From assembly GCA_038214755.1 (NCBI GenBank), contig JBBQRQ010000050.1:1-36321 (forward strand): a DNA stretch of 36,321 nt. Direction: 5' to 3'. Of the stretch, positions 1 through 36,321 are shown piece after piece. The notes under the pieces are model-generated. The model did no database searches. It was not told the DNA's origin and worked only from the letters and a program-made list of their open reading frames with translations. This DNA comes from Verrucomicrobiota bacterium. GTDB taxonomy: Bacteria; Verrucomicrobiota; Verrucomicrobiia; Limisphaerales; CANJXF01. The position numbers and the translations under genes are program-made. The stretch's first letter is position 1. Every line of letters begins with the position of its first letter.

Positions 1-852
1 TCCGTCATCGCCCTGCCGCACTCGCGGGATTTTCTCCTATTCTGCCGCAAAAATCGCATCCGCACTTTTCTGTTGAGCACCGTGCATCGCGACCATTATG
101 CCGTGCAAAAGGACGTGACGGGTTTCGGCGAATTCATCGACAAACCGTACGTGGAAATTTTAGACAAGCGCCTGAAGATTCGCGAAATCCTCGTAGAAAA
201 TAATCTCGTCGCGAACGAAACGATGTTCATCGGCGACATGCAACACGACATCGAAACGGCCAAACACGGCAACGTTTTTTCCTGCGCCGTTTTGACCGGT
301 TACAATCGTCTGGAACAATTGCGCGCCAGCGAACCGGATTTGATCGTCGAACATCTCGGCGAACTTCAGGAAATTCTCGCGCGCAACAATTTTGAAATCG
401 TCCATCGCACACACGGGCAGGAAGCCGCGCCGATTTCGCATCCGATTTGCACAGTGGGCGCGGCGATTTTCAACGACGCGAATCAAGTCTTAATGATTCG
501 CACACAAAAGTGGTCGAACCTTTGGGGAATTCCCGGTGGCAAAACGAAATACGGCGAAACCTCACTCGACGCGCTCCGTCGCGAAATCAAAGAAGAAACC
601 GACCTCGACATTTCCGACATTGAATTTGTTCTCGTGCAGGACTGCATCCATTCCAAAGAGTTTTATCGCGAGGCGCATTTTGTTTTGTTGAATTACACCT
701 GCCGCGTTGGCGGAAACTGCGAGGTGAAATTAAACGAGGAGGCGGAGGAGTTTCGGTGGGTGTCGGTCGAGGATGCGCTCGTCATGGAATTGAATCAGCC
801 AACGCGAATTTTGTTGGAAGAAGTTGAGCGCCGTAAAAATTTCGGGAAATAA
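1..852 (+). CDS. HAD-family hydrolase / NUDIX hydrolase fusion (5'-truncated by window edge)
   Basis: Frame is open from base 1. HAD motif IV 'FIGDMQHDIETA' is followed by the NUDIX box 'GGKTKYGETSLDALRREIKEETD'. Confidence 0.85.
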   Translation, partial: SVIALPHSRDFLLFCRKNRIRTFLLSTVHRDHYAVQKDVTGFGEFIDKPYVEILDKRLKIREILVENNLVANETMFIGDMQHDIETAKHGNVFSCAVLTGYNRLEQLRASEPDLIVEHLGELQEILARNNFEIVHRTHGQEAAPISHPICTVGAAIFNDANQVLMIRTQKWSNLWGIPGGKTKYGETSLDALRREIKEETDLDISDIEFVLVQDCIHSKEFYREAHFVLLNYTCRVGGNCEVKLNEEAEEFRWVSVEDALVMELNQPTRILLEEVERRKNFGK

Positions 853-988
853 TCTTTTCAAAAATAGTTTTTCGAAGCGGCGACTCTGAATGCGAACACA
901 TCGCAAATAATTTTTGGGCTTTCGATCCAACTTACGCGCACGATAATTTTTCGCTTTCATCCCAAGAGCGGCATCCACAGCCCGGCAG

Positions 989-1081
989 GTTTTGGACTGC
1001 GCCGGTCCTCCGGCGCTCTTGCAGGGGTTATGGTGCATCGAAAAGCGCCAGAGGACTGGCGCAGTCCAAGACGCTATCGCG
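989..1081. repeat. REP-like palindromic doublet (family A, copy 1)
   Basis: TTGGACTGCGCCGGTCCTCCGGCGCT ... AGCGCCAGAGGACTGGCGCAGTCCAA; related units at 21835-21935 and 31158-31262. Confidence 0.8.
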
Positions 1082-1160
1082 CCATAGCTGGCGTCTGGGT
1101 ATCGCGCATCCCTTTCTTCCACACTTGCCACAAATTCCGCGTTCACCTAATTTCGCGCGC

Positions 1161-2495
1161 ATGAACACAGCCATTCGCTTCAAACTTTTCCTGATGATGG
1201 TGTTGGAATTTTTCATCTGGGGCGCGTGGCTGCCGCTGATTTTTGGATACTTGCCCGGCATAGGTTTTACTCCCGCGCAAACCTCCTGGATTCTGAACGC
1301 ATTTCCCATTGCCGCTATTGTCGGGATGTTTTTCAGCAATCAATTTGCCGACCGAAATTTCGCGGCGGAAAAATTCCTCGCCTTCAGCCACCTCGTCGGC
1401 GGGCTGGCGATTTTGAGTCTCGCCTTCACTCGAGATTTTTGGCCGTTCTTTTCTTTGATGATGGTGCATTGCCTTCTGTATGTGCCGACGATTTCCATCA
1501 CCAATTCCATCGCTTTCGCCAATATGAAAGATGCGCAAAAAGAATTCGGCATCGTGCGCATGGGCGGAACAATCGGTTGGATTCTGGCGGCGTGGCCGTT
1601 TACTTTTATTTTGGTGGACTGGGACAAAGTGAAAGCGGCCAATCCGCAAGGCATCGTGAACTGGTTGGGGACGGTGCTTGGCTCCGGGTTGACTGGGACG
1701 CAACTTTTGACCGCGACCAAATGGACATTCGTCGTCGCGGGAATTGCTTCCCTTGTCCTCGCGATTTTCAGTCTCACGCTGCCGCACACTCCTCCGAAAA
1801 AGATCAAAGCCGGCGAAGACAAACTCGCCTGGCTGGAGGCAACCAAACTTTTGAAACACCCCTTCGTTTTGGTTCTGTGGATTGTGACGTTCGCCGATTC
1901 GTTTGTGCATAATTGTTATTTCAATTGGACGGGAGTTTTTCTCGGCACACCCGCTGCGCAAGGCGGCGTGGGAATTCCGGGCAATTGGATTATGCCGGCG
2001 ATGAGCATTGGGCAACTGGCGGAAATCCTGACGATGGCTATTCTCGGCGGCGTGCTCAAACGGCTCGGCTGGCGCACGACGATGACGGTGGGCATTCTGG
2101 GTCACGCGGCGCGTTTTGCCGTTTACGCATTTTTTCCACAACACGCTCCTCTCATTATCGGAGTGCAAGTGCTGCACGGCATTTGCTACGCATTCTTTTT
2201 TGCGACGGTTTATATTTTTGTGGACGAATTTTTTCCAAAAGATGTCCGGGCCAGCGCGCAAGGTTTGTTCAACGTGATGATCCTCGGCGTCGGCGCGTTG
2301 GTGGCGAATTCTGTTTGCCCTTATCTCATGCAAAAAGTTTTTACGCACAATGGGGTGACGGATTTCCGCGGATTATTTTTGGTGCCATGCGCCATTGCTT
2401 TCGCGGCGGCGGTTTGTCTCGCGCTGTTTTTTCGTCCGCCCGTGCGCAGTGAAGGATCGGCGATGCGCGACGCAACTGCGCCGGGCGCATCTTGA
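1161..2495 (+). CDS. MFS nucleoside:H+ symporter (NupG/XapB-like)
   Basis: Highly hydrophobic protein with 'LFLMMVLEFFIWGAW', 'ADRNF' and 'FGIVRMGGTIGWI'. ATG 1161 follows TTGCCA..TAATTT. Confidence 0.85.
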   Translation: MNTAIRFKLFLMMVLEFFIWGAWLPLIFGYLPGIGFTPAQTSWILNAFPIAAIVGMFFSNQFADRNFAAEKFLAFSHLVGGLAILSLAFTRDFWPFFSLMMVHCLLYVPTISITNSIAFANMKDAQKEFGIVRMGGTIGWILAAWPFTFILVDWDKVKAANPQGIVNWLGTVLGSGLTGTQLLTATKWTFVVAGIASLVLAIFSLTLPHTPPKKIKAGEDKLAWLEATKLLKHPFVLVLWIVTFADSFVHNCYFNWTGVFLGTPAAQGGVGIPGNWIMPAMSIGQLAEILTMAILGGVLKRLGWRTTMTVGILGHAARFAVYAFFPQHAPLIIGVQVLHGICYAFFFATVYIFVDEFFPKDVRASAQGLFNVMILGVGALVANSVCPYLMQKVFTHNGVTDFRGLFLVPCAIAFAAAVCLALFFRPPVRSEGSAMRDATAPGAS

Positions 2496-2641
2496 CACCA
2501 CCACCAAAGTAGTGGGGCAGACATCCTGTCTGCCATCGGGGCTTCCAGCCCCAGGATTCGCGGGCAAGATGCCCGCTCAGACAGGCTGGAAGCCTGCCCC
2601 ACTACATCTGATTGGATTGGTGGTGGTGTCAAGATGCGCCC
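2483..2641. mobile_element. MITE with ISKra4-type ends and an internal GTAG-REP doublet
   Basis: Perfect 25-bp TIR GGGCGCATCTTGACACCACCACCAA; 9-bp TSD AACTGCGCC at 2474-2482 and 2642-2650. Confidence 0.9.
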
Positions 2642-2752
2642 AACTGCGCCGGTTCTCTAGGTTTTCACTCGACAGGTCGGGAGGGTGGATTGGTGGATTG
2701 TTGGATTGGTGAATCGTGAATCGTTGACAATTAGGGAACGGACAAATGGTTT

Positions 2753-2821
2753 AACCACAGAGGCACAGAGGCACAGAGGAAAACGAATTGGGAAACTCTG
2801 TGTCTCTGTGCCTCTGTGGTT
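2753..2821. repeat. Inverted CACAGAGG tandem-repeat hairpin
   Basis: AACCACAGAGGCACAGAGGCACAGAG ... CTCTGTGTCTCTGTGCCTCTGTGGTT. Confidence 0.75.
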
Positions 2822-2840
2822 ATTTTCCAAACGGTAGCAG

Positions 2841-3177
2841 GTGCGCATCTCAAGAGCGTGTTGCCCCAATCGTAGGGCGGGCTTTCGAGCCTGCCGGTTA
2901 CGAAACTTTCCAGTTGCGAAAAAAATGATTTGAGGTTTTTCTCGCAGATTTCCGGGGACTAGAAAGTCCCCGGAACCGGCAGGCTGGAAAGCCTGCCCTA
3001 CACGCGATGGAAAAACATTTGGGCAACACATCCTCAATCTCCTGCAAAATAACGGAACGCCGATCTCCCGATCGGCTCGCGGAAAATGTGGAGCGTTCCA
3101 ATGCCGATCAGGAGATCGGCGTTCCGTTGCCACCTTTTTCCGAAGATTTGCAACCTGCAATTCAGTGAGATGCGCCC
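2841..3177. mobile_element. Degenerate composite MITE with nested repeat elements
   Basis: Ends GTGCGCATCTCA / TGAGATGCGCCC resemble the IS ends; flanks GGTAGCAG / CGTAGAAG match at 6 of 8. Contains element 2853-3034 and a REP doublet at 3051-3128. Confidence 0.55.
2853..3034. repeat. ~180-bp dispersed element containing a GTAG...CTAC REP doublet (copy 1)
   Basis: Terminal IR GTGTTGCCC / GGGCAACAC; highly similar to 28103-28270. Confidence 0.8.
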
Positions 3178-3239
3178 CGTAGAAGTACCGGATGTTCCTT
3201 GTTTGACCCAAGGATGTTTTGTGCTAAATCTCGGAGCTA

Positions 3240-6200
3240 ATGCCTAACAAACGGTTCGCGCTCTCAGCTTTGATTTTTGCTGCCTTGGGTCATTTTCTCT
3301 CAAAGCCAAGGCTGGTTTTCTCCCGAAAATTTCAGATCGTAGTTTTTTTCACGCTGATTTTTTCTTCGCTCGCTCCGGCGCAAGCGCAACAACCGGGGCA
3401 GTTTTGGCAGGCCGCAGGACAAATTGCGAAGAACCGACCGGCCAAAGATGCCTGGGTGCAACCGGAAAAATCTCACGCCTTCAATGTGGATCACGCGACA
3501 CTTCGATCCGCTCTGGCCAAAGCTCCCAAAGAATTTAGCAGGGAAGCGCGAACCGCCCCGGGAGAAATCCGATTGCCAATGCCGGATGGAACTTCGGCGC
3601 GTTTTCGAATCGTTGAATCTCCAATAATGGCGCCGAAGTTGGCCGCGAAATTTCCGGAAATAAAAACCTACTTGGGCCAGGGCATCGATGATCCTGCCGC
3701 CAGCGTGAGGTTCGATGTGACCCCAGAGGGTTTGCACGCGCAGGTTCTCTCGCCAAAAGGCGCCGTTTACATTGACCCCTTTTGGCGGGGCGACCGCGTT
3801 CTTCACACCAGTTATTACAAACGCGATTACCGAAAAGCGGTGGATGATTTTCAATGTCTCGTTCCTGCGGCCAATGCGCAGGGGAAAGGAGTTCCGGCAC
3901 AACAGGATTTGTTTCGCTCCGGCAGCAACTTGCGCACGTATCGTCTGGCCTGCGCCGCCACGGGTGAATACACGCAGTTTCAAGGAGGAACCGTCGCCGC
4001 TGGAATGTCGGCCATTGTCACAGCGATCAACCGCGTGACGGGAATCTATGAGGTGGAACTGGCCATGCGCCTCGTGCTGGTGGGAAATAATAATTTGATC
4101 GTTTACACCAGCGCGAGCAGCGATCCGTATTCCAACACGAGTCCTTCGAGCTTGCTTACGCAAAATCAATCCAACCTCGACAGCGTGATTGGCAACGCCA
4201 ATTACGATATTGGCCATGTGTTCAGCACCGGCGGTGGCGGGCTTGCTGCCGTTGATGCGGTCTGTGTGACTGGATCCAAGGCGCGGGGGGAGACCGGTTC
4301 TTCTTCTCCAACCGGCGACACATTTTACATCGATTTCGTGGTGCATGAGATGGGACACCAGTTCGGCGCGTTGCATACTTTCAATAGTGTGATCGGGAGT
4401 TGCAGCGGCGGGAATCGCGAAGCCGGGACCGCCTACGAACCGGGCGCCGGCACGACGATCATGGCGTATGCGGGCCTCTGTGGAGCCGATAATACTCAGC
4501 CTCACAGCGATGCTTATTTTCACTTCATTAGCTTCGATGAAATTATTGCTTATTCGACTGCGGGCGCGGGAAATGATTGCGCAGTTCTGACGGCAACGGG
4601 GAACAACGCGCCAACGGTCAACGCAGGGGCGAACTACACCATTCCTAAAAACACCCCGTTCATCTTGACGGCGAGCGGCAGTGATCCAGATGGAGATGCG
4701 TTGACTTATTGCTGGGAAGAAGGGGATTTGGGTCCGGCCCAGGCGTTGAGCAATCCTGATAACGGCAGCAGTCCGCTTTTTCGTTCCTTTAATCCCAGTT
4801 CCAGCCCCTCTCGCACGTTTCCCAAACTTTCGGCTCTTCTGAGCAACACCGCCAGCCTGGGCGAAAAACTTCCGGCCACCAATCGCGTCATGAGTTTTCG
4901 AGTGACCGCCCGCGACAATCGAGCGGGCGGAGGTGGCGTCAACACTTCCAACATGCAAGTGACCGTCAACGCCAGCGCCGGGCCATTCGTCATCACTGCT
5001 CCGAACACCGGAGTCAGTTGGTCCGGCGGGCAAACGGTGACATGGAATGTCGCCGGGACCGCTGCCGCTCCGATCAACGCCGCGAACGTAAATATTTTGC
5101 TCTCCACCAATGGCGGTACCACTTTCAACATTCTCCTCGCCACCAACACGTCCAATGACGGTTCTGAACAAGTGTTGCTCCCGAATATTTCGACCAGCCT
5201 TGCGCGGATAAAAGTCGAAGCGGCCGGAAATATTTTCTTTGACATTTCTGACGTAAATTTTTCCATCACGCCGTCTTCGGCCGTGCCTTTTGCCAGTTTG
5301 ATTTCCGCGACAGTGGCGTCGGAGAGTTGTGGCGCGGGAAATACTTTTATCGATCCGAACGAAACGGTGTCGTTGAACATTGAGCTAAAAAATATCGGTT
5401 CAGCCAACACCACCAATCTTGTTGCGACGCTACTCTCGACCAATGGCGTGGTTTGTCCCAGTGGTGCTCAAGTCTATGGCGCGCTCATCGCAGGAGGCGC
5501 AACGGTGACGAGGCCATTTTCATTTACGGCGAGCGGGATGTGCGGCGGAATTATTCGGATGGTCTTGCGCTTGCAGGATGGAGTTGCTGACTTGGGAACC
5601 GTTGACACTCAATTCGCGCTTGGAGGAATAACGATGGCCTCCACTGCGTTTACTAATTCAGGAAATATTTCCATCCCCCTCCGTGGAGTGGCTTCGCCGT
5701 ATCCGTCCTCCATTGCCGTCGCGGGTCTGTCTGGAACCATCACGAAGGCGACCGTCTCTTTGGTGAACTTGAACCACACCTTTCCGAATGACCTCGATAT
5801 TTTGCTGGTCGCGCCGAATAACCAAACCGTTTTTTTAATGGGACAAGCAGGAGGAAGCAACGCGCTGAACAACGTCAACCTTACCTTCGACAGCTTTGCC
5901 TCGACCGGGCTGCCGGATGCGTCCCCAATTTTATCGGGCACTTATGTGCCGAGCAATTATGGAGCTGGCAGTTCTTTGCCAGCGCCCGCGCCCGGCGCGC
6001 CCTATGGTTCCGCTTTGAGTAGTCTCAATGGAATGAACCCCAATGGCACCTGGTCCCTTTATGTCTATGACTCCGCCGACGGGGATGAAGGAAGTATTTC
6101 CGGCGGTTGGGCACTTACCTTGAACACGGTCGCGACAAATTGTTGCACCGGAAATAATCGTCCCGCGATCTCCTCCATCTCCAACCAGGTCACGGATGAA

Positions 6201-6959
6201 GACACCCCCACCGGCGCGATTTTTTTCACCGTGCGGGATAATGAAACACCGGCGACTTCTCTCGTTGTCACCGGCGCATCGTCCCACACAAACCTGGTTC
6301 CAAACGCCAATTTAATTTTCTCGGGAACCAGCACCAACCGGTCGGTCACGGTTGTCCCGGTGACAAATCAGTTTGGCAATAGCACCATCACGATTTCGGT
6401 GAGCGATGGAATAACAAAGGCGACTTCGTCTTTTTTGCTGACGGTCAATCCGGTGAATGACGCGCCGCTGCTGACCGCAATTTCAAACCGGATTGTTTAC
6501 GCGGGAAGCTCCGTCGCGTTTTCCAATTCCGCCAGTGATGTTGATTTGCCTGCGGATATTCTCCAATTCAGTTTCGATCTCTCGGCCAGTGGCGCGCAGT
6601 TAAATCCGACCAACGGAATTTTCAGTTGGCTGCCTGCGGCGGAACAGGCGGGCACAAATAACTTCACGATTCGTGTGACTGACAACGGCACTCCGCCTCT
6701 GGGCGACGCAAAGACATTTTTTATCATCGTGATTTCTCCGCCGAAAATTCAAAGCGTCACGCAGGCCAACGGCCAGGTTACGCTGACGTGGGACGCGATT
6801 GCGGGACGTTCCTACCGTGTGCAATACAAGGATGATCTCAATCAAAGCGCGTGGACCGATTTGACGGGTGATATCATCGCCGTCTCCAGCAGCGCGGCGA
6901 AAACGGATTCGAGCGGAATGGTCGCGCAAAGATTTTATCGCATCTTAGCTTTGCCTTAG
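3240..6959 (+). CDS. Secreted reprolysin-like (M12B) zinc metallopeptidase with P-domain, Ig/cadherin-like repeats and a C-terminal sorting-like domain
   Basis: Signal peptide; zinc motif HEMGHQFGALH; Met-turn 'TIMAYAG'; proprotein-convertase P-domain 'HTFPNDLDILL...GTWSLYVYD'; 'VNPVNDAP' repeat. Confidence 0.88.
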   Translation: MPNKRFALSALIFAALGHFLSKPRLVFSRKFQIVVFFTLIFSSLAPAQAQQPGQFWQAAGQIAKNRPAKDAWVQPEKSHAFNVDHATLRSALAKAPKEFSREARTAPGEIRLPMPDGTSARFRIVESPIMAPKLAAKFPEIKTYLGQGIDDPAASVRFDVTPEGLHAQVLSPKGAVYIDPFWRGDRVLHTSYYKRDYRKAVDDFQCLVPAANAQGKGVPAQQDLFRSGSNLRTYRLACAATGEYTQFQGGTVAAGMSAIVTAINRVTGIYEVELAMRLVLVGNNNLIVYTSASSDPYSNTSPSSLLTQNQSNLDSVIGNANYDIGHVFSTGGGGLAAVDAVCVTGSKARGETGSSSPTGDTFYIDFVVHEMGHQFGALHTFNSVIGSCSGGNREAGTAYEPGAGTTIMAYAGLCGADNTQPHSDAYFHFISFDEIIAYSTAGAGNDCAVLTATGNNAPTVNAGANYTIPKNTPFILTASGSDPDGDALTYCWEEGDLGPAQALSNPDNGSSPLFRSFNPSSSPSRTFPKLSALLSNTASLGEKLPATNRVMSFRVTARDNRAGGGGVNTSNMQVTVNASAGPFVITAPNTGVSWSGGQTVTWNVAGTAAAPINAANVNILLSTNGGTTFNILLATNTSNDGSEQVLLPNISTSLARIKVEAAGNIFFDISDVNFSITPSSAVPFASLISATVASESCGAGNTFIDPNETVSLNIELKNIGSANTTNLVATLLSTNGVVCPSGAQVYGALIAGGATVTRPFSFTASGMCGGIIRMVLRLQDGVADLGTVDTQFALGGITMASTAFTNSGNISIPLRGVASPYPSSIAVAGLSGTITKATVSLVNLNHTFPNDLDILLVAPNNQTVFLMGQAGGSNALNNVNLTFDSFASTGLPDASPILSGTYVPSNYGAGSSLPAPAPGAPYGSALSSLNGMNPNGTWSLYVYDSADGDEGSISGGWALTLNTVATNCCTGNNRPAISSISNQVTDEDTPTGAIFFTVRDNETPATSLVVTGASSHTNLVPNANLIFSGTSTNRSVTVVPVTNQFGNSTITISVSDGITKATSSFLLTVNPVNDAPLLTAISNRIVYAGSSVAFSNSASDVDLPADILQFSFDLSASGAQLNPTNGIFSWLPAAEQAGTNNFTIRVTDNGTPPLGDAKTFFIIVISPPKIQSVTQANGQVTLTWDAIAGRSYRVQYKDDLNQSAWTDLTGDIIAVSSSAAKTDSSGMVAQRFYRILALP

Positions 6960-6975
6960 CCTTCGCCAATTTTTT

Positions 6976-7332
6976 GTGGGAAAAATTATCATCAAAGATC
7001 TGGAAGTTTTTTATCGCGTCGGAGTTCCTGACGAAGAGCGCGCTCACCATCAACGCTTACTCCTCACCGTCCAAATGGAACACGATTTTTCCAAGGCGGA
7101 ACAAACGGACGACATCAACGGCACCATCAATTATTTTGCGGTTGCTCAAATGCTTTTGAAATTTGGCGAGGGACGAAGTTGGAAATTAATTGAGAAACTC
7201 GCGAACGATATTGCCATTTGCGTTATCGACGATTTTCACGCGAGCGCCGTGGTGGTGGAAGTTAAAAAGTTTATCGTCCCGCAAGCGCAATACGTCGCGG
7301 TGGAAATACAGCGGCGTAGCGCAGGTTTTTAA
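6976..7332 (+). CDS. folB: Dihydroneopterin aldolase
   Basis: 'IIIKDLEVFYRVGVPDEER...Q', 'DDINGTINY', 'KLIEKLA', 'VEVKK'. Confidence 0.9.
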   Translation: MGKIIIKDLEVFYRVGVPDEERAHHQRLLLTVQMEHDFSKAEQTDDINGTINYFAVAQMLLKFGEGRSWKLIEKLANDIAICVIDDFHASAVVVEVKKFIVPQAQYVAVEIQRRSAGF

Positions 7333-7423
7333 CCTGCCGTATCGCAGGTTTGCAACCTGCTGAACATCGCGACGCCCTGCCGGTGGCAAACCGGCGATAC
7401 AGCAGCTTGCAAAGCTGCGCTAC
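7316..7423. repeat. GTAG...CTAC REP doublet overlapping the folB 3' end
   Basis: GTAGCGCAGG ... GCTGCGCTAC with internal hairpins; lies between convergent genes. Confidence 0.75.
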
Positions 7424-7426
7424 GAT

Positions 7427-8458
7427 TCATCCGTGAACGTCGATCAACGTTTTGACCGCGCGATTTCCCGCCGCCATGGATTGAAATAATTTTGGCAACT
7501 GGCTCAGAGCGCATTCGCCATCCACAAAATCCTCCGAGCGGATCACGCCCGACTCGATCAATTCCAGAGCGCGCCGGATGGTTCGCGGGGTGTGATGAAA
7601 ACTCGCAAGCAACGTGAGGTTCGAATAATGAATGAGCGAGGTGTCGAACGAGACGGTGGTGCCCGCCGGACAACCGCCAAAAAAATTCACCGCTCCGCCT
7701 TTCCGCACGGCGTTCACCGCCGCCTCCCACGTCTCCGGTTTTCCCACGGCTTCGATTACAATATCAAAAGTGTCGCTGCTCGATTTTTTAAGAGCCGCGC
7801 CCAAATCGGTTTCCTCCGACACATCCATGACCTGAGTTGCGCCGATTTTTTTCGCCAACGTCAAACGCGATTCTCCTCGACCTGCGACTGTTACGTTGCA
7901 TCCGATATTTTTCGCGAGCGCCACAAACATCAGACCGATCGGCCCGGAACCGATCACCAAAATGTTTTGTCCGCGGCGCAATTTCGTATCGGCGACTCCT
8001 TGCGCGACGCACGCCAGCGCCTCCGTCAAAGCGGCGTCGCGAAAAGTCGTTTCCGGTTTCAATCGCAACAAATTTTTTTCCACCAACCTCGAAGGGACGA
8101 CAATGGAGTCCGCGTAAGCGCCATTGAGAAAGAGCAAATCGTCGCAAAGATTTTCCTGGTCATTCTTGCAGAAAAAACAATTGCCGCACGGCGCGGAGTT
8201 GGCCACCACCACCCGTTCTCCAACTTTCCAATCGGAAATATCCGGCGCTACTTCCGCAATTTTGCCGGCGAGTTCGTGGCCAAAAACGGCGGGGGGCACA
8301 ATCATTTTGGCGTGATAACCTCGCTTGAAAACTTTCAAGTCGGTTCCGCAAGTCAGCGCGGCTTCGATGGCGATCCGCACTTCGCCAGTTCGCAATTCCG
8401 CCGGCTCGATATTTTCCACTCGCACATCTTCCTTCCCGTAAAGAATGGCTGCTCTCAT
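7427..8458 (-). CDS. Zinc-dependent alcohol/polyol dehydrogenase (MDR family)
   Basis: 'LTCGTDLK', 'GHE', structural Zn motif 'CGNCFFC...C', Rossmann 'GSGPIG'. Confidence 0.9.
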   Translation of the reverse strand: MRAAILYGKEDVRVENIEPAELRTGEVRIAIEAALTCGTDLKVFKRGYHAKMIVPPAVFGHELAGKIAEVAPDISDWKVGERVVVANSAPCGNCFFCKNDQENLCDDLLFLNGAYADSIVVPSRLVEKNLLRLKPETTFRDAALTEALACVAQGVADTKLRRGQNILVIGSGPIGLMFVALAKNIGCNVTVAGRGESRLTLAKKIGATQVMDVSEETDLGAALKKSSSDTFDIVIEAVGKPETWEAAVNAVRKGGAVNFFGGCPAGTTVSFDTSLIHYSNLTLLASFHHTPRTIRRALELIESGVIRSEDFVDGECALSQLPKLFQSMAAGNRAVKTLIDVHG

Positions 8459-8527
8459 TTTCGTAACGAAAGTAAGCGGCAACGTTGTGCGAGACAAAGA
8501 CGAAACTTGCTATTGCCCAAACTAACC

Positions 8528-8765
8528 GGAGCGCGGACAGCCTTGTCCGCGCATTTACAAAGACGGACAAAGACGCGGGCGTTTTCACCACTTCGGGTTG
8601 CCGCGGACACGGCTGTCCGCGCTCCATTTCCATCTGGGAACACGCCGTCAATGGCGCAGGGAGCGCGGCGTTCACGCCGCTTCAACGCCCGCACGTCAGA
8701 AAACTGCGGAAATTGATTGAGATTCTCTGCGCTCGTGAGTTGAAGCGGCGTGAACGCCGCGCTCC
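8528..8765. repeat. Two GGAG...CTCC REP-like doublets
   Basis: GGAGCGCGGACAGCC..GGCTGTCCGCGCTCC (8528-8625) and GGAGCGCGGCGTTCACGCCGCTTCAAC..GTTGAAGCGGCGTGAACGCCGCGCTCC (8660-8765). Confidence 0.8.
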
Positions 8766-8866
8766 GGCTGTTCGCCGTTGCGCACGACTTTTCTTCCACC
8801 GGGATTTTTCAGAGTTGACCGAGCCTATTCCTGCTTGGATGCTCGCGTTCCTGAATCAAACCATTT

Positions 8867-10126
8867 ATGAACGCTAAAGGTATTCTTGTCTTCTCGTTGG
8901 CCGCTAATTTCGGATTGCTCGGCGTAGTTATTTTTCTGCTCGCCAAACCGCCGGCCACCCATCCCGCTGGAGCCGCGCAGAATAATTCGTCCGCCGCGCC
9001 AGTTCAAAAAAACAAATCCAAATCCGCCGAGAAAATTTTCACCGTCTCCACCACGAACGCTCTGAAGATCGATTGGCACATGGTTGAGTCGGAAGATTAC
9101 CGGCAATATATCGCGAACCTCCGCTCCATCGGTTGTCCTGAGGAAACCATCCGCGACATCATAACGGCCGACGTAAATAAACTTTTCGAATCGCGCCGCA
9201 AACAGATGCAGGCCACTTCAACGAACAAATTCGAATTCTGGAAAGCGGGCAGCATGTTCGGCGCGATGATGGACGAAAATAAAATCAAGCAGCAGCAGGA
9301 GATGGCCAAAGAAAAACGCGAACTGCTCAAAACATTGCTCGGCGTCGAGCCGGAAGAAAAAGCCGACATGGCCCTCCTGGTGAATCCCTTTCAGGACATG
9401 CTCGATTTTCTTCCCGACAGCAAACAATCGAAAATCATTGAGCTCATGCAAACCTATCAGGCCAAAGCCATGAAGACTTTCAAAGATGGCGCTCCTGACG
9501 CGACCGACATGAAACAAATGCAAAAGGTGCAAAAAGAAATGGAAGCGGAAATGGCAAAAATTCTCACGCCGGATGAAATGGAAAATTATCAACTGCGTCT
9601 CTCGCAAACTTCCATGATGATGCGAATGCAATTGGCCAGCTTCGATCCCAACGAACAGGAGTTTCGCGACATTTTCAAATTACGAAAAAAATTCGACGAC
9701 GAAAATGGCGTGATGGGCATGGGTTTGTCGGATGACAACGATAAAATGAAAACGGCCCAGAAAGAGTTGAACGATCAGATCAAAGGAATTTTAGGGCCGG
9801 ATCGCTATCCCGATTACGAACGCGCCCAGGATTACGCTTATCAAGCCATCGCGAAAGTGGCGCAGCGGGAAGGTCTGCCCAAAGAGGCGGGCGTCAAAGT
9901 TTACGACATGAAAAAAGCCGCGGAAGAGGAAGCCAAAAAAGTTCGCGCCGACAAAGCGCTTTCCGATGAGCAGCGCAAATCCGCGCTGCAAGCCATTCGC
10001 ACTGAGACCGAACGTTCGATGGGTGAAGTGCTGGGACAAAAAGGGTTCGACTCTTATCAGAAACAACCCACCGCCTATTGGTTGCGCAGCATCAGTCCGA
10101 ATCCAAAAAGCGCGGAGACGAAATAG
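8867..10126 (+). CDS. Hypothetical membrane-anchored alpha-helical protein
   Basis: 419-aa ORF with N-terminal TM segment, 'W..VESEDYRQYIANLRSIGCPEETIRDII' motif and a K/E/M-rich helical body. Confidence 0.75.
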   Translation: MNAKGILVFSLAANFGLLGVVIFLLAKPPATHPAGAAQNNSSAAPVQKNKSKSAEKIFTVSTTNALKIDWHMVESEDYRQYIANLRSIGCPEETIRDIITADVNKLFESRRKQMQATSTNKFEFWKAGSMFGAMMDENKIKQQQEMAKEKRELLKTLLGVEPEEKADMALLVNPFQDMLDFLPDSKQSKIIELMQTYQAKAMKTFKDGAPDATDMKQMQKVQKEMEAEMAKILTPDEMENYQLRLSQTSMMMRMQLASFDPNEQEFRDIFKLRKKFDDENGVMGMGLSDDNDKMKTAQKELNDQIKGILGPDRYPDYERAQDYAYQAIAKVAQREGLPKEAGVKVYDMKKAAEEEAKKVRADKALSDEQRKSALQAIRTETERSMGEVLGQKGFDSYQKQPTAYWLRSISPNPKSAETK

Positions 10127-10153
10127 ACCGGGATTTTTCCGGCTGCTGGCTCG

Positions 10154-10183
10154 TTGACTGTTCAAATCGAACGAGCGTATTCT
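10154..10183 (+). promoter_or_regulatory. Sigma70-like promoter, probably leaderless
   Basis: TTGACT-18bp-TATTCT, 6 nt before ATG 10190. Confidence 0.5.
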
Positions 10184-10189
10184 GATGAC

Positions 10190-10528
10190 ATGACCGAAAC
10201 GGCCGTCTATCCGCACTTTGAAAAACTCTCCGGCGAATCTGCGCGATTGAAGCAACATCCGCGCACTCGAGTTTCGATGATTGTCACCGACTACCAAGGA
10301 CGCGGGTAGACAGCCGAGGAAATTGTTTTGCATTATCCGTATCTCACGCTCGCGGAAGTTCACGCGGTACTGGCTTATTACCACGATCATCGAGCGGAAA
10401 TGGATCGTGAATTGGCGGACGAATTGGCCGAGACGGAACGAGGACCAAAAAGTGCGCCCATCACTCCTTTGCTGGCAAAACTACGCGCGCGCAAAACAGA
10501 GCCATCAAGCGCGCGCGTGCCAACCTAA
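10190..10528 (+). pseudogene. DUF433-family antitoxin with in-frame TAG
   Basis: MTETAVYPHF...PRTRVSMIVTDYQGRG*TAEEIVLHYPYLTLAEVHAVLAYYHDH; TAG at 10307-10309 is in frame with both halves. Confidence 0.8.
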
Positions 10529-10538
10529 AATTGTTTCA

Positions 10539-10760
10539 ATGAAAAAAGAACTAATTTTCCAAATCCAGCAAGAAGAAGGAACCTTCGTAGCGGTTTGCCA
10601 TCAACCCGAAATGGCAACTCAAGGCGACACGTTGGAAGAACTCGTCGGCATGATTAAAGACCTTGTCCACTGCCGATTCGAAGCGCGCGACGAGCAATCG
10701 CATTGGCCGATTCGGTTGCACTTTGTGAATGATCCTGTTCTTGTTGAGGCCCAAGCGTGA
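10539..10760 (+). CDS. HicB-like antitoxin
   Basis: 'EEGTFVAVC...ATQGDTLEEL..MIKD' HicB-type motif; the stop overlaps the hicA-like start (GTGA). Confidence 0.75.
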   Translation: MKKELIFQIQQEEGTFVAVCHQPEMATQGDTLEELVGMIKDLVHCRFEARDEQSHWPIRLHFVNDPVLVEAQA

Positions 10761-10974
10761 AGCTGCCACGGGATTTGTCCGGGGACGAAGTTTGCAAAGC
10801 TTTGCGACGGCTCGGATTTCAATTTCGCAATCAAACCGGTTCGCATCGACATTATGTGAAAGGGAACTTGCATATCCTTGCGTTCCAATGCACCGCAGCT
10901 TGAAGCCGAAGACGCTCCAATCCATTCTCAAGCAGGCGAATCTTTCCATCGAAGAATTGAAAGACGCGCTTTAA
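10757..10974 (+). pseudogene. HicA-like toxin, frameshifted
   Basis: MKLPRDLSGDEVCKALRRLGF..QTGSHRHY, then a frameshift at ~10874 (CAT-AT-CCT) into PCVPMHRSLKPKTLQSILKQA. Confidence 0.8.
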
Positions 10975-10981
10975 AATTGCT

Positions 10982-11053
10982 GTGATTTCTTTTGTTCAAC
11001 GCGGCGAACTCCGCGACCTCTACGACAAAGTCGCAGCGGGCGAGCGCATTTCC
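10982..11053 (+). pseudogene. Diverged duplicate of the mqnE 5' end
   Basis: VISFVQRGELRDLYDKVAAGERIS vs MqnE MNFLIQHSDLRNLYDKIEAGERIS (13/24 identical, ungapped). Confidence 0.8.
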
Positions 11054-11092
11054 GCATTTGCCCGCACTCCGTTTTTCTGTTCTATTTGAGGC

Positions 11093-11350
11093 ATGACGAT
11101 TCGCGCTCTGGAAAAAGAAGTCTTGGATTTGCCGCCACGTTCGCGCGTCCGCTTCGCGGAGAAAATCATCGAAAGCCTGGATGATTTCACCAGTGCGGAA
11201 ATCGAATCGGCGTGGTCGGAGGAGATTGGCCCGCGCGTGAAGGAAATCGAATCCGGCAAAGCCCAGGGAATTCCCGCTTCGGAAGCAATGGCCAAGGCGC
11301 GCCGCGCATTGAATGAAACCCGTCAAATATCATCGGCTCGCCGAAAGTGA
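11093..11350 (+). CDS. Addiction-module antitoxin component
   Basis: 'VLDLPPRSRVRFAEKIIESLD...AWSEEI..RVKEIESGK' pattern; directly upstream of a RelE/ParE toxin. Confidence 0.8.
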   Translation: MTIRALEKEVLDLPPRSRVRFAEKIIESLDDFTSAEIESAWSEEIGPRVKEIESGKAQGIPASEAMAKARRALNETRQISSARRK

Positions 11351-11609
11351 ACTGATCGAATCGGCGAAGTTTTTTGAGCGTCGCCGGGAATTTCTCGGGG
11401 ATAACTTTCTCGACCTAATCGAGGAGACGTTGGCAAAAATCCAAACTAATCCCGATGTGGGCAAGCCGGGAAAGTTCCGCACGCGGAGTTGGAAGGTGAG
11501 GCGTTTTCCGTTCCGTATCGTTTATCTCGAACAGACCGAACGCATCTGGATCGTAGCCGTGGCGCACTTGAGTCGCAAACCGAACTACTGGCTCGATAGG
11601 TTGGATTAG
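11313..11609 (+). CDS. RelE/ParE-family toxin
   Basis: 'HRLAESEL...RRFPFRIVY...IVAVAHLSRKPNYW'. Confidence 0.85.
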   Translation: MKPVKYHRLAESELIESAKFFERRREFLGDNFLDLIEETLAKIQTNPDVGKPGKFRTRSWKVRRFPFRIVYLEQTERIWIVAVAHLSRKPNYWLDRLD

Positions 11610-11616
11610 CAACAAC

Positions 11617-12927
11617 ATGAATTTTCTCATCCAACACAGCGACCTACGCAACCTCTACGACAAAATAGAGGCAGGCGAACGGATTTCCGACGCCGACGCG
11701 CTGCGACTTTTTGAAACGAAAGATTTAAACGCACTCGGCTCAATCGCGGATTTGGTTTGTCAGCGGAAAAATGGAAATCGCGCCAGCTACATCATCAATC
11801 GCTACATCAATTATTCCAACTATTGCATTCTAAGCTGCCAATTTTGCGCCTTCGCTCGGAAGAAACGCGACGCCGATGGTTTTCAATTCACTGTCGAAGA
11901 GATCGTGCAAAAGGCGCGAGAAGCGTTGGCGCTGGGCATCACGGAATTGCACATCGTCGGCGGACTTCATCCTTCGTTGCCGTTCAGTTATTACACCGAA
12001 ATGCTCAAGGCGTTGAGCGCGCTCAATGATGAAATGGGGAGCGCACGCGTCCCGCGTGCAAGTTCGGGCGTCGCGCCCGAACTTTCCGAAGCACCTCAAG
12101 GAAAAGAGCCAGTGAAACAAAGTTTTCGGCGCGACGCCGAAAACCACACGCCAGAGGCGTGCGCTCCCAAACTGCAATTGAAATGCTTCACCGCAATTGA
12201 AATTTTGCATCTTGCCTGGCTCGCGAAAAAATCCGTGCGCGAAACACTCATTGAATTGAAAGAAGCCGGTTTGGAATCGCTCACCGGCGGAGGCGCGGAA
12301 ATCTTTCGCAAAGAAATTCGCTCGCAAATCGCCAAAGGAAAAGAGTCCGCCGAAGAATATATCGACGTCCATCGCACCTGGCATCAACTCGGCGGACGCA
12401 GCACTTGCACGATGCTTTATGGTCACGTGGAATCTCTCGCTGACCGCGTGAATCATTTGAGTTACCTGCGCAATCTCCAAGATGAAACCCACGGCTTCGT
12501 CGGCTTCGTTCCGTTGCCGTATCAACCGGAAAACAATCAAATCGCCGTGGAAAATCCGCCGACTGGTTTCGATTCGCTCCGCACCATCGCCGTGAGCCGG
12601 ATTTATTTGGACAACTTCGATCACATCACCGCGTATTGGGTCGGGATGGGATTGAAACTCGCGCAAGTCGCCTTGAGCTACGGCGCGGACGATATCCACG
12701 GCACGATCATCGAAGAAAATATTTTTCGCATGGCCGGGACCAAAGCGCCGCAACTCCAAACCGAAACCGAAATGGTCAAAGCTATCCGCGAAGTTGGTCG
12801 AACGCCGGTGCAGCGAAATACCTTTTACGAGCCGATAAAAGTTTGGGACGCCGCGCCAACCGCCACAGAAGTTGAACCATCGCCGAGCAAATCCACCATG
12901 TTGGAAGATAATCTGGCGACGGCGTGA
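11617..12927 (+). CDS. mqnE: Aminofutalosine synthase MqnE (CofH/MqnC-like radical SAM)
   Basis: 'NYSNYCILSCQFCAF' CxxxCxxC motif, 'ELHIVGGLHP', 'GGGAEIF', 'AYWVGMG', 'LAQVALSYGADD'; mqnA lies downstream. Confidence 0.82.
   Translation: MNFLIQHSDLRNLYDKIEAGERISDADALRLFETKDLNALGSIADLVCQRKNGNRASYIINRYINYSNYCILSCQFCAFARKKRDADGFQFTVEEIVQKAREALALGITELHIVGGLHPSLPFSYYTEMLKALSALNDEMGSARVPRASSGVAPELSEAPQGKEPVKQSFRRDAENHTPEACAPKLQLKCFTAIEILHLAWLAKKSVRETLIELKEAGLESLTGGGAEIFRKEIRSQIAKGKESAEEYIDVHRTWHQLGGRSTCTMLYGHVESLADRVNHLSYLRNLQDETHGFVGFVPLPYQPENNQIAVENPPTGFDSLRTIAVSRIYLDNFDHITAYWVGMGLKLAQVALSYGADDIHGTIIEENIFRMAGTKAPQLQTETEMVKAIREVGRTPVQRNTFYEPIKVWDAAPTATEVEPSPSKSTMLEDNLATA
12037..12168. repeat. 132-bp REP-like doublet inserted in frame within mqnE
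   Basis: GGGAGCGCACGC ... GCGTGCGCTCCC terminal IR with internal hairpins; length equals 44 codons. Confidence 0.85.
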
Positions 12928-12975
12928 AGCTGAACTTCCCGTTACAACCAAAACCGTTCTGCGTAAAATAAAGCC

Positions 12976-13158
12976 ATAAACAAAGCAGCTACACTTAACG
13001 TTCAGGAAGCGCATCACAAAGCGCGGGCCGAACACTATCTGGCCGAGACGCAGAAGATTCTCCGCCAGTTCGCGACCGATCGGCAACGGGCAGCGCGACG
13101 TCCGCGATCACAGTCCAATCTTGTCCAGCAGGTGAAAGAAATTCTCTACGGCAAATAG
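12976..13158 (+). pseudogene. Small ORF (60 aa) with an ATA start, possible decayed accessory gene
   Basis: Stop-free frame INKAATL...EILYGK*, starting 6 nt after TAAAAT, where a leaderless ATG would be expected. Confidence 0.4.
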
Positions 13159-13161
13159 CCT

Positions 13162-13425
13162 ATGAGCGCATTGGAAGCAGCCGAAGAAATCCTCGCCAAA
13201 CTCTCGCGGGCGGAGAAGGCGCAGTTGCTGCGCTGCACGGCCAGCGATTTGAGTGATGCCTTTCCCGGCATTGAAAGTCGTCCCGGTGTGTGTGGCGGCG
13301 AGCCGTGCGTCGTCCGCACGCGCATTCCCGTGTGGGTGCTGGAACAAGCGCGTCGGCTTCCAACGAAAACTTTTCACTGCCGGTCGTCGAAAAACTTCGC
13401 GCCCTTGGCCAGGAGGTATTGACCA
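13162..13425 (+). pseudogene. Deletion fusion of a DUF433 antitoxin N-half and a DUF5615 (PIN-like) toxin N-terminal fragment
   Basis: 'IESRPGVCGGEPCVVRTRIPVWVL' ends at ~13359; 'NENFSLPVVEKLRALGQEVLT' follows in another frame. Confidence 0.75.
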
Positions 13426-13474
13426 GCCGACGGGCAGATCCAAAGTGCTGGAAGATAATGTGGCGACGGCGTGA
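13426..13474 (+). pseudogene. Duplicate of the mqnE 3' end (short copy)
   Basis: PTGRSKVLEDNVATA* vs MqnE PSKSTMLEDNLATA*. Confidence 0.85.
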
Positions 13475-13517
13475 CGCCCGTCCGGTTGAGAAGATTGGCT
13501 CGACGGCGCATTGCATT

Positions 13518-13560
13518 TCATCAAAACACGTTTTGACAAACCATGTTTTGATGATATGCT
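13518..13560 (+). promoter_or_regulatory. Promoter with overlapping palindromic operator
   Basis: TTGACA-16bp-TATGCT (extended TG); TCATCAAAACA / TGTTTTGATGA inverted repeat spans the -35 box. Confidence 0.65.
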
Positions 13561-13569
13561 CGCGGCACC

Positions 13570-15018
13570 ATGAGCTTTCAAGGTCGCGACCGTGAACTGA
13601 AGACGTTACAGGAAGCGTGGCGCTCGGAGCGCAGCGGCTTCATCCCCATTTACGGGCGTCGTCGCGTGGGCAAGAGCGAATTGATCGTTCACTTCATGTC
13701 CGGCAATCCCGGCCTCTACTTTGTGGGAAAGCGCGCGCCGGGCGAAGCGCAGCTTCAGGAGTTTTTGGAGGCAGCCGCCCGCGCCGTGGGCGAACCCTTG
13801 CTGGCGCAAACGCGTGTCACCACCTGGAAGGCCGCCCTGCAACTGCTCGTCGAGCGATTGCCCGCCGGGAAAAAATTCATCCTCGCACTGGATGAGTTCC
13901 AGTGGATTGCCGAGGCGTGCCCGGAACTTCCCTCCGTCTTGCAGGAACTGTGGGATCGCTCCTGGTCGCGCTCCGGGCGCATCCTGCTCATCCTGTGCGG
14001 TTCATATCTGGGCTTCATGGAACGCGAAGTGCTGGGCCAGAAAAGCCCGCTGTTCGGGCGGCGCACCGCGCAAATTCTCCTGCGTCCTTTCAATCATCTC
14101 GACGCCGCCCGGTTTCACCCGCGTCTTTCGGTGGTGGATCGCGCGCGGGTTTACGCGCTGTGCGGGGGCGTGCCGGCCTACCTGCTGGCCTTCGATGGCG
14201 CGCGTTCCGTGGAGCAGAATATCATGGCGCAAGTGCTGAATGACAACGCCCCGCTGGCCCGCGAGCCCGATTTTCTGCTGCGCGAAGAATTGCGCGATCT
14301 GGTGCCCTATCATGCCGTGTTGATGGCCTTGGCGCAGGGCAAGAGCAGTCCGGCGCAACTGGAAAAATCCACCGGCATTGACGTGCGCGGACTCAATTAT
14401 CATCTCAACACGCTCGTCGAACTGGGCTACGTTCAACGCCGCTATCCGATCACCGAATCCAAACCCAGCGTGCGCTCGGTTCGTTACGCGCTGGACGACC
14501 CGCTGCTGCGGTTCTGGTTTCGATTTGTTTTTCCGCATCAGAGCGTGTTGCGTATGCTTGGGCCGGAGCGCGGGTTTGCGGAAATCGTCCGGCCTGAACT
14601 GGACGCCTATTTCGGTCGCTGTTTCGAGCGTCTCTGCCGCGAATGTCTCCCGTTGCTTTACGCCCGCGAAGGCGTCCGCGCCGCGTTTACCGTGGGCGAA
14701 TACTGGAATGCGGAAGTGCAAATAGACGTGGTGGGCGTGCGCGCCGACAACTGGACCGACCTGGGCGAATGTAAATGGGGCGTGGTGAACTCGCGGCCAG
14801 CGCTGGCCGCCGAACTCGACGCCAAAGTGCCGCGCTTCCCCAACGCCCGCAACGCGACGATCCAGCGCCGGCTCTTTGTGAAGGCGCTGAAATCCAAACC
14901 GCGCCAACCGCCCGCCGGTGTGACCCTGCACACTTTGGAAGATTTGTACGAATTGGACCCAGTGGGCGATAGAATTGGAAAAATGAAAACAAGCACCGCC
15001 ATTGCAGACCGAAGCTGA
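13570..15018 (+). CDS. Archaeal-type AAA ATPase with wHTH, DUF234 and a C-terminal PD-(D/E)xK nuclease-like domain
   Basis: Walker A 'YGRRRVGKS', Walker B 'LALDEFQ', 'DPLLRFWFRF', 'QIDVV...GECKW'. Visibly more GC-rich than its neighbours. Confidence 0.85.
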   Translation: MSFQGRDRELKTLQEAWRSERSGFIPIYGRRRVGKSELIVHFMSGNPGLYFVGKRAPGEAQLQEFLEAAARAVGEPLLAQTRVTTWKAALQLLVERLPAGKKFILALDEFQWIAEACPELPSVLQELWDRSWSRSGRILLILCGSYLGFMEREVLGQKSPLFGRRTAQILLRPFNHLDAARFHPRLSVVDRARVYALCGGVPAYLLAFDGARSVEQNIMAQVLNDNAPLAREPDFLLREELRDLVPYHAVLMALAQGKSSPAQLEKSTGIDVRGLNYHLNTLVELGYVQRRYPITESKPSVRSVRYALDDPLLRFWFRFVFPHQSVLRMLGPERGFAEIVRPELDAYFGRCFERLCRECLPLLYAREGVRAAFTVGEYWNAEVQIDVVGVRADNWTDLGECKWGVVNSRPALAAELDAKVPRFPNARNATIQRRLFVKALKSKPRQPPAGVTLHTLEDLYELDPVGDRIGKMKTSTAIADRS

Positions 15019-15163
15019 AAAGGTCAAAGCCATCCGCCCGCCGGTGCAGCGAAATACTTTTTACGAACCGATAAAAGTTTGGGAGTCTTCGTCAACTGTC
15101 ACTCAAGCGGAACTGCCGACGAATAAATCCAAACTGTTGGAAGATAATTTGGCGACGGCGTAA
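14991..15163 (+). pseudogene. Duplicate of the mqnE 3' end (long copy, 12-nt internal deletion)
   Basis: APPLQTEAEKVKAIR----PPVQRNTFYEPIKVW...LLEDNLATA* aligns to mqnE 12743-12927. Confidence 0.9.
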
Positions 15164-15171
15164 ATAAAATC

Positions 15172-15951
15172 TTACGCAGCAAGCTTGATTATTTTACGCT
15201 GAAAATCTTCTGTTGCATCCAAAGAGGCAACCATTTCTCCACCTACATTTGATAATCGCGCTAAATCAGCGCGAGGAATTGCCTGTTGGTCCTGAAAGAT
15301 GAGGAGTGAATCAAATTCTACTTTTGCCCGCAACCAATGCTCCAACACAATAGTCACGAGGCGAGCTTTATCGCGGGTTGCAACACCAAACAAGAACAAG
15401 GGCGCACGCTTACCTTCAATGCGGAAGTCAATTGGGTAACTCTCCGCTTGAGCGTGATCCGACAGAGTATAATCGGGCTGAATTTTTTCAGGAGCAACCA
15501 AACCGTAAAGTCTTTCCTTCAAATCTTCGTAAAAAGTGCTCGCTACCCACGCGCGATTCAAGAATGTCAGATCATAAATTCGCGTTAGAGCTTGGCCAAA
15601 CTGGAGAACATTCGTGCCTAATGTATCCAGGCTGGAGTCAAGGACGAGTTTGCCTTCTTCGTCCCGCAAACCCGAATCAGCCAAAACCTGGTCCAATAGC
15701 TTTCCACGGGTGCCTTCACGAAACTTGGCAAGATCGTTCTCATAGCTTAAGTGCATGAATGTGTGACCAAAATCAGTCAGTCGCACACTGCCTGCCGCCA
15801 CTTCTTCGAGATAAAGCTGAAACGTATCACCATCTGGAAAACTAAACGGAGTCACGATTTGCAAGTAACCTTGGCGTGTAGTGCGCACTTGAACTTCACC
15901 ACAAAGGGATTTGCAAAGTCGTTCTTTTAATTTGGGGAGGTCGAAAGTCAT
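15172..15951 (-). CDS. DUF1828/DUF1829-like protein
   Basis: 'IVTPFSFPDGDTFQLY...VRLTDFGHT' N-domain and 'YPIDFRI' nuclease-like C-domain; AT-richer codon usage. Confidence 0.7.
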   Translation of the reverse strand: MTFDLPKLKERLCKSLCGEVQVRTTRQGYLQIVTPFSFPDGDTFQLYLEEVAAGSVRLTDFGHTFMHLSYENDLAKFREGTRGKLLDQVLADSGLRDEEGKLVLDSSLDTLGTNVLQFGQALTRIYDLTFLNRAWVASTFYEDLKERLYGLVAPEKIQPDYTLSDHAQAESYPIDFRIEGKRAPLFLFGVATRDKARLVTIVLEHWLRAKVEFDSLLIFQDQQAIPRADLARLSNVGGEMVASLDATEDFQRKIIKLAA

Positions 15952-16430
15952 TCGAAAAGCTTCGGGTGATCAGCCTGTGTTTCAAGACCGGCGATGTTGC
16001 AATCCGCTGCCAGTCGGTGCAATGCGCCGTTGCATGTCTGATAAGAAAGGGCTGCTTCGGCAAAACCGTCTGGCTTCCGGTTTGCCCAGATGTATCGCTC
16101 GGTTGTTCGATGAATATGGCAGACGTAATCAAGGCTATTGCCTTCGATCCGATTTGGATGGCTATGACTCGAACCGTTGTAGCGGGCCAAAATCAGTTCT
16201 TCACCGCCAGCGGGCAACCACTGAAGGCCGCAAGAAAGTCATCATTGATTGTTGTGTTTTGTCGCACAAACAAACGAAATCGCTCGTCGCCATCCAAGCT
16301 CTCGACAATATTCACGCTTGTCATGGTTCGCATCAGCGACATTTCTCGCGGTTGGGTTGGTAACGCGTTTGAGCATGAGCAAGAGTTGCTTGATCCGTTC
16401 GTCAGTGAGTGATTCAAAAGCCATAGCCAT
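15948..16430 (-). pseudogene. Partner gene of the DUF1828 protein (DUF6978-like, HxN...HxH motifs) with two frameshifts
   Basis: MAFESLTDERI...KREY / VESLDGDERFRLFVRQN..DDF / CGLQWLPAGGEELILARYNGSSHSHPN..HIH; shifts at ~16307 and ~16235; the stop overlaps the next start (ATGA). Confidence 0.65.
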
Positions 16431-16545
16431 CAATTGAGCCAACGTGATGACGAACGTAACGAACTGTCAGCGAAGCGGCAATAAGGGATTCGCTCCGTTA
16501 CCCAAATGGCTGGAACAAAGTTTGGCTACGCCTTAACTTCCCGGC

Positions 16546-16941
16546 ATGTCTTATCATCGAGGCAAATATTATGTCTGGGCTGGTTTGGATGGCATTCACC
16601 TGTGGGCGGCTGATGGCGAGGATTCGTGGAAAGATTCTGGATGGGCCGAAGGCGTTAAACATTGGAAAGTAAAACGCGGACAGAAAGCAAGCGGTGTCCG
16701 TCTTCCAGAAACGGTTATGGACGAGTTTGTCGTCATGCGGTTTGCCGAATTGATCGACGAGAAAAAACTTGTTGCGACGATTCGGCGCGCCATCAAAGGC
16801 AAGCTCGGCAACTACGGTGAAGTCAGCTTGCGGCGTCATGCCAAAACCATTTTGAGAAAGCTGAAGGCTGTGAAGCCTTGTGTCGCGATAAAACAAAAGA
16901 AACGAAATCTCCGCCGCAAAAATCGCGCTCGTCCGCAATGA
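16546..16941 (+). CDS. Hypothetical protein
   Basis: 131-aa ORF with TAACTT 6 nt upstream; its stop overlaps the mqnA start (ATGA). Confidence 0.6.
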   Translation: MSYHRGKYYVWAGLDGIHLWAADGEDSWKDSGWAEGVKHWKVKRGQKASGVRLPETVMDEFVVMRFAELIDEKKLVATIRRAIKGKLGNYGEVSLRRHAKTILRKLKAVKPCVAIKQKKRNLRRKNRARPQ

Positions 16942-17825
16942 GTTCATCCGACGACATTCCAAAACTCCGAATGGCTTCGCACGCATCAGCGGAAGATTTG
17001 GCCAAGCGATTCGAACGCGAAACTCGTCGCGTGCTGGATCAACGTGAAGGTGATTTAGAAAATTCTCTCGCGCCGTTTCGCGTTGGCTCCGTGCCTTATT
17101 TGAATGCGGTTCCGCTGACGCGTGGGTTGGAAGAACAGATTCATTTCATGCCGCCCTCGCAACTCGCCGAGAAACTTCAGCGCGACGAACTCGATGCCGC
17201 GCTAGTCAGCGTCACCGAAGTTTTGTTCAACGACCGTTACGATGTGCTGGATGGAGTCGCCGTGGCGTCGCTCGGCGAAGTCAAAAGTGTTTTTCTCGCG
17301 CACAAAAAACCGCTGGAAGAAATTCGCGAAATTTTTTGCGACACCGCCTCGCTCACGAGCGTGAATCTTTTGAAAATTTTGTTGGCGGAAAAAAATCTTA
17401 AGCCGGAATTAAAACCATTGCCGAATTACGATGTCGCGGCCCAGCTCGAAAATGTTTTGCTCATCGGTGACCGCGGCCTCGATTTTTTGCGCGCTCCTCA
17501 CTCCCACGAAATCTGGGATCTCGGCGAAGCTTGGTTCGACCTGACGAAACTGCCGTTCGTCTATGCGGTCTGGGCATTGCGCCGCGGCATTGAAAATAAA
17601 AATCTCCGCCGCCAATTGCGCGAGGCAAAAAGTTTTGGCCTCGAGACGCTCGACCACATCATCGCCAGCCGCCCGGAGTTTGATCTCGATTTTCGAAAAG
17701 ATTATCTCACCTGGCACATTCAATATCATCTCGGCGCGGATGAAAAACTCGGTCTGAAAAAGTTCATGGAGCTTTTGCGCAAGCATGATTTTCCTGCCGT
17801 TTACGAGCCGCGTTTTGTGATTTGA
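16938..17825 (+). CDS. mqnA: Chorismate dehydratase MqnA (futalosine pathway)
   Basis: 'VGSVPYLNAVPL', 'GEVKSV', 'SLTSVNL', 'LLIGD', 'DLGEAW...LPFVYAVW'. Confidence 0.88.
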   Translation: MSSSDDIPKLRMASHASAEDLAKRFERETRRVLDQREGDLENSLAPFRVGSVPYLNAVPLTRGLEEQIHFMPPSQLAEKLQRDELDAALVSVTEVLFNDRYDVLDGVAVASLGEVKSVFLAHKKPLEEIREIFCDTASLTSVNLLKILLAEKNLKPELKPLPNYDVAAQLENVLLIGDRGLDFLRAPHSHEIWDLGEAWFDLTKLPFVYAVWALRRGIENKNLRRQLREAKSFGLETLDHIIASRPEFDLDFRKDYLTWHIQYHLGADEKLGLKKFMELLRKHDFPAVYEPRFVI

Positions 17826-17837
17826 GCGGAACCTCAA

Positions 17838-18000
17838 TTCCGAAATCCGAATCCCGAAATCCGAAAGAAGACCGAAATCCGAGTTCCGAAAACGTCTTCG
17901 AGCCAGCGCCGCAAAAATGGCTTGGCCCCACAAAGTTCCCAAATCTTTCGGCCTTCGGGTTTCGGGTTTCTTTCGGATTTCGGGATTCGGATTTCGGATT
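17838..18000. repeat. Inverted heptamer (TCCGAAA/TTTCGGA) array between convergent genes
   Basis: Degenerate TCCGAAA repeats followed by the complementary TTCGGAT repeats; could act as a terminator. Confidence 0.8.
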
Positions 18001-18006
18001 TAAAAA

Positions 18007-19236
18007 CTACTTCCCCTGTTTGGGAGAACTGAGCCGGGAAGCAGGCTTGGCCGTCGTCGTCTTATTGGTTTTGAAAGCGGAGCGCAAAAGCCAATGCCGT
18101 TGCAATCCTTGCATCAGTTCGTCCGAGTGAACAACGGCTTGGGAAACGTTGCTCAAAATATTTGAGTTCGACTGGACTTGCGTGTTGAGATTGCTCGTCA
18201 CGTTGGCCAGATTTTCGAGCGTGCGATTTAGATTCGTCACAACGGAATTTAAATTGGCGTCGGTGTTGGCCAGAGTGGTCGCCGCTGATTTCAAAGTGTG
18301 TTCGAGTTGTTGATTGAGGTTGGTCGGAATCAACCATTCGCCGAGCGAACCTTTTGGGTCGCGAATGTTCCCGGTGATGAAATTCAAATTGGTCACGAGC
18401 GGTTGCGCCGCGCTCAAAATCGTGTCGAATTTTTCCGTCGCGCGGGCGGTGTTGTTCAAAACGGCGGTCAGTTGATTGGTTAAATTTATGATGTTGGGCA
18501 GCGCGCCTTCCAAACCGCTGACCAAAGTTTCCAAACGTTCCGTTAGAGCGGGAGATTCGAGCGGCTCAATCCAAAACGGTTGGGCGGACGCGAGGTTGGT
18601 GTAAAAAACGGCGGGTTGTTCGTTGATCAATTTGTTGATGGCAGCAAGCGTCTGGTCGTCTGTTTCCACTTTTACCGAATGCTCGTTGAAACCAGGATTT
18701 TCGCTTTTAATTTTATCGGCCAGGGCCGCTTTTATTTCCTTGGTTTTTTCCCCCACCAAATTGCTGTTCAGAAGAGCGAAGTCCTTTTTGTCTTTTCCAA
18801 TCACGGTTGGCGCGCCGGCTTTTCCCTTGATGATTTCCAAATTGCGATGGCCAAGAAAATCCGCCGGCGCCACCCGCACTTTGGAATCCAGCCAGATGTA
18901 GCCGTAGTATGGCTCAATGATTCGAAAGAAAACGGTCACGCCGTAATCTTGAGCATTCGGGTCATTCGCCTCAATTCGCGTCAAGGTGCCGACTGTAAAT
19001 CCCATCAATTTCACCGGGTCGCCTTCCTTCAAACCCGCCGCGTTATTCAGGCCGGTGCTGTATTCAATTTTCGTTTTGAACCAGCCTTTGCGCTGGGCGG
19101 TGTGATAAATGTAATAACCCAATCCCGTCAGCAAAAGAAACGTCGCCACTGTGACGAAAAGTCCGACGGCGCGCTCGACACGACTGAGCCGCGTTCGCAA
19201 TTGTGGTGTGAGGTCCTGCAATCCCATATCAAACAT
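18007..19236 (-). CDS. MlaD/MCE-domain protein
   Basis: N-terminal TM 'VGLFV', 'AAGLKEGDPVKLMGFTVG', long helical tail ending 'HWLLRSAF'. Confidence 0.85.
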   Translation of the reverse strand: MFDMGLQDLTPQLRTRLSRVERAVGLFVTVATFLLLTGLGYYIYHTAQRKGWFKTKIEYSTGLNNAAGLKEGDPVKLMGFTVGTLTRIEANDPNAQDYGVTVFFRIIEPYYGYIWLDSKVRVAPADFLGHRNLEIIKGKAGAPTVIGKDKKDFALLNSNLVGEKTKEIKAALADKIKSENPGFNEHSVKVETDDQTLAAINKLINEQPAVFYTNLASAQPFWIEPLESPALTERLETLVSGLEGALPNIINLTNQLTAVLNNTARATEKFDTILSAAQPLVTNLNFITGNIRDPKGSLGEWLIPTNLNQQLEHTLKSAATTLANTDANLNSVVTNLNRTLENLANVTSNLNTQVQSNSNILSNVSQAVVHSDELMQGLQRHWLLRSAFKTNKTTTAKPASRLSSPKQGK

Positions 19237-20020
19237 TTTCTGTCAAAACTTCGTGCAGCAATGGTTCGCCGCTCGCTTCCAATTCCGCGCGCCCGCCGAT
19301 TTCCTGCCAGCGATTATTTTTCAACAGCGCGAATTGTCGCGCCACATTTTTCCACGGACCAAAATCCTCCGCCGTGGCCACAATCGTAATCGGTTTGCCG
19401 CCGTAAAAATCGCAACCTTCGGACAGCTTCGCCAAAAAATCGAGCCACCAACCTTGATGCCGAAAATCTGTTCCCAGCAGCGGTTTGTCCAACAACAAAA
19501 TTTCCGGTTTCAAAATGAGCGCGCGGGCCAGCGCGGCGCGGCGCTGCCAGTTAGGGGCGAGCGTGCTGGGAATGCGGTGCGCGTAGGAAATCAAATCGGT
19601 TAACTCCAAAATTTCGCGAACGGATTCCTCGGCGTTTTTCTCAGTAAAATTTTGACGATAGCGAAGTGGCAACGCGACGTTTTCCGCGATGGTCAAACGA
19701 TTGAACAACCGTCCGCTCCCCGAAAAAACCAAACCGATTCGCCTGCGATCTTCGACGAGCCTTTCTTCCTTGAGCGTAAAAGTTTCGTTGCCAAAAAGTT
19801 TTACGCATCCATCAGCAGGGCGTTGCAATCCGGCGGCAGTCGCCAGAAAATCACTTTTGCCAGAGCCAAATACGCCGGCGATGACCCAAAAAGTTTTCGG
19901 CTGCACCCGCCAATGGACGCCTGCGACTTCGAGAGATCGGGTTCCTTGCAGCGGCGCAATGGCCGCGTCGATCATTTCGATGAGCGGCGTTTCGGCGGAA
20001 ATTTTTTCAGAATTTTCCAC
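19229..20020 (-). CDS. MlaF-like ABC ATP-binding protein with degenerate motifs
   Basis: 'GVFGSGKS', 'LTIAENVALPL', 'ALARAL', 'LLLDKP'. Confidence 0.8.
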   Translation of the reverse strand: MENSEKISAETPLIEMIDAAIAPLQGTRSLEVAGVHWRVQPKTFWVIAGVFGSGKSDFLATAAGLQRPADGCVKLFGNETFTLKEERLVEDRRRIGLVFSGSGRLFNRLTIAENVALPLRYRQNFTEKNAEESVREILELTDLISYAHRIPSTLAPNWQRRAALARALILKPEILLLDKPLLGTDFRHQGWWLDFLAKLSEGCDFYGGKPITIVATAEDFGPWKNVARQFALLKNNRWQEIGGRAELEASGEPLLHEVLTENV

Positions 20021-20023
20021 GAA

Positions 20024-20884
20024 TTACATCACGAGATAAACGACCAGAAACAGCGCGTCGAGCAACACGCACGCCACCACGCTGTGCGCCACCGCTCGCG
20101 TGGTCGCGCCGGAAACTTCTTCGATGTGCAACGGTTGAGCGAGTCCCTGGAAACAAGTCACCAACGCGATGATCGTTCCGAACAAACTCGTTTTCAGAGC
20201 GAGCAACGCGAAATCTTCCCAGGTCAGCGCACTGGCGAGCTGGCTGAAATAATCGGACGGATACAACGGAACATCCTGCAAAAAAGCGAAGAGGTATCCA
20301 CTGAGCAGCGCGATGATGATCAAATAAACCGTCAACGAAAAAATGGAGAGGGCCAGGCCGATGACTCGCGGCACGACCAGAAAATGGACTGGATCAATTC
20401 CGAGCGCTTCGAGCGCTTCCACTTCTCCGAGCGCGCGCGAGGTGCCGAGTTCGATCACAATCGCCGTGCCGACTCGCGCCAGCACCATGAGTGCGGTGAT
20501 GAGCGGGCCAAGTTCCCGCACGACGACGGACACCATGATGGTTCCGGTAAAATTCTGGACGCCAATCCGGTTCAACAAAAAAAGAGTTTGCCCGATGACC
20601 ACCATGCCCAGCGCGAGACCGAGAAAGCTCGTCATCGGGAGCAGACGCACTCCAGCGCGAAGGACCTCGCTGCGAATCAACGGATGCACGACGTGACTGG
20701 CGTGCTGGTTTTTTTTAAACATGACCACCAGCGTGATCAAGCCGAAGGCGGCGAGGCCGTAAACGGTTTCGGTGAAGGCGAAAAATTTTCGCCCGACAAA
20801 ATTTAAATAGGCGCGCGGTAAAAGCGAGAAGTTGGCGCGATGGGAAATGTCTTCGCCGGGAGTTGCTGCTGCTGGATTTTCCAC
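20024..20884 (-). CDS. MlaE-family ABC permease
   Basis: 'VVRELGPLITAL...ARVGTAIVIELG...EVEALEALGIDP..FLVVPR'. Confidence 0.88.
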   Translation of the reverse strand: MENPAAATPGEDISHRANFSLLPRAYLNFVGRKFFAFTETVYGLAAFGLITLVVMFKKNQHASHVVHPLIRSEVLRAGVRLLPMTSFLGLALGMVVIGQTLFLLNRIGVQNFTGTIMVSVVVRELGPLITALMVLARVGTAIVIELGTSRALGEVEALEALGIDPVHFLVVPRVIGLALSIFSLTVYLIIIALLSGYLFAFLQDVPLYPSDYFSQLASALTWEDFALLALKTSLFGTIIALVTCFQGLAQPLHIEEVSGATTRAVAHSVVACVLLDALFLVVYLVM

Positions 20885-20890
20885 TGGGCA

Positions 20891-20919
20891 AAACTAAGTT
20901 GGCGACGCGGCGCGGTCAA
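20891..20919 (-). promoter_or_regulatory. Sigma70-like promoter of the mla operon (leaderless)
   Basis: TTGACC-17bp-TAGTTT on the minus strand, 6 nt before GTG 20884. Confidence 0.55.
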
Positions 20920-20992
20920 TCCGTAGCTCAACCTGCAAGTTTCTGGAAAAGGAGAACGGCTCACCTGCACTGGCTCACGCCTGTGTCAGACA

Positions 20993-21700
20993 TCATGGTT
21001 TTGCTTTTTCCTGAAACAATTTGATAATGCCGTCGGTAATGTCCAGCACCTCGGACGTCTTGCGATAGAGAACAGCCGTACGTGAATTACGCTCATCACT
21101 CGAATCCACAATCAAATCGAAACGATCCTTCACATATTCAGCGATCAATTTGTCCGTTGAGTATTTGTCTCGATACTTCGCAGCTTGACATTTGCGCCGA
21201 TCAAGAATGTCTGCAATCGGCGCTTTCGCCTCGGCCACTCGTTTAGACAAAGCCTCGTCGTCCTTGTCAAACGCTGAAGCTTCCAGAGGAGTAGCCTTCT
21301 GCGGAATCGCTATGATAGGGTTTGTTACATTCGCGCCCGCAGACGCTAAAGCTTCCAGAGGGGGAATAGCCCTCTGCGGAAGCCTCACTCCCATCGCGGC
21401 CATTCGCTTGTCCATTTGTTTGCGCGCCAATTCACTTTGCAATATTTGATACTGACGAATCTTCTCTTCAATTTCAGGCGATAACGCCTCTGATGTATTA
21501 AGGTCTTCCGTTTGCTTTTGGCTCCATTTAAAGATGGCGGAATCAATTTCGCGCTTGTTGGCAAAAGCCCAACGCACTGTATCGACTCGGTTGTTCACCG
21601 ACTCACTTTTGATAGCTTCCGACTTGCCCAATTGGCTTTCTTCCTGACGACCACAGCCGACGAGGATCAAACAAGTTATGAGTAGTAGATTTGTTTTCAT
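20993..21700 (-). CDS. Hypothetical lipoprotein
   Basis: Lipobox 'LILVGC'; helical; contains a short internal duplication. Confidence 0.7.
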   Translation of the reverse strand: MKTNLLLITCLILVGCGRQEESQLGKSEAIKSESVNNRVDTVRWAFANKREIDSAIFKWSQKQTEDLNTSEALSPEIEEKIRQYQILQSELARKQMDKRMAAMGVRLPQRAIPPLEALASAGANVTNPIIAIPQKATPLEASAFDKDDEALSKRVAEAKAPIADILDRRKCQAAKYRDKYSTDKLIAEYVKDRFDLIVDSSDERNSRTAVLYRKTSEVLDITDGIIKLFQEKAKP

Positions 21701-21834
21701 ATGGATTTAAAATTAGGACACGACCGGCAGTTTGAAAATTGAATCTTCGCGGGAAAAAGTTTGTCCATAATTCTGCCCGCGCATCAAGGCCGGTTTGCCC
21801 ATTTGTGCAAAGGCTTATTCCTTCCACAACCAAC

Positions 21835-21935
21835 AGCGCCAGAGGACTGGCGCACTCCAAGACGCTCCCGCGCTATTCGTGTATGCTTGGAATTCGCGCG
21901 AGCGTCTTGGAGTGCGGCGGCCCTCCGCCGCTTTT
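21835..21935. repeat. REP-like doublet (family A, copy 2)
   Basis: AGCGCCAGAGGACTGGCGCACTCCAAGACGC ... GCGTCTTGGAGTGCGGCGGCCCTCCGCCGCT. Confidence 0.8.
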
Positions 21936-22000
21936 AACGCACCGCTTTATAAATGACCGCTGCTCATCCGCGTTCGCTGTTTTTAAAATGGTTGCGGCAG

Positions 22001-23140
22001 CTACGGCAAGCGGTTGACTCGCAGAAAATTTGCGCCGCTGGAAATGTTCGTGCTGAAACTGGCATTGGTTCCCGACGCGATGATCGTCGCGGAGAGCGGT
22101 GTCCAATTGGTCAGCGTGGTTGAACTTTCCACGCGGTATTGCCGGCCGCTGGAAGATTGCCAGTTCAAGGTCAGAAGTTGGTTGCTCAAAATCTGCGAAG
22201 TAATTTGAAACGGTCCCGCCGGCGCGGGATATGGATTGGCGAAAAGCATCATCACCGGCAAATGGTCGGACGCGGTTTTGTCGTCGTTGGTTTGAAGTCC
22301 GGGCGGCATCGGGTTGAGCAAATCAGTTCGGAAAACCTGGCTGCTGACGATGTTCGAGAAAAGCAAACCGCCCGGAAAAATATAATCGATGCGACTGCTC
22401 AAGCTGCCTTGAATGGAAAAAGTGTTGATGCTTCCCGTGACCGGATTGACGGGATTGGTTAGACGCAAGCCCGTCGGCGCGCTGAGCAGACGCTGGAGAG
22501 CGAGCGTGTTCGTATTGGCTTCGTTCATATCGCCCGACAAAAAATAGGGATCGTTCGGATAGAGCACGAAAAGATTTGTCGCGAAAAAATTGGTGATCGC
22601 GGCGGCTTCGGCGGCGCGTTTGGCGGCGGCTTCGGTATAACCACTGGAACTGGATTTCAGATGCGTGGTGAAAACGTGGAGTGGTTGAGAAAATCCCGGC
22701 ACGTTGATTTGCGCTTCAAAAAGATCGCGGGTGAAATTATCGGCGGCCGTGCTGGAAGTATTAGTATAACCGAAGGGTTTCAAATCCACGCCGTCGAGCC
22801 AACTGGTGGAGCGCGTGATGGAAAAGCGGCTGAGAATAACGCTGCGGATAAACCCGTCCGTGCCGGAATTCATTCCGAGAAAATAACCGGGCAAAAACGC
22901 TTTCACAAAGTTCGTCATCTCAGAGGAGAGATCGAACGGGATTTCCTGAAACGTGATTATGTCCGGCTGCAGATATTGCATCTGGCGACCAATGGCCTGC
23001 ACCTGCGGCGCGTTAGTCGTCCAGTTGGTCGCGCCATTGCCTTTCGTGTTGTAAGTCAGGACGGAAATCGCGGCCAGGCTGGACGAACAATCAATGGCTA
23101 AAGTTCCAGACACGGCCAGCAACCAGATAAAATATTTCAC
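22001..23140 (-). CDS. Secreted endonuclease/exonuclease/phosphatase (EEP) family protein
   Basis: 'VLTYN', 'DIITFQE', 'TTHLK', 'GDMN', 'RIDYI', 'SDHLP'; signal peptide; C-terminal sorting-like domain. Confidence 0.88.
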   Translation of the reverse strand: MKYFIWLLAVSGTLAIDCSSSLAAISVLTYNTKGNGATNWTTNAPQVQAIGRQMQYLQPDIITFQEIPFDLSSEMTNFVKAFLPGYFLGMNSGTDGFIRSVILSRFSITRSTSWLDGVDLKPFGYTNTSSTAADNFTRDLFEAQINVPGFSQPLHVFTTHLKSSSSGYTEAAAKRAAEAAAITNFFATNLFVLYPNDPYFLSGDMNEANTNTLALQRLLSAPTGLRLTNPVNPVTGSINTFSIQGSLSSRIDYIFPGGLLFSNIVSSQVFRTDLLNPMPPGLQTNDDKTASDHLPVMMLFANPYPAPAGPFQITSQILSNQLLTLNWQSSSGRQYRVESSTTLTNWTPLSATIIASGTNASFSTNISSGANFLRVNRLP

Positions 23141-23253
23141 ATAATATTTGTAACAGAACTCGATGTCTGAGGCGAAAAATATTCTTTCACTGTGTGGAAA
23201 ATTTTCAGCGAAAGAGAGAGAAGGCATGTAGTGAAATTACGTTTTGCCCTTAC

Positions 23254-23281
23254 TTGACACCGCGTCGATCAAAATTATAGT
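23254..23281 (+). promoter_or_regulatory. Sigma70-like promoter of the kamA-family gene
   Basis: TTGACA-16bp-TATAGT, 9 nt before ATG 23291. Confidence 0.6.
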
Positions 23282-23290
23282 CCCGCTAAA

Positions 23291-24553
23291 ATGCAGAGTA
23301 ATTCTTCACCGGGCGCAGACGGAAACTCGCCGGACTTCGATAAATTTAATTCGCTAAAACAATTCCACTCGGCTGGCCGTGGCTTTTGGAACGACGTGCC
23401 CGCCGCGCAATGGAACGATTGGCGCTGGCAATTGAAAAACCGTATCACGTCGCTCGCCCAGTTGCAGCGGCTTATGCCAACGCTGACGCCGGAGGAACAC
23501 GCCGGAACAGTTTTGTCCGACACGAAACTGGCGATGGCCATCACGCCGTATTTTTTTAATCTGATTGATCCAGCGGATGAGAATTGTCCGATTCGCCGCC
23601 AGGTCATTCCGCGCATCGAAGAAACGCAAATCGCCGATTGGGAAATGAGCGACCCTTGTGGAGAAGATTCGCATTCGCCCGTGCCCGGTCTGGTGCATCG
23701 CTATCCAGATCGCGTTTTGTTTCTCGTGACGGATCGTTGCGCCGCCTACTGCCGTTACTGCACCCGTTCGCGACTGGTCAGCAACGCGAGCGGTTACGAT
23801 TTTCATCCGGAGTTTGATCGCCAGATTGAATACATCCGAAACAACAAAAACATTCGCGACGTTTTGCTGAGCGGCGGCGATCCACTTTTGTTCAGCGATG
23901 ACAAGTTGGAGCATTTGCTCAAACAACTTCGCGCCATTCCGCACGTCGAATTTCTCCGCATTGGGACGCGCATTCCAATTTTTCTACCGCAACGCATCAC
24001 GCCGGAATTGTGCGCGATGTTGAAGAAATATCATCCGCTGTTCATCAGCATTCATACAAATCATCCGCGCGAATTGACCACAGAAGTTCGCGATGCGCTT
24101 GCTCGCCTTGCCGACGCCGGAATTCCACTCGGCAATCAATCCGTGCTTTTGAAACACGTGAACGACAATCTCACCACGATGCGCGCGCTCGTGCAAAAAC
24201 TGCTCATGTGCCGGGTCAAACCGTATTACCTCTATCAATGCGATTTGATTTCCGGCTCGGCGCATCTGCGCGCCAGTGTCCGCAAAGGTTTGGAAATCAT
24301 GGATGGCTTGCGCGGCCACACGACGGGTTACGCGATTCCGCAATATGTCATCGATGCGCCCGGCGGCGGTGGAAAAGTTCCGATTAATCCCGAATACGTT
24401 TTAAGCCGCAACAAAGACCGTGTCGTCATTCGCAACTTCGAGGGAAAAGTTTTTGAATACATCGAAGGAACGAACAAACCAATTTACAAACCGTCCGAAA
24501 ATTTTCCGGTTTACAAAGACTCGGAAAACTTTCCCGTGCCGGAATGGGTTTAA
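23291..24553 (+). CDS. KamA-family radical SAM protein (lysine 2,3-aminomutase-like)
   Basis: 'WNDWRWQ', 'HRYPDRVL', 'CAAYCRYCTR', 'LLSGGDPL', 'DAPGGGGK'. Confidence 0.9.
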   Translation: MQSNSSPGADGNSPDFDKFNSLKQFHSAGRGFWNDVPAAQWNDWRWQLKNRITSLAQLQRLMPTLTPEEHAGTVLSDTKLAMAITPYFFNLIDPADENCPIRRQVIPRIEETQIADWEMSDPCGEDSHSPVPGLVHRYPDRVLFLVTDRCAAYCRYCTRSRLVSNASGYDFHPEFDRQIEYIRNNKNIRDVLLSGGDPLLFSDDKLEHLLKQLRAIPHVEFLRIGTRIPIFLPQRITPELCAMLKKYHPLFISIHTNHPRELTTEVRDALARLADAGIPLGNQSVLLKHVNDNLTTMRALVQKLLMCRVKPYYLYQCDLISGSAHLRASVRKGLEIMDGLRGHTTGYAIPQYVIDAPGGGGKVPINPEYVLSRNKDRVVIRNFEGKVFEYIEGTNKPIYKPSENFPVYKDSENFPVPEWV

Positions 24554-24599
24554 ATCAAATCGAACTGGTTTCTTTTATTCGGTTTGCTAAATTGTTTCC

Positions 24600-24848
24600 G
24601 TGACTTGCATTGGAACAGTTTCAAAGGGTTCAGTGAAATTGCCCTCCGGCATCCAACTGCCTGACGGTACCGAGGTGGAATTGATTGTGCCGGACACTGA
24701 TAAATTGTCCCCAACCTCCAAACTAAAACCCGGTTGGTTTGCGGAACGGTTCAAGGACTACATCGGCATTGTCAAGGACGGCCCTCCCGACCTCGCTGAA
24801 AATCATGATCATTACGCTCATGGCACGCCCAAACGTTCAAGACCGTGA
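24600..24848 (+). CDS. Putative antitoxin (LPDGTEV...PPDLAENHDHY type)
   Basis: N-terminal beta 'LPDGTEVEL' and C-terminal 'DLAENHDHY'; this type is usually upstream of a PIN toxin. Confidence 0.65.
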   Translation: MTCIGTVSKGSVKLPSGIQLPDGTEVELIVPDTDKLSPTSKLKPGWFAERFKDYIGIVKDGPPDLAENHDHYAHGTPKRSRP

Positions 24849-24863
24849 AACCCGCGTTTGCCG

Positions 24864-25595
24864 ATGCCGCGCGAATCTCTTGAAGTAAAAAAAGAACGCA
24901 CCGCGAAAATCATTGCCGGTTTGCAAAAGGCTTATCCGAACGCGCACTGCGAACTGAATTTTTCCAATCCACTCGAGCTATTGATCGCCACCATTCTCTC
25001 CGCGCAGTGCACGGACAAACAGGTCAACATCGTCACGGAAAATCTTTTTAAAAAATATCGCGACGCAAAAAGTTTTTCAGTAGCGCCGCTGGAGGATTTG
25101 CAAAATGACATTCGGCGAATCGGATTCTTCCGCAACAAAGCAAAAAATATTCAGGCGTGCTGCCAATCGCTTCTGGAAAAACATGGCGGCGGGATTCCAC
25201 GAACGATGGAGGAACTGACCGACCTCGCCGGGGTCGGACGCAAGACGGCGAACGTCGTTCTTGGAAATGCTTTCAACATCAATGTCGGCGTTGTTGTGGA
25301 TACGCACGTCGCGCGACTCTCCGGGCGACTCCATTTGTCCCGTGAAAATTCGCCAGAAAAAATCGAATTGGATTTGCAGAAACTTGTTCCGCAAAACGAT
25401 TGGTGTTTGTTCAGCCACTTGTTGATCTGGCACGGACGCCGCCGCTGCTTCGCGCGAAATCCTGATTGCCTGAATTGCGAAGTGAAACAACTTTGTCCGA
25501 CGGGAAAAATTCGTTTGTCCGCGACGATTTCCAAAAAAGCGATTTGTGTCGGAAACAAAACCCGCCAACTCAAAAAGGGAACGCGCCATGTCTGA
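24864..25595 (+). CDS. nth: Endonuclease III
   Basis: 'LLIATILSAQCTD', HhH 'LAGVGRKTANVV', 'VDTHV', Fe-S 'CFARNPDCLNCEVKQLCP'. Confidence 0.95.
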   Translation: MPRESLEVKKERTAKIIAGLQKAYPNAHCELNFSNPLELLIATILSAQCTDKQVNIVTENLFKKYRDAKSFSVAPLEDLQNDIRRIGFFRNKAKNIQACCQSLLEKHGGGIPRTMEELTDLAGVGRKTANVVLGNAFNINVGVVVDTHVARLSGRLHLSRENSPEKIELDLQKLVPQNDWCLFSHLLIWHGRRRCFARNPDCLNCEVKQLCPTGKIRLSATISKKAICVGNKTRQLKKGTRHV

Positions 25596-26274
25596 AACGT
25601 GGCTTCTGCTGCAATCCGGCGCAGGCGCAGCCGCGTGGAACATGGCGCTGGACGAAACGCTTTTGGAAAGCTCGCCGCAAATCGCAAAACCGATTTTGCG
25701 ATTTTATTCGTGGACTGAACCCGCCGCATCGTTCGGTTACTTTCAAAAATTTTCTGAATTAGAACGCGCCACATTTCTGCGCCCGCTGATTCGTCGTCCG
25801 ACCGGCGGTGGTCTTGTGCCGCACGACATTGACTGGACGTATAGTTTGATTTTCCCCCCTAACCATTTCTGGTATTCGCTGAAAGCAATTGAAAGTTACG
25901 AGCGCATTCACCAATGGATTCGAGACGCATTTCAAAAAATCGGTGTGCTCACCGAACTTTCTCCCTGCTGCAAAAAAGAAATCCCCGGCCAATGTTTTGC
26001 CGGCGCGGAAAAGTTCGATGTGCTCTGGCATGGAAAAAAAATTGCAGGCGCCGCGCAACGCCGGACAAAAAATGGCTTGCTCATACAAGGCTCCATTCAA
26101 CCGCCGCCAATTTCTTTGGCGAAAGCCGATTGGCAAAAAGCGATGTGCGATGTGACTCATGAAAATTTCGCAGTGACGTGGAGCGAGTTTGTTCCTGAAA
26201 CGAAACTGATCAATCGCGCCGAGACTCTGGCCGAAGAAAAATATTCGCGGTCGAGCTACAATCAAAAACGGTAG
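25588..26274 (+). CDS. Lipoate-protein ligase A / octanoyltransferase family protein
   Basis: 'NMALDE', 'LRFYSW', 'RRPTGGG..H', 'KKIAGAAQ'. Confidence 0.88.
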   Translation: MSETWLLLQSGAGAAAWNMALDETLLESSPQIAKPILRFYSWTEPAASFGYFQKFSELERATFLRPLIRRPTGGGLVPHDIDWTYSLIFPPNHFWYSLKAIESYERIHQWIRDAFQKIGVLTELSPCCKKEIPGQCFAGAEKFDVLWHGKKIAGAAQRRTKNGLLIQGSIQPPPISLAKADWQKAMCDVTHENFAVTWSEFVPETKLINRAETLAEEKYSRSSYNQKR

Positions 26275-26303
26275 CTCTCCGGTATCGTTCCCGGAATGGC
26301 TTC

Positions 26304-26402
26304 AACGCAGAGGTAGCAAAGGTTCACGCGGAGGTAGCAGAGTCAGAACCAAGTGTTTCGACCTCTGCGTTCCTTTGCCCAGACCTTTGCGTCCTCGGCG
26401 TT
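26304..26402. repeat. Imperfect ACGCAGAGG / CCTCTGCGT inverted repeat array
   Basis: Hairpin-forming repeats between convergent genes. Confidence 0.6.
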
Positions 26403-26425
26403 TAATTCCCCTTCTCCCAGTCCCG

Positions 26426-27127
26426 TCAGAGCAGCGCCGATTTTCGCCTGATGCTCAGAAACGAATTGGAGTTTTTCAAAAATTCAAAATCAGTGGGGAC
26501 TTCTTTAAAGCTGAAACTTTCAAAAGCAGAATCGTTTTTGATGCGCTCGATGAATTCCGACCGTTCCGCTTTGAAATTGACCAACGGATAAATCCGCGTT
26601 TCACCCGAAGTAATCCGTAAAATTTCCATCAGCGATTGTTTGTGAAACTCGTAATCGAATTGATCCTCGTAAACGAAAAGAAAATACGAAACGAGGGTGA
26701 GATCGAATTGCCCATCTCGAAACGGCGCGCGTGGAAGTTGCCCGCCAATGTAGCGCTGGCCTTTTCGCTCGGCGAAATCCGCCAGAAACACACGATAGGC
26801 TTGCTCTCGAAATTTCCGTAATTTTTCCGGCGTCTGGTAAAAATCCCATTTGTAAGCAGCGACCTTGCCGACTTCGCGAATCACAAAGTCCAAATCCGGT
26901 TCGCAACGCGACCGAATTTCTTGGGGCGACCAATCGTAAATCGGATCAAATGCGGTGACGTTGAAATCTTTTGCATTGCCTTCCGCGCAAAACGAACTCA
27001 CTCCGCTGGCGATGTCTAAAATCTTTTTTCCGCGAAGGTCTTCGTCTCTCAATCCGAAAAAATGAGAATATTCCTCAAACGTTCGGCCGAGCAAAACGAC
27101 TTTTTTTAATTCGAGACTTTGTTTCAC
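26426..27127 (-). CDS. Class I SAM-dependent methyltransferase-like protein
   Basis: 'GRTFEEY', 'ILDIASGVSSF', 'FDPIY', 'PFRDGQFDLTLVSYFLF'; GTG start at 27127. Confidence 0.8.
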   Translation of the reverse strand: MKQSLELKKVVLLGRTFEEYSHFFGLRDEDLRGKKILDIASGVSSFCAEGNAKDFNVTAFDPIYDWSPQEIRSRCEPDLDFVIREVGKVAAYKWDFYQTPEKLRKFREQAYRVFLADFAERKGQRYIGGQLPRAPFRDGQFDLTLVSYFLFVYEDQFDYEFHKQSLMEILRITSGETRIYPLVNFKAERSEFIERIKNDSAFESFSFKEVPTDFEFLKNSNSFLSIRRKSALL

Positions 27128-27135
27128 GCGGAAAA

Positions 27136-28035
27136 TTATTTCGCCAAAACCAAACCAATCACACCGAGCACGGCGATGGCCGCTCCGATGATGGATTTCG
27201 CAGTGGGCCTTTCCGCTTCCATAAAATGCGCGAACGGAATCACGACGAGCGGTGTGGTGGCGATGATTGGCATCACGATCCCGGTCGGCGCGTGCTTCAG
27301 CGCGAGCTGATAACAACTCACCCCGAGAGTTTGTCCGGCAAATCCATTCACCACCACCCACGGCCACGCCTTCTTCCATTTTTCCTTGAGCGACGAAAAT
27401 TTCCGGGTGGGTCGCGTTTGTTGTTTGACAATCAATAGCCAGATTCCTGCCACGAATAATCCGCCGACGATCCGTTGAAAGGCCGAGGTGCCACCGTCGA
27501 TGTTTTGCTGCGCGGCTGTGGCGACGGCGTAACCTTTTCGCGTCAGCACTGCGCCGAACGCATTTCCCAAAGCCGCAAAAATTCCGAACAAAGTGCCGAC
27601 GATCATTTGCCGTCGCGAAATTTTTAAATGTTCCGAGGGTGTGAGCGCCAGTGAAACGCCGCCGAGAATAATCACACCACAAAACATTTGGGTCGCGGTC
27701 AACCTTGTTCCCAGCCAAAGCCATTCGATCAGCGCGGCGAACGGCGCGGAGAGACATTGGATGATCAAAGTCGTCACGCGCGATCCGAGTCGAGGCAATG
27801 CCTGGAACAGCGCGACATCCCCAAATCCGATTCCAATTACGCCGCTCCATAAAAAAAGCGGAAACGAATCGCCTGCGAGTTTTTCGCCAAAGCCGTAAGC
27901 CCAGAGCGCGAGAAAAAAAGTGGCAACGGAAAGCCGCCAGAAATTGGCTTCGCTGCCACCGATCATTTTGGCGGAGCGATGAGCGCAAACGACCGAGATG
28001 GACCAAAAAATTGTAGTGAGCAGCGCGGCCAACAT
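27136..28035 (-). CDS. DMT/EamA-family transporter
   Basis: About 10 hydrophobic segments in two EamA-like repeats ('SGVIGIGFGD'). Confidence 0.85.
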   Translation of the reverse strand: MLAALLTTIFWSISVVCAHRSAKMIGGSEANFWRLSVATFFLALWAYGFGEKLAGDSFPLFLWSGVIGIGFGDVALFQALPRLGSRVTTLIIQCLSAPFAALIEWLWLGTRLTATQMFCGVIILGGVSLALTPSEHLKISRRQMIVGTLFGIFAALGNAFGAVLTRKGYAVATAAQQNIDGGTSAFQRIVGGLFVAGIWLLIVKQQTRPTRKFSSLKEKWKKAWPWVVVNGFAGQTLGVSCYQLALKHAPTGIVMPIIATTPLVVIPFAHFMEAERPTAKSIIGAAIAVLGVIGLVLAK

Positions 28036-28102
28036 CGAGCGATACAATCGGGTTCTGGTCAAACGCTGTCACGCAACAAAAGCCGCGGGTGAGAATTTGA
28101 AG

Positions 28103-28270
28103 AGGGCGTGGTGCCCAAACCGTAGGGCAGGCTTTCCAGCCTGCCGGTTACGAAACTTTCCAGTTTCGTGACAAATTATTTGAGATTTTTTCGCAGGTTT
28201 CCGCGGGACTAGAAAGTCCCTGCAACCGGCAGGCTGGAAAACCTGCCCTACATGCGATGGAAAAATATTC
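28103..28270. repeat. Dispersed REP-containing element (copy 2 of 2853-3034)
   Basis: Shared core GCCTGCCGGTTACGAAACTTTCCAGTT...GGGACTAGAAAGTCCC...AACCGGCAGGCTGGAAA. Confidence 0.8.
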
Positions 28271-28287
28271 GAGCAGTTCCGCAGCAA

Positions 28288-28346
28288 TTTCGGCCTTCGG
28301 GCTTCGGATTTCTTTCGGATCTCGGATTTCGGAATTCGGATTTCGG
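28288..28346. repeat. Single arm of a TTCGGAT heptamer array
   Basis: Nearly the same as the right arm at 17946-18000. Confidence 0.7.
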
Positions 28347-28352
28347 CCCCGG

Positions 28353-29042
28353 TTAAATGACCAGCTTGTAACCCACGCCGTGAACGGTGAGCAGATGTTT
28401 CGGCTCGACGCCATTGTCCCCCAGTTTCTTTCTCAACTGCATGATGACTTGATCGAGCGTCCGCGTGGTCCCGAAATAATTGTAGCCCCAAACTTCGTTC
28501 AACAACTTATCGCGCGACAGAACTTCGTCGCGATGCACGTAAAAAAATTGCAACAGTTTTAACTCTTTGCCGGTTAAAACCTCCACCGTTTTACCACGTC
28601 GCAATTGAAATGTTTTCGGATCAATCGCGGCATCGCCGATGCAAAAATCCGACTCAGGATTTTTCTCGGTGTTGGAATTGGATCGCCGCAGAACCGCCTG
28701 AATGCGCGCCAGCAATTCGCGGACGCCAAAAGGTTTGGTGACATAATCATCAGCGCCCAGATCGAGTCCCACCACTTTGTCGATCTCCTGTCCTTTCGCG
28801 GTGAGCATGAGGATGGGCGTGGCGATTTTTTTCGCGCGCAATTTTTTGCAGATGTCGTAACCGCTCAAACCGGGCAGCATCACATCAAGGAGAATTAAGT
28901 TGGGTTGAAACTTCGCGACGGCGTCCAACGCGCCATCGCCACGCTGGCAGGAAGCGACGTCGAACCCTTCGCTGCGCAGGATTTCTTCCAGTCCAAGGAG
29001 AATGTGCGGGTCGTCTTCGACGATTAAAATTTTCGTTTTCAT
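28353..29042 (-). CDS. OmpR/PhoB-family response regulator
   Basis: 'ILIVEDD', 'LLDVMLP', 'GADDYVTKPF', wHTH 'LTVHGVGYK'. Confidence 0.93.
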   Translation of the reverse strand: MKTKILIVEDDPHILLGLEEILRSEGFDVASCQRGDGALDAVAKFQPNLILLDVMLPGLSGYDICKKLRAKKIATPILMLTAKGQEIDKVVGLDLGADDYVTKPFGVRELLARIQAVLRRSNSNTEKNPESDFCIGDAAIDPKTFQLRRGKTVEVLTGKELKLLQFFYVHRDEVLSRDKLLNEVWGYNYFGTTRTLDQVIMQLRKKLGDNGVEPKHLLTVHGVGYKLVI

Positions 29043-29047
29043 TTTGT

Positions 29048-29193
29048 CCGGGGAGCATCTGCCTCCGGCGGGTGCGAAATCATTCCGATTCAGTGTTCGA
29101 TGTTAATTATTTTCAAACATCGAACATCCAACACTGAACATCCAACATCGAATTGAGGAAGGCTCGCACCCGCCGGAGGCAGATGCTACCCGG
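29048..29193. repeat. Long-IR element with internal AACATCG/AACATCC heptamers between the HK and RR genes
   Basis: 30-bp IR with 1 mismatch: CCGGG(G/T)AGCATCTGCCTCCGGCGGGTGCGA. Confidence 0.8.
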
Positions 29194-31057
29194 CGCTTAT
29201 TGGCATACGGAATGTGAAACAACTTCCGCCTCCTTCGCGCGGTTCGTAACTCAATTCTCCGCCGTGCGCCCGCGCGATTTGCCGGGCAATGGTTAAACCC
29301 AAACCCGAACCTTGAACGCCGCTGCTCAACGAATCGTGTGCCCGATAAAATTTCTCGAAGATTTTTTCGCCGCTGCTACGCGGCACACCGAGACCGCGGT
29401 CCGATACTTTAATTTCAGCGTGAGGCAATGGCGTTTGTTTTTGCGAAACCTCGACCGAAATTTCTTTGCGCTCGCCCGAATACTTCTCCGCGTTCGAGAG
29501 CAAATTGACAATGATTTGCGACAGCGCATCGGCATCGCCGCGCACGGGAATTTTCGTTTCCGACAACGCGCAATCGAATTTGAAACCGCCCGCTTCGAGG
29601 TGTGGACGAAACATTTCCGTCGCGGTACGGACAACCTCGACCAGATCACACGACTGAAAATGATATTTTTTTTCGCCGCTTTCGAGACGCGAGAAATCAA
29701 GGACGTTGTTGATCAGACGCGTGAGCCGCGACGCTTCCGCACTGATGATGTGGAGATACGATTTCTGCTTGGCGCTTTCGGTAACGCGGCCTTCGGCCAG
29801 CAATTCGGAAAACATGCGGATCGAAGTGAGCGGTGTTTTCAATTCGTGCGAGACGTTGCTGACGAAGTCGGTTTTTTGCCGCGCTAATTTAAGTTCCGCG
29901 TTCAGGCTACGGACGATTAGCCCACCGCCGATCCCAATCGTCAGCACGAGCAGCGCGATGATCAGGCCGAGCGTCAACTTCGCGGTGCGCGCGGCGGCCG
30001 TGAACTGCGCGGGATTGATGAGATACGCGCCGATTTCCCAGTGCGGAAGCGCTTCGCCGATTTCGGTAGCAGTAAAAGGCCGTTTCCAATTTGCGTGAAA
30101 GTCGGCGCGGGAAACGATCACGGGTTTGGCGTTGTCGTCCAAAAGGGCCAGGCAGATTTCATCGCGCAATCCGGCGTCGGCCTGCACGAGGGGGCGCAAG
30201 TTTTCCACGACGCGCTTCAAATCCAATTGCGCGCCGAAGACTAAATCCGGCTCGCGCTGCAGCCGATGCCAAAACATGAGCCGCAATTTGTTTTGCAGAA
30301 AACGGGCGAGCATTCCATCCACGTTGTCGCCGACGATTTGGGCGAACTCCGCCTCGGCTGGAACGATTTTGGAAAGATTTATTTCTTCTCTTTCCGTGGC
30401 GTCTTTTCCCGTGTCGGGCAAAATATTTTGCGGAGAGACTTTGCGGGTTTGCGATTTGGATTTGGAATAATTCTGCGATTCAGAAGAGGGGTTGCGGTTG
30501 TTGACGGTCGAAGGATTGAGATGGCCCGTGGCATCTTCACGAACTGATTTTGACGCAAGGGAAAATTCCGCTTTTTGTTTTGGCGCAAGGGCGAGTGAGT
30601 CGCTGTTCGCGAGTTGTGGCGACTGGCGGAGATTAGCCGGGTTGTAAACTTCGGCGGGAGCGCGATTGCCCAGAAACGCGCTGTTGTCGGTGACGAAGAA
30701 TTTGGATTCGTCGCGCGCAGTGGCGGAGGGCGAAAGAATCTTACCCGAAAGCGTCACGCAGAAACCAACTTCCGCCAGCGGCCAACGTCGTCGGAGTTGC
30801 TCGTCGAATTGCGCTGCGATGAGGCGTGGGTCGCGGTCGGCGGCGAGGGCTTCCACTTGCGCGCTGAATTCCTGCTGCGCTTGCGCGAGGTGTGATGCGA
30901 TGTCGGTCGCGAGCGCGTCCGTGACCCGCTGGCAGAGCAACGATTGCTGGCGTTCGAGCAGGAATTGCTGGTCGCGCAGAGAACGCACCGCGAGCCAGGC
31001 CAGGACCAGGCTGGGCAGAAGCACCGCGATGACGAAAACCAGCGCGATTTTTTTCAT
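29186..31057 (-). CDS. Sensor histidine kinase
   Basis: Two TM segments; H-box 'VSHELKTPL', N-box 'NLLSNAEKY', G boxes 'DRGLG' and 'GSGLGL'. Confidence 0.93.
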   Translation of the reverse strand: MKKIALVFVIAVLLPSLVLAWLAVRSLRDQQFLLERQQSLLCQRVTDALATDIASHLAQAQQEFSAQVEALAADRDPRLIAAQFDEQLRRRWPLAEVGFCVTLSGKILSPSATARDESKFFVTDNSAFLGNRAPAEVYNPANLRQSPQLANSDSLALAPKQKAEFSLASKSVREDATGHLNPSTVNNRNPSSESQNYSKSKSQTRKVSPQNILPDTGKDATEREEINLSKIVPAEAEFAQIVGDNVDGMLARFLQNKLRLMFWHRLQREPDLVFGAQLDLKRVVENLRPLVQADAGLRDEICLALLDDNAKPVIVSRADFHANWKRPFTATEIGEALPHWEIGAYLINPAQFTAAARTAKLTLGLIIALLVLTIGIGGGLIVRSLNAELKLARQKTDFVSNVSHELKTPLTSIRMFSELLAEGRVTESAKQKSYLHIISAEASRLTRLINNVLDFSRLESGEKKYHFQSCDLVEVVRTATEMFRPHLEAGGFKFDCALSETKIPVRGDADALSQIIVNLLSNAEKYSGERKEISVEVSQKQTPLPHAEIKVSDRGLGVPRSSGEKIFEKFYRAHDSLSSGVQGSGLGLTIARQIARAHGGELSYEPREGGGSCFTFRMPISAG

Positions 31058-31157
31058 TGGCGTTCCGTGGGGAATAACCGAGGCCCGCGTTTTTCACAAA
31101 GCTCATTCAATGAGAAAAGAGCGCGTAACACGACGACTTCTTAAATTTAGATTAAAC

Positions 31158-31262
31158 AAAAAGCGCCAAAGGGCTGGCGCACTCCAAGACGCTATCGCGC
31201 CCTTCATGCGCCCTCGAAATTCGCGCAAGCGTCTTGGACTGCGGCGGCCCTCCGCCGCTTTT
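31158..31262. repeat. REP-like doublet (family A, copy 3)
   Basis: AGCGCCAAAGGGCTGGCGCACTCCAAGACGC ... GCGTCTTGGACTGCGGCGGCCCTCCGCCGCT. Confidence 0.8.
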
Positions 31263-31330
31263 AATGGCGCGGGGAAATAAGTGACCAGCACTTTCAATCA
31301 CACACTCCCGAATTTGTTTCGAGGAAAAGT

Positions 31331-32635
31331 TCATTTGGAATTGCGCGTGTTGTAGGACTGCGATTGAACATCCTTGCGCGTCGCAGAATCGTAAGTGCCT
31401 CGGTTGAGCGCGCCACTGAAGGTTTTTAAGTTGTCTCTTTCCGCCCGGATCTGCCGCTGCTCGGCGGCAGGAGCGATGGAATAAACCGCTTCCAATTCCG
31501 CCTCTTGTTTTTTCAAAGTCTCGGAAGCGTCCCGAATTTTCCCGCCATCAGCCTGAACCGTAGCTTCGTCTTTAGCGACGGCGGTCAGCATCAAAACTTT
31601 TTGCGCGACGACAGTGTTGTTGATGGATTTTTTCGCGTCCTCGCGATCTTTGGTGTAACTGATTTTCACCACGCCATTCGCCAAACTTTCGCTGCCATCC
31701 AATTCATCTTTGTAGCTGACATTGACTCGCGCGACTTCCGGTTTGTTTTCATTGACGAGGCAGCGCAGCAACAAATAACGATTTTGTCCGGGCGTGAACT
31801 GGCTCAGATTGACCGACGCCTTGTGGTTCTCAAATTTTTCCGTGCGACCGATGAAGCCCAACGGCCTCACGCCCTCCGGACAAATGATTTCGATGCGCAC
31901 GTCGCGCGCGACCACCGTGAGCAATTCGCCGAGTTCCTTCGCGAAAATGTCCGGCAGTTTTTCCGTGTCTTTGACGTAATAATAATTCGCGTCGCTCGCT
32001 TCCGCCAAACCGGCCATCAAGTCCTCGTTGTAATCGTCGCCCAGGCCAATCGTCGTCACCGACATCCCGCGAGCGGCGAGGCGATGACCCAACCCGCGCA
32101 AATCGCGCGTCGAACTCGGCCCCACATTGGCCAGACCGTCGGAAAGCAAAATGATGCGATTGATTTTCTTCCGCGAAAAATAGCGCTCCAATTCGTCCGC
32201 GCCTTTTTCCACGCCGGCGTAAAGCGCGGTGTTGCCATCGGCCCGGATGCGGGAAATGGCGCGCTTCAAAGATTCTTTATCTTCCACCGGTTGCGCGGGC
32301 ACGAGCACCTCCACGCCGGAACTGTAAGTCACGAGCGAAAAAATATCGCCGGGCGCCAATTGATCGACGAGACCGCACGCCGCCTGCCGCGCCTGCTCGA
32401 TCTTCGCGCCGCTCATCGAGCCGGAGCGATCCAGCACGACGGACAAATTGAGCGGCGAGCGTTTCGTCTTTTTATTTTTGGCCGCCGTCAAATCGATTTT
32501 CACAATCAATTCCTGGGGCGAACCGGACAGCACCACGCTTTGTTCCGGTTCGAGTTTCAATGACAAGGTTTCTTTGGCTTCAAGGCTGCAACTGAGTCCG
32601 AGAGCCAAACCGATGGCGAATAATATTTGTTTCAT
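31331..32635 (-). CDS. Secreted vWA-domain protein (YfbK-like)
   Basis: Signal peptide; MIDAS 'DRSGSM', 'GNT', 'LSDGLAN'. Confidence 0.88.
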   Translation of the reverse strand: MKQILFAIGLALGLSCSLEAKETLSLKLEPEQSVVLSGSPQELIVKIDLTAAKNKKTKRSPLNLSVVLDRSGSMSGAKIEQARQAACGLVDQLAPGDIFSLVTYSSGVEVLVPAQPVEDKESLKRAISRIRADGNTALYAGVEKGADELERYFSRKKINRIILLSDGLANVGPSSTRDLRGLGHRLAARGMSVTTIGLGDDYNEDLMAGLAEASDANYYYVKDTEKLPDIFAKELGELLTVVARDVRIEIICPEGVRPLGFIGRTEKFENHKASVNLSQFTPGQNRYLLLRCLVNENKPEVARVNVSYKDELDGSESLANGVVKISYTKDREDAKKSINNTVVAQKVLMLTAVAKDEATVQADGGKIRDASETLKKQEAELEAVYSIAPAAEQRQIRAERDNLKTFSGALNRGTYDSATRKDVQSQSYNTRNSK

Positions 32636-32666
32636 GCCCAAACCTTCGCCGGTTTTGCGCGGCAGG

Positions 32667-32706
32667 TTGTCATCGGCGCGTCAAAGAGTTGTAAAAAATT
32701 TGTCAC
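32667..32706. promoter_or_regulatory. 11-bp-periodic direct repeats (OmpR/PhoB-type boxes) upstream of the vWA-HK-RR genes
   Basis: GTCA/GTCA/GTAA/GTCA starting at 32669, 32680, 32691 and 32702. Confidence 0.6.
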
Positions 32707-32709
32707 GGC

Positions 32710-34086
32710 GGGCGCATCTTGAAGGTACCGCCATTACTCCGTCGTCCAGAGTTGGTCCCAATGTCCGTTGGCGCGGGCTTCTTCCAAGGCGCAGAGATGC
32801 CGCAGGCCGCTCTCCGTCCAGAACTGCCCCGCTCGTTTGTAGCGGCATTGCTTCTGACGGCACGCCGATTCCACCGCCCCACTCCCAATCGGCCAACCCC
32901 GCTCCGCCATCGACTCATACGCCATCCGCCCAGCGTGGCTGGCAAAATAGTTCTGCTCGCGGCGCACGATCTGGCCCCGCTCGCCTCGCCCGGCTGGCAG
33001 GCCCGCAATCTCTTTGAGCACGGCCCGTTCCTGTCCGTGGCGCAGTCGATGCAGTCGCTGCTCGACCCACGGCGCGACTTTCTTTTCCTCTTTCCGATGC
33101 AGCGCCCGGCTCAGTTCCCACAGGTGCTGGCTGGCGTGATAGAAGTCTAGCACCTGGACCGCTTGGGTCCAGCGTCCCTCCACCAGATTCCAGATCCAGG
33201 GTGCGCCATCGCCCACGGCTTCGACCTGCGCGGCCCGGCCCAAGCCCCGCCGCAAGGCTTCGTGGTGCAGGCGCTCGCCCAACTCCACCGCCGCGCCCTG
33301 CCAACTCACCACCACCTTCTCGGCCAGCAGTCGGCGTCCGCTCTCATTGCGGCCGGCTTGCTCGTGCCGGTAAAAGACCCCCGTCTTCATCTCGTGCCAC
33401 TCCACGTGGGGTTCGGACATTGGCTCTTGCCCCCAACCGGAGCCGCGGAAGCGCACGAGAAAACCATCGATCATGACCACGTCCAACGCCGAGGGCGCGC
33501 GTTGCGGCGCGATTTCCACTGGCACGGTCTTGAGTCGCGCCTGAGTCTGCGCTTCGGCTTGCGCGCCCCGGCGCTGCACCAAGGCATGCACGGTCGAGTC
33601 GTCCATCGGGCTGCCCCATTTGTTGGCCACGGCGGCCGCTTGTTCGTAGGTGCCGGTGGCCGTGACGGTAAAGAGGACCTTGTCTTCGAGGGCCGGGCTG
33701 GTGTGTTGGGCCGGAGCCAAACCCCAGCGCTGGCGCATGGGACAACCCCATTGCTTGGCTCCGGGGTCGTAGCCGTAGCAAACTTTCAGTTCAATCTCCC
33801 CGACGCTCGTGCGCAAGGAGAGCGTCCGCCCGTGGGGCCGCTGAATGCGGCGGGCGTTCCGGGGGAAAAACCCGACCATGCTGGTCGGCTTGGGCCTGGA
33901 GTTTTTCCTGGAGGCGTCGCCGCCCCCACTCGCGCATTTCTGCTTCCACTTCCGCCTCGCTCTCCCGCAAGGAAGGGCACTGTCCGGTTTCCGAGTTTTT
34001 CATTTGGGCTCCTGGTTAAGAGTTTTGCTCACTCGGAGAGGAACCGTTTACGCCCCTCAGTATAGCGGTACTGTCAAGATGCGCCC
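32710..34086 (-). mobile_element. Insertion sequence, ISKra4/UPF0236-like (prokaryotic Mutator-type), 1377 bp
   Basis: TIRs GGGCGCATCTTGA(AG/CA)GTACCGC; 9-bp TSD TGTCACGGC at 32701-32709 and 34087-34095. Confidence 0.92.
32734..34003 (-). CDS. DDE transposase split into two ORFs (33791-34003 and 32734-33879), joined by a probable -1 frameshift
   Basis: 'MIDG', 'GDGAPWIW', 'LDFYHA', 'IGSGAVESAC'; TTTTTCCCCC (33861-33870, minus strand) lies in the ORF overlap. Confidence 0.85.
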
Positions 34087-34150
34087 TGTCACGGCTTGTG
34101 TGTCGGAAAAAACTTTTTTCTGTAGATACATCGTGCAAGTTGAGAGCGAG

Positions 34151-34384
34151 ATGAATGCGATTGAAGCCAACGGGATAGTCGATGGGGAACATCAATTGCG
34201 TCTGGATAAACCTCTGCCACTGCCGGAACAAAGTCGGGTTCAAGTTATTGTCTTGCTGCCCGAAGTTGAGATCAACGAGAGGGAATGGCTGAAGTCAACG
34301 GCGGCAAATCCAGCCTTGGATTTTCTGAAAGATGAGGCTGAGGATATTTACACGCGAGCGGATGGGAACCCATTTCATGACTAA
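34151..34384 (+). CDS. Putative antitoxin
   Basis: 77 aa with 'LRLDKPLP..RVQVIVL..WLK..NPALDFLKDEAEDIY'; overlaps the toxin start. Confidence 0.7.
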   Translation: MNAIEANGIVDGEHQLRLDKPLPLPEQSRVQVIVLLPEVEINEREWLKSTAANPALDFLKDEAEDIYTRADGNPFHD

Positions 34385-34721
34385 AGAGAAAATTGTTCTA
34401 GTGCCATTCCCGTTCGATGATTTGTCAGCCAGCAAAGTTCGCCCCGCGCTTTGCCTAACCAATTCGATTGGCGAGTATCGACACGTCATCGTGGCCTTCA
34501 TCACAAGCCAGCAGCCCAACGATATTTCCAACACAGATGTGATGATTGAAGCGGCCGACTCTGATTTTGTGACGACTGGATTGCGCGTGACTTCTGTTTT
34601 GCGTTTGCATCGGTTGACGACTCTGCCAATGAGCCTGATTCAACGAGAATTGGGAAGTCTTTCGGCGTCACTGCGAAAGCAATTCACCGCAAAACTAACT
34701 AAGCTATTTGATTTGGTCTGA
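34377..34721 (+). CDS. PemK/MazF-family toxin
   Basis: 'IVLVPFPFDDLSASKVRPAL', 'VAFITS', 'TGLRVTS', 'LGSL'. Confidence 0.88.
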   Translation: MTKEKIVLVPFPFDDLSASKVRPALCLTNSIGEYRHVIVAFITSQQPNDISNTDVMIEAADSDFVTTGLRVTSVLRLHRLTTLPMSLIQRELGSLSASLRKQFTAKLTKLFDLV

Positions 34722-34738
34722 ATCCTCAGAACTCTGAA

Positions 34739-35431
34739 ATGAAAACTTTCGCAGAACTCAATTTTCCGGGTCGCTTGATCGCGGTAGAAGGCCTCGATGG
34801 TTCGGGGAAATCGACGCAAATTTATTTGTTGAAACGCTGGTTGGAATTGAAGGGGTTGAAAGTTTTTTTCAGCGAATGGAATTCTTCGCAACTGGTCAAG
34901 TCCGCCACGAGCAAGGGAAAAAAACGCGAGCTGCTTTCGCCTACAACCTTTAGTTTGATTCACGCCACGGATTTCGCGGACCGGTACGAACGCCAGCTCG
35001 TGCCGCTTTTGCGCGCGGGTTACATCGTGTTGTGTGATCGTTATATTTTCACGGCGTTTGCGCGCGACACGGTGCGGGGTTGTCCGCCGGAATGGGTTCG
35101 CGGCATTTACAATTTCGCGGCGCAGCCTGACCTGACTTTTTTTTTCAAAGCGAACCTCGAAGTTTCCCTGCAAAGAATTTTGGATGGCCGCCCGCAGTTG
35201 AAATATTTTGAAGCGGGCATGGATTTGCGGCTCTCGACCGATTCCTACGAAAGTTTCCGAATTTTCCAGGGCAGAATTTTGGAGCAGTATCTGGCCATGA
35301 GCACCGAGTTTAAATTTTTCATCATCGACGCCAATCAAGCGGTTGAAAAACAGCAATCCATCGTGCGCGATTTGGTTTCCGCAAAAATAAATCTCAATCA
35401 ATTCAAGGCGCTGAATCCTGTCACCGCATGA
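34739..35431 (+). CDS. tmk: Thymidylate kinase-like protein 1
   Basis: 'IAVEGLDGSGKSTQ', 'VLCDRY', 'PDLTFF'. Confidence 0.8.
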   Translation: MKTFAELNFPGRLIAVEGLDGSGKSTQIYLLKRWLELKGLKVFFSEWNSSQLVKSATSKGKKRELLSPTTFSLIHATDFADRYERQLVPLLRAGYIVLCDRYIFTAFARDTVRGCPPEWVRGIYNFAAQPDLTFFFKANLEVSLQRILDGRPQLKYFEAGMDLRLSTDSYESFRIFQGRILEQYLAMSTEFKFFIIDANQAVEKQQSIVRDLVSAKINLNQFKALNPVTA

Positions 35432-36180
35432 AACGAAGTCCAACCACTCACCGGGCAAAAAATGGGCCAACCATCGCGGTGCCGCAATCAAAGCGGCGTC
35501 GCTTTTACGGGCACGGAATTCCCGGCGTCGATCTGAGTAAACTCGCAGGCAAATTGATCGTGGTCGAAGGAGCCGATGGTTCGGGTCGCTCGACGCAAAT
35601 AGCCCGCCTGGTTCGCTGGCTCGAAGGCAGCGGACACGCCACCGTCCAAGTCGGCTTGTCCCGTTCGACGCTGGTCAAAGAAGAACTCGATCAGGCCAAG
35701 AACGGAAACATTTTGAGCCACACCACTCTCAGCCTTTTTTATGCGACGGATTTTGCCGACCAGTTGGAAAATATAATTTTGCCGGCGCTCAAGTCCGGTT
35801 TCATGGTGCTGGCCGATCGTTATATTTATACGTTGATGGTTCGCGATCTGGTTCGCGGCATGGATGAAAACTGGTTGAAAAATTTATATGGAATTGCTCT
35901 CGTCCCCGACGCGGTTTTTTATCTCAACGTTTCTCCCGAAGAACTGGTGCAACGCAATTTTTCCAAAACTCACACGCTGGATTTTTGGGAAAGCGGGATG
36001 GACCTCGGTCTTTCCCGCGACATGTTCGACAGCTTTTTGCAATATCAGGCGCGGGTGGGAAAACAGTATTTGCGGCTGCAATCCACCTATGGATTCGACA
36101 TCGTGGACGCTCATCGGTCGGTCGATGCAATCAATAATGAATTGCGGAAAAAAATTTCAGCCGTGATGGCGGGGAAATAA
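35428..36180 (+). CDS. Thymidylate kinase-like protein 2
   Basis: 'IVVEGADGSGRSTQ', 'VLADRY', 'PDAVFYL'; ATGA-coupled to the first paralog. Confidence 0.8.
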   Translation: MKRSPTTHRAKNGPTIAVPQSKRRRFYGHGIPGVDLSKLAGKLIVVEGADGSGRSTQIARLVRWLEGSGHATVQVGLSRSTLVKEELDQAKNGNILSHTTLSLFYATDFADQLENIILPALKSGFMVLADRYIYTLMVRDLVRGMDENWLKNLYGIALVPDAVFYLNVSPEELVQRNFSKTHTLDFWESGMDLGLSRDMFDSFLQYQARVGKQYLRLQSTYGFDIVDAHRSVDAINNELRKKISAVMAGK

Positions 36181-36321
36181 ATTTGTAGCGGGGGGGGGGG
36201 GGGGGGCGCGCGGGAGGAGAATTTTGTTTTGGGGGGGGGGGGGCCACCCCCGCCCCAAAAAAATTTTTTATTTGGGGGGGGAGACGAAGAGCCCGCCGAA
36301 CAACAAGAAGGAACGCCCAAC

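Follow-up and report, generated by a model that had tools for sequence, protein, structure and literature searches.

Many toxin-antitoxin (TA) and defence genes sit in chromosomes without a visible mobile element, and the route by which they arrive is an open question. The question is raised sharply by the window studied here (a whole stretch of 36,321 nt of DNA from a Verrucomicrobiota bacterium), where TA and candidate defence cassettes are bounded by three diverged copies of the ends of mqnE itself, at 10982-11054, 13426-13474 and 14991-15163. We asked where these copies come from, whether mqnE is a special anchor, and what kind of event could have left such a stack.

Results

Displaced ends of mqnE bound the cassettes

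When mqnE was compared with the genome by blastn, its nt 1127-1309 matched 14991-15161 (75% identity with one 12-nt gap, E 2e-31), nt 1265-1311 matched 13428-13474 (83%, E 6e-6), and nt 16-73 matched 10997-11054 (79%, E 2e-6), while no copy of either end was found on any other contig of the genome. The flanking direct repeats are confined to one contig, and they are 47-173 nt long. The initial annotation had located the same three copies, with the encoded peptides PVQRNTFYEPIKVW and LEDN(L/V)ATA* and the stops TGA/TGA/TAA, and all of this is borne out; its gene calls (addiction antitoxin PF09720, ParE, MqnE, truncated DUF433, ATPase_2 with wHTH and DUF234, DUF1828, and PF02621) hold as well. 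It had also described many third-position changes, which is correct for the long 3′ copy (pN/pS 0.38, and 0.19 across its conserved 30 codons) and for the 5′ copy (0.41); the short 3′ copy, with a pN/pS of 1.44 on 14 codons, shows no synonymous bias.

Table 1. Features of the mqnE stack and its surroundings (positions in the window)
Feature	Position	Strand	Family or evidence
Broken antitoxin-like ORF with internal TAG, outermost 5′-side cassette remnant	10190..10528	+	"DUF433-like" is a reading only, without Pfam match
HicB-like gene (labelled by adjacency) and frameshifted HicA, older 5′ cassette	10539..10974	+	PF07927 in two frames
Displaced mqnE 5′ end, 24 codons	10982..11054	+	Sequence match to mqnE
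Join with ATTTCC microhomology, then cassette leader	11048..11092	+	89% alignment with same leader in G007
Addiction-module antitoxin and intact ParE toxin	11093..11609	+	PF09720, PF05016, TIGR02574
mqnE, aminofutalosine synthase, anchor gene	11617..12927	+	TIGR03700, 443.6 bits (cut-off 434.55)
In-frame palindromic repeat within mqnE, separate feature	12037..12168	+	
60-codon orphan ORF; ATA where G013 has ATG	12976..13158	+	Homologous DNA in G013, G046
DUF433-DUF5615 pair, decayed (~150 nt internal deletion and truncation)	13162..13425	+	PF04255; intact in G005
Displaced mqnE 3′ end, short copy	13426..13474	+	Sequence match to mqnE
23-bp inverted repeat over best sigma-70-type promoter match; ATPase cassette start	13513..13560	+	
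AAA ATPase-wHTH-DUF234 gene, candidate defence gene	13570..15018	+	PF01637, PF03008; PADLOC PDC-S27 E 4.6e-55
Displaced mqnE 3′ end, long copy; in-frame 12-nt deletion, TAA stop	14991..15163	+	Sequence match to mqnE
DUF1828 gene and frameshifted upstream partner	15172..16442	-	PF08861; PDC-M24B; phrog_5059, phrog_27326
Orphan 131-aa ORF	16546..16941	+	No Pfam, PHROGs, NCBIfam or PADLOC family
mqnA-type gene; adjoins mqnE in insert-free relatives	16938..17825	+	PF02621

The stack extends upstream beyond 10982, taking in a HicA pair with a frameshift and an antitoxin-like ORF that is broken. The leader at 11048..11092 is promoter-like by eye only, as a promoter scan did not pick it up, and the DUF5615 remnant was identified through the intact G005 gene, without a Pfam match of its own. 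The ATPase ORF runs 28 nt into the long mqnE 3′ copy; the gene has a GC content of ~0.61 and no match in the 8 other genomes of the genus, and the search for the source of its cassette in 60 relatives gave matches in two, at only 31% identity. The DUF1828 gene and its partner have a GC content of ~0.47. The cargo of the window inserts consists of TA, PDC-S27-like and DUF1828 genes and includes no restriction-modification system, and a type IIG-like gene is present at a locus elsewhere (L105). No integrase, resolvase or tRNA was found on the mqnE contig, no integrase or recombinase was found in the cassettes, in line with the earlier claim, and no endonuclease gene lies between the new and the displaced mqnE ends in the window.

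The copies in the window match the alleles of other genomes better than they match their own mqnE. The 5′ copy is 75% identical to the resident gene vs 81-85% to the alleles of G007, G003 and G033. In a tree of mqnE 3′ ends (186 columns), the resident end and the long copy both fall in the family clade, and the native end is not separated from the other. The nearest matches to the resident 45-nt tail lie in other families (33/45 to G034, G042 and L130), and those to the long copy over the same length are alleles of the genus (31-32/45), which is a hint only as to the direction of the 3′ replacement. The copies behave as ends of distinct, once-functional alleles, as proposed earlier.

Relatives carry other cassettes, or the same ones in another order

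Among the loci compared, mqnE directly adjoins mqnA in 18 of 47, and relatives have different cassettes at both mqnE ends or none at all, so that the variable content previously proposed for both ends is seen. Copies at these loci were counted after setting aside matches to the palindromic insert and those to mqnC, a paralogue. A second match to the mqnE 3′ end occurs in only 9 of 201 genomes of the order. The empty-site state, with one target copy, is represented by HicA directly before mqnE in G007 and by mqnE-mqnA adjacency, in both cases in other species and not in conspecific strains.

The most informative relative is G007, which has the same two 5′ cassettes as the window in reversed order. 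There, HicBA immediately precedes an intact mqnE, and the addiction cassette is the outer one, joined to a 14-nt remnant of the mqnE start. The HicBA cassette of the window is 83% identical to that of G007, in an alignment that is continuous into G007's intact mqnE. In both genomes the inner toxin is intact and the outer toxin is broken, and the addiction/ParE cassette is probably the newest 5′ cassette of the window. The addiction-cassette joins are both at ATTTCC, a 6-base microhomology with mqnE, at two different codons; these data come from one cassette in two genomes. A possible microhomology, TTGA(A)CCA, lies at the short mqnE copy. On the 3′ side the order of decay is not monotonic, with the inner cassette broken and the ATPase intact.

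One Gp49/HI1420 cassette follows mqnE in G001, G031, G033, G034 and G059, and in three of these five genomes a copy begins 160-167 nt ahead of the stop and groups as sister to the allele of the same genome. In five genomes the mqnE breakpoints cluster, lying 160-185 nt ahead of the stop. The layout of G059, a two-contig genome, is the same as that of the window.

Gene-end scars occur across the genome

A genome-wide scan found 53 downstream 3′ copies at 47 genes (among 3254 ORFs) and 24 upstream 5′ copies at 22 genes, compared with 8 and 12, respectively, on the opposite sides. Genome-wide pN/pS is 0.20 for 3′ copies and 0.245 for 5′ copies, an allele-like synonymous bias, and a decaying local duplicate would be expected to give ~0.5 or more. 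Identity drops to 0.33-0.34 right after the stop codon, indicating that homology mostly ends there, and the stop is kept in 38 of 47 copies. The copies do decay, because 23 of their 26 gaps are frameshifts. Their lengths and breakpoints vary from 36 to 609 nt, and no junction motif is shared: the top 5-mer occurs in 9 of 47 junctions, where the random 95th percentile is 10, and there is no positional consensus.

The median cassette is ~850 nt, and TA or defence-type families are present at 24 of 54 loci. None of the 231 cargo ORFs belongs to an integrase, resolvase or transposase family, and none matches GIY-YIG or HNH. The genome has five tyrosine recombinase matches (PF00589) and one serine recombinase match, none of them on the mqnE contig (C50) or within ~12 kb of a scored site. 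It also has recA, comEC and dprA, whose presence does not prove competence. The gene-end scan gave 6 matches among 227 ORFs in G059 (3-4 of them independent), 0/230 in G051 and 0/245 in G001, vs 11 genes among 1066 ORFs in the window genome, although with 400 kb sampled each this is too little for a difference.

From these scans, we conclude that mqnE is not a special anchor but one busy site of a genome-wide process. The initial annotation had described a hotspot peculiar to a menaquinone gene, and that part falls, since ~70 other gene ends are scarred likewise; its interpretation as a whole is partly supported. In this one genome, each scar names the landing gene and, in one case, the arrival order.

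Discussion

How the stack may have formed

The stack probably records a series of recombinase-free events in which a relative's gene end, with cargo attached, took the place of the resident end. DNA of a relative would arrive with part of its mqnE and a cassette on one end, plausibly by transformation, and RecA would pair the incoming DNA inside mqnE. The other end would then either join illegitimately at a few bases of microhomology in the resident gene end, or the fragment would circularise and enter by a single crossover; microhomology is seen for one cassette, and it does not separate the two routes. Both homology-facilitated illegitimate recombination (HFIR) and the circle/single-crossover route have been shown experimentally (PMC3240628). 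The gene would stay intact with the donor's end, and the old end would be pushed beyond the cassette, a structure that is seen directly and whose direction is seen through G007 at the 5′ end. Scars would lie at gene ends because an event survives only if it leaves the housekeeping gene and its neighbour unharmed. Against this, neither a donor-recipient pair nor an intermediate was observed, microhomology joins of this kind can also arise by later deletion, and HFIR is described as rare, 100-1,000,000x below homologous recombination, and as usually deleting about as much as it inserts (PMC3240628).

Between a gene end and its displaced counterpart, a cassette has a homology arm on either side and may therefore spread, stack or drop out by homologous recombination; such two-arm spreading is suggested by a cassette common to five families. 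No joint that skips a cassette was seen among the contigs of the re-assembled run (X1), although contigs cannot show absence; runs X2 and X3 contain almost none of the sequence words. It is doubtful, with an appreciable chance of being right, that the displaced ends are working parts, such that a housekeeping-gene end and its copy turn the TA or defence cassette that they enclose into a recombinase-free mobile unit that homes to the gene across species and families, with the copies as arms or through an excised circle, stacking at either end, and with a GIY-YIG nuclease perhaps adding drive at mqnE. If this is true, it would be a general and so far uncounted route for defence and TA islands. 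Because the scars mark landing genes, the arrival route is testable by comparative genomics, and the scars also offer a way to find defence candidates without known neighbours.

Alternative explanations

We give a small chance to a free-standing GIY-YIG homing endonuclease as the origin or the driver of the stack: it would cut mqnE and either supply a replacement end or force one. A GIY-YIG gene of phage type (phrog_314, phrog_7168 "homing endonuclease") does start 5-7 nt after the mqnE stop or remnant in three of four distinct loci (G001, G007 and L130), and in fungal mitochondria endonuclease ORFs are reported beside C-terminal duplications of cob and atp6 (PMC6279837). However, in those three loci the gene sits after the last mqnE end and no copy was found behind it, a displaced end behind the gene was not found in L128 or L130 either, and the window genome has no homologue of the gene, which was found in only 3 of 401 genomes of the order. 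Such a nuclease cannot account for the 5′ copies or the ~70 other anchor genes and is absent from the scored cargo, although the C26 stack does contain one short GIY-YIG match. A slimmer chance goes to a dedicated system, host-encoded or acting in trans, that targets gene ends and captures cassettes, as might be suspected from the high scar density, from cassettes running from a promoter to a stop codon, and from the clustered mqnE breakpoints. Yet the clustering is explained by inherited homology arms and the trimming by deletion, the lack of a junction motif and the broad length range argue against targeting, and neither the cargo nor the recombinase search linked a candidate enzyme to the sites.

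Decayed integrase islands, whose tyrosine or serine integrases would have disappeared after rebuilding the split gene (Islander logic), are very unlikely. The layout of a restored target and a displaced fragment is alike (PMC4383910) and the genome does have recombinase matches, but these are remote from the contig and the scored sites, the short cassettes hold no integrase remnant, breakpoints differ within one gene, both gene ends are used, and there are ~70 unrelated targets. Even less probable is a local tandem duplication as the first step, with neutral decay of the duplicated gene end and a later insertion. It would fit G031, G059 and G033, whose copy is 90-96% identical to, and sister of, their own allele, and it would fit the frameshifts among the copy gaps; it is opposed by the low genome-wide pN/pS, by homology that stops at the stop codon, by the strong side bias, and by window copies that are closer to other genomes' alleles. 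Misassembly of strain variants is extremely unlikely. The genome is a metagenome assembly, a diverged mqnE variant is present in its run as a minor component (depth 5.5), and depth is lower over one mid-gene piece, but a re-assembly of what is probably the source run, and so not independent, is identical across all three mqnE-end copies, with single contigs spanning 9500-11888 and 12753-17868 without differences at a flat depth of ~24, and the layout recurs in the two-contig genome.

Comparison with known systems

Insertion with long target duplication was reportedly described by Nobusato in 2000. As set out by Furuta, Abe and Kobayashi in 2010 (PMC2853133), it concerns selfish or defence genes without a mobility gene, flanked by long, variable and imperfect direct repeats that spare the target, all of which is shared here; the repeats often span a start or stop site, and the species are mostly competent. 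The criteria given there are a direct repeat >30 bp that is unique in the genome and an insert <20 kb (PMC2853133), and at mqnE we find repeats of that uniqueness and length around inserts below that size, no mobility gene, and an empty site in a related genome. The published cases are restriction-modification genes with DNA breakage proposed as the cause (PMC2853133), whereas TA and candidate defence genes make up most of the cargo here, and the repeats are synonymous-diverged allele ends that mostly end at the stop, are stacked, and occur at ~70 gene ends of one genome.

C-terminal displacement is known from rhs (Jackson 2009, PMC2935791) and from T6SS effector-immunity arrays (Kirchberger 2017, PMC5361080): homology brings in a new gene end, the previous end is shunted downstream and arrays build up, whose resemblance to integrons, though without an integrase, was noted by Kirchberger. 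The route given is a circle and single crossover, or HFIR (PMC2935791, PMC5361080). In E. coli, duplications of gene ends obtained by the circle route measured 109-950 bp, and HFIR is RecA-dependent, with one homologous anchor and 3-10 bp of microhomology; these are low-frequency laboratory events (PMC3240628), and our literature search found none for Verrucomicrobiota. At mqnE, too, the displaced ends vary in length, come from the anchor's own clade and are stacked downstream. In rhs and T6SS, however, the new end is itself the payload, a new toxin tip, whereas MqnE is not a polymorphic toxin and its ends are equivalent, serving as a vehicle for unrelated cargo, on housekeeping anchors and at 5′ ends too. 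In Islander integrase islands a restored gene and a displaced fragment mark the ends of the insert (PMC4383910), while here there is no integrase and no fixed crossover site, and the targets are protein-coding genes used at both ends. Our literature search found no TA-specific or Verrucomicrobia-specific description, with most subscription journals outside its coverage, and supplements (Furuta's Supplementary Figure 7) may hold closer cases.

An integron is defined by IntI, attI and attC. The likeness to one is an ordered stack of small, TA- and defence-rich cassettes, and of the integron comparison in the initial annotation only this much stands, that the newest cassette is probably next to the gene. 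The mechanism does not, given breakpoints of such varied length with no shared motif: we found no IntI next to the array, no attI, and no attC-type shared site at the cassette boundaries (by 5-mer enrichment and positional consensus at the 47 junctions), these boundaries being gene-specific coding ends, and the cassettes, which lie in both orientations, seem to have promoters of their own. The best reading is that this type of scar is already known and that the mqnE stack is not an integron but a variant, two-sided and rich in TA genes, of insertion with long target duplication and of C-terminal displacement, so that its value lies in scale, two-sidedness and cargo within known classes of mechanism rather than in a new enzyme.

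Displaced mqnE ends bound the cassettes of the window

Blastn of mqnE against the whole host genome (5.1 Mb, 175 contigs, GC 0.527) located three mqnE end copies, i.e., diverged spare termini of the gene, every one of them on contig C50, the window. The same copies were recovered by a repeat finder, and the anchor gene itself scores above the MqnE family cut-off. The layout of cassettes bounded by mqnE ends, as proposed in the initial annotation, is thus observed directly for all three copies. GC drops from ~0.61 across the ATPase gene to ~0.47 across DUF1828.

Features of the window, and GIY-YIG genes at other extracted loci
Feature	Position	Detail
Frameshifted HicA pair and broken antitoxin-like ORF		upstream of the mqnE 5′ copy
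mqnE end copy (5′)	10997-11054	79% identity, blastn
Cassette: addiction antitoxin and ParE
mqnE (+)	11617-12927	anchor gene
Palindromic (REP-like) insert	12037-12168	in frame in mqnE, ~44 codons
Cassette: DUF433-DUF5615 pair		decayed
mqnE end copy (3′, short)	13428-13474	83% identity, blastn
Cassette: ATPase-wHTH-DUF234 gene		PADLOC PDC-S27, E 4.6e-55
mqnE end copy (3′, long)	14991-15161	75% identity, one 12-nt gap, blastn
Cassette: DUF1828 gene and frameshifted partner
Cassette: orphan gene
mqnA-type gene (+)	16938-17825
Palindromic repeat pair	8528-8765
Palindromic repeat pair	17836-18001	depth >1600 (very high-copy in the sample)
GIY-YIG gene	L031:10433-12151
GIY-YIG gene	L050:503-1816
GIY-YIG gene	L130:5001-6701
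GIY-YIG gene	L129:565-2238

Copies related to the palindromic insert in mqnE lie on ~15 other contigs. The same mqnE loop holds different in-frame inserts in at least 11 relatives, and G005 and G031 carry a second insert further on.

One public sequencing run contains the window, and since it may be the window's source, we treat it as a second assembly and not as independent data. In this assembly, positions 9500-11888 and 12753-17868 are each spanned by a single contig with 0 differences at a depth of ~24, and none of the run's contigs holds a joint that skips a cassette. The same layout is found again in G059, a two-contig genome of the same order. Misassembly, which had been named as grounds for rejecting the arrangement, is thus unlikely. 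The run also contains, at a depth of 5.5, a minor diverged mqnE variant (window 11866-11999) that differs at 13 of 134 bases. Depth over the mid-gene contig (window 12139-12782) is 15.8 vs 24. Both are hints that mqnE alleles vary within the population.

Relatives carry other cassettes at the same site

Of 47 loci, drawn from 46 genomes in the order, 18 have mqnE directly next to mqnA, so the empty site is itself observed. By blastn, end copies of mqnE were detected in 8 of the genomes (G005, G007, G009, G013, G031, G033, G042 and G059). The unpublished G009, with a weak copy and a HicA-mqnE adjacency, is supporting only and carries no conclusion; G005 additionally has a displaced mqnA 5′ end. 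Variable cassette content, which the initial annotation proposed to look for, is seen among relatives at both ends of mqnE. The cargo varies by genome (PIN, HigBA, UPF0175/DUF3368, Gp49/HI1420, Fic, CHRD, AAA ATPase, GIY-YIG), and no integrase occurs among 92 cargo ORFs of relatives; G033 has one DDE_3 match, situated beyond its mqnE copy. Searching with the last 61 MqnE residues gave at least two matches in 9 genomes out of 201; 3 of these are among the 5 of the window's genus and 6 among the 196 others, where G044 and G069 are counted by search match alone. G013 shows an additional mqnE-like 3′ end on a separate contig (L035 = G013:C30; G013:C34) and two internal or 3′ mqnE fragments 3.6-4.5 kb downstream of mqnE.

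The joins bear on the order of arrival. HicBA leads directly into the intact mqnE start in G007, and the window's HicBA and 5′ copy align to this region without a break, so the window's 5′ copy occupies the position of a relative's functional start. Further out in G007, the addiction cassette is fused to a 14-nt mqnE-start remnant whose leader matches the displaced mqnE start in G005, while in the window the same cassette is joined at mqnE codon 24; both joins are at ATTTCC, a microhomology of 6 bases observed directly. In the window and in G007 alike, the toxin nearer mqnE is intact and the one further out is broken, as expected if new cassettes enter beside the gene. On the 3′ side, decay does not follow a monotonic order. 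In G005 an intact DUF433-DUF5615 pair is followed directly by a 181-nt mqnE copy, and the window's pair has an internal loss of ~150 nt and breaks off at a short stretch that matches mqnE.

The copies resemble ends of other alleles

The divergence of the copies is allele-like. The long 3′ copy has a pN/pS of 0.38 against the resident end, compared with 0.20-0.44 for the resident against ten intact alleles, and the 5′ copy has a pN/pS of 0.41. Each of the three copies is more similar to an allele from some other genome than to the window's own mqnE (84.7 vs 75.0, 89.4 vs 83.0 and 84.4 vs 80.3 percent). The earlier reading of the copies as termini of distinct mqnE alleles stands on these values, but not on the short copy, whose 14 codons give 1.44, uninformative or contrary. 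Judged by sequence comparison, then, the window copies appear to be ends of alleles. A 29-row tree places the long copy inside the family clade (97/93) with no resolved sister, and in each of G031, G059 and G033 the copy groups as sister to that genome's own allele; exchange thus takes place among close kin.

Displaced gene ends occur throughout the genome

We scanned 3254 ORFs of at least 150 residues for copies of their ends within 12 kb. The raw scan gave 69 copies of 3′ ends downstream and 21 upstream. After removal of paralogues inside ORFs and of repeats with more than 4 copies, 53 copies of 3′ ends remained downstream, at 47 genes, and 24 copies of 5′ ends upstream, at 22 genes; the reverse placements numbered 8 and 12. 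The hotspot that the initial annotation anchored on mqnE is not peculiar to that gene, as displaced ends of this kind occur at all of these genes. Genome-wide pN/pS is 0.20 for the 3′ set and 0.245 for the 5′ set, and the 3′ set has a median copy length of 87 nt and a median distance of 849 nt. Hosts include the ThrS, LysS, SerS, PheT, GyrB-family subunit, GlyA, IlvD, PurB, MutS, FtsK and GlnA families (named from Pfam hits).

A few rows were paralogues or nested, and dropping four hosts left 47 rows for junction analysis. Breakpoints are variable, with copies of 36 to 609 nt; the stop is retained in 38 of the 47, and identity just past it falls to 0.33-0.34, four rows extending beyond the stop. 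No junction motif rose above background in these rows. TA or defence-type families are present at 24 of 54 loci by our own count. No integrase, resolvase or transposase family was matched in 231 cargo ORFs (shadow frames included), and the genome's recombinase matches, five tyrosine and one serine, all lie elsewhere. The claim of cassettes lacking a recombinase is thus borne out as far as searched, and to that extent the system is recombinase-free.

A deeper stack is seen at L082 (G000:C26:15320-30569, in the host genome), where three displaced IlvD-family ends are spread across 9 kb together with a short GIY-YIG match and a large gene of Ig repeats. At L089 and L083, cassettes with displaced gene ends at their borders match PADLOC HEC-01A/B (E 5e-142, 6e-56) and a TIR effector of the Pycsar/CBASS type.

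Possible routes of insertion

A cassette would arrive on DNA of a relative, with RecA anchoring the incoming DNA, and selection would keep the events that spare both neighbouring genes, strictly so where the mqnE stop touches the mqnA start. The genome has recA, comEC and dprA. Two routes are compatible with the data: homology-facilitated illegitimate recombination (HFIR) and a single crossover of a re-circularised fragment. Both have experimental precedent, the circle route giving gene-end duplications of 109-950 bp in E. coli (PMC3240628). The many copies shorter than 60 nt speak for HFIR, or for erosion after insertion. In five genomes, each from a different family, mqnE is followed by the same Gp49/HI1420 cassette. 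In 3 of these 5, the cassette's stop codon is directly followed by an mqnE copy that starts 160-167 nt ahead of the mqnE stop and shares 90-96% identity with the allele of its host. Such a layout is expected if a displaced end goes on to serve as a second homology arm.

Alternatively, a phage-type GIY-YIG nuclease may make the mqnE site more active in some lineages. Its gene, which has zinc-finger-like repeats, lies directly behind the mqnE stop in 3 of 4 loci and begins 5-7 nt past the mqnE stop or a remnant in G001, G007 and L130; in G176 it is placed after another gene. The product is a candidate homing endonuclease of the free-standing type, associated with a housekeeping gene of the chromosome. 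However, it occurs in only 3 of 401 genomes and was not found in the window's genome, and no displaced end lies behind it where checked. Such a nuclease cannot account for the genome-wide pattern. The L130 contig, whose mqnE is 76% identical to that of the window, comes from a record labelled Bifidobacteriaceae that is probably mis-binned or mislabelled.

Comparison with known systems

In a search covering a minority of subscription journals, we found no TA-specific or Verrucomicrobia-specific description of such stacks. The window stack fails integron tests, and an integron-like mechanism is not supported. C-terminal displacement in rhs (PMC2935791) and in T6SS arrays (PMC5361080) works alike. 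So does "insertion with long target duplication" (PMC2853133), where the known repeats often cover start or stop sites; the window shares its structural features, but its restriction-modification cargo is absent here. We conclude that the stack is genuine and well documented through relatives, that it lacks a recombinase as far as the searches reach, and that it represents a known insertion type in a variant form that is two-sided, rich in TA genes and spread genome-wide.
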